From: Elsinoe ampelina
Lineage: Eukaryota
Reading direction: 5' to 3'
Length of the DNA: 64,000 nt
Assembly: GCA_010093995.1 (NCBI GenBank)
Contig: ML992502.1
Coordinates: forward strand, 923,001 to 987,000
Shown here: in pieces, positions 1 through 64,000 of the stretch
How the letters are laid out: each line of letters opens with the position of its first letter
Position numbering within the stretch: position 1 is the stretch's first letter
Made by a program: the position numbers and the translations under genes
Notes under the pieces: generated by a model
Seen by the model: the letters and a program-made list of their open reading frames with translations, nothing else
What the model was told of the DNA's origin: nothing
Databases searched by the model: none

Positions 1-540
1 CTCTCGCCGCAGCGATGAGCTGATATTCTGTCCATGAGTCTTTGTGATCGTTTAATCCTCTCCAGAAAGGAGCCAGTCGTCGTTCAACCTATACTTTATG
101 AGACACAATCCTGCCTGATAAATGAGCCTACTCACTTGGAGTTGTCTGACTATCGCTTTACTGAAATCTTCCGTGCCAGTATATGTACCCAACGTCACGA
201 GATATCCGCCATCGACATGCTCCTCCTTCAGACTCCGCTCCCTGTCCTTTTCCCTAGCTATGCGCTCTTTCTCCAACCTCCTAGCTTCCCTCTCTTGTTT
301 TGTCTCTCGAGGCCGATCTTCCCTGGTGATGTCCCGCTCACTCAGACCCAGCGAGTTGAGAAAGTGAAGGTCGGGCCTACTGTTACTCCTGCCGACTCTT
401 GACGGTGTACTGCCAGAGGTATATCGAAATACGGCCGAAGGTGTTATTGTATCGATTGGCTCTGACGTGCTCACATTTCGAAGGCTACCCGGCCTGGACC
501 GCTGCTGGCCTCTTGACTCTTTGGTGGAGCTGTTGCCCAT
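1..540 (-). CDS. SIP5: Sip5-like protein (Snf1/Reg1-interacting family), 5' part; runs off the window start
   Basis: ATG at 540 (MGNSSTKE, myristoylation-like). [15 protein letters not shown], then after a GT-AG intron (89-135) [15 protein letters not shown], typical of the fungal Sip5 N-terminus. Confidence 0.85.
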
Positions 541-1665
541 GATGTGTTGGTGCGGCGCACTTAACGAAAGATGGCGGGGGTCTTGTCGAACATGCTTGGA
601 CGGAACAGGGCGGAAGTGAAGGTGGTAGTAAGTTTCGTCGTACAAGAGTGATTGACTGATTGGTGCCTGAGTTGAATAGCTTGTGTGTCGCGTGGGCGTG
701 GAAAGCTTGAGCTTAGTATATAGCAGGTCAAAGTGACGCAGGCATGGTTCAAATCAGCCCCAACACAACGCCGGCTGTGGGATGTACTCTTGTACTGCGC
801 TGAGAATAGATGGCTGACACGTGAGAATCAATGGACGTAGAGAGCTGGACCTGAGACGGCAGGGACTGTGTGAGAAAGGCGAACCGGATCACGACCGTTG
901 ACGAACCAAAGTATGGCGAGCTGGACGATAGTAGGTGGTGTATTCAAGGTTGCTCCACGTTCATTATTGAGAGCGATTGTCGGCTGCCCTGCTTTCCTGC
1001 TTCAGGTTGCTGCCACTCTGTGGCTTCGCGGCGGGTCCCACTAAATGTGGAGGCTTCCAATGCCGTTGCGCAAACCTCCGGGCCTGTCTAAGGCATTGAC
1101 GGATTTGGGTATTGCAGATTCACAGTCACACTGATCTCAGAATGTGTAGATGAATGGTCACCGCTCGCTGTCGACGATTTCTATCTTTTGCTTGAGAAAC
1201 GCTATACAGACCGCATCCGTCAGTCACATCAGGCGTGCATGTACAATCACATTTATCCGTGAGGCTCAAGCTATGGGCAATTAGGGCCAACGCCCCGGGG
1301 CAATACAATCCGTTGCAGGATGCTGCTGCCGCCAGAATCTTCATTCAGTCCCAATACCAATACCGGCATTCCCATCTATCCAATTCGATACAAAGCATGC
1401 ACAAGAAGTGACGAGCTTTTCTGATGGAATAAATCCTCCAGGTAACAAGCGCATTGATTGCGACAATGTCCAATATAACCAAGAAGAGTCTACCAAGTAC
1501 GGACAAGCGAGATGACATGCCGAGTGCCTGTCCAGGCGATAGTGATAGCGGTTGATAGGTATATGTGTTTTGTGGGTATATGATCCGCTTGGAAACAATG
1601 ATGATGATGACCATGTGTCGAGTCTCGTAGCCATGCCGTCGTGATACAGATGATTTTCATGAAGG

Positions 1666-3054
1666 TCACCGGACGGGAATATCGCTGTTCGGTGCTGCAA
1701 GATCCTCCGGCGGTGGACTGGCTGCAGGGGTGAGCAGTGCTGAGTCTGCGACCACGTCGACCTCGGGCCTTGTCGCCTTGACCTTCCTGTTCACGTAGCC
1801 AGGATCCGGGCTCGGCCATGCATAGTCGAGGTACTCAGCAAGGTGCTCCTGAATACCATCTGCCATGATTTGAATGGCATGCTTGCGGTTCAGACTCCAT
1901 TCGTGATCACGCTCCCATCTGCCGGCAAGCCGGGCAATCTCCTTACCGTTCTCGAGACCATCGAGAATTGACCTCCACACCTGTAGTGTCTTCTCCAGCT
2001 CTTTCTTGTTGGACACACCCATGACGCTGACGCCTAGCTTGCGACCTCCTACTTGCTTATTGGTCTCGGTCGTCCAAGGGATTCCTGATGCAGGATCACC
2101 GAGAGAGCCGACCGACTCAGCAGCGGTCAACCAGGACTCGAGCGCGTATCGGATAGCAATAACTTCCAATTTCTCGTCATGGCGGTCGCAGAAGTCGCTT
2201 GCGCGTCGGATAGCTTCGCGCAGGGCAGAACTAGATGGATGCCAGTCGCCCATCGAACCGACCGGGACACCCTCCCTTCTCAAGAGACCCATTCCGAGGA
2301 CCGATGCATTGGGCACGACGTCCACACCGGCGTCCTTGAGTCTTTGAATACCCGATGTTGCAAGTGTCTGGTTCTGAAGCGTGAAGTTGGCGTATGACAT
2401 GACCACATCGAGTGGCTCTCCAGTCTCGACCAAGACCCGCTTGGCCAGACTGCAGAGCACGTCGATGGGATAACCTGAGATGCCAATGTACTTGACAGTT
2501 CCCTCCTCGTCCCTGATACGCCGCAGCTCCGTTACGGCCTCCATGACCTCGTCTCCAGTGACGAACTCGACATCATGACAGTACACCACATCGAGGTAGC
2601 TTGTCCGTAGTCTTTCCAAACTCCTGTTGACACTGTAATGGACCCAGTCCCGAGAGTAGTCGAATTCGTCACTGGTTACTCGGCCGCACTTTGTGAGAAT
2701 GAAGATGTCCGATCGGGGAACGTTGTTGTGGACAAAATCGGTGTCGAGCGCCGCGCCCAGCAGCTGCTCGGATGGACCATAGTATGGGGATGTGTCGAAT
2801 GCTCGCACCCCCAGCTCAAGTGCCTCTTGAACGAGGCCGACTGTGTCTAACGCGTATGGATCTTTATTGTACTGGTGATTGAATGTGGCAGTACCAAATA
2901 TGAGCGGAGGAAGGGTAGAGGAGAGAGGAGCGGAAGGTTTGCCGGGGATCTGGCTCATTTTCGATCGGAGGGGGTTCGCGACTGTGCTGTTCTGAAGAAA
3001 CGCTTCGGATGAGGAGGGCAAGGTAGAAGAGGTCGGGTCGTTGACGGCGTCCAT
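1666..3054 (-). CDS. Aldo-keto reductase, D-arabinose 1-dehydrogenase / L-galactose dehydrogenase-like
   Basis: FDTSPYYGPSE, ILTKCGR, SLERLRTSYLDVVYCHDVEF and IGISGYP motifs of the AKR family (ARA2-like). Single exon. Confidence 0.85.
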   Translation of the reverse strand: MDAVNDPTSSTLPSSSEAFLQNSTVANPLRSKMSQIPGKPSAPLSSTLPPLIFGTATFNHQYNKDPYALDTVGLVQEALELGVRAFDTSPYYGPSEQLLGAALDTDFVHNNVPRSDIFILTKCGRVTSDEFDYSRDWVHYSVNRSLERLRTSYLDVVYCHDVEFVTGDEVMEAVTELRRIRDEEGTVKYIGISGYPIDVLCSLAKRVLVETGEPLDVVMSYANFTLQNQTLATSGIQRLKDAGVDVVPNASVLGMGLLRREGVPVGSMGDWHPSSSALREAIRRASDFCDRHDEKLEVIAIRYALESWLTAAESVGSLGDPASGIPWTTETNKQVGGRKLGVSVMGVSNKKELEKTLQVWRSILDGLENGKEIARLAGRWERDHEWSLNRKHAIQIMADGIQEHLAEYLDYAWPSPDPGYVNRKVKATRPEVDVVADSALLTPAASPPPEDLAAPNSDIPVR

Positions 3055-4604
3055 GGGATCTAGAGATAATGTGTTAAGGATGTGGTGCTGGTATCGCCCA
3101 GGTCACCTCGGCAAATGTGGACAAATGTGGTATCCAAATGCCAGGCGGCGGTCTGACTTGCGACGCGCCAGTCGGGGATCGCGGACCAACAGCGGATTAA
3201 CGCGCGGGGCAGACGAGCTGATCGATTGCAGGGTTACTTCGAAGATCAGATGTGCTGGCGATGGGTGGAAGAGGGACTGGGGCAGAGAATGAGAATGCTA
3301 GTGGTGGTGCGTTTCCGCCGTGTGAAAATAAAGTCGAGACATGCCGGTGGAGAGATCTCGGAGGCGCCCCTTGATGACGAGCGACTCATTCATCTGGAGA
3401 TAAAGATGGAATGAGCCTAGGCGAACTCTCGGACCGGAGCTAGCTCCTCGAAAAGAACTCGTTTGGAAAGGGCAGGCAGAGGTCCATGGCAAGAGCCGAT
3501 GTTCGTTGAGAATCGAATGGGTGGTGAGCTTTGGCACTTTAGCCTGCCTTGGCCGGTCATGACGCAGATGATGGAAAGCCTATGCTTGGACGCTTGACAG
3601 GTGTTGAACGTGGCAGATGGGTGGATGGAGGACCATGATTCGTCGTGGATGAACTGCTCACCGCTGAGTCTTGACCATGTCGAGATGAGCGGAAGACAGA
3701 CGTGTGTGATCGACAAGACGCAGATGCCGCAGGTCCGCAGGATTATTGCTAGGTGCAGCTGCTGCAGCTAGGATGCATCATCTCGCGCACGAACAGAAAC
3801 ACACACCCAGATCCATTACACGTAGATCACCATCTTTCCCGCCCCGTCTTTCTCCATACACGCCCAAGGGACCTTCTCATGCAGCCCGGGAAAACTCGAT
3901 CGGACGAATTGCCTCCGTCTGCGGATGAGTCTAGGCTTATCACGACATGAGCGATTTGTTGGCACTCGTCAGAAAGGCATCCTTTTGTTCCGGTATCATC
4001 CTCATGCATGTTTGATGCACAGCTGATCAGATAAGCAAATGTGGATCTTTCTTTCACGTGCTAACCTGGCCCTAGCCATCTTTCCCCAGCTCGGAGCACT
4101 CCAGCCTGATTCGTCAGAATCAACCGAAAATGATCTGCAGATTTTTAGGGACAGAAGTCCAGATGCTGCACACATCTGCATCACTTTACAATTTGTGTTT
4201 CGAGCACGAGTTCGCTGCAGGTAATATCATCCATGATGCTTGTCATTACAACGTATACATGGTACACAGATCAAGCCACGAGGCACTGCAATGACCGTAG
4301 CAGATTTCCAAGCTCCGAACAGCACTGATGTCCTGACTCGACAACAGCAGCAGGTCAACCTCAAAGACCTTTAGAGGCTCCGTTCAAGTGCCGGGAAGCT
4401 CTCGGAAATACCACCAAACCCCAACCTCACAGCCAGGAACCGCTCCAGGGATCATCTCCACGCCCTGACAGCAGGGAACGTCACAGGCTCAACAACCTCC
4501 CACGCGCATCCCACGCGAACCCAACTACGATCGTCTGCGCCCCAGCAATCTTTTGCACAAGCCACACAACGACCCCTCATGTTCCTTACCGTAGTCCTTC
4601 GGGC

Positions 4605-6650
4605 TCAAGACTGGCACTCAAACACCATTCTGTACAATCCACCGTCGATACCAGCAACTTCAAGATTGCCCTTTGCCTGGCTTTGTCCCTTCACCTCGAC
4701 TGTGACGCACGCCTCGTGCTCAACTTGTCTCGTCAAGGTCAACAATCCGTCGCAGCTCGGGTATGGGATAGCCACAGATCCTTCAGTGCCGTCCGGCGTC
4801 GAGAAGTCGGTAGATAGCCCACCATTTCCGGTTGCATTCGTCTGGGCTGCAAAATCACCAAGTGGTGTCTGGTATCCTGCATCCACCCTTTGTAGGTCAC
4901 CAAGCTGAGGTGCGACTCTCCATGTTTGGCCTGCTGCAGTCACGATCTGCAGGCCAGCTACGTAGAAGGTGAGGTACGACGTTGGTCCCGTAGCCCAACC
5001 GTGGCTGTGCGAAATGCGAGGGTCATTACTGTAAGGCGCGTACTTCAGCTCTCCATCGTTCCGGTATCCCTCGATGAAGGTACTATTGGTCATCCTAGGG
5101 TCATCGAGCATAAACCCCCACTGCAGGCGGATGAGATCCAGAGAAGCGCTCACATTGCCAGCCAGAGTATGCATCTGGATTTCGTAGCCTCCAACATACG
5201 GGCTGATAGCAGTCGATGCCTCAGGGGCAGGAGCACCATATGCCGTCCAGCGACTCCTCAATCCACTCGAGATCTGAGCCGACTGCTCCAACGACTCGGT
5301 CAGGTTAGCAATGACAGCCCAGCTGTTGCCGTCCTGCGGCATGAGCGACGTAGTCTCATTGTCACGGTACATGCCAGCCGTGGCGTTCCAGAGCAGCTCA
5401 TTGGCTCCTCGCTTGATGTAATCGCTAGCATTTCGCCATCGAGGCATGTCGACCGTATCGTTGAGTACTGCGCCCAGCTTCATCGCCGTCGATAGAGTGT
5501 AGTACAAGATCGCGTTCGCCTCGATGTTGTGCCCGCCCATACCGAAACGCAACCAATCAGCACTACCGGTGGCGTTGAACAGGCCAGTCTCGTCGATGAA
5601 GCTCAGTGAAAAATTGAGTCCGAATTTCCACTGCTCCCATTTTCCTTGAAGGTACTCTAGGTCCTGCGTATACTGGTAGTAATCATAGATGTCGATCAGG
5701 TTGTACATGTGGTAGGTCGGACTATATATCGGGCCAATGAGGAGCTGGAATGGGTCTCCAGCATAAGGCAGCTGACCAGTCGACTTGTTCTGGATGGCGA
5801 ACAACGAGTCCATGCTTTCCTTCACGGTCCCCATATCATTTGTCGACACGAACATGCTCGGTGTACTGACGATCAGGTCGCCAGGCCATACCAGCCTATC
5901 CCGCTTCGACCCATCGCTCAAGGCGGCCGAACCGTTAAAGAGCGTGTAATTGTTGTACCACGTCCAAGGTGGGACAGTATCTCCTGGCGTCGAGCTGTTC
6001 ACCTTTCCGAGGTGCACAAGACTGTTCCCGTGGTGTGGGTCGATGGTGCACATCTGATTGGTGTACGCACCAGCATACCACACCCTGTTCAAGAGCTCGT
6101 CGTCGCTGTTGAAGTAGCCTGTGTAGTTCCGCAACTGGTCCTCAGCGTAGTGCGGTGAGGCAGTGAAATGCACCGTCACTTGCTTCACCTCGGTACTACC
6201 AGTGGTGTTGTGTACCAGGGTCAGATACCGGAACCCGCCACGTTCGTGCTCTCGAGAGACAGTGTACGTTCCTGATCCGGTGGGAAAGAAGCCGATGATC
6301 TCGTCGATGCCAGCGTCTTGCGTGGCATCGCTGCCCTCGCTGGATATCCAGAGCGAGGACTCGGAGAAGGTGAAGCCGATGAACTGGTCCGCGGACGTCT
6401 CGCCAATGTCGAGGGTAACCAGGCCGGCGATGTTCTTGCCAAAGTCGTAGGTCACCGAGGACGTGTCTGTGAAAGTAGCACTACCAGGGCTGGAGGAAGC
6501 GAGAGAGTCCGCATTGGAGACTGTGCCATTGATGGCGCCAAAGGTAGAGACTGGATGTAGGGTGCGTGACGATGGCGCGAGGATGTAGGAGTCGTATTTG
6601 GCGAGAGTGCTGGCTGCGAGGCCGAGGAGAAGAGATGCTTGCTGCCACAT
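4605..6650 (-). CDS. Secreted alpha-L-rhamnosidase (GH78)
   Basis: Signal peptide MWQQASLLLGLAASTLA. DGSKRDRLVWPGD and SHSHGWATGPT motifs. Many N-glycosylation sequons. Confidence 0.88.
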   Translation of the reverse strand: MWQQASLLLGLAASTLAKYDSYILAPSSRTLHPVSTFGAINGTVSNADSLASSSPGSATFTDTSSVTYDFGKNIAGLVTLDIGETSADQFIGFTFSESSLWISSEGSDATQDAGIDEIIGFFPTGSGTYTVSREHERGGFRYLTLVHNTTGSTEVKQVTVHFTASPHYAEDQLRNYTGYFNSDDELLNRVWYAGAYTNQMCTIDPHHGNSLVHLGKVNSSTPGDTVPPWTWYNNYTLFNGSAALSDGSKRDRLVWPGDLIVSTPSMFVSTNDMGTVKESMDSLFAIQNKSTGQLPYAGDPFQLLIGPIYSPTYHMYNLIDIYDYYQYTQDLEYLQGKWEQWKFGLNFSLSFIDETGLFNATGSADWLRFGMGGHNIEANAILYYTLSTAMKLGAVLNDTVDMPRWRNASDYIKRGANELLWNATAGMYRDNETTSLMPQDGNSWAVIANLTESLEQSAQISSGLRSRWTAYGAPAPEASTAISPYVGGYEIQMHTLAGNVSASLDLIRLQWGFMLDDPRMTNSTFIEGYRNDGELKYAPYSNDPRISHSHGWATGPTSYLTFYVAGLQIVTAAGQTWRVAPQLGDLQRVDAGYQTPLGDFAAQTNATGNGGLSTDFSTPDGTEGSVAIPYPSCDGLLTLTRQVEHEACVTVEVKGQSQAKGNLEVAGIDGGLYRMVFECQS

Positions 6651-7054
6651 GTTGAAGGGCATGAAGAGCTGTAGCACGTACCTTGGAACCATACCTACCT
6701 GGAGCACTATATACCTACTGCACCTTCAGTGACGTTCCTCCTCGCTTCCCACAACATCCGGACTCTTCCCCACTACCACAACGAAGAAAACCAGTTATTG
6801 GCTTCCCTGCATCTGATAGACATGGTTCCCCAGGTTGCCACGAGGGGCAGACGAACCTTTTTGCTGCCGATCGTCCCCATGGAGAAGCTTTTGAGGGGCA
6901 GGACGTCATGGCTCGGTGCAAAGGCGCACCGAGCCTCATCACCACTTTGCTTTGCTTCACCTGCAGTACGCAAGCATTAATCGATCGGCGGCGAAAAGCT
7001 TGACGAGCTTGATCTTCCCTCGAGCAATCTCGAAACCCTCCATCACGGGCTGAC

Positions 7055-7986
7055 ATGTCCGTCGAATCCTCAAACCCATCAGAGGAGATGCACATCAACC
7101 CCTCCCGAGCGACAGAGTTAGCAGAAAACCTCTCCTCTGTCCTCCAAAAGATCCAATCCGCCAACACCAATGGCTCAACCGTAAGCGGCCCTCTCTCCCC
7201 TCCCCTCCCCTCCCTCTCCCTTTCCCCTTCCGGCCCCCGTCCTCACCCCCCCCTAAACCCCCCCCATAGATCCGCCTCATAGCCGTCTCCAAACTCAAAC
7301 CCGCGACCGACATCCTCGCCCTCCACCGCCCACCCACCTCCCACCTCGACTTCGGCGAAAACTACGCCCAAGAACTGCTCGAAAAAAGCTCGCTCCTCCC
7401 GCGCACCATCCGGTGGCACTTCATCGGCGCCCTGCAATCCAACAAATGCCGGCCGCTCGCCGAGTCGATCCCGAATTTATTCTGCGTGTCCTCGGTCGAC
7501 ACGGCGAAGAAAGCGGACCAGCTGGACAAAGGGCGGGGGACGGTCATCGAGCGGGAGGAGAAGGAAGGGAGGGAGGTGGGGAGGTTGAGGGTGCAGGTGC
7601 AGGTCAACACGTCGGGGGAGGAGGAGAAGTCTGGCGTGCAGCCCGGGAGGGAGGCGGTGGAGTTGTGCAGGCATGTCAGGGAGAAGTGCACGCGTTTGGA
7701 GCTGGTGGGGTTGATGACCATAGGGGCGATTGCGAGGAGTAAAGCCACGACGGAGGAGACGGAGAATGAGGATTTTATTTGTCTGAGGGAGACGAGGGAT
7801 GCGGTGGCGAAGGAGCTTGGAATGGCGGAGGGGGAGCTGGGGTTGAGTATGGGGATGAGCTCGGATTTTGAGGGCGCGGTTAGGCAGGGGAGTGGGGAGG
7901 TGAGGGTTGGTACGACGATATTCGGGGAGAGGCCGGCGAGGAAGGACGCGAAGGTCAAGGGGGAGGCGGAGGAGGGGGGGGAGTGA
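7055..7986 (+). CDS. Pyridoxal phosphate homeostasis protein (YggS/PROSC family)
   Basis: Exons 7055-7180 and 7270-7986 (intron GTAAGC...TAG). IRLIAVSKLKP, FGENYAQEL, WHFIGALQSNK, LSMGMSSDF and VRVGTTIFG motifs. Confidence 0.92.
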
Positions 7987-7990
7987 GTGT
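7180..7990. other. C-rich to G-rich skew-inversion domain A (switch ~7480-7500)
   Basis: Poly-C-rich intron and exon start, followed by G-dominated codons up to the stop. Confidence 0.85.
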
Positions 7991-8381
7991 TGGATTATGG
8001 ACAGGGGAGAGTGTGAGAGGCTTGGTACCTACATGAAGGATGCTCGACTTAAGACACAGGGCGAGAATGGCATCTCTGGGAGTACCAGGGGCTAAGCCCA
8101 GACGAGGCTTTATGTGAGTTGGGATGGCCACGCCAGGGCATCCATGTTGAGGGTGCCGGGCACATGGCGATCCAAGGCTTGATCAGATACGCAGGATGAG
8201 GACGGGTCAAATTAGCTACCTAACGAATTCGCGGAAACAACGAGCAGCATAGCGACCGGGTATCACACCTCAAAACTACCAGCAACCACACCCATTAATG
8301 CTGAAACCACGACTAATCATCCATACGCAGCCACCTGGTAGTACCATTCGTGCCAAAACTACCAGCTACCAGCAACCCCCT

Positions 8382-10916
8382 CTATCCTCTCAGTCCAGCC
8401 CTCCATGCCTCGTATCCACTGACCATCTCCGGGGTGATCCTTTGCACGGCATTCGTCAGAGCGAAATTGAAGTCCTCTTGGGACACCTTGAACCTATTGT
8501 CACTAGCGTCAATACCTCTCCCTCTGAGCTCGATACGCCTCTCCATGGTCTGCCCGGTCGCCTCCGTGCACATGGCCACAATCTCGGCACCAGAGAAGCC
8601 ATCTGTGTTCTTGGCTAGGAAATTGAGGTCGACATTGCTCGCCAGTGGTACTGTCGCAGTTCTGATTTTGAAAATCTCCCTGCGTGCGTCCTCATTAGGC
8701 GGGCCGATGTAGTGAAGAGCGTCGAAGCGTCCAGGCCGGAGTAATGCAGGGTCGAGAGTTTCGGGCTTGTTGGTGGCGGCGAGGACGAGGACGCCATTAA
8801 GGCTCTCAATACCATCCATCTCGTTGAGCAGGGTTGTGAGGACGTTGAGACCGCTAGATGCGGCAGCGTCACGTTCAGTAGCGATGGCGTCGATCTCGTC
8901 GAAGAAGATAATGCTGGGGGCTGCAGCACGAGCTTTGCGGAACACCTCGCGAACGGCTCGCTCGGACTCACCGACGTACATAGATGTCAGCTCTGCGCCT
9001 TTGACTGCGAGGAAGTTGAGACCGGAGGAGGTTGCGACCGCTTTGGCTGTCATGGTCTTGGAGCATCCGGGAGGACCGTATAGAAGAATACCCTTGGTCG
9101 CTGGCATGCCGAGTTCTTCCATATCGGCTTTGTACTTGAGTGGCCATTCGACAGCTCTAGTGAGGAGGCGCTTGATACTCTGCGATCCTCCGATTTGAGA
9201 CCATTGCACTTTAGGTGTCTCGAGGAACACCTCCTTCATGGCTGTGGGTCTGACTTCCAGTAGTGCTCGCTCGAAATCTTCCAGACCAAGCTCAATCTCT
9301 GCGGCTGGCTCGTGAGCAGGCGGGTCATAACTGCTGATGGTAGAAATCGAAGGACGAGCCCGGACGTGGTTGTGTATCGATGTCTGCCCGTTGACGAGTG
9401 TGGTCAGGCTGTAGCCATCTTGACTGCCTGATAGCCTTGACTCTGTCTCAAAGTGTCGCTCAATGGCGTAGTCTTGTGCTCGGCGGTAGAGTGCACGAAG
9501 GTCCTGACCGACAAATCCATGCGTCCGCTCGCCGATGTTCTCCGCCAGCTCGTCGAATTCAGGGCTATCGTCGCCAGCGGTACCAGACAAGGTGCGCAGG
9601 ATCTCAATTCTGGCATTTTGATCTGGGATAGGGATTTCCAATTCGTATTCGAGCAGGCCGGGGCGTCGCAAGTCCTTGTTGACGTCAGTAGGACTGGGAG
9701 CGGCAGCAACTACCAGAACACGGGTGCCACTGATCCTGTCGAGCTCGCTGGCCAGGAGGGAAATTGTGGTAGTACCAAATGAATCGACGTGTTGACTACC
9801 AGCAATTTCATGGATGTTGTCGAGGATTATCAGACTGGGCTGCTGAGCGAGCGCCTCGGTCACGATGTTGGTGATGAGAGTCTGGCTACGAGTAGCAGTG
9901 CCTGGTAGCATGCTGCTGTCTATCCGAAGAACCTTGCGCCATGGACACTGCGATAGCCGACGAAGGACCAAGCTCTTACCCGTGCCAGTAGGCCCCCAAA
10001 GAAGTATGCCCGCATTACTGCGAAGAGCTGAGCCAATCCGTTGGCCTCGAATGACGCCTACCAGCAGGTCCAGGCGTTTGTTAAGTGACTCTATCTGCTT
10101 ATCGAGTCCACCAATACCTTCGTTCAGGAGGCGCAGAGAGCGGATTCTGGGCGCAGGGGTGGGGCCGGCCGATTCGTCCTGCATGATCAATTCGGTGCGG
10201 TCGTTGAAGAAGTAGAGTGCGTTGCTGTCTCGGGTGGACGAATTGATGCTCTCGATCAAGAAGCGTTTCCTAAGCCCTTTCCTTGAAGTGGCTTCGAAGG
10301 CTATGCCGTTTGCAATTGCTTCTACGTTACCTGGTAGGACAATTAGCATTAGACCTCAGGGCTATTCCCAACATGCTGTATGGGTCGAAATGCATTCGCC
10401 CCCTCACTGGTAGTCGAACGACCAGGTACTACCAGAGCGATGCCACCATCTGACCACGGGAGGGAACTACACTAGAACCAAAGAGCGGGGCTGCACTCTA
10501 AGAGTCTACTCACCAAGAATGTTGCCACAGCGCCAACTCCAGTTCTCATCGTCTCTGACTTCGTCCGAAGTGTCATGATCCGATACGTCGGTAACCACAA
10601 CGCGATCGGCGTGGTAGATTTGAGCGGGTGACTTTGTGATTGTCAGCTGGTTGCCGAGCTTAAGGTTAAAGGCGTCGCGAAAGGTGTCAGTAAGCTTGAC
10701 TGGATGCGTGTTCGCCTTTGTGACAATGTCTGTTGAGCGCCAGGCGATACCAGTGCCAGTCGTGCCTTCAGCAGTGTACAAGTGGCACAGATCACCTGGT
10801 CTGATATGTAGAGCTTCGAGATCCTTGCTCGCTATGTGGACTCGGAAAGCGCCGTCCAAGGATGTCCCACGTGGTAGAGGTCGTACGGTAAAGTTGATAA
10901 GTTCTTCGGCTGCCAT
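8382..10916 (-). CDS. AFG2: AAA+ ATPase AFG2/Drg1 (SPATA5 family), 60S ribosome biogenesis
   Basis: Two AAA modules (GPTGTGKS; GPPGCSKT...IIFFDEID...LLRPGRFD). The GPPGCSKT D2 Walker A is typical of this family. Intron 10331-10513. Start taken at MAAEELINF. Confidence 0.85.
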
Positions 10917-11361
10917 GTCCACGAGAGTACTACCAGAAAGCTGTGAATGGCCCGGCGGCTGGTAAGTGGCTGTCGTCGGGCTCACAGACGTAGGTAATGA
11001 TAGTGGTGGGGATGAGTCAAGAGGATAGTTTTGCGCAGGACAGAAGAAATGGTATGAGCAATGGTGAAGCTTGCAGGTGGAGCAGCTTCACGCGAGTGCC
11101 TACCCTTTCAGATCAACCTTGAGCTCGTGTCTCAGTGGCGCTCGTTCTGTGGACCCATAGTCTACCGGTCGACCAGAAAACCATGCCTTCTTTACCGTTG
11201 GCAGGCAAACGTCTTTGATGGCTTTGGAGAAGACAAATGCCGAAGGACTTTAGCTTCTAATTTGTGATTGGTGGTGGAGGCTGACATAATCATAAACTTT
11301 CTCGAGCTTGTCAAAGCTGCGAAAGAGTCGCAAACTAACTTCTTCATGATTGAACCAATTG

Positions 11362-12716
11362 ATGCAGCATATCCTCTGTCGGGCACTAAGAGCTCGCACA
11401 GGCTACAGTCATGGACTCATTGTCCTTGAGACACAACGTCAGTACCGACACTTGTATGCGACAAGCCTAAGGCAATTCGCATCGAAGCCGACCAAGCAGA
11501 AATCCGAAGAGCTTCTGGCAAAGCTGTTTCCCGAGGAATATGCAGCGAAGAAGAATAAAGAGGAGATTGAGCGCAGGCTCCAGCAATTGAAGGGACTGGT
11601 CTCCATTGAGCGTCCGAAGAGGCAACCCAAAGTCGATAGTGCCGTCAAGCCTGCGATCGAGATCGCCAGCAAGACTGCCATCGAGCCCGCCGTCGAGCAC
11701 ACAGTCAAGCCTGTATCACAAGAGCAGGAGGACGAAGCCAACGAAAAGCCCAAGCTCGACATTGACAAGACAAGATGGGAGAAGAAGCAAGAAGTACAGG
11801 GGCCCAAAGGCTTTCTGCGATTTGAGAGCGCTAGCGTCAACTTGGTACCTGAGGACTTCTACCGATTGATGCCTCAGTCTAAGCATCTGGAGGGATGGCA
11901 CCTACGCATGGGTGCCATTGAAAAGAGTAAGTAATGAGGCTAGCATCATGTTGGTCCATGCTAATCCTTCAAGTCGTGCCTGGTCGTGATCTGGATACCC
12001 TCCAACGTACCGATCACTACTATTTGGTTTTCGAGTCTCTCCGCTCGGCGAAGGAATACCGCGACAGGGCACACCGGATCGCAGAGCTCTACGACATCTG
12101 TGGCCCATTCGCACATGTTTCGGACAAGCCTGTACCCGGAGATCTCTTGCTGCCTGGAGAGAATCCTGATCAACTAGCCAAGCTGTACACTCTGGGTCCG
12201 CACGGAAAATCCCTGGATTTACGTCTCATAAAAGCTCATCATCCGAAATACATGGAGCATGACGGAGGCTACTCCGCGATCATAAAACGTCCATGGAGAC
12301 CTCCAGCAGAAGTTATCATACGTGCCGGAATCTCTCATCTCTCTTTCCGACCATTGCGCACTGCATTCTACAAAGCTGAATTGCGCCGTAACATGCCGTG
12401 GACGGGTGATGAGTTTGGAGCATTCAAGCTGTATCTGTGGAATCCCCGATGGCTCTCAAAAAAGGCGCAGGAAGCTGGAAACAAGCCTAGCAAGGACACT
12501 AAAGATCAACCAGTGCCAACAGATGAGCGCGAAGCAGGGAAGGATGAAAACGGAGACAAGCATGGCCCAAAGCGACCACAGACGTTCTTGGTCGGGCTAC
12601 AGAGCATCGAAGATGCGGAAGCCTTTGCACGGTACTGGCATCGACGAGAGCTGTTGAACAACAGAGCAGACAGTTCCGCGCCACCAGTGATCCTGGATGC
12701 AGAGGTGCTGTGGTAG
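11362..12716 (+). CDS. Hypothetical protein, possibly mitochondrial
   Basis: Arg-rich presequence-like N-terminus. Intron 11927-11973 joins two long ORFs in frame (...IEK-IVPGRDLDTL...). Confidence 0.7.
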
Positions 12717-12719
12717 TCC

Positions 12720-13820
12720 CTCAAATAACATTACTATTCATCCATCTCCCACGCATACTCCAACTCCTTCGTACTCTGCTGCTTATTCCTCGCAGCAAAC
12801 CACTTCCTCTCAAACCCATTACTCCTATCCACTCCATCCCACCTATACCCCGGCTTAATCCCATACCTATTCGGCTCCGCCGCCCCCTCATACACCTTCC
12901 TCCTCCCCTTCTTCTTCCCTCCCGTCGTAGTCGTCCCCACCATCTGCGCCATCGGATCATTCCACCTCCCCTTCTCCTTCATCTCCTTATTCAGCTCCTC
13001 ATCATCCGCATACCTCGCCACACCCAACAACTTGGCATCCTCCAACTCCCTCCTCCTCCCTTCCTTCTCCCGTCTCTGCACATCCCCCACCGCCCCCTCT
13101 TTATCCTCCAGCCTCTTCCTCTCCTCCTCCTCCGCCTTCCGTCTCATCTCCGCCCTCTTCATCGCCACGTCAATCCGCCTCCCGCTCGCGTCACGGTATA
13201 CCGTCTCCTGCGCCTTCCCCTCGGGATCGATGCCCATCTCCTGCATGGCTTTCTTTTCCAGCTTCTCCTTCCGCTTCAGCGCTGCCGTGACTTGTGCCGC
13301 GGTCTGCAGACCCGCCATGGCGCCATTCGCCATCGTCGGGCCGTCGTAGTTACCTTCTTCGTCCACGATGGCGGGGGCGTCATCGTCGTCTCGTACACGC
13401 GAGGCTTTTTCCTCCGCGGCGTCTTGCAGGATGGCGTCGGCGGCGGCTTGCTCGGCGTTGGTCGGGGCGGTGCTGCCGTAGGTTTTCCAGGTGGTGGTGC
13501 GGTTGGAGCCCGCGTGGGAGGAGCCGACTATGACAGGGGAGAATTCGTCGTCTGAGCCTGTGGCGCGGGAGGGGCCGGTGAGGGTGTCGTCTTCGTCGGC
13601 GATGATGAGGCCCGAGGTTGCGTGTTTGCGTTTGCGCTTTTTTGAGGGCTTGTCGGCGGAAAGGTAGTTTTTGGCGAGGTAGTCGGCGAGACCCATTATG
13701 GTGGTTGGTGGGAGGTCGAGACTCAGTGAAGAGGTCGATGTGATGCGGCGGTGGTGGATGGAGGGAGTAACTTTTTTGAGGTGAGCTTTGAGGGCCTTGG
13801 CGCTGGCGGGGCGAGTAAGG
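12720..13820. other. Skew-inversion domain B (switch ~13300-13400)
   Basis: C/T-rich at 12720-13200 and G-rich at 13430-13820, extending upstream of the BUD13 ATG. Confidence 0.8.
12734..13696 (-). CDS. BUD13: Pre-mRNA splicing factor Bud13/Cwc26 (RES complex)
   Basis: ETVYRDASGR, RWNDPM and PNRYGIKPGYRWDGVDRSNGFE motifs. Confidence 0.95.
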   Translation of the reverse strand: MGLADYLAKNYLSADKPSKKRKRKHATSGLIIADEDDTLTGPSRATGSDDEFSPVIVGSSHAGSNRTTTWKTYGSTAPTNAEQAAADAILQDAAEEKASRVRDDDDAPAIVDEEGNYDGPTMANGAMAGLQTAAQVTAALKRKEKLEKKAMQEMGIDPEGKAQETVYRDASGRRIDVAMKRAEMRRKAEEEERKRLEDKEGAVGDVQRREKEGRRRELEDAKLLGVARYADDEELNKEMKEKGRWNDPMAQMVGTTTTGGKKKGRRKVYEGAAEPNRYGIKPGYRWDGVDRSNGFERKWFAARNKQQSTKELEYAWEMDE

Positions 13821-13881
13821 CATCGATCATCTTCAGTTCAACATTGTTCTTCTCAAAACAAGATCATGTAATTTGAACGAC

Positions 13882-14463
13882 ATGCCTCGATCGGATGAGG
13901 CACAAGCATGGTTTCATGCTGTATATTCGGCGGTTCAGGAGATTCCCCATGGCAAGGTCACGTCTTACGGACATATCGCGAAGCTGATAGGCAGGCGTGA
14001 GTACAGCGTCAAAGGCAAGCGGACCTCTTTCCTAAACCATCCTTACAGCGGAAAGACCAAGGTAAAGACTATGAAGACAGCACAGTCGGCCCTGATTCTC
14101 AATCGATTACAGACAGGTCGGGGTCTGCTTGAAGCATTTACCTGATGGCTCAACGCAGCCAGATGCGGTCTACAACAGCAATACAGTTCCATGGCCGAGA
14201 GTCATCAACTCGAAAGGGAGTATCAGTCCGAGGTAATTACTGTCTGGTTCAATCATACCTCACAAGTAGCTGAGGTAGTTTTCAGAGGACCAAATGGAGC
14301 TTCAAGGCAAGCTACAGCTTTGAGGGCTGAAGGTGTAACAGTGGAACGAAGTGCTATGGGAGAGCTATCAGTCAATTTGGGGGAGTACGGGTGGTTCCCG
14401 ACCATGCTTCCCAGTGAGGAGGCAGAGATCGAATCGAGCGAAGATGAAGACACTCCTTCGTGA
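13882..14463 (+). CDS. ATL1: Alkyltransferase-like protein (MGMT/ATL family)
   Basis: Exons 13882-13996, 14049-14061, 14113-14232 and 14286-14463. VQEIPHGKVTSYGHIA, PERPRQVG and VPWPRVINSKG motifs; Trp replaces the catalytic Cys. Confidence 0.85.
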
Positions 14464-15539
14464 CAGGATCGCAAACTACTTGGTTGAGGGTGTCGTGGCT
14501 TCTGTGCCAGCTCTGTCATGATGATGGTTGCCGGTCATCTGGGGGGTCGTGTCAGATGGTATTAGAGCCAAGTTCTGGTGACGCCCCTTCGATCGTCCCC
14601 GAGGTACAACAGCGCAACACGGAACACAACCTTGATGAAGAGACAAAGATCGACTGCATGCCTGCTTCGGACATGCTGCCGCAGCGGGTTATTCCTGGGA
14701 ACGAGTCAAAGGGCGGCTCTTTCATGTGATCGAGAATGACGTGGGGTTGGTTGGTCGATGAACAGGCTGAGGCGCATGGCGAATTCCGATTCCAACGTGG
14801 GCCCAAAACAGCCATTTGAGTGGAGAACAATCAACAACGTCGCGCCCCATTTATTGTCGGTTTCGAATCGCAACCCGTCACCTGACTGCCCATTCAGATC
14901 ACCACGTTGCCTGTTTGTGCTTCGTAATGGCTTCTGTGCCCTGCTTATCGAGAGATCAAGTGAACGGCTGGTCTTCTCGTTGCGTCTGCGATTACGACGG
15001 CGCATCCGGCCCTGGACATGTCCATCACTGGTACGGCAGTGGCTGAAGCCATTACTTGGTCGCAGCCTGTATCAGACCTGTTCCCTCGTCCCCTTCTCTT
15101 ATCAGTCCCCCGCCCCAGTCTCCGATCCGTACCGCAGACTATCAGCTAAGCTCCCAGGCTCACTAAGACAGCTATTCCGCAACGCGTTTGTTCATAACAA
15201 CAGACCTTCCTCTCGCGACCTTTCTTTGTTCACGTCAAGTACATACTACTCGCAGCTTCTATTCATTACCATCTTCGATCGTCCAACTTTCATCTTTGTC
15301 ATCTACGAATCCTCCGAGCACCTTCCCGTCTGTTCCTCATTCAATCACCGCGCTTCCTCAGCCTCCGTGACTCAACGAGGCAACCTCGACTCACACCCAC
15401 TTGTCCGCAGCAAGCGGCCTTGACAGTCACTTTGCCAAAAGTTCACTTATTAACAAAGGCAAACACCTAACAAACAACCTACATCCTTCATATCCACACT
15501 CCATCTTTCATCACTGTCGCTTCACCATCACCGTCGGCT

Positions 15540-16260
15540 CTCCCCGGCTCAAATCCCCGCATACGTCACACCATCAACAGATCGACAACCCATCACCCGA
15601 CCCCCCTCTACCACCACCAACCAATAATGGCCACCAAATCCGACCTCCGCAGCACAACCCGCGACGCCCACCGCGCCGCAACCCAAAAAGCCAAATGGGC
15701 CCACGGCATCGCCTCCGCTCCAGGGCGACACCCGTCCAAGCCGCGTCCCGTCCGCATCTCCGATCTGGCCGCAAGCAAGACCCGCGTGTCCGGCTCCAGC
15801 TCCAAAGCCGCCGGGGCAGCCAATGAAGACATCGCCGACGTGACGGCCGAGTGGCCCTCGCTTCAGGTCGTGCTGGGCAGTTCTCCGGGGGGGTACAGCC
15901 ACTCGTCTGCAGAGGGGAGCGAGGAGGACGAAGAGCAGGAGGCGGTTCGGATGGTGGAGGAGTATGAGAAGTTGGAGGAGATGTATGGTGCTGAAGGCAC
16001 GATGCCTGGTTCTGGTAGCCAGGTGCTGCATGGGGCGTTGAGCAAGGCTATTGAGGCGTTTGAGGACAAGGAGACGGTGAGGATTGTTAAGAGTGAGTGG
16101 GCCATGTTGGACGAGGGAGGGGAGGAGGTGGGATTCGTTGCTGGGAAGCGAGGGAAGGGGAAGGAGAGGGAGGAGGAGATGTGCGGTGGGGAGTTTGAGA
16201 TGGTTTAGCTGGGAATGTGTACGATGGCGTCGGTTCGGTTTGATCGCTCTGGGTAGAGTC
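15540..16260. other. Skew-inversion domain C (switch ~15850-15900)
   Basis: C/A-rich 5' part followed by G-rich 3' part. Confidence 0.75.
15627..16208 (+). CDS. Hypothetical protein (193 aa)
   Basis: ATG in good context. Helical acidic C-terminal segment (LSKAIEAFEDKETVRIVKSEW). No family recognised. Confidence 0.6.
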   Translation: MATKSDLRSTTRDAHRAATQKAKWAHGIASAPGRHPSKPRPVRISDLAASKTRVSGSSSKAAGAANEDIADVTAEWPSLQVVLGSSPGGYSHSSAEGSEEDEEQEAVRMVEEYEKLEEMYGAEGTMPGSGSQVLHGALSKAIEAFEDKETVRIVKSEWAMLDEGGEEVGFVAGKRGKGKEREEEMCGGEFEMV

Positions 16261-16608
16261 AGTCGGTTTAGCGAGGCGCTCATGAGATGGTATCTCCGGT
16301 GAAGCCATCAAGGATATGATGCGCGGTTTACTTGTCAACCTCACAATGGACATTTCTTCCGAGCACTAGTCGACAATTGTCGCGGTGCGAAACCTACTTT
16401 GCTCCTTTTACAGTGTGCGAAACATGATGTGCAGTGCTTCGCGCTCCCATGCATACATTCAATGACGACAATCATTTGTACATCTCCGCCGTTCAAATCA
16501 GAGACATTCTGTGTCTCTTTTGCGTGGCCATGCTCCTTTTTTCCATTCCATACACCTCATACACAGACCAAACCACCATTACCTTGCCTTTCAATGCTAC
16601 CCGGGCGT

Positions 16609-18357
16609 CTAAGCCGAGTACATCGCCTCTACGCCATAGACAATCCCAAAGAACAGAAACGCCAACGCACCCCCCAACGTGACTGCCATCGTCAGTCTCA
16701 CATGTCATATCTGCCAGAGCAGGGATGTACTCACCAACTCTCAGACTCACCCTCCCAGCCAACGCCCTCCCCCCGAGCACCGCAACACCAGTACACATCG
16801 CATGCCCCACCACCGCACCCCCGGTCACCCACCAATAATCCTGCCCGGCCGCCATCGCAATCGTCGCGATCTGGCTCCTGTCCCCCCACTCCCCCAGGAA
16901 CGTCATGATAAAAGTCTGCACCCAAGCCGGACTCAACACCAGACTGAAAAGATTATTCAAGCCGCCCAGAATCCCACTGAGACTCGCCCCCCTCCCGCCC
17001 GGCGACGGCGACCGACTGCCCTCACTACTCGGGCTCTCAGGCGGTGCCGGCAACTGGGTTCCCAGACGAGACTTCGCCCCCCTCCCACGTCCAGCTTCAA
17101 GCGCATGCGCGGACAACGACGACCCCCTCCTCCTCCTCCCCGAATTCGTCCTCGCGAGGTGTTCCTTCTCCTCCAACTCGGCCTCCACCTCCTTCATTTC
17201 CTCGCCCACACCGCTATCCTTGGGCATCGCCAGGCCTTCACGCAACATCTTCGCCCCGAACACCAGGAACAGCGCGGCCGCCGCGAACGCCACCAGCCGG
17301 CGCGGGAGCAGCGACGGCACCGCGTGCCCCAGTACTGCGGAGAGGACGGTCATGACGAACAGCGCGGAAAAGGCGGCGGAGAAGACGACGACGCGGTCGT
17401 GGCGCATGGCCATTAGCGCGGCGACGAGGAAGGTTTTGTCGCCGATTTCGGAGAAGAGGATCATGATGAGGGCCAGGACGAAGGAGTGGAGGGGTTGGAT
17501 GAGGGTGTCCCCTTCTGACGAGCCGGGCGAGTGTGCGGAGGGGGTGGAGCCGTCGGTGGAAGGGGGAGGGGTGGGGCGTTTTTTGCCTTCGGTGTAGGGC
17601 ATGGTTTCGACTAGGTAGGCGCCTTTTTTGGAGGTGGAGGCGTCTTTGGGCTTGGTGTTGGGGGAGTCGGGGAGGTCGGCGGGTTTCTGGGAGGGTTAGC
17701 TGGGGAAGGATGGTAGAAGGGGGGTAGTACCTCTAGGCCGACGGCGCCTTTGGGTTTCTCCATTGATTCGTCCATGCCGTCCTTTGTGGGCGGCTGTTCG
17801 CTGTGTGGGAGCGGTGGTGCTTCTGATGGTGCCTTGGGCTTCTTCTCTAGCTTCTCGCCTGTCTTTGCTTCCTTTTGCTTCTGCTTCTTGCTCTTCTCGG
17901 ACACTCCTCCTTCTGTGCCTGTGGTGCCGTGTTCTGGACTGGGTCGATCGGGATCGTCCATCACCCCATCGTTCTTGTCGGGTATCCGTGAGCCTTTTGA
18001 TCTGCCTTCCTCTTTGGCTAGCTGCTTCTCAAGCTTCTTGACCGAGTCCGGGACCGGGACATTGTCGTCGCTGAGCTTCCCCGACTTTTTCTTCGAGTCT
18101 GTGTCCTTGCCTACCCAGGGGCCGGCGTGCGGCTTGCCATCTTTGCCGTCTACCGGCGCATCTTTGGTGCCAATCTCTTTCCCTGAAGATGTTTGAGTGG
18201 AGGATTGAGCAATGTCATCGTAGTCGAGGCTCTCAGCGCTGCGGCCAGCGACAGCTACCGGAGGCTCTAGTTGAGGTTGGGCATTCGCCGATACTGTCGC
18301 GAGCAATGAAGGAAGCACGAGCCATAATAATGGCTTCCATTGTCGTCGTACACGCAT
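16609..18357 (-). CDS. GDT1: GDT1/UPF0016 (TMEM165) Ca2+/Mn2+ transporter
   Basis: Signal peptide. Duplicated motifs SEIGDKTF and GEWGDRSQ. Introns at 17687-17730 and ~16685-16734. Last exon VTLGGALAFLFFG...MYSA*. Confidence 0.92.
16700..17730. other. Skew-inversion domain D (switch ~17320-17340)
   Basis: C-rich at 16740-17300 and G-rich at 17340-17730, including the GDT1 intron. Confidence 0.8.
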
Positions 18358-19039
18358 GTCGGCGTGTTGTGTAGAGGATCGAGGATTGTGTCGTGGCCAG
18401 ATGAACTGCGCTAAGGAGGCTTCGAGGTGCGCAGAAGTCCGCGGGGAGCTGGTCGTGGTATGCAGTACAACGAGCGAGAGCAGAGCGCCAGAGATCAAGC
18501 TTAAAGAGCCATGAAGTGTTCCAAGATTTGCTTGGTTATTCTGGGAAGATTGTTGATGCCTGAGCTATGCAAAAGCTGTCGCCTCTGAATGCGCGAGGAC
18601 CTTGGTTTTTGCCCAAAGCTTTCTCCGCGCGCTGCCAAAAGTCTGAACTTCAGGGGTCCTTCAACAGTCGTGCCGTCAGGGGTCGGGTATAGTGCACCAC
18701 GAACTACCAGAACTTCGAGGCAAGGGCTTCCGCTACAAAGGCACAGTCGTGACTAGGACTGATAATCTTGTGGGTAATACTACCAGCTTGACGGCATGGT
18801 CATCGTGTGGATGCGGGATCACAACAGTGGTAGTACGTCTTCCTGTTCAACCACGGCATTGCATTGCAGGGTGCATTGATTGATCCTGTGTGAGAGCGGA
18901 ATGCACACGCGTCACGGGACAGAGCCGCAACAGTCGTTCTCTGGGCGGCCAACAGGAGTGGCAATGTCCGAAGCATGCGGCACTCAAGGGATGCTTGCGC
19001 GGCACAAATCTGTGAAAGATCCATTGCTACACGTACGAC

Positions 19040-20689
19040 TCAAGCTCCCATGGCTTTCTGCAATAATCCACCAATCCCATTTAGTCCTCCTTCATCACTC
19101 GTAACAATGCGCTTGGGTATCTCAAATTCCACGACGGGTGCCTTCTTCAGTGTCTTCCCTAGCTCGGCATCGACCAGTCCATCATATGTGTGATCCAAAA
19201 AGTCCTCAAGATTGTACTCCTGCTTCGTGAATTGTTCGCCAATGATCTTGGCCAGAGTGGCGACATTGGGATGGTAGTGATGCTGCAATGATGCAAGCTC
19301 CCATAACGAGCTTTCCAATGCCCCTGTTTCCATTGGATCGACCTCGAGCATGTCGAATGGATCATCCATTCCGGAAGATTCTAGCTCAGCCTTTTGTGCG
19401 ACATCTTTCGTCTGTCGGTGGAGCAAGAAGGTGCATTGTGGGTGCTTCTTCATCATGTTGTAGACCCAAGGGACGACCATGACAATCCCTCCAGGCGGTG
19501 CGTGAAGTGCGAGTCTAGATAGTCTCTTGATGAAGCTCGCCACGAGTCCGGCAGGCAGATGTGATGAAGCCAAGAAGACTTCGAGAAGTCGGAAGAAACG
19601 AGCTCGGTGTTTGGAATGAAGAATGTTCTCATCCAGCAAAGAGTATAGCTTTGCGTAGAATTGTGGGTAGTCGAGATTCCTCTCCTTGATGAGGTAGTAT
19701 ACGCCTGAAAGGGCAAGCAGTGATGTCGGTCCGCCAGCATCGTATGAGTCAATCAAGAAGTCCATGAGCATTTCGGGTCGTGAGAACCAAGGAGCAATCT
19801 TCTCTGTGAAAGCGTCCAAAATCTTCTTCCGCTGGTCGTTGTCCAAGGACGACTTGAAAATCGACAACCACGCTTCTTGTGCTTGTTTGAGATGTGCTTT
19901 TAGTGAAAGGAGGTAGTGCGTGGACGGCTCCGGGGTCGTCCCATACCAATCCTGCAATTGATCTTTGGAGTCTGGAATGCCTTCGACCCTCAGCAGCAAA
20001 TCTAGAGCGTTACTAGTTGCAGAGTGTCGCTGCGATTCTGCAAGGGAAAGCTCGAACAATGCCCGAGTAACAGCCAGATAAGTATAGAATCGCACGTCGT
20101 CATGCTCTTCCACAAAAGTCTCCACAAACTCTGCTCGGGGTCCCTCCAAATCGGTCTGAAACACAAGTGTACGGACTAAGCTGTGGAAAGCCCCATTCTT
20201 CCATGCTTGCGAAGACCTTGTTTCGGACTGAGATACCTCTGCTTTGACAATACGCATGAGCAGTGTCAATGCCGTGCTCTGTGCTTGAGGGTCATCCTGG
20301 CTGAGGAGCTTGCAGAGCCCTCGCACAAAGACCTCGAGATGCTCTCTGAGCCAGTCCACTTCATCCTTTTCCTCCAGTGAAAGTCCTTTTACTTTGACAA
20401 GCCTCTCAGCGGCGATGAATCTGTAGAAAATCCTGCATAGTGCGACGCCAGAACCCAGTCGAGCTTCCAGGTCTTGCTGCTTGCTCTTGAAGGTCTTCAG
20501 CAATTTTGTGACTCCATCTTGAACCTCTCCAGTCTCCAGTATGTCGGATTCCAGTTGTAGTATCTGTTCTTGAATATCATCTTCGCTTCCACTTTCGTCT
20601 CTTCGTTGCGCAACTCTTCGCTTCGATGTATGCCCATCGGCTCGCTTTCTCTTCTTCGCCTGGGAGGACTCCACTATCACTCCAGGCAT
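19040..20689 (-). CDS. NOC4: Nucleolar complex protein Noc4 (CBF/Mak21 family)
   Basis: NLDYPQFYAKLYSLLD, HLPAGLVASFIKRLSR and SSLWEL...HYHPNV motifs. Start at MPGVIVE (alternative start 20707). Confidence 0.92.
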   Translation of the reverse strand: MPGVIVESSQAKKRKRADGHTSKRRVAQRRDESGSEDDIQEQILQLESDILETGEVQDGVTKLLKTFKSKQQDLEARLGSGVALCRIFYRFIAAERLVKVKGLSLEEKDEVDWLREHLEVFVRGLCKLLSQDDPQAQSTALTLLMRIVKAEVSQSETRSSQAWKNGAFHSLVRTLVFQTDLEGPRAEFVETFVEEHDDVRFYTYLAVTRALFELSLAESQRHSATSNALDLLLRVEGIPDSKDQLQDWYGTTPEPSTHYLLSLKAHLKQAQEAWLSIFKSSLDNDQRKKILDAFTEKIAPWFSRPEMLMDFLIDSYDAGGPTSLLALSGVYYLIKERNLDYPQFYAKLYSLLDENILHSKHRARFFRLLEVFLASSHLPAGLVASFIKRLSRLALHAPPGGIVMVVPWVYNMMKKHPQCTFLLHRQTKDVAQKAELESSGMDDPFDMLEVDPMETGALESSLWELASLQHHYHPNVATLAKIIGEQFTKQEYNLEDFLDHTYDGLVDAELGKTLKKAPVVEFEIPKRIVTSDEGGLNGIGGLLQKAMGA

Positions 20690-20863
20690 GTTGTCCGACT
20701 TGTTCAAAGGTCAGCGCAAAATTCCAGTCTGATGGATCAAGAAATATTTCCGGAATGCTCGACCCAAAATAGTTTAGCGTCTTGGCCATCTCCAAGTTCC
20801 GTCAACCTCGCTCCTCACCAAAACCTCAATACCAGCCAGAACACCGCCCATAACAACTCTAAA

Positions 20864-21760
20864 ATGGCCTCACGCCTCGCTCGCACGGCGCTCGGTGAGT
20901 CTTTGATACCTACCGACACCAATTGGAGACGCAATGGACGCTAACAAGTACAGGCGCTGCCCGAGCGCGCCCTTCTCTCCGCATGCAAAGCCTTCCGGCA
21001 ATCTCCAGCACAAGCACGATCAACGCACGCTACGCCTCTGGTGTCCCTCAGCAAGATCCCAAGGAGAAGGCTGCTTCAATTCTCGACAGTCTGCCAGGGA
21101 ACAACCTTGTCTCAAAGACAGCCATTCTGTCCGCTGGAGCCGGTCTGTCAATCGCGGCGATCTCCAACGAGCTTTACGTCGTCAACGATGAGTCTATCGT
21201 CATGTTCAGTCTTCTGACCATTTACTGGGCTATTGCTCACTACGGTGGTCCCATGTACAACAGCTGGGCTGATGGTCAAATGGAGAAGATGCGCAAGATC
21301 TTCCGGGAAGCCAGGGCGGATCACACCAATGCTGTTAAGACCAGGGTAGAAAGTGTCAAGGATCTCAGTAGTGTCGTTGAGGTTACCAAGAACCTTTTCG
21401 CCGTTTCAAAGGTGAGTCGATTGGGCATGCGTAGTAGTGGATAGTGATCTGACATGATCTACAGGAGACTGCCCAGCTCGAGGCTCAGGCTTATGAGCTC
21501 GAGCAGAAGACTGCTGTGGCTGCTGAGATCAAGACCGTTCTCGACTCATGGGTCAGGTATGAGGGTCAGGTCAAGCAGAGGCAACAGCGTGAGCTCGCCG
21601 AGAGCATCATTGCCAAGATCGAGAAGGAGCTTCAAGACCCCAAGGTGCTCAAGCAGATCCTCGACCAAAGCGTCAAGGATGTTGAGCGTAAGTTGTACAG
21701 TATGACACCGGATAACAGTGACTGACTTTCACAGGCATTGTCACTTCGTCCAAGGCATAG
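20864..21760 (+). CDS. ATP4: Mitochondrial ATP synthase subunit b (4)
   Basis: MASRLARTALG presequence; LDSLPGNNLVSKT, ISNELYVVNDE and LDSWVRYEGQVKQRQQ motifs. Three GT-AG introns. Confidence 0.95.
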
Positions 21761-21959
21761 ATCACACCAGGTGAGAGGTGATGATTGTGTAATTGAGGTG
21801 GTTGGGACGATGTAGATATAGAGGAGCTACAAAGAAGTCAATCAACAAGCAAGTCGTTCTAAATTTCGAATCACGCGCGTCGTCGTATCGCTATGCCCTG
21901 GGATTGGTTCAGCAAAGGCGATTTTGCCAATCAAGTAAGGAAAAAGACATGATCATGAC

Positions 21960-22950
21960 ACTAGTGAACCCAACGCCAGCTACCAGACCTAAAGTACAAT
22001 ACCCTACAAGCACAACCCAAACACTTCCCCCGTCAACTCCCACCCCCTCCTCCTCCACCACCACAACCCCCACCGCCTCCATCACCACCACCCCCGCCCC
22101 ACCCTCCCCTTCCCCCATCCCCTCCAAACCACCCACCCCCACCCGTATCCCCACCACTCGAAAAATCCAAATCAAAATGCCCCAAAGCGTGCCTCTTCCC
22201 CCTGCCCCCGGGCTTCCCTTTCTTCGCCCTCTCCCTCTCATAAACATACACCCCCATCAAAACCATCAGGCTCGCCATCTCCTCCCTCTCCGTCACGGGC
22301 CGGATCCACTTGACGCTCCCTCGGTCCTTGCCGTGGAACCCAACCAGGTCGAACACGGCCAACACTTGTCCGGTTTCGTCGGTCAGTTGCAGTGCCCTTT
22401 TGTCGTCGCGCGCGCGGTGGCCGGAGCGCGTCTTCTCTGCGCGGGACCAGGCGAGGTGTCGCGGTGGAGACGTCCCGGGGACGGTGAAGTCTGTCCTGCC
22501 GGAGTAGTGGTCTGCGCGCAGGGTCTCCCAGTGTGAGACGCGGCCGGTGGACAGGTCGGGGAGGCCGAGCTCGGAGTCCCGGAGGAGGTGTCTTTTGAGG
22601 GATGCGATGGGCGTGGCGTTGCTGTTTGTGCCGCGGTGGAGGGAGAGGTTGGGGCGGGAGGCGACGGTGATGGGGGTTTCGGAGAGGTGGAGGTTGGTGG
22701 TTAGGCTGGTGAGGTGGAGGGGTTGGAGGACGTTGTACCAGTGGCCGGTGCGGTGGAGGGTCATAGGTGGGGGGAGTCGGGAGGGGGGAGGCGGTGGGGA
22801 GGGGGCGTAGTAGCCTGTGAGTGGGGGGGAGGGCATAGTGGGATAGTGATAGTCGTCTGGACCTGAGCGGGGCATTGCGTAGGGTTGGTGGTATGTTTGG
22901 TATGTTGCGGCCATGATTTGGGTGATAGTGGGGGAGGGGGAGCAGGATGG
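21960..22950. other. Skew-inversion domain E (switch ~22400-22500)
   Basis: Extreme C runs at 22020-22290 and G runs at 22550-22950. Confidence 0.85.
22033..22914 (-). CDS. Hypothetical protein with Pro-rich N-terminus and Gly-rich C-terminal tail
   Basis: 293-aa ORF with a central beta-strand-like region (LQLTDETGQVLAVF). Family not assigned. Confidence 0.65.
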   Translation of the reverse strand: MAATYQTYHQPYAMPRSGPDDYHYPTMPSPPLTGYYAPSPPPPPSRLPPPMTLHRTGHWYNVLQPLHLTSLTTNLHLSETPITVASRPNLSLHRGTNSNATPIASLKRHLLRDSELGLPDLSTGRVSHWETLRADHYSGRTDFTVPGTSPPRHLAWSRAEKTRSGHRARDDKRALQLTDETGQVLAVFDLVGFHGKDRGSVKWIRPVTEREEMASLMVLMGVYVYERERAKKGKPGGRGKRHALGHFDLDFSSGGDTGGGGWFGGDGGRGGWGGGGGDGGGGGCGGGGGGGGS

Positions 22951-23560
22951 ACTTGACCATATTTATAACCTACCTCGAGTTTGCCTATTTTCATCGCAGT
23001 GGTCAAAGCGTGTCGCACGTTACAATGCTGTGCCTCGACGTGGTATGCGATTTCCGAGATTTAGCTTAGAACTGGTTGTAGGATGGCTGACAGGAAGGCA
23101 AGCTGGCGAACCAGATTTTGTCTTGCCTGCACTGCCCGACGCCGCGGGCGACAAAGCCAACGCACATGATCATCGCTGTCTAGCTGTTGGATCCAAGTGA
23201 AGCGAGAATGTCTCACCTAGTCGCTGATGGTTCTCTAGATGATTGCCGATAGATATCAGTACGCCTTTTTGCAAAGGCAAGAGGGTGGAGTTGAGGCTCT
23301 GGCTTTGCTCTGACGTGCCGGCCGGAAAAGAGCGTAGAGAGCGTGAAGAGGTTCCTGGCATGTGAAAACGTGGGGAAATGCGGTTGCCAGGAGCCGAGGC
23401 TACGGTTCAAGAACCACACCCCGTGACAGCAACACAGTTGAACATCTCCTTTGCTGTGAGCTTCTCTTATGCTACTATCGCATACAATTTGCATTCCATC
23501 TGCACTTTCATAAAGTCAATGCTTCAGTGACACCAGCATCCCGACCTCCTTTCCATCTAA

Positions 23561-24447
23561 ATGGCCGATCTGCAGGCTCTCCAGGTGGGTATCCTATCAC
23601 CAAGCTACTAAACACTTCCTAACAGCTGCAGGCCGCGGCCGAGCGCATTATCCTCGATCCCAAATATCATGCGCCTCTCACACTTGTCAAGGCAATCCGA
23701 AATGGTCTTGTCTATGGCACCAAGATCCGCTTCCCCCATGCCTTGGTCATGGTCTTTCTCTTCCGCTCTGGGACGTATGTACTGCATTCCCCACCGATCT
23801 TCCAATCATTGACCGATAACTAGCTTCCGAGAGAAAGCGACACAAGTTTTCAAGGCTACACGGCAACACGCGCAGAACCTGGCCACCTTTGCGCTCATTT
23901 ACAAGACAACATGTCTAGTATTGCGGTCAGCACACCCCCGCAATAAGGAGAGGAGTCTGGACACCTTCATTGGTGGTCTATTGGGAGGCTACTACGTGTT
24001 CGGGAGGAAGAAGAACAGTGTCAATCAACAGATTGTCATTTACATCTTCGCAAGAGTCGTGCTTGGCCTGGCGAAGCTGTCGATACAGCCTCCAGGGGAC
24101 AATGCACTGGTTGGTGCGCGGTACGGCGGTAGAGGTGGCATGGGTGTCATCAAGCTCAATGACGAAATGAGAGAGAGGATCAGTAAGGCTGCATGGCCTG
24201 CCTTTGCCAGTCTTAGCTGGGCTCTGGTCATGTGGCTGTTCAGGTGGTATCCTGACACTCTTCAAGCATCGCTAAAAGCGAGCATGACATACATGTTAGT
24301 AGCATCTCTTTTTCTCCTCTCTCAGTCGCTTCGTCATCGCTATACCTCGGGAAGAATTTTTACTGATTTGATTTCTTTTCCTCGTTTAGATACGAGAACG
24401 CAGATCACTGGGACTCGTTACGGAACTTTGCCTGGCATAACAAATAG
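23561..24447 (+). CDS. PXMP4: Peroxisomal membrane protein 4 (PXMP4/PMP24, Tim17 family)
   Basis: RNGLVYGTKIRFPHALVM, ATRQHAQNLA and SVNQQIVIYIFARV motifs; ends DHWDSLRNFAWHNK. Three introns. Confidence 0.9.
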
Positions 24448-24829
24448 ATATACTGTAATATTACGAATAGTCCCAGCTTTTCTGTACCTCGATGTCTGCC
24501 AGCTCGTACCGGCTCTCTGACGATCCTAGCTTTGCCGACTCGGACCACTGGGACTCGCTCGTCACCTTCTTGTTGTTGAATCAAAGTATCGAGGTCAATG
24601 CGAGCGTTATAGAGACAGAGGGGATTCCCAAGTAGATATGTCCTTTCACGGAATACAGGGACTGTACGGCTAGATAGGCAGAAAAGAAGGATCAGACCGG
24701 CGTTCAAAAAGGTTGCATAGAAAGGCCAAAAGGTAGAACATTGGGCAGCGACACTATCAGCTGAAGCTGTCCTACAAGATACATGGTATGACAAGTATAG
24801 ACAATTCACGCATGCACTTCGACATCTCC

Positions 24830-25950
24830 TTGCCACCTCTCTCCACCCACTTCACAACTTCGCCCTCTTCTCCGTCTCCAAAATCGTCTCCATCCTCACC
24901 CTCCACCTCTCCGCCCACTCCGGATCAATAGCACAAGCATCAAAACTCGCCGTCGACCCAATCGCCTTCTCATCGCCCCCGATCCCCACCAAAAACTCCC
25001 CATCCCTCGGCCTCACCCCCATCTTCACCGCCCTAATATCAGCCACAAACGCATCCTCCCCCTCCCCCACCTCCCTCCCAAGATCATACTGCCCGGGCGC
25101 CAACCCCGGATTCCCCCTCCCCACCGAACTAACCCCACACGTCGCCCTCGGCGCCTGCGTCTTCCCCAACGCACCACCCGGCGCAGCCCCCTTCTGCAAC
25201 TCCACCGGCAACTTCGTCCGCTGCCTATCCACCGCATCGATGTAATTATTCGCAATCACCCGCCCGGCCCCCGTGGGTCCCCAATGCCTCACCCCGACCG
25301 CCCTCTCGTCCTCGTCCTGCGAGATCTTCCGCGGACGCTTCTGGTACCGACTCAGTTGGCGCTGGGCAGAGCGTACAAGCAGCCGTATGCGCCCGTCGAG
25401 ATCCAGACTCGAGGGAAGGAAAGGCAAGACCACACCGTCGGAGAAGGCGAGCATCATGCTGTCTGGCTCCGAGGTGTGGTTGAAGAACGGGCGGGGGTTG
25501 ATAGGGAAGGACCCGCCAAAGGGGAGACGTTGGGCGGTGGGGATGGAAGGGTGGCGGGTTTCGTAGAGCTCCATCATGACGATGGCGACGAGGACGAAGG
25601 AGCCGGCGCCTAGGGAGCAGGAGGTTTGGCGGCAGAGGTGGTGGAGGCGTTGGGTGCTGGGGGTGGAGAGGCGGGCGGTGACGTTGCCTGCGTTGAGGGT
25701 TGGGGGGCGGACGTACGGGAGGAGCGGGGAGAAGGTGGGTTGGGAGGGGAGGGTGGCGGGGATAGGGGAGGGGTAGCAGAGGGGGTTGGTGAAGGTGGGA
25801 GGGTTGGGTTTGTGCACGTGGCGGAGGATGAGCGTGATGGCCCAGTACCAGCGTTGGCGGGCGCGAGAGCCGGGGATGGGTGGGTAGAGGTCTTCTTGTG
25901 GTAAGGGGAGGCGAGTATGGAAGGTTGAGAGGAGGGAAGGGATGTCGGAC
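24830..25950. other. Skew-inversion domain F (switch ~25350-25450)
   Basis: C-rich at 24830-25320 and G-rich at 25480-25950. Confidence 0.85.
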
Positions 25951-26582
25951 TCCAGGCTAGCTACAGGCTTGTTGAGGATGTGCATGAAGTGCTGGATCCA
26001 GGTGTTGTTGGTCAAACCGTCTGAGATCTGGTGACCCATGATGAACATGAACCGTAACGACCAAGTGTCTGTGCCAGTTTTGATCAGAGGTAGTACGAAG
26101 AGTTTCGAGAGCGAGACTGCTGGGTCTACTATCCGTGACGAGTTCTGCGAGTGGTGGTATAACTCCTCGATCTCAATATCGGAGAAGTGGTCGTCCATGT
26201 GTATCAGCTGGTGGTGGGAGCGTTCTATAGCCTCCTTGGGATCCTTTGGGGTTTGTATGACACAAAATCGGGGTGGTATTATGGCCGTAGGGGCCACCAT
26301 GTACTCCTGCTGAAAGTGCGCGGAGGCGCCGAGTAGAGTATGGCTTAACCTCAAGTTCGTCCATGCAAGCAAGATTCTCCGTCTTAGTTGATCTTTCGAG
26401 AGCTTACTCTTGATCTCGAATGTAGCAGTCATGGTGATATCTGCTCGGCCTTCATTGTACAAGCCATCTGCATCGAAGCCGGTCTCTACAACTCCGAGAG
26501 GGCGGTAATGTACAGTATGGCCATTTACTTCCGCCTTTCGCCAAGCATGGTAGTCGCTTGCATACCTCCTGAGCCAATCCAT
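24852..26582 (-). CDS. CoA-dependent acyltransferase-like protein with HxxxDG motif and C-terminal PTS1 (AKL)
   Basis: RPLGVVE N-terminal motif, MGHQISDG, ends ...KRAKL*. Confidence 0.7.
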   Translation of the reverse strand: MDWLRRYASDYHAWRKAEVNGHTVHYRPLGVVETGFDADGLYNEGRADITMTATFEIKSKLSKDQLRRRILLAWTNLRLSHTLLGASAHFQQEYMVAPTAIIPPRFCVIQTPKDPKEAIERSHHQLIHMDDHFSDIEIEELYHHSQNSSRIVDPAVSLSKLFVLPLIKTGTDTWSLRFMFIMGHQISDGLTNNTWIQHFMHILNKPVASLESDIPSLLSTFHTRLPLPQEDLYPPIPGSRARQRWYWAITLILRHVHKPNPPTFTNPLCYPSPIPATLPSQPTFSPLLPYVRPPTLNAGNVTARLSTPSTQRLHHLCRQTSCSLGAGSFVLVAIVMMELYETRHPSIPTAQRLPFGGSFPINPRPFFNHTSEPDSMMLAFSDGVVLPFLPSSLDLDGRIRLLVRSAQRQLSRYQKRPRKISQDEDERAVGVRHWGPTGAGRVIANNYIDAVDRQRTKLPVELQKGAAPGGALGKTQAPRATCGVSSVGRGNPGLAPGQYDLGREVGEGEDAFVADIRAVKMGVRPRDGEFLVGIGGDEKAIGSTASFDACAIDPEWAERWRVRMETILETEKRAKL

Positions 26583-27152
26583 AATGTACGATGCTCAAAG
26601 CAGGCCCACAGTTGTCAGGGGAAGAAGGTGGCAAAAACTTACTAAGTCGCAGGGAAAATGAGGGGAACTCGATGAGCGGGTCGGCACTCCGGTTGTCTTG
26701 GGATATATCACTTGTGTAGCAGCATTGGTCATTATTTGATCGCCGGGCTGTAAGGTATCTGCACCCCATTCGTGCTGTATCATGGCGCGTGGCCTTGATG
26801 TGACCTGGCAAGAGGTTGTCAGATGTCAAAGAACAGCTTCGATTAGATAGGGGTTTCCGAAGATACGACTACACGGCATTTTCTGCAGGCGCATAGATGA
26901 AGCTGGACTAAAATAGCAACGTGCTCGTTGTTGCACATAGCAAGCAATATTCTCGACATTCAATTGCGGTCGTGGTTCACGTTGTCGCAATGTAGGCGAA
27001 ACAGGATCTTCGTGAGCTGGTTGGGAAACCCGCAAAAGATGTTCATTTACAACAAGCATTCCTCTTGCCTCGCATCTACCGACGCCATGTAAAGCCATAG
27101 AATAACCCGCTCTTATCAAGTAGTGTATGCATCCCAAACGCCATATCCCCAA

Positions 27153-27529
27153 TCATGACAGAGCAATCTGGCCCCGTCGACTGTCCCGGTAGTGTAGAAG
27201 CGCTTGAAATCCGCAGAAGACGAGAAATCCTAGATAGACAAAGACAGCACCGAATAGCGAAGTTGCGACAGCTCCTGCGTCCTTTGGGTCCGGATCCTCC
27301 TCTTTGCCGAGTACTGAGTGGTGCTCGTTCTGAGGACGGTCAGGCTGAAGCTCAGTCAAGCAAATAGGTGAAGAATCATACCTTAAAGAGACCTCCAATG
27401 ACGCTGAGAACGATGATTGCGAAGATGGAGATGACGATGCTGCGATATGTGAGCGACTGGCCTCGCTCTTCAAGCAATTATGCGAACTCACCATGACCAC
27501 GCATTGAGCGCCCCAACGACCGGCTTCAT
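27153..27529 (-). CDS. V-ATPase V0 subunit f-like small membrane protein (RNase kappa/YPR170W-B family)
   Basis: Spliced product MKPVVGALNAWSCIVISIFAIIVLSVIGGLFK-NEHHSVLG...AVFVYLGFLVFCGFQ with two TM helices. Two introns. Confidence 0.8.
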
Positions 27530-27861
27530 GGTGATGGACGTGCCAATATATGAAGGACTAGATATCCTGCTATCCTCAGGTAGTGATCAGATCAAACCGA
27601 GAGCGTCCCTAGGCAAAGGTGGTGGTAATTCCTCGACGATAGGAGGTTGGTTGACAAGGCCGATAGTGGAAGATCTCAGATGGATGGTGACGCCGCCGCG
27701 ATCCCATGAAGGTCCGGCAAATCGGAAAGTCTAGCCGAGACAAGTCCAGCTCAGCATCTCGACCATCACTGCGCCGACAGCAACAACTGAGGGAGTTCTT
27801 TAAAACATGATTTCTTGATCACTCGGTCTACGCATACTGCTGGACCCCAAACGCCGCGAAG

Positions 27862-29279
27862 ATGCTCTCCGGTATCTTGATATTCAACCAGAAAGGGGAG
27901 AACCTGATCTTCCGCGCTTTCAGGAACGACTGCCGACCCCGTCTCGCGGATGTCTTTCGCATCCAGGTCATATCGAATCCCCTCGTACGATCACCTCTCC
28001 TTACCCTTGGGAGCACCAGTTTCAGTCATATTAAGCACGAGAATGTCTTCTTGGTCGCGGTCACAAAAGGCAATGCCAATGCGGCGCTCATCTTCGAGTT
28101 CCTCTACAGGTTGGCGGGGTTGGGCAAGTCGTACTTTGGCAAATTCGACGAGGAGGCGGTGAAGAATAACTTTGTTCTGATATATGAGCTCTTGGATGGT
28201 GGGTTCAGGACGAATACTTCGCGGAACAGACCCGGGTATTGACGAAGGAGCAGAGATTCTTGACTTTGGTTATCCTCAAAACACCGACACGGACATGCTC
28301 AAGCAATACATTACAACAGAAGGAGTAAAGTCAGAACGGTTGACTGAGGACTCTTCGAAGATCACCATGCAGGCTACTGGTGTAATGTCTTGGAGACGCG
28401 ACAACATTCGGTATCGAAAGAACGAGGCGTTCGTGGACGTGATCGAGGATGTCAATCTGCTCATGTCTGCGAACGGCACGGTCCTTCGAGCAGATGTCAA
28501 CGGGCAGATTGAAATGCGTGCCTATCTCACAGGCACGCCAGAGTGCAAGTTTGGACTAAATGACCGCCTAACGATTGGCGACGATCCTCTTGGTGGTCCA
28601 AGCGGTAATACCTCAGGATCAAAGGCCACGAAAGCAGCTGCTGGGTCCGTCACGCTCGAGGATTGCCAATTCCACCAATGCGTGAAGCTATCAAAGTTCG
28701 ACACGGATCGGACCATATCGTTCATACCACCGGACGGTTCATTTGAGCTTATGCGATACCGCGCCACGGAGAATATCAATTTACCCTTCAAGGTACAGCC
28801 GATAGTCAATGAAGTCGGGAAGACCAAGGTTGAGTACTCCGTTGCTATCCGGTCGAACTTTGGCTCCAAGCTTTTCGCTACCAACGTGGTTGTCCGGATA
28901 CCCACCCCCCTGAACACGGCGAAGATCACAGAACGAACCAGTCAAGGGAAAGCCAAGTACGAACCTGAGCAGAACAATATTGTGTGGCGTATCCCTCGAT
29001 TTGGCGGTCAACAAGAGTTTGTCCTGTCAGCAGAAGCAACCCTTACAAGCATGACTACGCACAAGGCATGGTCAAGACCACCACTGAGCCTGAACTTTTC
29101 CCTTCTCATGTTTACCAGCAGCGGCCTATTGGTCCGGTACTTGAAAGTATTTGAGAAGAGCAACTATTCTAGTGTCAAGTGGGTGAGATACATGACGAGA
29201 GCGGGAAGCTATGAAGTCAGGTAAGTCAATCTTGGAAATAATAAAGATGCCTGAAACTGACAAACGAACAAGATTCTAG
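27862..29279 (+). CDS. APM4: AP-2 adaptor complex mu subunit
   Basis: MLSGILIFNQKGENLIFR, EILDFGYPQNT, FIPPDG and VKWVRYMTRAGSYEVRF motifs. Two introns; 7-nt terminal coding exon. Confidence 0.95.
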
Positions 29280-30281
29280 TTGGGCGGAAACGTTGTGGGA
29301 AGCAATACCAGGAAAGAGGCTGTTGTTAAAATGAATGATACCCCTTGCATATACCAACTTGTAGAATAGAAGTATTGAATTGAGGCCAATGACGTGAATA
29401 TTCTCCTACTTTGTCTGTGCCCTTCATAGCGAATTTGCATGTCTACAGAGACGTCCCGCGTTTCTGCTTCAGCACGGATCAAGTTCGATCGTACAGTAAT
29501 TCTGTGGCCTTGAGTTTGTGATACAACACCTACGCAACGGGCCACGAGAGAAGCCGCGTCTCCCAGATAAGGCCATCCTGGGCAGGAACGGCGAGTTCAA
29601 TAATTGTTCTCTAGATTAAGATCCCCAGGGTCGACTTGCGTGATCGAGGGTGAACAGCTTTAGGATCAGAGCGGAAGTGTCGGCGATTTTGGTTCCGTCA
29701 GTTGTGGTGGGGCTTCCACGACTGCGGCGCATGCGGCTCCTCAGCCCCTTCTGGCATCTGTCAGAATCCCATCATGTTCTACTTTACTATAGAAATAAAA
29801 CATTCGTAGCTGCGCAGCTGGGAACTGTACACTCATTTGGATATGTCCGATCTAGTTAGGTATTTTTTTCTCTTTCATAGAGTGAGGACATGTCCCATAG
29901 TTATCGGAGTATCGGTGATAGTGAGTAAGCGCTAAACGACGGGCTCTGCCGAACACTGCCTTCCCTCATTTGATCATTGCCAAGGTTTACGCAAATGTGG
30001 CAGCCTTGAGGTCAACCACCATTCTCTCATTCTCATGTTTCCGTGTTTCTCGTCCTTTTATTCCATCCTTCTCTCACCTTAAGAAGCAAACATAGCCAAA
30101 GTCAATCAGCCGGCTGCCTGGTGGGCTTTATGAAGTCCTGACATCCTCGATACAGTCGCGAAGAAGACTACGCCGCAGCATTGATCGACCAATCCCTCAC
30201 CAGAGGCAGACACGTCGCTCTCTGAGTCACACTTGAGCGACCTGCATACGGTCTGGACAAATCATTCGGTCGTCACCAGTC

Positions 30282-32669
30282 ATGGCTGTCCCTCATAACC
30301 TCCCGCGCCGCCGCCCGGCCAGCCCCAGCATAGACAATCTTACCGACTCCATGAAGACTGTCTCTCTTGCCAAAGGTTCAACCTTCCAAGTTCCTCCAAC
30401 GCAAGACACCGAAGTCCTCGATCCTTTCCTTCGAGGTCTCTCAATCCCCGGCTTGCCATGTCGTTCCGCGACGTGCCCCAAGTCTCTTGAGGATCTCCTC
30501 ATTGGCGCCGGCGAGCGTCGAGCTGTCGAGCTACTCAAGCGAGTAGACGAGGCTATTGCAAAGAACGCTGAGCTGAGCAATATTCTCAGCGAGCCTGAGG
30601 TACTTCCCGTCCCCCGCTTCATGGTCGAGCACGCACAAGTCCCAGACTCGAAGCCTCCCACACTTTCCCGACAAGATAGCCAACAAGATAAGGACAGTGG
30701 AATCGGCTCGAGCATCGTCTCGACGGAAGAGAAAATGAAGCACATGTCTGGTAAGGCAACATCTTATTGTCACAACACAATAGATGCTTATTGTTATTTT
30801 ATAGCAAACAACAATACGACACGCTCGGCTGTGAATCGCTCCATCGCAGGCAGCGACGACACTGAAAAGGCACACCAACTCAGCGAATACGCTCAAAAGC
30901 AGATCCACCGCCACATCATCGAACCGATTCTCAAGGAAGAGAAGCTCAAGGAGTTCCATCCTCTCATCAAGGACGTACCCAACAAGATCGGCAACAAGGA
31001 TATCCGCTCCCTCCGCGACCTTGAAAAGACCCTCATCTTTCTCGCTCCGGTAAGTAGTACCATCCCTCTTGATGTTCTGGGTGCATTTGCTTATTGGTGT
31101 TCCGGCGTACAGGACTATTCAGAGTCACCTACCGCTTACCGTTCCTTCTGTGAAACTTCGATTCGTTGTCTTCATTTGGCAGTCAACAGCGTTCACGAAA
31201 CCGACCGGTGCTCACCAACCGACCGACCGTACACAACTAATTACTTCATCGATCTGGTGGAACAGATCCGTAGGTACGCATCAATCTTGGCCGCAACACG
31301 CGCAAAACAAGCTCAAGGCGAAGAGCTCGACGAAATGGACGCCACATCGTATGTTCTCCCCACACTGGAATGCCTAACCGCCGGATTCGAGTCTAATTCA
31401 TGCAGGTCTGACGAGATCGAGCTGCAAGGCGGCGTGAGTCACAACGGGAAGCCGGCTGTCCTTACCCGTCGCCGAGGATCAAAGGTTATAAATATGGCCA
31501 CCAACCAGGTCATGTCTGAGGAGGACGTCGCCGCCGCGTCTGCCAAGCGCCACATGGAGGATGACTTGACAGATGATGACGGCGTCCGTCGCTCCATGGC
31601 TCGTCGCAAGAAGAATGAGCCGATCAGGACCTACTACTGCAAGCAAGATGGCTGCAGCAAGCAGTTCAAGCGTCCTTGCGACCTCACCAAGCACATCAAG
31701 ACTCACGAGCGCCCTTGGAAGTGTCCTGATGAGACTTGCAAGTATCACGAAGTCGGCTGGCCTACTGAGAAGGAACGCGAGCGTCACGTCAATGACAAGC
31801 ACTCCGACTCTCCAGTCATGTACAAGTGTCTTGAGCCTGGATGTCCCTACACCTCCAAGCGTGAGAGCAACTGCAAGCAGCACATGGAGAAGGCTCACGA
31901 CATTCCGTACGTGAGATCCAAGAACAACGGAAAGGGCAAAGCAGTGCAGCACTTGTCCAAAGTCTCACCATCTGTCAAGACTGACTCCGCTATTGGCACA
32001 CCTTTCACGCCACCTGCTCCGTCTCCGTCTGTTCACTCGTCTGCAAGTGGCGATTCCGTCATGGCTGGGCCTTCCAACTACATTCCGGAGAGCAACTTCG
32101 ACTTTAGTGACTTCATGCCGTCCCACTTCAACACGGATTATCTCAACCCGGCGTCTTCCATCCCATTCACCCCATCCTGGACCAACGACCGCCGTACATC
32201 CGTCGGAACGGGCACTTCTGTCACCAATTACTCTCCGTTTGATCCACCATCTCATGATTTCGGGGAGTCTTTGATGAAGACCGAGCAGTATGACTTCACC
32301 ATGTTCGACGCATACCAGCAGCCAACTCCTGACTCTATCAACAACATGAGTCTGTTCCCGGACAACAGTATGCCGCAAATCAACGCCAATGCTGATCTGA
32401 CCGCATTCTCTCCTCACGTCTCTCCTGGCGCGCAGGACATGACATTTGGCACTCACTTCAACGACGCCATGGCGATCGACAACTTTGCCACTGAGGATTT
32501 CTCCCTGTACGGCAACACTGCCATGGCACAGAATACGTTCCCACAGAACATGGGTACCAACGACAACTTTGGCGGCTTGGACAACATGGGTGGTCAGTTC
32601 TCAGCCACTCAGTCTGATAGCCAGCACGACATCTTGTCTCTTTTCCCAGAGCTCAAGAACCAAAACTAG
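30282..32669 (+). CDS. ACE1: C2H2 zinc-finger transcription factor ACE1/SltA
   Basis: SMARRKKN NLS and three zinc fingers (FKRPCDLTKHIKTHERPWKC...GWPTEKERERH...PYTSKRESNCKQHMEKAH). Introns 30751-30804, 31050-31112 and 31349-31405. Confidence 0.92.
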   Translation: MAVPHNLPRRRPASPSIDNLTDSMKTVSLAKGSTFQVPPTQDTEVLDPFLRGLSIPGLPCRSATCPKSLEDLLIGAGERRAVELLKRVDEAIAKNAELSNILSEPEVLPVPRFMVEHAQVPDSKPPTLSRQDSQQDKDSGIGSSIVSTEEKMKHMSGKATSYCHNTIDAYCYFIANNNTTRSAVNRSIAGSDDTEKAHQLSEYAQKQIHRHIIEPILKEEKLKEFHPLIKDVPNKIGNKDIRSLRDLEKTLIFLAPVSSTIPLDVLGAFAYWCSGVQDYSESPTAYRSFCETSIRCLHLAVNSVHETDRCSPTDRPYTTNYFIDLVEQIRRYASILAATRAKQAQGEELDEMDATSYVLPTLECLTAGFESNSCRSDEIELQGGVSHNGKPAVLTRRRGSKVINMATNQVMSEEDVAAASAKRHMEDDLTDDDGVRRSMARRKKNEPIRTYYCKQDGCSKQFKRPCDLTKHIKTHERPWKCPDETCKYHEVGWPTEKERERHVNDKHSDSPVMYKCLEPGCPYTSKRESNCKQHMEKAHDIPYVRSKNNGKGKAVQHLSKVSPSVKTDSAIGTPFTPPAPSPSVHSSASGDSVMAGPSNYIPESNFDFSDFMPSHFNTDYLNPASSIPFTPSWTNDRRTSVGTGTSVTNYSPFDPPSHDFGESLMKTEQYDFTMFDAYQQPTPDSINNMSLFPDNSMPQINANADLTAFSPHVSPGAQDMTFGTHFNDAMAIDNFATEDFSLYGNTAMAQNTFPQNMGTNDNFGGLDNMGGQFSATQSDSQHDILSLFPELKNQN

Positions 32670-33446
32670 GCTGTTCCCGGAAGTGCCTTCTCTTTTCCCT
32701 CCACGCTTTTTGATCGTGTTGAGGCGTTACGCATTGATGATATGATGGAAATTGTGAGCTTGATTATGAGACAGAACTTGCTTAATATAGGATAGGAGAC
32801 TGATGGACGAAGCGGTGGAGGTCACTGAGATCAGAAAATCATCCAAAAATAAGCGCTCGATAGCATGATATTGCCTTTTCGGCATTCAGTCAGAAAGATT
32901 GCTCCTCTCATATGGAAACTGCCAATGTATAGATACCATACCTTCGTCTTCGTATACGTGTTGTGATGGCGTGCCTACTCGAAGTCTGGCCTCTCGGTAC
33001 GAAGAGCCTCGGAGGTAATCCAGTACCTGATAAGGGTTCATTGCACCTGCATGAGAATGTTTAAAGGCTACAGGCGGGTGTGGTGACGCCCCCCACAGTG
33101 TTTCCGTACCAAGACCGCGCCAGTTTCGGGACATGATCGCAGCTACTTCTTTGGGCGATGGTGAAAGGCAAACATCACGTCGAGATTAAAAGTGATCTAC
33201 GCTTCCGTTGATCTTCAGCAAATCCCGTCAGAGGCAGGGATCCCACTTCTTTTCATTGATAGATGTTTCTATGTTGATGGGCATACGACACCTTCCCGAA
33301 AGAGCCCTCGGCATGCATCCAATTTGATGAACATAGTTGGGGTCCACAAGGACTGAGCATTGCTCGCGCACATATAAAAGTATCGATAGCCGTCCTACCA
33401 CTCTTCGCCCTCTCTTCCCCACCGCCACCGCATCACTACCGTCAAG

Positions 33447-35200
33447 ATGAAGCTTTTGCTAAGTCTTTTGACGTGCTTGCCCTTGGCGACCGCCCAGTTC
33501 GGCGTCCGCATGACAAAATGGAGGATGCAAGAGATGGTATGGCTGCTTGTACTCCTGTTTCGAGACGTCTGCTAATCCTGGACAGGTCGAAGAGACTAAA
33601 AAGTCTCGCGCTGCCTCCCACGCTCGTGCTGACACTGATCCTTCTCTCCTCTACCCAGAGCGCTGGATCCAAGTCCCCATCGACCATTTTCGCAACGTCT
33701 CGCAGTATGAGCCGCACACGAATGAGACCTTTGCGCTTCGCTACTGGTTCGATGCAACAAATTACAAGCCCGGAGGACCAGTCATCACACTGCAGAGTGG
33801 CGAGACCTCTGGTGTTGGTCGTTTGCCTTTCATGACTAAGGGTATTGTGGCACAGCTCACTCAAGCCACGAACGGTATTGGCGTCATCCTCGAGCATAGA
33901 TACTATGGAGAGTCGTTGCCGACCAAGTCGTTTTCGACTGCAGACCTGCGGTTCCTCACTACCGAGCAAGCTCTTGCCGACCAGGCCTTCTTCTCCCAGA
34001 ACATTGTCTTCCCAGGTTTCGAAGATGTCGACTTGACAAGCAAGACAACTCCTCACATCGCCTATGGAGGGTCCTATGCTGGGTCATTCGTAGCCTTCCT
34101 TCGTCTGTTATACCCCGACACATTCTGGGGCGCAATATCGAGTTCTGGTGTACCCAAGGCCATCTACGACTACTGGGAGTACTATGCTCCTCATGCAGAG
34201 TATGGACCACCGGCTTGCATCGCCACTCAGCAAAATCTGATTGACATCATCGACAACATTATTATTCGCAGTGGATCTGAGGAGTTGACAGCCGAGCTGA
34301 AGAGCGTATTCGGCTTGTCGAACGTGACGTGAGTCTACCTCATATTCGAGATATCAATATCATGTACTGACACGTATCAGCCATCTCGATGACTTTGCCG
34401 ATGTTGTCAGCACTGGTATCTCAGGGTGGCAAAGCCTCAATTGGGATCCGGCAATCTCCAGCAACAGCGTCTTCACCTACTGCAACACTATCACCGATAC
34501 CACTGTGCGGACACCTGCTACCGCTCCACTTCGAAGCCGCGTTGCAGCTCTTGTTGAGGCAGCTGGATACTCGGCTGATGCAAACACCGTCACCTCTATG
34601 CTTAACCTCATCGGCTACGTGAGCAGTTCCGTCACCAGCTGTGCGCGCCGCAACCAGACACAGGATCAGTGCTTCGGCTCTTATGACCCAGCGGATTACT
34701 CGGCCGACGACGTCAACCAGTCATGGAGGCTCTGGCCATACCAGTATTGCACGGAGTGGGGATATCTTCAGACGGGATCCGGCGTTCCAGCCGACCAGAA
34801 GCCGCTCCTCTCTCGCCTGATCGACCTGCCTCACAGCTCTTTGATCTGTAATTATGCCTTCAACCGTACCGAGCCGCCTGAGACGGATCGCATCAACAAG
34901 TATGGCGGCTACGATATCTCGTTTCCTCGCCTCGCATGGGTAGATGGTGAGACCGACCCATGGCGTCCTGCTGGTGTTCATGCATTCGACCAGGGTGCCA
35001 AAGACCGTGTCAGCACTGACAGTGAGCCATTCATCCTCATCTCCGATGCTGTCCACCATTGGGATGAGAATGGTGTGTTCCCCAACCAGACGAATTCTAC
35101 CTTCCCGCCGCAGAGGATCAAGGATGTGCAGGCTGAGGAGGCGAGATTTGTCAAAGTGTGGTTGCAAGAGTTTGAGGAGTACAAGCTCAATTTTGGTTGA
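33447..35200 (+). CDS. Secreted serine carboxypeptidase, family S28
   Basis: Signal peptide; VPIDHF, LEHRYYG, YGGSYAG (catalytic Ser), DGETDPW and VHHWDE motifs. Two introns. Confidence 0.92.
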
Positions 35201-35932
35201 AGTAGAGAGATAGGCGGTTGTAAATGTCTATAATGAATACAACGAAACTATCACTACCAAGTCGTATCTCAATATTACGATCGAAGAAATGCCTTTACAA
35301 GACGACAATCCAGGAATTAGCCGGAAACGGAAAGGGAGGAATGTGAGATGGAATTTATCACGTGATACGCCAGGTTGTGAGCCCTCTTTTTTCTCCGCAG
35401 CTGTTTTTCTTTTCTCATCTCCAAATTGCCACACCATATCAACTCTTATGTTTTTCTCGCCACGTCACAGGGCAGATTAGATGTGTGCACTCCATAGTGA
35501 CTCGTGTGTGTGCCAGAATCAAATGTCTCGACAATCAGTGGTGTTCATGATAGAGTAAGACACCGTAAGTGAGTACACTTCAATTGCTCCACATAAAACA
35601 AGGGACAATTGCTCGACAGCATTTATTGCTCAATTGTCTGAACAAGAAGTTGCGCATAATTTATATTGGCGAGCGAGGTGGCTGGGAGTATTGTGGTCGA
35701 TCAGCTATTGTCACTTGCACATGCTCCGGAGGAGCAATCGCTCAACTCCTTACAACTCATCAAAATCTACACAAACATCCTTTCCTACCAATACAACCCA
35801 CCTCTCTTACTTTCTATCTGTCCGTACCGAGCACAAAGCGACCTGCATCTTCACTTCATTCCTCAATTTGTCAGAACAAACCGCATCCGTCACCATCAAG
35901 GACAAAGAGATCCTCCGCAAAGCACAAACACA

Positions 35933-37879
35933 ATGTCCACTTTCCCCAAGGGCAAACCGCTCTTCGTGTGCACAAAGCCACTACGCTTTCGGATACCAGA
36001 ACAAAGCGAAGGATCCAACGTTCAAGATGCTGGCCATCTCCTCTGCGACCGCATTCTCTACTGCTACATCGACCAAGTTACTGACGAACCTACCTGCTTC
36101 TTTCTGGGCAAGACCCTCTTTTCCTCTGACGGAGAACTTTCAGAAATGGCAGACGATGGGCCTCATCCTTATCGAGACGATCTTGATCGCAAAATCAGAT
36201 CCCAGCTCTCCAAAGATCTGCCGCCAAAACAACACACTCTCATCGACGACTTTCTGCTCTGGGACAGAGATTATGAGGCTTGGGCGGCGTTGAAGAAGAA
36301 GGAGAAGGAAGAGAAAGAGGCAAGCAAGGCGGCAAAGACCCGTATCACCACCATACCCACCACCGAGTCGCTCACCGAGCCGACATCGGTCCTACTAGAG
36401 ACGCAGTACACCCAGCAATGGGCAGAGCCAGCTGCATACGACTTTTCCGAGCCAACCCAAGCGGTCACAGAACCCGCCATCGCTCACCCCGAGACCGTCC
36501 CCCCCTCCAACATCATCATGTACCTCCTCACCAGCTTCTACTCCTTCCTCATCACCCTCGCCACCTTCTTCTCCCACCTCTACGCCGCCACCCTCTCCAC
36601 CATCTCCCTCCTCTACCACGCCACCCTCTCCCTCCTCTGGCTCCCCTACATGTCGCTCCGCGGCTACCTTACCGCCCTTCTCAACATCTACTCCCTCCTC
36701 TGGTCCTTCCTCTACCTCACCGCCCTCCTCACCATCCTGTACCTCCTAACCGACACCTTCCGCACCACCATCTACGAGAAACTCTACCCCTCCACCATCC
36801 GCCCCATCCCACCCCCCCTGGTCCCCCACCCAAACGCCGACAACACCTTCCACTTCCCCCGCTGGCAGTACCTCTGGGAAGCCGCCATCGCCTACCTCGG
36901 CGCAAAGGACTACGCCTTCGACATCGACGCCGTCCGCCGCGACCGCCCCTCCACGCTCCGCAGCGTCTACCGCGGCTGCGCAAGCATGATCGCCAACTTG
37001 CTCGCCTGCGCCGCGTACCTCTTCCTCCTCCCCGTCGAGCTGGTCAGGTACGCCCGCTCGTCGGTGCGCTCCGAGGCGACCATGAACCGCCAGCAGTCGC
37101 GAGGGGGTTACGTCGCGCAGGCGGAGGCGAATCGGGACATGGTGGTGGCGATCGCGAGGGCCGGGTGGGAGCGCCTCGGGTGGCCGAGTTGGTGGGCTAC
37201 CATGTACTATATCTGCTGGGCGATTGATTTGGTCGAGCCGGTGGGGGACGGGGCGGCGTGGGTGTGGCATAAGGTGACGCTCCCCTTGAGGGCCTGGAGG
37301 GCGTTCTCGTTCAGGAGGCACGTACTGCGGAAGGGTACGCTGTTGGGTCTGGCGGTTGTGGTGGCGGTGTTCTCGACTTGGATGGCGGCGGCGGGGGGGA
37401 GGCAGGTGCGGGAGTGGTGGGAGGACTACACGGCGTCGTTTGACAGGGGGTTTAGGTTGGAGCATGAGGTGGAGGGGTATGGGGGGTGGTTGCCGACGTG
37501 GGTGGGGGCCGGACCGACGGTCACGGTGCATAGGACGAGCTTGGTGCCGGTGACGGAGACGGAGTTGGGGCAGGTGCGGATGAGCACGAGGTGGGAGACG
37601 GTGAGCGTTACTGTGGTCAAGACGGGAGAGGTGAGGACGAGGATGGTGACGGAGGAGAAGACCAAGACGGAGACGGAGACTGAGACGGAGGTGGTGACGA
37701 GGACGGTCAAGGTTTACTGCCCGTATCATACTGGGGTGGTGGTTGTGAATGAGACAGTTGCGGACGGCAATGCCACGGCGATGGGAGAGCAGGGTGAGAG
37801 GAGGTTTGTGGTTGGCGGTGGCAAGCAATATTGCAAGGAGTGCAAGCAGATTCACTGCTGCGAGCATTCGACGCATTAG
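35933..37879 (+). CDS. Hypothetical multi-pass membrane protein with C-terminal Cys/His cluster
   Basis: Long ORF with first good ATG at 35933, several hydrophobic segments, and a YCPYH...YCKECKQIHCCEH tail. Confidence 0.6.
   Translation: MSTFPKGKPLFVCTKPLRFRIPEQSEGSNVQDAGHLLCDRILYCYIDQVTDEPTCFFLGKTLFSSDGELSEMADDGPHPYRDDLDRKIRSQLSKDLPPKQHTLIDDFLLWDRDYEAWAALKKKEKEEKEASKAAKTRITTIPTTESLTEPTSVLLETQYTQQWAEPAAYDFSEPTQAVTEPAIAHPETVPPSNIIMYLLTSFYSFLITLATFFSHLYAATLSTISLLYHATLSLLWLPYMSLRGYLTALLNIYSLLWSFLYLTALLTILYLLTDTFRTTIYEKLYPSTIRPIPPPLVPHPNADNTFHFPRWQYLWEAAIAYLGAKDYAFDIDAVRRDRPSTLRSVYRGCASMIANLLACAAYLFLLPVELVRYARSSVRSEATMNRQQSRGGYVAQAEANRDMVVAIARAGWERLGWPSWWATMYYICWAIDLVEPVGDGAAWVWHKVTLPLRAWRAFSFRRHVLRKGTLLGLAVVVAVFSTWMAAAGGRQVREWWEDYTASFDRGFRLEHEVEGYGGWLPTWVGAGPTVTVHRTSLVPVTETELGQVRMSTRWETVSVTVVKTGEVRTRMVTEEKTKTETETETEVVTRTVKVYCPYHTGVVVVNETVADGNATAMGEQGERRFVVGGGKQYCKECKQIHCCEHSTH
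36450..37760. other. Skew-inversion domain G (switch ~37040-37100)
   Basis: Strongly G-depleted at 36480-36870 and strongly C-depleted at 37380-37760. Confidence 0.9.
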
Positions 37880-38162
37880 ATGGAGGATGGAGTTTGCGAA
37901 GTCTTTTTTCCGTAGCTTTGGATACCCTGTTGTTCATTCACGGCGTTTGTACATTACTTTCTTCTCCTATGAACATGTTGCGACCAAGTGCGTGGATAGG
38001 CAAAGCTTGGATCCGGTGACGCATCGAGGAATGTGAAATGTGACGGAAGCGGAAGTGCTCAAAAGGACCTACTTTGCTTTGTTCAATAACACCATTGATT
38101 GCCGACTGTTCACTAGAAGACCGCAATGATGGCTTTTACTATGGATATAATCATGACCCAAC

Positions 38163-38942
38163 ATGTCAGACTCAGAGGACTCAGACAGCGACGCTGTCTT
38201 CGACTCGGAGTACGCGATCAGCGAAAGACACACACCACAGCACCGCCGCAACAGCCCCAGCAAAGCCCACGCCCTGTTAGGGATCGAGCCTAAACCTCCA
38301 GCTCAGGTCAAATCGCCCCTCAGAGAGATCTCCAGTCCGAAGGCGCACCTCATCCTGGGTATCGAGGAGAGACCACCCGCACAGAAGCCTTTCACGCCAA
38401 AAACTCACAGCTTCTTCGGGCTCGAGATCAAGTCGCCGACAAAAGAGCAGAGTTCCGCTCTACCGCTTAGACAGTATGATGTGCTCGCGCCAGTCAGGAG
38501 GGTAGACAAGTCCCTCCCACCGAGCCCTTCTTCGAGCATCACGGAGACGCCAGCGGAGATGTATGCAAAGCACTGGGTTAGCGGAGACGAGAGACAAGCG
38601 CGGAGACGGTCGTTGAGGAGAAGTTGGCGATCATACGAATTCCCGGAAGTGAAGCACGAGCATCGTAGCTTTGTGGGTGCGGAAACAGCGGTAGATGAGG
38701 ATGAGATTGAGGATAGCAAGGGTGCCGTCCAGAACTGGCTCAGTTGGATGTCGTCTTTTGCTGCCGATATGAGGTCAGATGAACACGAGCTTGCGCTTGA
38801 AAGCGGCATGTTTTTGGAGGATGACTGGGAGGATGATGAGATCGATGTCGATGATCTTCACTTCTGGCTTGATGGGTACGGCTTCGATAACCCTGCTACA
38901 CAGTCTGATGGCGTCAGACTCCATGACAGTACGTGGATCTGA
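38163..38942 (+). CDS. Hypothetical protein (259 aa), Ser/Pro-rich with internal repeats
   Basis: ORF with three imperfect copies of SPxKAHxxLGIE and an acidic C-terminus. Confidence 0.6.
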   Translation: MSDSEDSDSDAVFDSEYAISERHTPQHRRNSPSKAHALLGIEPKPPAQVKSPLREISSPKAHLILGIEERPPAQKPFTPKTHSFFGLEIKSPTKEQSSALPLRQYDVLAPVRRVDKSLPPSPSSSITETPAEMYAKHWVSGDERQARRRSLRRSWRSYEFPEVKHEHRSFVGAETAVDEDEIEDSKGAVQNWLSWMSSFAADMRSDEHELALESGMFLEDDWEDDEIDVDDLHFWLDGYGFDNPATQSDGVRLHDSTWI

Positions 38943-39873
38943 GTACTTGAATCCAGGACCAGAGCATAGATGTGATCCTGTACATAATAGATAGCTTTCT
39001 TTTTCCATGACCGACATGTGCGACACCTCATAGAGTCCCCAGGCAAAGCCAAATATGTATGACAATGGCATATGGAGATTGAAGCACGAGGGCATATGTG
39101 ACCCCCTATGCGTTTCCTCAGCATTAGCAACCATGCTTTGTCGAATGTCTTGCGTCAGTAGATTTCTGACGACGGAGACAGGACATCTTGCTCATACTTC
39201 GATTAGACCTACCAAGAGTCGGGTGCTGTATGAGAGAAGCAGGGTCGGGGCCACAAGACCTCCCCACCAAGTTCTGTATACCCCTGTTCGTGAGGTAAAG
39301 ACGAGAGGTGTTCATGAACGCCTTCAGTGTATTGACGATGGGGGTCGGCACGGAGAACCAGAGGTCAACGTTTTAGGCCTCCCAGGCTTGGTCCAATTCA
39401 GATACCTCCCAGCTGTCAACGAGGAACGCGAATTTGTCCATCCTTACGGGCCGCCATGCAGGCCCTACAAGGCTCGACAAAGGGGAGACCCAACGTCCTG
39501 TTTACGCATCGCAGTCCAAGCGAGACAGCTTGCGCTGGCGCTGTCGACAGCGATCGAAGACGGGTGGAGATATGGAGACAAGTAGGTTGTGGTCCTCCCT
39601 CGGAATGCGGATATTGGAAAGGCCCGACGGCCAGCAGAGATGATATACCAGCGACAGTCTGCAGACGGTGTAAGTTATTGTTGTCAGCATCAGAAGGGTT
39701 TCTCAATGTCATTGCTGCATATATGGCTCGTCGTTCCAGAGAAATAGATTTGAGCCAGGTGACGTTCTGCGCCAAGCCGGCTCATCCCACTCCACTTCTC
39801 TCCGCAGCCTGTTGCTCATGCATCCGCCGCAAGACTTACGACCTACCTTTTCTTGAGCTTAGGCTTCGCTATC

Positions 39874-40328
39874 ATGCTGTTCTTCAGGTGCGCTTGCAAC
39901 CATTCCGTATCCAATGTCGCGTATGCTGACAGCCACCGAGCTTCTTTAAGACCCTGGTCAACCACGAAGTCACCGTAGAGCTCAAGAATGATCTATCGAT
40001 TCGAGGGGTGCTTAAATCAGTGGATCAGTACCTCAACATCAAGCTTGATGATATAGTGGTTCTTCAGGACATTCAGTACCCTCATCTGGTGCGTCGCATG
40101 GTCTGTAGCCTGTCCAGTGCTGATTTTCTCCTAGTCGTCGGTCAAGAACGTCTTCATCAGGGGATCTGTGGTGCGATACGTACATCTGCCTGCGGGAGCT
40201 GTCGATATCCCTCTGCTCGAGGACGCGACGAGAAGAGGTACCGAACATTCAAAACCGCAAGGGGCTTAGTGCAGCGCTGACACAAAGTAGAAGCGGCACA
40301 GACATCGGCCAAAGCCAAGCAGGGTTGA
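39874..40328 (+). CDS. LSM2: U6 snRNA-associated Sm-like protein LSm2
   Basis: MLFFSFFKTLVNHEVTVELKND...SVDQYLNIKL...VKNVFIRGSVVRYVHLP. Three introns. Confidence 0.95.
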
Positions 40329-40892
40329 GATATGACAGTCATGTCGCTATGAGCAAGGAAACAAGAAAATTGAATCGCGAGTTGAGTCTTTGTGAGAGCC
40401 CACGAAGGCGACGTAGGATTGCGGCAGACCCCGCCAGGAAGCGACCGCATACCGCCAGACTGAGAGCGGGGACACGCGAATCACGCCACGGTCGATGCAC
40501 AGAAAGCGGCATGCTCATTCGAACGTCACGGGGGTCACCGATTGTCTTGACAATCGGGGTCCGGATGTTCAGGGGATGACAGAGGCCTATCTCGGTCGAA
40601 GCAATTGGCAGCCTTGACGTTCCGCTGCAAACCTCCCCGTACGACAGGAACCTAACGTGGGGCGATAAAGCATATATTTGACTGCTCCAAGACTCATGGA
40701 ATCATGGTTTACTACTCACGGTCCTGCTATGCTGTCGCGTGCTTTGTGAAAGATATGTCTTGGCAAAACGCGGATCACTTTCCGCGCGCAGCGTGAATCT
40801 TCAACCCCTCCGGCATCAGTCCTCCTACTATACGTTTAACACTAACGCATTTCTGCCAAATCCGAACGATGAGCTAGCTTAACCATATTCCC

Positions 40893-43658
40893 ATGTTCCG
40901 TAATCCGCGAGAGAACATCGCCAGACCGCCCGGAGAGTACGTTGCGCCTTCCGTCGGCCGCCCCCCTTCGCCACCCTCAGCGGCGAGCGAGAAACCACGA
41001 GTATTATACGATCATGCTCCCGCACCCCGACCCATGATGGCAGCAGTATCGAGTACATTGCCGACGATCGGACGAGGCAGCACTACCCCACGCAAAGGCA
41101 ATGCCGCCACCAACAACAAGACAAAGGGCAAGCCAAATGGTAGCATCTTGTCCTTCTTCAAGAAGGCGGAAGAGGAGAACGAGGAGCTCTTCGTGAAGAC
41201 GAAAGATGCGGCTAAGAGGAGCGAGAGTAGTCCGTGGTTCGGCAAGCCTGCTGCGGAGAACAACAATGTGCAGGGAGACAGGTTTCAGGAACACGGAACT
41301 GCCGTGAAGAGGAGGAAGCTGGACCACACTGCGATCGACCCGGTGGAGGATGGCTTGTCAAGAGATGCGTCTCGTCTGCCCGATGTTGCGGTCGCGCCAG
41401 AGACAGTCGTTAAGCGTTCCACCTCCGCCCGCAAGCCTGCAGGTGTCTTCGTCGAGGATGACAGCGATGAGGAGGGCGAGGAGCCGGTAGAGGAAGCTGG
41501 TATCCAGGATGCAGAGAAGACTCCAGTAGTCATCACGGAGGACTTGTCAAGGGCTGACCCGGAAACCGCACAAGCAGAAGCGATTGAGGTTCAAGACGTC
41601 ACGGAGCAGGACAAAGCACCTGAGCCACCATCGCTCACACGAGAGCAGACCAGCATGACTGCTGGGGGTGACTTCGCTGACTTTGAGGAACTCGGCGACT
41701 TTGACGAAGACATGTTCGAGGAGGGAGACGAATTTGCAGAAAGACGATTCATGGAGGAACAAGCACAACTGGAAGCTGAGATGGACGAAGTTGACCTTTC
41801 AAATGGCACACTGGAATCCGTTCCTACGGACGGACTAGCTACCGAATGCTCCGAGATATCGGATGCGCCGACCTGCCCGATATGCAGTATTTCGATGGCT
41901 GGAGTGTCTGATGAGCAGGCTGGGATACATGTCAACAATTGCCTGGATGGAAACCCAACGCCACTGCCACAGACAGCACCTGGTCAAGCGAAGGTCGAGC
42001 TCAAGTCGGAGGTGGCTGAGCTGAAGTACGAGGCGCCAAAAGCTGCGGATCGATTTCGAAAAGTACCGAGAGCTCCGAAACCAGGTCAGGCTAACCCGTT
42101 CGTGCTCGGAGAGAAGACTGCCAAACCTGGATCTGCCTTTTCGAAGCTCATGTCTGGACACGCCGAGGATGCTGCATGGGCTGATGCCGCTGCTGCGGAA
42201 AAAGACTCGCGTGGCAAACCAGCTTACACCAGGACGTGCCCTTTCTACAAGATCATGCCGGGCTTCAACATTTGCGTCGACGCCTTCCGGTATGGTGCTG
42301 TCGAGGGCTGCAAAGCCTACTTTTTGTCGCATTTCCACAGTGATCACTACATCGGTCTGACGTCTCACTGGAGCCATGGGCCGATATATTGCAGTAAAGT
42401 CACTGCGAATCTCGTCAAGCAACAGCTTCGTGTTGATCCACAATACGTCATCGCCCTCGACTGGGAGACCAAGGTCGAGGTGCCTGGTACTAAAGGTGTC
42501 AGTGTCACCATGATCTCTGCCAACCACTGTCCAGGCTCCTCTTTGTTCCTCTTTGAGAAGGTCATTGGCAAAGGAGCCAATCCCAAGATGCAGCGCGTGT
42601 TGCACTGTGGCGATTTCCGAGCCTGCAGAGCTCACATTGAACATCCTCTTCTCCGACCCGATGTCATTGATGCCGTCTCGGGGAAGAGAAAGGATCAGAA
42701 GATTGATATCTGCTATCTGGATAGCACTTATCTCGCAGCCCGATGGGCATTTCCATCACAGGAGAAGGTCATCAAGGCTTGCGCAGATATGTGTGTATCG
42801 CTGTCCAAGGTACGTGCGGACGCCTCAGACGGCTGGGAGACCATGAAGCGTGAGCGAGCGGGTGCCGGTATGGTAAAGTTCGTCAAGAAAGAGTCAGAAG
42901 AGGTCGCCGTCAAGCAGGAAGACCCTGACGCCGTTGCCATCAAGCAAGAGTTCCAGGAGGACGCGGAAGATGTGGAAGATTCGAAGACCAACCTAGATGC
43001 CATGACAGTCATGAAGAAGGCTAACGAGAAACATCGTGGGCGGCTTCTAGTCGTTGTCGGTACATACAGTATCGGCAAAGAGCGTATATGTCTAGGCATT
43101 GCCAGGGCACTCAAAAGCAAGATCTTCGCCCCTACAGGCAAACGGCGTATTATCAAGGCATTGGAAGATCCAGAGTTATCAGAGCTCATGACGGATGATC
43201 CAACAGAGGCTCAGATCCACATGACACCGCTCTTTGAGATCAGAGCCGACACTCTGGACGATTATCTCAAGGACTACAAGGATCATTTCTCACGTGCCGT
43301 TGGCTTCAGACCATCAGGTTGGAATTACAAACCTCCCAATTCGAGATTCACAGACTCGCCGTCTGTAAGCACTGTACTTCATTCAGGCAATTGGAAGTCT
43401 GATTTCAGCATGAAAGATCTGGTTCCGCAGCGTGGCTCCACCAGCAGGGCAAGCTGCTTCGGCGTACCTTACAGCGAGCACAGTAGCTTCAGGGAGCTGA
43501 CTATGTTCTGCTGCGCTTTGAGGATTGAGAAGATCATCCCTACGGTCAACGTTGGAAGCGCGAAGAGCAGAGAGAAGATGAAGCAGTGGTGTGAGAAGTG
43601 GGCTATGGAGAGAAAGAAGAAAGGATTGTTCAAACTCAAGGAAGGAGAGGAGTGGTAG
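40893..43658 (+). CDS. PSO2: DNA cross-link repair nuclease Pso2/Snm1 (beta-CASP) with UBZ finger
   Basis: CPIC...HVNNCLD, FLSHFHSDHYIGL, ANHCPGS, LHCGDFR and VPYSEHSSF motifs. True start uncertain. Confidence 0.93.
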   Translation: MFRNPRENIARPPGEYVAPSVGRPPSPPSAASEKPRVLYDHAPAPRPMMAAVSSTLPTIGRGSTTPRKGNAATNNKTKGKPNGSILSFFKKAEEENEELFVKTKDAAKRSESSPWFGKPAAENNNVQGDRFQEHGTAVKRRKLDHTAIDPVEDGLSRDASRLPDVAVAPETVVKRSTSARKPAGVFVEDDSDEEGEEPVEEAGIQDAEKTPVVITEDLSRADPETAQAEAIEVQDVTEQDKAPEPPSLTREQTSMTAGGDFADFEELGDFDEDMFEEGDEFAERRFMEEQAQLEAEMDEVDLSNGTLESVPTDGLATECSEISDAPTCPICSISMAGVSDEQAGIHVNNCLDGNPTPLPQTAPGQAKVELKSEVAELKYEAPKAADRFRKVPRAPKPGQANPFVLGEKTAKPGSAFSKLMSGHAEDAAWADAAAAEKDSRGKPAYTRTCPFYKIMPGFNICVDAFRYGAVEGCKAYFLSHFHSDHYIGLTSHWSHGPIYCSKVTANLVKQQLRVDPQYVIALDWETKVEVPGTKGVSVTMISANHCPGSSLFLFEKVIGKGANPKMQRVLHCGDFRACRAHIEHPLLRPDVIDAVSGKRKDQKIDICYLDSTYLAARWAFPSQEKVIKACADMCVSLSKVRADASDGWETMKRERAGAGMVKFVKKESEEVAVKQEDPDAVAIKQEFQEDAEDVEDSKTNLDAMTVMKKANEKHRGRLLVVVGTYSIGKERICLGIARALKSKIFAPTGKRRIIKALEDPELSELMTDDPTEAQIHMTPLFEIRADTLDDYLKDYKDHFSRAVGFRPSGWNYKPPNSRFTDSPSVSTVLHSGNWKSDFSMKDLVPQRGSTSRASCFGVPYSEHSSFRELTMFCCALRIEKIIPTVNVGSAKSREKMKQWCEKWAMERKKKGLFKLKEGEEW

Positions 43659-44191
43659 ATAACATGAACGACGTTTGGCTTCCCGAAGTTACCTGTCAAA
43701 CACAACCCTTGGGCGCCACATGTATAAAATAACATGTACAACTTCCGTAAGTGCCCGTATGCCTCTTTTAACGACGTTTCACATCATGTTGACTTGTGTG
43801 GGGAGAGAAAGAGATTGATTACTGCCTGATCCACCAAAATTAGGTGGATTCTCCCTATATAAATACTCAACCTGATAAACTAAGAGATAAATGAATTGAC
43901 AGAACTCCTAAGCTTCAACAGAATAAGACAATAACTGTCTAAATTGATTATGAATTGGTATAACCGTTGATAAGTGCTTAGTTCAACCTTAGGTACACTG
44001 AATCAGGGTCCTTCTTGGCACCACAGCTCTTGCCGAGGTTGACACATCATTTTGATCACGTGACATCTCGTTGAATTGCGGATCTAGCGATATGGAATAC
44101 CGTGAAAAATTCCCGCGGAGCTATGCGACTTTTCCATCTCGCGCCTCATTGCTACAAGTGATACCTAACATCCTTTCCTGCCCAAATAATC

Positions 44192-45432
44192 ATGTAAGTC
44201 TTTCTGTTTCATCTCTTACAACTCTTTTTAATGATAATCAGGTTTCTCCTCCGACGTGCCGCTGCACGCGGTCTTCAGACCAAGTCGCTGGTCTTCCAGT
44301 CCTCTACCCGTACCTACATCGCCTCATCCGCACTCGTCACACGATTACAACCACAGATCAGGCAACAATGGGCACAAAGAAGACTCTACAGCGACGAAGC
44401 TGAGAAGTCGAAGAGCAACGAGTCGCCCGCAGAGGCGGAGGGTGGAGAAACCGTGACGACAGAGCCTTCCGTCGCGGAGCAGGAGTCAGAGATTGCGGAG
44501 GAGTCGATCGCTACATCTGAGGTCACAGAGGACGCTCAGTCTTCTGAGCCTGCTGTTTCGAGCGAGTCCAACCCCATGGGCATGGAACCTGGTGATGCTG
44601 CACCCGAGCCGGAGCATACATCAGCGGACACATCTTCTGCAGCCGAGACCGCGTCTTCCACTGTCGAAACGATCCAGGAGAAGGCTGGCGATGCTCTCGA
44701 GGCTGTCTCAGACGCCGCCTCTGGTGCTGCCACCGCCGCCACCGAAGCGTTCAGGGGCCGTGGCGACAGGGGAGCCCCCGAACCCAGCAAGATCTTGTAC
44801 TGTGGTAATCTCTTCTTCGATCTCACACCCGAGAGACTGAAGGCTGCCTTTGAGCCATACGGAAACGTCGTCAACTGCAAGATCGTCACCGATTCAAGCG
44901 GACTCAGCAAGGGGTAAGTTCTGTCCTTGATGTCAGCTACCTATGGGGCGACACCACACTTCTACATCTTCTACATGTCGTCTATCATGATACAGTCGCT
45001 GACAGTCTCAGATTCGGTTACGTCGAGTTCGAAAACCTGGACGAGGCAACCCGCGCCGTTCAAAACCTGGACCAAACCGAGCTCGAGGGTCGACGACTAG
45101 CATGCCAGTACCATGTGAGGCGCCAACGGACCAACAAGCCTACGGGCCCGAGCAATCCCCCGTCCAAGACCCTCTTCATCGGCAACATGTCGTTCCAGAT
45201 GTCGGACAAGGACCTGAACGACCTCTTCCGCCAGGTCAAGAACGTACTCGACGTTAGAGTCGCGATTGACCGCCGCACGGGCCAGCCGCGTGGGTTCAGT
45301 CATGCAGACTTCACAGACATTGCCAGCGCTGAGAAGGCTAAGGCGTACTTGCAATCTCGCGTAATTTATGGTCGACAGTTGAAAGTCGACTTTGGTGTCT
45401 CCAGCTCCTCCTCCAGGCAGCGACAGGGCTGA
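44192..45432 (+). CDS. Two-RRM RNA-binding protein, probably mitochondrial
   Basis: Start codon split by intron 44194-44241 (AT|G), giving MFLLRRAAARGL. Second intron 44914-45011. RNP motifs LYCGNL/KGFGYVEF and LFIGNM/RGFSHADF. Confidence 0.85.
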
Positions 45433-46201
45433 GAGCGGTCTGTGCGGGGGACGAGGGGATAGAGGAAAAGCTGCTCTACAAGCCTGATGCAAAATCGAAT
45501 CGGGAGCGTGTCATGGCGTCGAGGGAGGGCTGTCTGAGGGCGGCGGAGCGGGGCGGAAGTTGGGAGGCGGAGAAAGCTGCCAAGACTTTTCGCCACCCGG
45601 AACTGATACCCCCAGCGAAGTCTTGTACATGTAGCATATACTAAGAGGCACGGGGTAGCAAGAAAGAAGGGAAGGTGTTGGGGGCTGGTCTCATTGGACT
45701 TGATCGAGGGTGCCGCGCTTTCACTATGTAGTATTCAACCACAAATCACTTCTCCACTTATTTTTGTCACAATCTTTCATCCATTTGGTACACATGTTCA
45801 TCACGCTTGTATCATCACCAGAGTTTGAAATTATTCTATATATAAATACGTGTGCTGGTAGTATGTGATGGTCCTCCCGCTCAGGGGCATGCCCCGAAAA
45901 AAGGGGTCAGCTCCACAAGCTTCGGAGCTCTTCCGCGGGCGTCTTGTCTTGGCTGCCAGCTGTTACATTTCACGCGCAGCACGGCAGCTCAAAAACCCCC
46001 CAACAGAGCTATAATTTCTTCTGTCCTGCTATTTTGAATCATCAATTGATGAGCAGCAAGGCCTCCTGACCTGCTCCATCAGTTTCATTTCTTTCCGATC
46101 TTTTTCCGTCAGGTGCTGCCCAACTACCAGCTCGACGTTCAAATCTGGTCCAGAACCACGACACAGAGCTCACTGCTCGCGAATCTTGACTTAGGGCAAT
46201 C

Positions 46202-48557
46202 ATGTCCAGTCCACCGCCCAAGCGGGCAAGCAGCAAGAAGAGAGGGACTACACCGCAGCCCAATGGCACATCTAGCGACGATGTACGTGTCGCCCCAGGT
46301 GGAGCGACAGCGAAGAGCCAGTCTGGAGAATGGGACCACAAGCTTGCCTTTGCGATCATCACGATTTTGGCATTCGTGACCAGATTCTGGGGCATCACGC
46401 ATCCGGACCAGGTTGTCTTCGATGAAGTGCACTTTGGCAAGTTCGCCTCGCACTATCTGCAAAGGACCTACTTCTTCGATGTCCATCCTCCTTTTGGCAA
46501 GCTTCTCTTTGCCTTTGCTGGCTGGCTCGTTGGGTATGATGGCTCGTTCCTTTTCGAGAACATTGGAGACTCGTACATCACCAATAAGGTGCCTTACGTG
46601 GCGTACCGAGCAATGCCAGCCACCCAAGGAGCACTGACGGTCGCTACGGTCTATGGCATCATGTGGGAGAGTGGGTACTCGCTACCAGCATGCATTCTCT
46701 CCGCTGGTCTGGTTCTCTTTGACAACGCGCACATTGGGCAAACCCGCCTCATCCTGCTTGACGCTACACTCGTCTTCTTCATGGCGCTCTCCGTTTGGTC
46801 GTACGTTAGGTTCTACAAGCTCCGGGACGCACCATTCAGTCGAAAGTGGTGGAAGTGGTTGCTCCTTACCGGTATCAACCTCAGCTGCGTCATCTCGACA
46901 AAGTACGTGGGAGCTTTCACGTTCTTCTCCGTGGGTGTACCAGTGGCGATCGATCTTTGGGATCTGATGGATGTCAACCGGAAGAAGGGTGCTTTGACTC
47001 TGGTGGAGTTCGGCAAGCATCTCGCTGCTCGAGTCATCGGTCTGATCGTGGTCCCCTTCCTCTTCTATCTGTTCTGGTTCCAGGTCCACTTTGCAATCCT
47101 CAACAGGTCAGGACCTGGTGACGACTTCATGAGCCCGCAGTTCCAGGAGACTCTGTCGGAGAATGCCATGTCTGCTCAGTCTGTGGTCATCAACTACTTC
47201 GATGTCATCACCATCAAGCACAAGGAAACCAAGGTCTACCTCCACAGCCATCCAGATCAGTATCCCCTAAGATATGAAGATGGACGGGTATCTTCCCAGG
47301 GGCAGCAAGTAACAGGTTACCCGCACCTCGATGCCAACAATGGCTGGAAAATCTACCCATATGCTGAAATGCCGGACCAGAAGGGCAATGTGGTTGTTAA
47401 TGGTGATATCGTGCGCCTCAAGCACGTCGTGACAGACACATTTTTGCTCACGCACGACGTCGCGTCTCCTTACTACCCTACGAACCAGGAATTCACTACT
47501 GTTTCGACCGAGCTGGCTATGGGTGAAAGGCACAACGATACTCTGTTTGAGATCAAGATAGAAGGTGCCAAGGCTCAGCACCCATTCTCGACGATGTCTG
47601 GCCAGTTCAAGCTTATCTCCCACCCCTACAAAGTCGCCTTGTGGACCCATACCAAGCCCCTGCCTGACTGGGCCTTCAAGCAAGCGGAAATCAACGGAAA
47701 CAAGAATCTGCTCCAGACAAGCAACATTTGGTATGTCGACGACATTGTTGGTCTGCCGGAGGATAGTCCTCGCCGAGTCAAGGAGGAAAAGAAGGTCAAG
47801 ACCATGCCATTCTTGTCCAAGTACCTCGAGTTGCAGAGGGCTATGTTCTTCCACAACAACGCTCTCACCAGCAGCCATCCGTACTCCAGCTTTCCTATTC
47901 AGTGGCCATTCTTGCTCCGTGGTGTTTCTTTCTGGACAGAGAACGATACGAGACAGCAGATCTACTTCCTCGGAAACCCAATCGGCTGGTGGCTCACTAG
48001 CTCCCTTCTTGCGGTCTTTGCAGGTATCATCCTGGCCGACCAAGCTACCTTGAGGCGTGGTGTTGATGCAATGGACAAGCGTAAGTCACTCAATTCTCAT
48101 CTCAATAGAAATGACTGATGATCATGTAGGCACTCGCTCCCATCTGTACAACAGCACCGGTTTCTTCTTCCTCACCTGGGCAGCCCACTATATCCCCTTC
48201 TACATCATGGGGCGCCAGCTCTTCCTGCATCACTATTTACCGGCTCATCTCGCCAGCGCTCTAGTCACAGGGGGTCTGGTCGAGTTCATCTTCAACATCG
48301 ACCCCAACACTGTCGAGGATAACATCGCGGCGACCTCGAAAGGCAAGGCCACCCCAGCACCGATCACAGGCAAGGTCAGGGGCAAGCTCGCCACTCAGAG
48401 CTTAATCGCCACATGGGCTGCTACTGGCGCGATCTTGTCCGTTGTCATCTGGTGCTACATCTTCTTCGCTCCTCTCACGTATGGCAAGCCGGGTCTCGAT
48501 GTCGCGGGGGTCCAATCGAGGAAGTGGCTCAACTACGATTTGCACTTTGCGAAATAG
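46202..48557 (+). CDS. PMT4: Dolichyl-phosphate-mannose-protein mannosyltransferase, PMT4 subfamily
   Basis: VVFDEVHFGKFASHYLQRTYFFDVHPPFGK, MIR domains and RQLFLHHYLPAH. One intron at ~48080-48130. Confidence 0.93.
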
Positions 48558-48769
48558 GCAAACAGATCTGGGGAAGCCCAGCACAGATTGTTCAGCTAGG
48601 TGCAATAGGCTGGGACGGAGTGGTTGTAGCTGCCGCCTTTGCGCAGAGGGCGGCGGTATGGCAGACAGAGCATTCTCCCCTTAGCGCAAAACAAGGCAAA
48701 CGGCAAGATGGGGGCGCACATGCCATTTAGCTTGACGGAATGCATGAGACATGTATCTTATTTTACATC

Positions 48770-49990
48770 CTATCACGCACTCCCCGGACCTCCCGTCCAA
48801 CCATCCTTCCACCACCTCCCCATAACCCCAAGCGTATTCTCACTAATCCTCCTCTCCAAACTAAACCTCTTCCTCCCGTCCCCGTCCTCCTCCCCGTCCC
48901 CCTTCCCCTCCCCTCCCTCCCCCTCTAATTGCTAAAACTCAAACTCCCCCTTGAACCCATCCAAATCCATGCCCGGTCCCACCTTCTCCATCAGATCCCT
49001 CCTCCCCATCATGCCAAAAATCCTCCGCAACGTATCAAACAAATTCGTGCTCTGATTCTGCATCATCATCTTCTCAATCTTCTCCTCAATCTCCCTATCC
49101 GTCTCCCCACCCACCAACTCCCTCGCCTTCTCTTTCCCCTCCCTCTCCACGACTCTATGCATCGCCAGCGCCCCGAGCAAGTGTCCCGCTGCTTCGGCGT
49201 AGCACCCGATGTTGATGCACGACACGCCGAGGTTGTACCGCGCCCTCACGAAATTAGGACGCAGTTCGAGCGCGTGGCTGTACGCGTCGATGGCCTCTTC
49301 GCTCTGGCCCGAGTTGGCCTTTGTCGCGCCGAGCCTGTTCCAGAGGAGGTGCACCTCTGATTTGGAGTTTGTGATGCCGTCTTCGGTGCTGGCGAGGGCG
49401 GCTTCGAAGCAGTCGATTGCCTTGTCGTATTCTTCCGCGCCGTAGAAGAGGACGCCCAGACCGACCTGCACGTCGGGGTCCATGTGTTCGCCGGAAGGGG
49501 AGAGTTGGGCGGCGCGCAGGAAGAGTTGGGTGACTTTGGCGTGGAGGGCGTGGCGGTCGGTGAAGCCCATTTCGAGCTCGGCGGTGTCGGACGTGAGGGG
49601 CTCGGTGATCAGCGAGGGGTATTTTGTGGCGACCCAGCGTTCGAGGGTGCGGTAGGCGGTGCTGTCGTAGCCTTCGTTGGTGTAGGAGACGGCGAGCGAC
49701 ATTAGGGCGGGGAGGTTTTGGGGGTCGAGCTTGACGGCGCGTTCGAGGGAGCGGATGGCCGGGGTTTCTTTTTCGTTTTGGGCTTGTGCTTGGCCCAGGG
49801 CTGTCCATGCTTCGACGTGTTGGGGGTTGTTTTGGACGGCGGCTTCGAAGGCGAGGGCGGCGAGGGAGAGGTTGCCGCCTTCGTTCATGATGCGCATGCC
49901 TTCTTCGAATGCGTTCGGGATCTGCTTGAAGAAGTTGTCCTCCTCGAAAAGGTAGTCGCCAAGTTCAGGGTCTTGTGTTGTGTGGGTGTT
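48770..49990. other. Skew-inversion domain H (switch ~49200-49350)
   Basis: C-rich from the PEX5 3' flank to ~49170; G-rich at 49450-49990. Confidence 0.85.
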
Positions 49991-50927
49991 GAGTCCGTCA
50001 AAGTTCTGCCACTGCTCGCTGTCCATGTCGCCGCCGATGTGGAGGTTCTCGCCATAATCGTCGTATTCGGCCATTTTCCTGAGAGATTCGTTTTCAGCTT
50101 GTATACCTTTCCAGATATTCTCAAAGTCTCCGAAATTCGTCTCGGAATAGGGATCTTGTTCTACTGACCTGTCAATTCCATTGAGCTCTGCTTCCATGGC
50201 TGCATTTGCCTCACGGTCTAGAGCCTCTTGATCCTCCCCTTGCTCGAGGTTGGCAAATTGTGCTTCCCAGTCTTGATCGTCCAGTTCCACCATCCGGCCT
50301 TTCCCTTTCAGGTCTTGTGGCTGCTGCTGTTGTTGGAACCCAGGTCCGAATGACCGCTGCATCCCCATGCCCATTCCGCCGTATCCGCCATACATGTTGC
50401 CCATCGAGGGTCGGTACGTGCTCATCATCGGCTGTGATTGCTGAAGTGGACTTGTCGCGGAAGCTCTCTGCGCCTGCTGGAAGGTGGCAAAGTCCGTCGG
50501 GCTGAAGGCTCCATTTGCAGGACGCTGGAACGGTTGATCCATACCTTTCTGATGTGGAATACCCGGATCAAACTCTTGCGCCCAGTTCGGTGAAGCGCTC
50601 CGCCGCTGTGTGTTCTCAAGCTCCCTCCTCATTTGCTCCATGGCAAAGGGTTGTGACGCCGGGCCTTGCGGTAGCTGTGCATTTTGCTGCATGAACTCGT
50701 CCATCATCTACTTAGCATTAGCTGAAGCCTAGCTTTGCTAGTGTTACAAAGCATACCGCATCTTGTGGCCCGCCCATGGTCTGCGAACGCATACTCTCCC
50801 CGAGGCCGCCAGGACCCCTGCCGACAAGGCGGTCCCGCTGTAAAGATCGATCATCTTGTGTATGCTTCGTAAATTGTGCCAGTGGGTTGGCCCCAGTCGA
50901 ACATTCGGGGCCGCCGAGGAACGACAT
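48932..50927 (-). CDS. PEX5: Peroxisomal targeting signal 1 receptor Pex5
   Basis: MSFLGGPECS with the conserved N-terminal Cys, WxxxF motifs (WAQEF, WEAQF) and TPRs (LWNRLGATKAN, RARYNLGVSCINIG). One intron. Confidence 0.95.
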
Positions 50928-51410
50928 CGCTGTGTGCGCTCGCAAGGGTGGCGGGGAATGAGTTCGTGAACGAAGGATAGCACGGAAGCAAACCAACCAC
51001 AAAGGAATACAAGCTGTATTTTGAGATGCGTGAAGCAATATGCACAGGTGGAGTTGATCTGTAATTATTGCCTTGGCTGCGGAGTGATCAACGCAGCAGA
51101 AGCCGAGGCACCGTCATCGGCTGTGGGGTTGCCCCTGGGGCAAATTCACATGCTTACAATTTTTGTGTCCCCCTACACGTTTCAAACACCAGAAGTGTGC
51201 AAGGACGTTCATTATAATCCATAAGGTAGCACAGTATACAGTTAGGTCAAATACTTGAAAACGTACAGTATAAGAACACATTATGCAAGCTTTTGAACTT
51301 GTCATTGTCATCTGTCTACAGAAGCAACGCGATCCTAGAATGCACAGTAAAGGGACGAACAGCGCTGTCGACGCCGTTGATATCTCGTATTCTACAGGTG
51401 TTCTCCGTCT

Positions 51411-53740
51411 CTAGTACTTCCTGGCGAAAGGTGGTACCGCCTTGCACTCGTTCTCATCCAGGGTGTGGGCGACCACACCGCGGTAGCCGATGTCGACCTT
51501 GGAGTGCGGCTCCTTCTGCCACGTGAGAGTGTGCTTCATCCAGTTCTCGTCGTCACGGTCGGGGTAGTCCTCGCGGGCGTGGGCACCACGAGACTCTTTA
51601 CGGTTGGCGGCGGCCTCGGCGGTCTGGACGGCGCAGGTGAGCAGGTTGCGGAGTTCGAGAGTCTCGACGAGATCCGAGTTCCAGATCATGCTGCGGTCCT
51701 TGATGCCGACCTGGCTGAAAGTAGAATCCACATCACGCATCTTCTTGACACCCTCGTCGAGCGATTCCTGCGTCCTGAAGACACTGACATCCGCTTGCAT
51801 AACTTTCTGCATGGCAGACCTGATTTCGTTAGTGCTCTTGGGGCCGCTCGAAGTCCTGACAGAGTCGATAACCGAGATGGCCTCGGCACCTGCATCTGCT
51901 GCGATCGGTTGGAGTTTCTGGCCAGGGGTGAATCGGTCTCGAATGGTGTGGCTGACGGCGCGGCCGAAGACAACGAGATCGAGGAGGGAGTTGGCTCCGA
52001 GACGGTTGGCACCGTGAACAGACACACAGGCCGCCTCTCCACAGGCGAAGAGTCCTGGGACGACCTGATCCTTGCCCTGAGAGTCAACTGTGAGAACCTC
52101 ACCCGTATACTTCGTTGGAATTCCTTGCAACTTGTTAGCTTCAGAACAACGACAACGGCTTTAAAAACTTATTCCCATATTGTAATGTACAGTGGGAAGC
52201 ACAGGGATAGGTTGTTTACTATTAGAAGTGTCAGTATCGAATGGTATAGGCCAAAAGGTGGTTTGGGTGAGGAAAAAAAGGGGGCTTGGCAAATGAAGTC
52301 GGGAAGTCCCGGGGATGGCTTGGCGCGACGAACGCCACTCCAGACCAGCCCGGAACACCGAAATTGTGGAAGACCTGAGGTGGATACTCACCGGACGTCG
52401 ACTCCAGCGAAAATCGAGGCGGTTTCAGAAATACCAGGGAGACGCTCGTGGAGAACCTCAGGCGGCAAGTGAGAGAGCTGCAGGTAGATGTGATCCTTCT
52501 CTGGTCCAACACCGCGACCCTCACGGATCTCCATAGTCATTGATCGAGAGACGACATCTCGAGAAGCCAGATCCTTCGCAGTCGGGGCATAACGCTCCAT
52601 AAATCGCTCACCCTCGGAGTTGAGGAGGTAGCCTCCCTCACCACGAGAACCTTCAGTGATCAAGCAACCAGCTCCATAGATACCAGTTGGGTGGAACTGG
52701 ACGAACTCGAGATCCTGGTTGGGAAGACCGGCGCGGGCGACCATGGCCATTCCGTCACCAGTGCAAGTGTGAGCAGATGTGCAGGAGAAGTATGCGCGTC
52801 CGTATCCGCCGGTGGCAAGAACGGTGTTGTTGGCGTGGAAGCGGTGGATGGTTCCGTCTTCCTGGTTGTAGGCGATGACACCCTTGCAGACACCATCCTC
52901 CATAATCAGGTCGGTGGCGAAGTACTCGATGAAGTAGTTGGTATTGTGCCTGAGAGATTGTCCGTAAAGAGTGTGCAGAAGGGCGTGACCAGTCCTGTCA
53001 GCTGCGGCGCAACATCTGTATGCCTGGCCACCCTGACCGAATTTCTGGCTTTGACCACCGAACGCGCGCTGGTAGATCTTCCCATCCTCGGTTCTCGAGA
53101 AGGGGCAACCGTAGTTCTCGAGCTCGTAGACACTGGCGGGCGCCTCACGGGTCATGTAGTGAATGGCATCCTGATCACCAAGCCAATCTGAACCCTTGAC
53201 TGTGTCGTACATGTGCCACCTCCAGTCATCCTCGTGCATACTGTCGCCACTTATCAGTATACCCCTATACCGATACATCTTCGCCACTTACTTTCCCAAA
53301 GCGGCATTGATACCACCCTGAGCAGCGACCGTGTGACTTCTGGTCGGGAACAACTTGGATATGCACGCTGTGTTGAATCCTGCCTCTGCCAGACCGAATG
53401 CTGCTCTTAAACCTGATCCACCGGCTCCTACAACAAGAGCATCGTACTCGTGATCGATGACCGGGTACTTGTTGGAGATGAATGGAGATGCCTCCTTTGC
53501 GCGTAACGGCTGATTCGTGATGATCTTTGCGGCTGGCGCTGTGCGGGAAAAGTTGCGTAGTTGCTGTCTCTGAAAGCTACGGGGCAGCTGACATGAATCT
53601 TCAGTATGCGCCCACCAAACAATGTCGCCACGAAAACAAAAATGACTGCTTCGGAGCTGCGGGGACGACAAAGCACGTGGGAGAAGGGGCTAGCTCACCT
53701 TGGAAACTGCCTGTAGCGGTCTCAAGCCAAACGAGCTCAT
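51411..53740 (-). CDS. SDH1: Succinate dehydrogenase flavoprotein subunit
   Basis: Exons 53740-53699, 53587-53292, 53240-52392, 52218-52173 and 52124-51411. [33 protein letters not shown] and [11 protein letters not shown] motifs. The last intron is non-canonical AT-AA. Confidence 0.97.
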
Positions 53741-53909
53741 TTTGACAACGCAGTACACTTGGAGAGTATGGGAAGTCAAATTGAGGGTGTAGGAAATGGA
53801 AGAGGGGAGAGTGGTAGACGAAGTGCAAAGACAGATTCCCAGGGAAGTGTATGATGAAGTTGGAGGCGTTCCCTCGGCTGTCGACGAGCAAAGATCGGGG
53901 GGCAACTGA

Positions 53910-53914
53910 CCAAT
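53910..53914 (+). promoter_or_regulatory. CCAAT box upstream of SDH1 (candidate CBC/HAP site)
   Basis: TGACCAATCA lies ~170 bp upstream of the SDH1 ATG. Respiratory genes are typical CCAAT-binding-complex targets. Confidence 0.4.
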
Positions 53915-54375
53915 CACATCAAGCATTAATACGCATCATTCGAGATCCAGATCTGGCTTGGCTTCTGCGCGGATCTGCCTTTCGGCTCTCACATGCATTT
54001 ACGTGCGTGGTTGGAAATGGTTGGACGAGATCTCAGGTTGGGGGTGCCTTTCCCGTATGAGTTCTTTCCCTCAGGAAATTCGATCACTTGGAGGACTTTA
54101 ACCTCACTTTACAAGTGTACGCCAGATTTACCACTGCTGGACTTCATCTCATTCGAAATACCTTGCTGCCGTTAAAAACTCATCACACCATGCTGAACAG
54201 GATGACATCTCACGAAGAAGATTTTTTCAGGTTCCGCTCTATCGCAATTGATATATTCAAGGAATGTACATGCGGTCCTGAGACGCTGCTCTTGGTCTGA
54301 CCGGAACGCCACGCTATGTCGCCAACACAGGTATACGAAACAAGCCACATCTCTATCCCATCTTCGGTCCTTCCA

Positions 54376-56488
54376 TCACGGCATCTCTTCCTCGTTCCGA
54401 GACTTCTTCTTCTGAAGCAACGATCCGAATTTTGCCTTGCTTCCCTCAGTCTCGGTGTCGCTCTGATCCGCATCCGTGCTCATGCCGAGATCAGATTCGG
54501 CACCGGAGGGCAGCTTGGACGGGCTGCGACTCCTTTCTTCTAGACCACCGGGTTGTGCAAGTTGTGTGAACGTCAATGCCTCGTCGAGGCGTCGGCTTCG
54601 TTTGCTGCGGAGACTTCGTCGCCGGAGAGAAGTACCAGGTATGTGATCGACGCCACGACGCAGAGATTCAGCCACGATGGCGCTGAGTGAGCCACTCAGC
54701 GGGTTGGTCAAAGGGCCAGGATGCGGCAACATGTCTGCGATCGAATGCCTGCCGATACTGCCAAAGCGAGGTGTTGTTGCACTCGATGGCTCTGGAAATG
54801 GAGCGTTTTCTGGTGTTCGAGGACGCTCTTGCGTGGTGGACCGGAGTAGCGGCGATGATGCATCTGGACTTCGCAGCAGATTCACAGATCGCTCGGACAT
54901 GGCCGATGTAGGTAGGACCGGTTCAGACGTGGTCGCATGCATGCGAGGCTTCCTCGATCGTTCTGGTGAATCAGAAGGCCCTCTCATCCTGGCCGGACTG
55001 TGGTGTACAGCGGCGTTGGCCGCAGGTGCATGAGCTGACACAAGCGCTCCTGGAAACAGATCTTCTGGCACTTCCAGCGGCTCAGCATTGTCCGAGCTGG
55101 TGTCAATCTTCAGGATAGGACCGGCCGACATGGAAGATTTGATCCTCTGAGGCGTATGAGGTCTGGCGGATCTAGTGCTCCTTCCGTACGCAGGTTCGGC
55201 ATCATCCGTATAGAGATGGATGCCCTCTTCCTCGTCTGATGACCCTTCCTCTTCATCTTGACTGTCTTTACCACGACCCGAAGTAATGCACCACACTCCC
55301 AGAAAGGTCAACGCACATCCGGCGAAGAATTTGACGGCATCTTCCGCGGATTTGCGCTCAAAGTCTCGATAGAGAATCGCGCTGCCGATGATGACGGACA
55401 GAGTGAACATGACGAATTGAATAGGTATGACCTGGGTGGAGTCGAATCTCTGCAGTGCCCGGTTGACGTACTTGATCTGCGCAATCGCTGTCCCGATGAG
55501 AACGAAGAGCAGGAGATACGTCACGGGAAAAGTCACGACTCTCCAGATGGTATTCGAGAGAAGTGAAGCAACGCCTTTGGTGGACAGAGCAGTATAGCCA
55601 CCTGTAAATGTCAGCAAGAATGACCGTCGCCATGTGCATGACGTGCTTACCAAAGAGACCGACAAGACCAAGATCAATGAGAATGCTCTTATCGCCGTAT
55701 TTGTTGCTTGCCACAATGAGCACCACCGTCAAAAACGCAGTAATACCAAAGTACGTCTCAAACTCCCAAGTGCTTATGAGAGCCCAAATTTGATCCGCCG
55801 TCAGCTTCGGATTGTTCCCACTCGCACTGAGCACCACCACGACACACCCAGCCACAGCAATGACCACACCCAACGCATCCTTCTTCCTAAACTTCTCATG
55901 CAACATCCACGGCGCGATCAAGCAATTCGAGATCAACGCCACCACTCCCAACGGCGACACAATCGACGCCGGCGCAAAACCATACGCCAGGAAATTCCCA
56001 CACTCCCCCACCACCATCAGACTGATCCCCAACCACCACCACCCACTCGACAAATAGCTCTTATCCTTCACCTCCCCCTTCTCCTCCCTCCCGGAGCCCA
56101 CAGTATACACCGAATCCCTCCTCTCCCCATCCTCAAGCAGCGCCTCACTCTCCCCCCGTTTGAAAGTCAAACTCTCCCTCCTACTCCCCCCCTCCAACGT
56201 CCCCCTCCTCTCCCTCGTCTGCCCCGTCCCATCTTCCTGCGCAGTCCCATACCCTCTCGTCACCTCTCTCTTCCTCCCCTTATCGCTCCTCGCCTTCGAT
56301 TCCTGCTCCCGCTCCTCCCGCTCCCGGTTCAGCTTGATGTGGGCGTATCGTTGCGTGTTCAGCGCGAAGGAAATGAGGATGTTACCCACGATGGCGACGA
56401 CGATGCCGATGATGCTGCTCCAGCCGCCGGCCGGGGGGTCGGCGCGCATGTGCCATTGGGGGTGGAGTGGGAGGGTTGGGTTGGCCAT
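54376..56488 (-). CDS. NIPA-family (DUF803) Mg2+ transporter-like protein
   Basis: ILISFALNTQRYAH, GECGNFLAYGFAPASIVSPLG and YVNRALQRFDSTQVIP motifs. Intron at ~55602-55650. An in-frame upstream ATG at 56806 makes the start uncertain. Confidence 0.88.
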
Positions 56489-56600
56489 GGGGGCTGTGAA
56501 GGGGGTGGCCTGCGAGGGTTTATCGGGGATTGGAGGAGGTTTCGAGGGGCATTCTCTGGCAGGTCGGTGATGGGATGACCGTGGGAGTGGCGACTGCACA
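55800..56600. other. Skew-inversion domain I (switch ~56330-56350)
   Basis: C-rich at 55800-56325 and G-rich at 56400-56600, extending upstream of the likely ATG. Confidence 0.8.
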
Positions 56601-56884
56601 GATAATGTGGTGAGTGCTGATAGTATTCCGGGGAGGCTGCAGTGCTCCGAGGAGCTGGAACAGCGAAAGTTGTCGAGAAAATGGACCTCCCGTGGTGATG
56701 CCTCGATTGTCGTGAGATCGGAAATCTGGGATTCAAGACGCCATTGGCACGGTGCACCAGATCGCGAACTGCGAAGCACATGCTCGGGAGAAATGATATG
56801 TTTCATGCATCTATCTGTGGCATTCCAATAATGTACATAATCTACAGCTCACCTGAGCATTTGAGCCAAATATGAATTCTCAGC

Positions 56885-58030
56885 TCATGCCATTCCGATA
56901 GCCTTCCTGACCATCTGCATGGTGGCGTTCGCTGATTCCGATGCACGCTGAGCACCAAGCTGGGCGGCGTCCTCGATTTGCCTTCCTCCATCCGCCTCAA
57001 TCTCCACATATCTGTTCCTGATTGGGTCCAGCTTTGCATTGATGATAGCTGCGACCTGACCCTTGAATGCCTTGAGTGATAATCCTGCGTAGCCCTTGGC
57101 CAAATCGGCCGCCGATGTAGCCCCCTGGTCATCCAAACTGAAAGCGATTTCGAGTAGATTCGACACGCCAGGTCGTTTCGTAGGATCATACGAGATTCCC
57201 TCAATCGAATCCGTCAGCGCGACCTTGATCTTCTTCTCGACATCCTCCTTGCTGTCTGTCAAATGAATGCGGGACTTCGGGTTGGCGTGAGATTTAGACA
57301 TTTTCTGCGTCGGCTTGTCCAGGGCCATGACACGTTTGGCGGGCGATATGAGCGTCTGTGGTGGCAAAAGTATCTGTCCATACAGGTGGTTGAAGCCGGT
57401 CGCACATTCCCGGGCGAATTCCAGATGCTGGCTCTGATCCTCTCCGACTGGCACATGGGTAGCGCGATGTACGAGAATATCGGCAGCTTGTAGCACTGGA
57501 TACGAGAAGAGACCTAGCTTCAGCTTGGCTTTGGACGATGTTTCTAAGGGGTCGGCCGAGTCATCCAGTTCCAGCTTGCTTTTCCACTGCGTCATGCGAG
57601 ATAGGTAGCCCATAGAAGCATTACAGCTCAGAATCCACATCAACTCCGAGTGTTCAGGTACCATGGACTGGTAAAAGATGGTCGAGCGTTTTGGGTCGAG
57701 ACCGACTGCCAGCAATGTTGCAAAGGTCTCCTTCCGGCGTCTCTGAAGCGCGGCAGCATCTTGCGGCAGAGTAATCGCATGCAGATCAACGACCGAGAAG
57801 AAAAGCTTCGTTCCAGGATCAGCCTCGTCTTGAAGCTTGACCCATTGCTGCAGAGCTCCCAGGTAGTTCCCAAGATGCGGTATACCAGTGGGTTGAATGC
57901 CGGAGAAGATGACCTTTGACTTGGCCGCTCCCGTGCTATGGAGGCTTTTCGATGTCCATGTCAATTCCGCCTGAAACAATCCGACCTTCGGTCGTGCTGC
58001 TGTTAAAGCCCGACGTGCCACCAGAAACAT
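56885..58030 (-). CDS. MSW1: Mitochondrial tryptophanyl-tRNA synthetase
   Basis: SGIQPTGIPHLGNYLGA, YPVLQAADIL, VPVGEDQ and KMSKS motifs; presequence MFLVARRAL. Confidence 0.95.
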   Translation of the reverse strand: MFLVARRALTAARPKVGLFQAELTWTSKSLHSTGAAKSKVIFSGIQPTGIPHLGNYLGALQQWVKLQDEADPGTKLFFSVVDLHAITLPQDAAALQRRRKETFATLLAVGLDPKRSTIFYQSMVPEHSELMWILSCNASMGYLSRMTQWKSKLELDDSADPLETSSKAKLKLGLFSYPVLQAADILVHRATHVPVGEDQSQHLEFARECATGFNHLYGQILLPPQTLISPAKRVMALDKPTQKMSKSHANPKSRIHLTDSKEDVEKKIKVALTDSIEGISYDPTKRPGVSNLLEIAFSLDDQGATSAADLAKGYAGLSLKAFKGQVAAIINAKLDPIRNRYVEIEADGGRQIEDAAQLGAQRASESANATMQMVRKAIGMA

Positions 58031-59862
58031 CGACTGCGAGGGAAATTGGCAGAATGGCAAAAGCAGAGTCGGCCTTGAGAAGCACATGCGCCTGAAATCC
58101 GACGCATCGCCGAGCAAGCCCCGGCGCTGGGGCACTCCACCATGAACGAATGCAGACACGATCACATTCAATACACGGCCTTACAACAAAAGAGGTGACA
58201 GTGAGCACGACTGATATATATTACACGCGCTACATATCGGGAGAAATGCCCTTTCTCTTCGGAGGCGGAGTCCTAGCAGGCAAAACCATGGCTGAACATG
58301 CCATTGTGTACGACGGTGGGCCTTCGTTGACCCTACCTGTTCGTCCCAGGTGTTGACTTTTATGCAGGCCCTCCTCGATCGGAGGCGACTCGTCTCTCGT
58401 GCAGCGATTGATATGATCGCAATCATCGTCTGTGAGTTCTAGAGTATCTGTCAGCAAGAGAAGGGCGAAATACCCACCTGACACGCAAGAGCAGTGGTTA
58501 TTCTTTCGCCAGATTCCGGTACAATCACCATACGCTCATACGAGAATCGATCAGCTGGCACAACATCGCCAGTTCGGACGTCACCCAGTTGTCATATGTA
58601 CGGACAGCAAGAAAAGCTGCTTGGTCACTTGCTGCCGTCATGACCTTGCTGCTCGCGTCCTGGAAGCCGCGTGGGATACGCAAGCTGGCTGCATGGATGT
58701 CCGATAGACATTCCATGAGAGCACTGCGGAAGGCCTTTGCTGCCATGTGCTGAGCGGCAGTCGCCGGTGTGTTTGGATCGTAACGATTCAAAATTTCACG
58801 GATCGAGGAGCGTATGCGATCTATTTCACGGTTATGACACACATGTTTCTCACTCACCTCGTCCAGACAGCGTCGGAGCATCTCGAATGATGCTGTGGCC
58901 GAGCTTGGGAAGAGGGAAGCATTGTGGTGGAAATCTCGGAGATTGGCCATTGTGTGGTGACCTGTCACTCACTCGCGTGTACTCACGAGCGGTACTTGCT
59001 GATCTGGAGCAAGTGTCAATTATCGCCCGAGCAGGCGTGCAACCTGGTGGAGATTTTGTGGATCTCAGAGAGTTCCCCCTTTAGTGCCAGTGGTATGAGT
59101 TATGAGATACGCCCGTACGGGTCGTATTGGCTTTTCTCAATTCAAGTTCTTGTGTCTTTCGACTCAGGTCGATGTACGCAAAGACCTTTTCTTTCTCTGT
59201 CCAGTGATCAAAGAGTGATGAGCTTCGCCCGAAAGGGTTGTTTTTTCTCTGATCGACTCAAGCCCCTTTTGTCTTTCGACAAGGAACTTTTTGGTTTTGT
59301 CAAGTGAGGCCAGGTGATGGTGTGTACTGTGATCTATCACGCCCAAATCGGGTTCGCGTTATTTTGATCAGGCAGTATGTCGTATCGGTCCAGAAGTGCC
59401 TTCCACGTCCCAATGGAATCGTGTACTTATTCGGCTCGGGTCTTTGTGACGTTCGCTGGCTTGCAACTTCACACGCTTCGTGGCGAGCTTTCGTGGTGGT
59501 TGGAGTGGCACAGCTTGTCGTATTTATCGATGAATGGTCTGCTCAGATTGTAGGTACTTCCACAGTGTTCTGATTGCAGGATGCGTTTGTTGTTTGTGAC
59601 AATTCGTCAAAACGCGTTTCGTTTGTGATGAGGGAGCTGCGTGGTGAGGTGTGGAGAGGTGCAAATAAGGTAGAGTGCTCTCCGGCTTCCGCGGATCAGC
59701 CGGTGGGATGGCTTGGCACTTCGTCATTGGTTTGATTTAGCCACAACTTCCACTCGTCTGCAGGCCGCGGGATTGCAAGTCACGAAACCAATTCAACTTT
59801 CTTTTGTATTCACGACCTCATCCTCCGTACAAGATACACGAAGTCAACGCAGCGCCGCGACC

Positions 59863-60759
59863 ATGAGTTGGAACGGGTTCAAAAAGTCAATGGGAAGGGC
59901 GACGACCCAGGTGATGATGAAGACGGGTAAGAGGATCTGCTCGGGATGTACTCCGCAGCCTCTCTGACTATGCACCAGGTCACGTCGAGCGCACAAACGA
60001 TAGAGACTATGCTGTGGAAGAACGAAGATATCGCACACTAGAGAACGCCGCGACGCGACTGCAAAAGGAAGCGAAGGGCTATCTCGACTCGTTGCGTGCC
60101 ATGACAGCCTCGCAAATGCGAATCGCGGAAACGATCGACGCATTCTACGGAGATGCCGGCACAAAAGACGGTGTAAGCAGGAGCTACAAACAGGCCGTGG
60201 AAGATCTGGACGCGGAGACCATCAAAGCGCTCGACGGACCATACCGACAAACTGTCCTCGACCCCATCAACAGGTTCTGCGCATACTTCCCGGACATCAA
60301 CGAATGTACGACCCCCCTTTTCCCCTCCCCCTCCTCCCTCCGCTCCTATCTAACCCCTTCTCAGGCATAAAGAAACGCAATAACAAACTCCTCGACTACG
60401 ACTCCATGCGCGCCAAAGTAAAACGTCTCACCGAAAAGCCCGACAAAGACGCCGCCAAACTCCCCGCAGCCGAGAAAGAAATGGACATGGCCAAGCAACA
60501 ATACGAGCAGATCAACCAAGTTCTCTACAGCGAAATCCCACAACTCATCGAGCTGCGTGTGCCTTACCTGGATCCTACATTTGAGGCCCTGGTCAAGATC
60601 CAGTTGCGGTTTTGTGCCGAAGCGTACAGTCGGATGGCGCAGGTGCAGCAGTATTTGGATGCGGATACGAGGGAGCAGTACGCGCAAGGGCAGTTGGATA
60701 ATAAGGTGGAGCAGGTGTTGCAGGAGATTAGGGATTTGAGTATTGCGGGGACTGTGTAG
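59863..60759 (+). CDS. RVS161: BAR-domain protein Rvs161/Hob3
   Basis: MSWNGFKK...RATTQVMMK, AKGYLDSLRAMT and RVPYLDPTFEALVKIQLRFC motifs. Introns 59927-59978 and 60306-60365. Confidence 0.95.
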
Positions 60760-60850
60760 GGGATTTTGAGGAAGCATGGAAGCGTGGGCAGGGACAGGCG
60801 TTGGGGACAAGGCTTGTGGCACAGCATTGGGTGGGTAACATGAGGTGGAT
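60250..60850. other. Skew-inversion domain J (switch ~60560-60600)
   Basis: C/A-rich intron and exon start, then G/T-rich exon end and 3' UTR. Confidence 0.75.
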
Positions 60851-61245
60851 AATCTTCAATGCTTCATGTTCAGATGAGCGATGTTTTTCGCTGGAATGAC
60901 TATTCTACATTATGTGGCATTGTTGTGCGCTTTGTGCTGCTCAATGAAGAGATGTCGTGAGGGGGACCATGACTTCTATATTACATGATATTGCCACTGT
61001 GGCGTGTGTCCTGCTCGGTGGAGATTCGTCCTGCCCGTGGACTCCTCCTGGTGGTATCCAGGTGTGCGGCATATGGTGACGATGTGATACGGCATTCCAG
61101 TGAATGTGTCATCAAGGGTGTGGTATTCCTGACGGATCCAGTGCATGTTGCCTCTCTGCAGGGTTGTGCACGTGAGTCGTGAATTCGTCCTCGAGGCGGC
61201 TCGCTTGTGCCATGCTATTGTTGCTTCGGGTACGACCTGGTTCCA

Positions 61246-62682
61246 TCATGGCCCAGGAGAAGCGTTCGTGGGTGCAGGTGCTGGGTTGATGTTCGCCACT
61301 GGGCCGACAGAGGTTTCGGCAGCATTCCCTGTCGAAGCCGCATGCCCGTTTCCGCTTGAAGCATCGACATTTACACCATTGCCGTTGGTCTCTACTCGGC
61401 TAGATTCTGGTTGAGGTTGAGGTTCTGACGGAAGCTCAGGCTGAGATTGCACGGCCGCAAACCCATTGCTGACATTCGACGGACCAGGGGTTGCTTGTGG
61501 CGCAGAACTTTGTGTCATGGCCGGAACAGACGAAAGAGTCCCGTTCGTTGGTAGAAGTGATGCGTCGAAGATTGGGTGCAGGGCATAGATGGGTGCTTGA
61601 AAGCTCTCGCCGTCGAAAAGCAACATGTTCTGGATGGGCTGCTCGCGCTTGCCTAGGACGTTGATGACATCTTCAGAGAGACGTCCTCCGACGAATGCTG
61701 CAGTCGGAACAATCTCTGCGCCAACACCCTGCAGGAAGTTGCGAAGAAAGTCGGCTTTGAGCAGGTCTGGAGGCAGCTGCAGTTCCTTCAGCTTCTCATT
61801 GATGAGTTGTGTGAAGCTGACCAGGTCCTCGCGGGAATGACCAGGAAATCTACCAGTGCTACGCTCGAAATCCCAAAGTGCGCGGAATGCTGGGAGTAAC
61901 GGGCTGACTCCCTTCATGCGTCGACGGTTGCGGATGTAGTCGTCCGGGAGTGGTGAACTATTAGCAAGCATGAGTGGCGTGTATGTCTCCCTCTTGGTGA
62001 CCATCTCGATATTCTTGCCATTTTCCTTCTTGGTGTTCACGCCGACGACATCCCTAGTTGTACTTTCTGCGCTCAGCGCTGTGGCTCGGTTCGACTGCTC
62101 CCTCTCGATGATGTATTCGTGCTGAATCAGATCTGCGAAGACGAACCCGTACAACCCATGTGTGCCACAGGAGTAAAACTTTGTGTTGGCAACGCGGGTA
62201 CCAGCGTTGACCATACTCAACATGAAGAAAGGCATGTCAGAAGCGACTACCACGTCGAATGCGGAGAAGTAGTCAGGACCTTTCAGGGTCACATCACCAG
62301 TGTCTGCAACGACTGCAACGCGCGGGTTGAGCTCCTGCAGGCGTGTAGCTGCTGCCACTGCCCGAGATGACCCGACATCCTCAGTTCGCAGAAAGTATTG
62401 TGCGCCGAGATCGCTTTCCTGCACAAGGTCCATGTCGCTGATGGTCAAAGATCCGATGCCGTTCAAGATCAAATTCTTCGCGATCTCAGTCCCAGTTGCC
62501 TTCACATTGACCAGTAAGACCTTGGCTGCGCGTATACGCTCTTGCGCCTTGATTCCCCAGAGCCTTACTTGGCGGTCATATAGCTCGAGCTCTGCGGAAG
62601 AAATTCCAGAGTTCTGATCATTCATTTCCAGTGTCGGCAGTGACCTTGCTGTGCTCATACTGTCGATCATTGGACCGTCCAT
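61246..62682 (-). CDS. AOS1: SUMO-activating enzyme E1 subunit Aos1/SAE1
   Basis: LYDRQVRLWG, EIAKNLILNGIGSLTI, LQELNPRV and GLYGFVFADL motifs (ThiF fold). Confidence 0.9.
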   Translation of the reverse strand: MDGPMIDSMSTARSLPTLEMNDQNSGISSAELELYDRQVRLWGIKAQERIRAAKVLLVNVKATGTEIAKNLILNGIGSLTISDMDLVQESDLGAQYFLRTEDVGSSRAVAAATRLQELNPRVAVVADTGDVTLKGPDYFSAFDVVVASDMPFFMLSMVNAGTRVANTKFYSCGTHGLYGFVFADLIQHEYIIEREQSNRATALSAESTTRDVVGVNTKKENGKNIEMVTKRETYTPLMLANSSPLPDDYIRNRRRMKGVSPLLPAFRALWDFERSTGRFPGHSREDLVSFTQLINEKLKELQLPPDLLKADFLRNFLQGVGAEIVPTAAFVGGRLSEDVINVLGKREQPIQNMLLFDGESFQAPIYALHPIFDASLLPTNGTLSSVPAMTQSSAPQATPGPSNVSNGFAAVQSQPELPSEPQPQPESSRVETNGNGVNVDASSGNGHAASTGNAAETSVGPVANINPAPAPTNASPGP

Positions 62683-63223
62683 CACTGGTAAGAGCTTTAG
62701 CGACAGAATTAAAGGGTAGAGCGGTGAGTCTGACCTGGAGGAATGCCTGGCGCCACTGCATACGTCGCCGTCGCCTCCGTCACCGTCGCATCCGTCGCCA
62801 TCGGGGTTGGAAAGGGTCCCGTAACAGGTATTTTTCGGGATGAGGCAAGTACTCGATTTGACTTGATCAATCGGTCTGGTCAGATTTGAATCCGAAATAT
62901 AACAGAAAGGAATGTGAGGTGATGCGAAAAATAGTAGATCAGTGAAACCTTTAGTTGGTGTGAGTGAAGGTGATGCCAAGATCTGAAGTGATGTTTGACT
63001 TTCAAGGGCTCCACAAGTTTTGCGGGGCAATCAACAGCGGGCCGAGAACTCCGGCTTTGTGATACGCCGCCGGAGACTGTCACCTTCTGCCTCACCGTCG
63101 TCTCTCTTCATGCCCGAACAATCACACTCTCTGCATGCTGGCTCGCCAGGGACCACCAACGCCCACTATACTCTGGAAATTGTCGTTCTCGCGACGTAAT
63201 ATCTCGCACCACTGGATGCCACC

Positions 63224-64000
63224 ATGGGAGACAGAAGACCGCTTTCGTCGCTGACGGTGGGAGGCAACTGTCAAATCTTGGTGGTACATGTGCTGACTGA
63301 TATGCCAGTCTGGTGACTTTGACGACCCGCCAGCAAGTGCCACCTCATTATCACAAAATGTGGAGACCCGACTGAGTCGCCTTCACCGAACATTGGAAAG
63401 GACAAGGGAAGAGACAGTCAACCAAGCAGAGGCGGCACGGCACGAGCGCTGGGGCACTTATCCAGGTCAAAGGAGGCGCAGGAGTTATATGCGGCCAGCT
63501 GGACCTAGATCTCCTACCTACGAAGGCAGAGGCTGGCCACGAAGTGATGATTCAGACGAGGACGAGCGGCCTCGACACGCAAAGCGTCGGCGGCTAGATC
63601 TGCACTCACACACTTCGGACGAGAAGGCACACAAATACGGTCACTATGGTCAGGTTGAACCGGGTCGCTTAAAGTTCGAGCTAAGCAGTTGCGACGGAGG
63701 CGTACATGACGATGGCGCCCGTGCCGTCTACTATGGACCAAGTAACATCCTGCGACACGACCAGAGCGTATACTGTTCTCGGTCCCCTTCTTGCAATATC
63801 ATCATTCGACACCACGACAATAGCGCCTTCGCGTTAGAGAAGCTATACATCTTAGGTCCAGAGTGCGGCTTCACATCACCGGTCCGACATGGCACGGTCT
63901 GCATCGGCATGGGTCTGGATGAGCTGATGCCACTGGCCGCTGAGGCCTTGCTGTACAGTGCGCGCGGAGGAACCTTCAATGAGAGTGATGGCGAGGATGA
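63224..64000 (+). CDS. Conserved-looking fungal hypothetical protein, 5' part; missed by the ORF track because it runs off the window
   Basis: ATG at 63224 in ACCATGG, intron 63257-63308, then an open frame to the window end: YGHYGQVEPGRLKFELSSCDGG...NILRHDQSVYCS...CNIIIRH. Confidence 0.7.

Follow-up and report, generated by a model that had tools for sequence, protein, structure and literature searches.

A 48-nucleotide intron with AT-AA ends, probably removed by the major spliceosome, splits the HYNMGGIPT motif of SDH1 in Elsinoe ampelina

Introduction

In the P complex of the spliceosome, the 3' splice site is read through the pairs it forms with G(+1), the 5' splice site guanine, and with the branch adenosine. 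In this setting, the AU…AC combination of intron ends has been judged tolerable (available text of bioRxiv 10.1101/212811). Experiments with engineered introns, in yeast and human, concern the same positions. When +1 is changed from G to A, splicing can be rescued by also changing the last guanine, and C is the base for which this has been documented (Parker and Siliciano 1993 and others, as cited in the available parts of PMC1557818, PMC4299874, PMC11585973 and bioRxiv 10.1101/212811). Note that, in the sources covered, only A·C is documented and no experiment was found on an A(+1)·A(-1) combination in U2-type exon ligation.

Several natural introns begin with A. The U2-type AT-AC introns of class II, found for example in human SCN4A and SCN5A, have a strong /ATAAGT consensus, lack U12 motifs, and are removed by, or credited to, the major spliceosome (PMC5029451; PMC1557818, section 20). 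They are very rare, with 24 described in five genomes (PMC1557818/PMC5029451), and AT-AC introns make up 0.019% of those in fungal annotations (PMC7072748, Table 1). Yeast, an ascomycete that has no minor spliceosome, removes a nested AT-AC intron with a non-consensus donor from RPL30 as a 1-2% side product (PMC5029451). In Aspergillus, the major spliceosome takes the AUA(A/C)GU 5' site of the telomerase RNA, TER1, through step 1 of splicing. Step 2 is then blocked, as the AG 3' site is unable to pair with A(+1), and the 5' fragment released by cleavage serves as the mature RNA; an A1G change leads to full splicing (PMC4299874). Finally, AT-AA ends occur, in the open literature searched, solely as a feature of introns removed by the minor spliceosome. 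Eight U12-type cases are listed in PMC1557818 (Table 2), such termini are also documented in PMC10639083, and AT-AA is the most frequent non-canonical ending of minor introns. The one text supplement of PMC7072748 available to us has no AT-AA entry.

Here, we describe a 48-nucleotide intron with AT-AA ends, intron 4 of SDH1, in a 64,000-nucleotide stretch of Elsinoe ampelina DNA (hereafter the window). The intron shares A at +1, the /ATAAGT donor and the lack of U12 motifs with class II AT-AC introns, and we propose that it is likewise removed by the major spliceosome. It differs in that the last base is A, not C, and in being a short intron in a fungal housekeeping respiratory gene that appears young rather than anciently conserved. 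We invoke the principle established with the engineered introns, in which a changed last base compensates for A at +1, although the final A distinguishes intron 4 from them, where the documented base is C. With TER1, it shares the non-canonical donor and a host in the Pezizomycotina; in contrast, it ends in AA and its exons are ligated. Unlike the RPL30 side product, the AT-AA junction is what the assembled mRNA of SDH1, an essential gene, contains. Although the terminal dinucleotides are identical to those of U12-type AT-AA introns, the ATATCC donor and TCCTTAAC are missing, and the phylum is reported to lack a minor spliceosome (PMC10639083, available text).

Results

The gene encoding the SDH1/SdhA flavoprotein subunit occupies positions 51411..53740 of the window, from start to stop, on the minus strand, as do all features described below. 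Our model has five exons. Exon 1 (53699..53740) is separated from exon 2 (53292..53587) by intron 1 (53588..53698; 111 nt, GTGAGC…CAG, phase 0), and intron 2 (53241..53291; 51 nt, GTAAGT…ACTGAT…CAG, phase 2) follows. These two introns were placed by protein colinearity. Exon 3 (52392..53240) encodes most of the FAD-binding domain and is covered by assembled contigs from two runs, X3 and X7, over 52392-52650. Next are the canonical intron 3 (52219..52391; 173 nt, GTGAGT…ACTGAC…TAG, phase 2), a mini-exon of 46 nt (52173..52218), and intron 4 (52125..52172; 48 nt, AT-AA, phase 0). Exon 5 (51411..52124) runs from GIPTKYTG… to the stop codon. The HYNMGGIPT motif, of which we take the histidine to be an active-site residue of SdhA/Sdh1, is intact solely once the 48 nt of intron 4 are removed. 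The coding sequence is then 1947 nt, with a single terminal stop, and the 648-residue product is identical to protein P0002 (648 aa) at 592/648 positions with 0 gap columns. It contains the domains FAD_binding_2 (PF00890, 275 bits) and Succ_DH_flav_C (PF02910, 167 bits).

On the minus strand, the region around intron 4 reads …CAT TAC AAT ATG GGA/ATAAGT…GCTAAC…TTGCAA/GGA ATT CCA ACG, where slashes mark the borders of the block 52172..52125. A first-pass annotation, made from the DNA letters, had claimed a 48-nt block with AT-AA ends inside HYNMG/GIPT, and the sequence is exactly so. To define the possible splice registers, we scanned all in-frame, stop-free cuts with a donor within 52162-52190 and an acceptor within 52111-52135. 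Only two restore HYNMGGIPT: AT..AA (52173/52124) and the same cut slid by one base, AA..CA (52174/52125). The earlier claim that removing these 48 nt restores the motif is thus borne out, with the slide as sole alternative. A GA..AG register of 51 nt yields HYNMGIPT and, as anticipated, deletes one glycine. If the intron is retained, translation continues to …HYNMGISF and then meets an in-frame TAA, as foreseen; the corresponding open reading frame is 52161..52424.

The first-pass annotation had missed a competing register with canonical GT-AG ends (52124..52168; 45 nt), which has a weak GTTTTT donor and yields HYNMGIRIPT. We rejected this candidate: it differs from the joint found in the X3 and X7 contigs, and HYNMGIRIPT is the reading in 0 of 222 motif-bearing homologues. 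The motif is also constrained at the protein level: HYNMG is present in 222 of the 240 homologues fetched, the next residue is G in all 222, and 192 of the 240 have HYNMGGIPT exactly.

Our RNA evidence consists of assembled contigs, and the labels of runs as RNA or DNA are guesses. However, since the longest records in the putative transcriptome runs are 12-14 kb, compared with 346 kb in the genomic run X14, and since their share of sampled words from the locus (0.78) matches that computed for an mRNA without all four introns (0.79), these runs behave like transcriptomes. Two contigs, of 2186 nt from X3 (study P2) and 2164 nt from X7 (study P3), match the exons and show 0 differing letters. 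In each, 52124 is joined to 52173, the junction that the first-pass annotation had named for a check with RNA. They skip 48 nt, with TT..AT on the plus strand and so AT..AA on the gene strand; the position of the cut may slide by 1. As an internal control, both also join 52218 to 52392, skipping the 173 nt of intron 3 with GT..AG on the gene strand. This control joint, and the mini-exon as a separate piece, are also seen in X13. The 48-nt junction recurs in another organism (organism D), with one synonymous change. The mRNA-length contigs thus lack the 48 nt, and do so at precisely the junction that restores HYNMGGIPT. Neither the X3 nor the X7 contigs extend inside intron 4 or intron 3; note that contigs drop rare forms and are silent on retention and efficiency. 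The same caution applies to the word share of 0.77-0.78 in the nine runs X3-X11, where 0.82 would be expected were intron 4 words included.

The sequence signals of intron 4 are those of a U2-type intron, apart from the two terminal bases. The 5' splice site, ATAAGT (52167..52172), is the GTAAGT consensus with A at +1. It fits GTRAGT over +2 to +6 (compare GTGAGC, GTAAGT and GTGAGT in introns 1-3). The motif GCTAAC (52134..52139) fits CTRAY and is a predicted branch site. The putative branch adenosine, 52135, is 10 nt from the 3' end, compared with 13 in intron 2 and 12 in intron 3. The 3' splice site, CAA/ (52125..52127), differs from CAG/ in having A as its final base. One nucleotide downstream of CAA/, there is an AG finishing at 52124 that is not used. 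The length, 48 nt, resembles that of intron 2 (51 nt). The termini are AT…AA in place of GT…AG or GC…AG. Intron 4 has no ATATCC or GTATCC donor and no TCCTTAAC motif, the branch site that U12-type introns carry 10-15 nt from the 3' end; the sequence reads GAAGCTAAC. The first-pass description of U2-type signals without U12 motifs is therefore accurate. The donor is /ATAAGT-like, as in class II AT-AC introns, and the last base (52125) is A, not C. Judged by these motifs, intron 4 is a variant of the U2-type AT-AC class and lies outside it as a member. A search with the composite motif gave 1 match against 0.02 expected, a figure that is descriptive because the pattern derives from the same sequence.

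We also compared SDH1 loci of relatives. In the SDH1 loci of other fungi, HYNMG/GIPT is uninterrupted in 43 of 43 cases, and neither intron 3 nor intron 4 was found in any of them; the contig exceeds 5 kb for at least 23 of these loci. A related organism (organism E; 134-kb DNA contig) has an intron at the same site with the 3' end …CAG/GGC. Since this intron ends in canonical CAG, the 3' terminal A of intron 4, at minimum, looks derived. In the closest annotated relative, Elsinoe fawcettii, the gene model (P0001) wrongly omits the mini-exon, so that 15 residues, including the active-site His motif, are missing. This model reads GVDVSGIPT. No GT-AG pair within the window yields such a reading and, therefore, E. 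fawcettii differs locally. A protein search with exon 3, for truncated models that enter the intron (…HYNMGIS or …HYNMGVS), gave no Elsinoe-level match. In a BLAST search of the four introns against the 64-kb window, no copies were found, with chance matches of at most 18 nt; this is a weak test of an introner-like origin. Separately, an Rfam scan of 51000-54000 gave one sub-threshold match outside the gene (20 vs 82 bits), taken as chance.

Discussion

Our preferred explanation, to which we give a probability of roughly 0.78, is that intron 4 is a major-spliceosome (U2-type) intron, derived from a GT-AG form, in which both terminal guanines are now adenines, and that it is spliced constitutively. 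In the mechanism that we propose, U1 and U6 would recognise the otherwise perfect xTAAGT donor and U2 would pair with CTAAC, the branch site that lies 10 nt before the 3' end. Step 1 would then take the course described for the AUA(A/C)GU 5' site in the telomerase RNA of Aspergillus. During exon ligation, an A(+1)·A(-1) contact would replace the non-Watson-Crick pair that G(+1) and G(-1) usually form, and would direct ligation to follow CAA/ and not AAG/, one base on. Counting against an A·A contact, U2-type splicing is described as less flexible at terminal positions than U12-type splicing (PMC2831892, available text).

The intron is probably young and limited to a narrow lineage. Because organism E keeps a CAG acceptor, descent from a GT-AG form is half shown, for the acceptor end. 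Once established, the AT-AA state would persist, reversion needing both ends to change. An argument of this kind has been made for U2-type AT-AC introns, which are considered 'trapped' since a switch of subtype requires simultaneous changes at both ends (PMC2831892, available text). One point counts against the proposed history: both single-step intermediates, AT-AG and GT-AA, should be harmful in SDH1, and this leaves the route to AT-AA without an explanation.

The strongest competitor, which we nevertheless consider improbable, agrees that the intron is real and differs on its purpose. The first-pass annotation had put forward an AT-AA intron that acts on complex II as a rate-limiting or regulated switch. 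Precise removal is upheld by the contigs of X3 and X7; nothing in the data supports the switch. It would require a deliberately weak intron, slow or conditional removal of which throttles or regulates complex II via retention, the in-frame TAA and nonsense-mediated decay. Retention does yield HYNMGISF and a stop, and use of the AG 1 nt past the 3' site would cause a frameshift. Furthermore, A at +1 hinders step 2 (PMC4299874) and engineered AT-AC rescue has been termed 'less efficient' (PMC1557818, section 20; both in the parts available). However, the contigs carry no information on levels or conditions, and the 'trapped' argument accounts for persistence without any function (PMC2831892). 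In addition, any switch would be a very recent novelty, because the acceptor in organism E is canonical and the 43 other fungi have no intron here. We favour constitutive, housekeeping removal of intron 4.

A second possibility, less probable again, is that splicing in fact uses the register shifted by one base, AA…CA. The mRNA and protein would be identical, and cDNA cannot distinguish the two cuts. The AT-AA register, though, matches GTAAGT…CAG and the /ATAAGT class (PMC5029451, available text) position by position, and it is in this register that the CAG/ acceptor of organism E falls. With the slide, the donor becomes AAUAAG and alignment of the +5 G and +6 U is lost.

It is very unlikely that the assembly is wrong and the genome truly has GT…AG ends, making this an ordinary intron. 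Both terminal adenines rest on the assembly and on the contig sets X1 and X2, which possibly come from the source sample and so are not independent, and organism E does have G at the acceptor. Against this, two independent G-to-A errors would be needed, exactly at both intron ends, and X1 and X2 contain 1.00 of 245 sampled words. Moreover, the E. fawcettii model fails at the same exon, as expected if the predictor met non-canonical ends.

The other explanations have next to nothing to recommend them. Documented AT-AA termini might suggest a U12-type intron, removed by the minor spliceosome, but the donor is ATAAGT instead of ATATCC, the TCCTTAAC branch motif is absent, and Ascomycota are without convincing minor introns, having lost most or all minor snRNAs (PMC10639083, available text). 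The junction could, in principle, be an artefact, from template switching by reverse transcriptase or non-spliceosomal excision, and a GGAAT direct repeat does occur at both borders. A jump over this repeat, however, would delete 51 nt and give HYNMGIPT, whereas the observed skip is 48 nt with a 1-nt overlap. The same junction is found in contigs of two studies and in organism D, and it restores a motif with GG in 222 of 222 motif-bearing homologues. The RNA fold of the mini-exon, intron and flank has no bulge-helix-bulge or Ire1-like motif. Finally, A-to-I editing of both terminal adenines before splicing, inosine being read as G, has scarcely any claim: it is superfluous for explaining the data, which hold no hint of it, would need efficient editing of two specific intronic adenines in the pre-mRNA of a housekeeping gene, and this in the samples of two studies, and no editing-type duplex is evident, because the fold is unremarkable (z -1.9; 8/200 shuffles as good).

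The preferred reading, of a constitutively spliced U2-type intron, has practical and mechanistic consequences. Gene predictors restricted to GT/GC-AG introns will mis-model SDH1 in this group, as the 15 residues lacking from the E. fawcettii model already illustrate; the canonical 45-nt register, if chosen by a predictor, adds two wrong residues. Intron 4 also offers a test, set by nature, of the rule that links the first and last intron nucleotides in exon ligation. In the telomerase RNA of Aspergillus, splicing from an AUAAGU donor stops after step 1; here, with an AA 3' end, the same donor goes on to completion. As organism E has AG at the same acceptor, both states can be compared in nearly equal context. 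A well-supported U2-type AT-AA case, in a phylum without a minor spliceosome, would extend the catalogue of such introns, because AT-AA is known from minor-spliceosome introns only in the literature searched.

The full joint reading is that this is a natural, RNA-supported AT-AA intron of the major spliceosome in an essential respiratory gene, and that it arose in one fungal lineage when a young GT-AG intron had G changed to A at each end. All parts together make a tentative proposition, and one that we think may well fail somewhere. If true, exons can be ligated in vivo with an A(+1)·A(-1) pair sufficiently for respiration and, given A at +1, the spliceosome favours CAA/ over the AG that lies one base downstream. 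Unusual terminal pairs would then either be tolerated genome-wide in this lineage, or splicing of intron 4 would limit complex II output.

Results

The SDH1 (SdhA) gene, encoding the flavoprotein subunit of succinate dehydrogenase, has five exons between positions 51411 and 53740 of the minus strand. The exon 3 product matches Pfam family FAD_binding_2 (275 bits), while exon 5 encodes the end of this domain and Succ_DH_flav_C (167 bits). In a protein search, the nearest named protein to exon 5 is from Elsinoe fawcettii (97% identity, compared with 87% for the runner-up). Hence, the window is from Elsinoe or nearby. Two long uninterrupted ORFs, also on the minus strand, flank SDH1: one of 591 amino acids (48932-50707) and one of 450 (54376-55728). 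The former has repeated W-x-x-x-F-like motifs and a TPR-like tail, giving the impression, and only that, of a putative PEX5-type peroxisomal import receptor.

The first-pass annotation described a 48-nt intron with AT-AA ends (intron 4; 52172-52125, minus) in the motif HYNMGGIPT, the His of which we take to be an active-site residue. The description agrees with the window at every letter. The mini-exon, of 46 nt (52218-52173, minus), ends CAT TAC AAT ATG GGA. The intron then starts ATAAGT, carries GCTAAC, with the second A of this motif 10 nt from the intron end, and finishes TTGCAA. Exon 5 begins GGA ATT CCA ACG. Retention does lead to a premature stop, as claimed, with translation giving HYNMGISF and then TAA. 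With the intron removed, the coding sequence is 1947 nt, or 648 codons for amino acids, and the product aligns to homologue P0002 (also 648 residues) with 592/648 identities and zero gap columns.

We enumerated all in-frame, stop-free cuts of this region. Only two restore HYNMGGIPT: AT…AA (52173|52124) and AA…CA, which is that cut slid by one base. The 51-nt GA…AG register yields HYNMGIPT, losing one Gly as the annotation stated. A fully canonical GT…AG register, which it overlooked, is also present (45 nt, 52168-52124); this has a weak GTTTTT donor and yields HYNMGIRIPT. HYNMG occurs in 222 of 240 fetched homologues, with a second G next in 222/222, and 192 of the 240 have HYNMGGIPT exactly. 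Readings of HYNMGI or HYNMG-IPT were found in none of the 222. Of the remaining 18, some are truncated or enter introns at other places, some read HYAMGG or HYCMGG, and E. fawcettii model P0001 lacks the exon. Since the second G is invariant where HYNMG occurs, the protein requires the 48-nt register.

Other models show irregularities in this gene. Five truncated, ORF-type models (P0175, P0220, P0143, P0177, and P0195) stop just after HYNMGG, HYNM or HYN, as if other lineages (e.g. Lentinula) had independent introns placed a few bases off, and not at G|G. Separately, dozens of Xylariales/Sordariales 'succinate flavoprotein subunit' models have 1,480-1,670 amino acids (e.g. P0010, P0013-P0016, P0019-P0021). 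In precomputed Pfam matches, PX-domain families PF12825, PF00787, and PF12828 lie between FAD_binding_2 and Succ_DH_flav_C. Their appearance is that of gene models that were merged, or else of an SDH1 intron harbouring a nested gene in those lineages.

Transcript evidence comes from assembled sequencing runs. Note that our search returned no run recorded as RNA; the RNA/DNA labels of runs are guesses. In nine runs, from three studies, the sampled-word share is 0.77-0.78, and the value computed for mRNA without all four introns is 0.79. Assembled contigs of four runs were aligned to 51850-52650. In run X3 (study P2), a single 2186-nt contig, with 0 differences from the exons, connects 52124 with 52173 and skips 48 nt whose ends are TT..AT on the plus strand and AT..AA on the gene strand; the joint may slide by one base. 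The contig also joins 52218 to 52392, skipping the 173 nt of GT..AG intron 3 (52219-52391), an internal control. A single 2164-nt contig from run X7 (study P3) has the same joints and 0 differences. Hence, the joint sought by the annotation is present in both runs. The longest records in X3 and X7 are 12-14 kb, which is transcriptome-like, compared with 346 kb in genomic run X14. Run X13, from organism D (~7% exon divergence), has a 1089-nt contig with both joints and a synonymous change at the final mini-exon base (GGC|GGA). X13 is labelled 'DNA?' by guess. It looks like RNA, since the longest record is only 11.5 kb; alternatively, if DNA, organism D is without introns 3 and 4 and silent on splicing.

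Intron 4 resembles its neighbours except at the two end bases. The donor is ATAAGT, compared with GTGAGC, GTAAGT, and GTGAGT in introns 1-3. The branch motif is 10 nt from the 3' end (13 nt in intron 2, 12 nt in intron 3), and the length is 48 nt, compared with 51 nt for intron 2. As previously annotated, the U12 signatures ATATCC and TCCTTAAC are both absent. In a pan-eukaryotic survey, Ascomycota are reported to have no convincing minor introns and to have lost most or all minor snRNAs (PMC10639083). We therefore infer removal by the major spliceosome. U12-type splicing is probably not responsible, both motif tests having failed.

A GGAAT direct repeat flanks the intron (52120-52124 and 52171-52175, 51 nt apart), and this repeat corresponds to the GA-AG register, in which one Gly would be lost. 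A reverse-transcriptase jump across this repeat is probably not the source of the joint; it would delete 51 nt, not the 48 observed. Excision outside the spliceosome, or A-to-I editing in a duplex, probably does not apply either: the fold is unremarkable (z -1.9) and no editing duplex or non-spliceosomal motif is hinted at. An assembly error, with a genome that is truly GT…AG, is unlikely, as it would need two errors exactly at both intron ends, and same-sample contig sets contain all sampled words.

Discussion

A strong /ATAAGT consensus is described for U2-type AT-AC introns (PMC5029451; PMC1557818, section 20). Intron 4 has the same class features, but ends in A instead of C. Recognition of the 3' AG in the yeast P complex is reported to use non-Watson-Crick pairs, G(-1) with G(+1) of the 5' splice site and A(-2) with the branch A; by modelling, an AU…AC combination is tolerable (bioRxiv 10.1101/212811). 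In Aspergillus telomerase RNA, an AUA(A/C)GU 5' site permits step 1, step 2 is blocked with an AG 3' site, and an A1G change regains full splicing (PMC4299874). Intron 4 has the same AUAAGU donor, but with A(-1) and exon ligation. Ligation is at CAA|, despite an unused AG ending 1 nt downstream. A rule of compatibility between first and last nucleotides would predict this choice, provided that it allows A·A but not A·G. The frameshifted AAG| product would likely be degraded and hence invisible in contigs. The literature examined contained no experimental test of A(+1) combined with A(-1) in U2-type introns. The A(+1)·A(-1) pair may support ligation here.

AT-AA termini are documented among introns of the U12 type that are non-canonical (8 cases in PMC1557818, Table 2; also PMC10639083). 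In the searchable literature, texts that mention both AT-AA ends and U2-type splicing all concern minor/U12 splicing, judged by title and abstract, and 'AU-AA' intron ends had no match. In fungal annotations, 0.019% of splice-site combinations are AT-AC and 0.257% fall under 'other' (PMC7072748, Table 1); annotated fungal AT-AA introns may be among those in that paper's supplementary lists.

Relatives inform the history of the intron. In run X14, from organism E, a 134-kb DNA contig keeps both introns (796 nt compared, with 80 differences and 6 gaps). By the listed differences, its intron 4 has a canonical acceptor (CAG|GGC) and, upstream, a branch-like GCTAAT. P0001 (633 amino acids) reads AGVDVSGIPTKY; precisely the 15 residues of the mini-exon are absent, and the alignment to our model has 15 gap columns, with 618 residues identical. 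A predictor restricted to GT-AG would err in this way, and the model is probably mispredicted at the same intron. This hints that the E. fawcettii intron ends are also non-canonical. The public name of P0001 is 'FAD-binding domain-containing protein 76'; it reads GVDVSGIPT, with the HYNMG half of the motif missing (window 52173-52218).

Metagenome loci encoding exon 5 relatives were also fetched (80), and 43 were examined; the 37 left out are L030, whose match begins at residue 63 and does not cover the junction, and 36 more distant loci (52-61% identity). The reading through HYNMG|GIPT is uninterrupted by an intron in 43/43, and the intron 3 position is empty in 42/43, L021 being too short upstream. 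At least 23 of the 43 are on contigs >5 kb, hence not cDNA; some short ones could be. In fungal locus L010, the frame breaks immediately upstream of FAGVDV; this is a further intron, at a different position near this region. Given the read-through in these loci, introns 3 and 4 are restricted to a narrow lineage. There, the last base of intron 4, at least, varies, being G or A.

The first-pass annotation proposed that splicing of this intron is a regulated switch on complex II. We rate this low, because organism E has a canonical acceptor, other fungi have no intron at this site, and U2-type A-start introns are argued to persist since reversion needs simultaneous changes at both ends (PMC2831892). 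Instead, we class intron 4 as a U2-type A-start variant with RNA support, in an essential gene, and with a canonical-acceptor counterpart in a relative.
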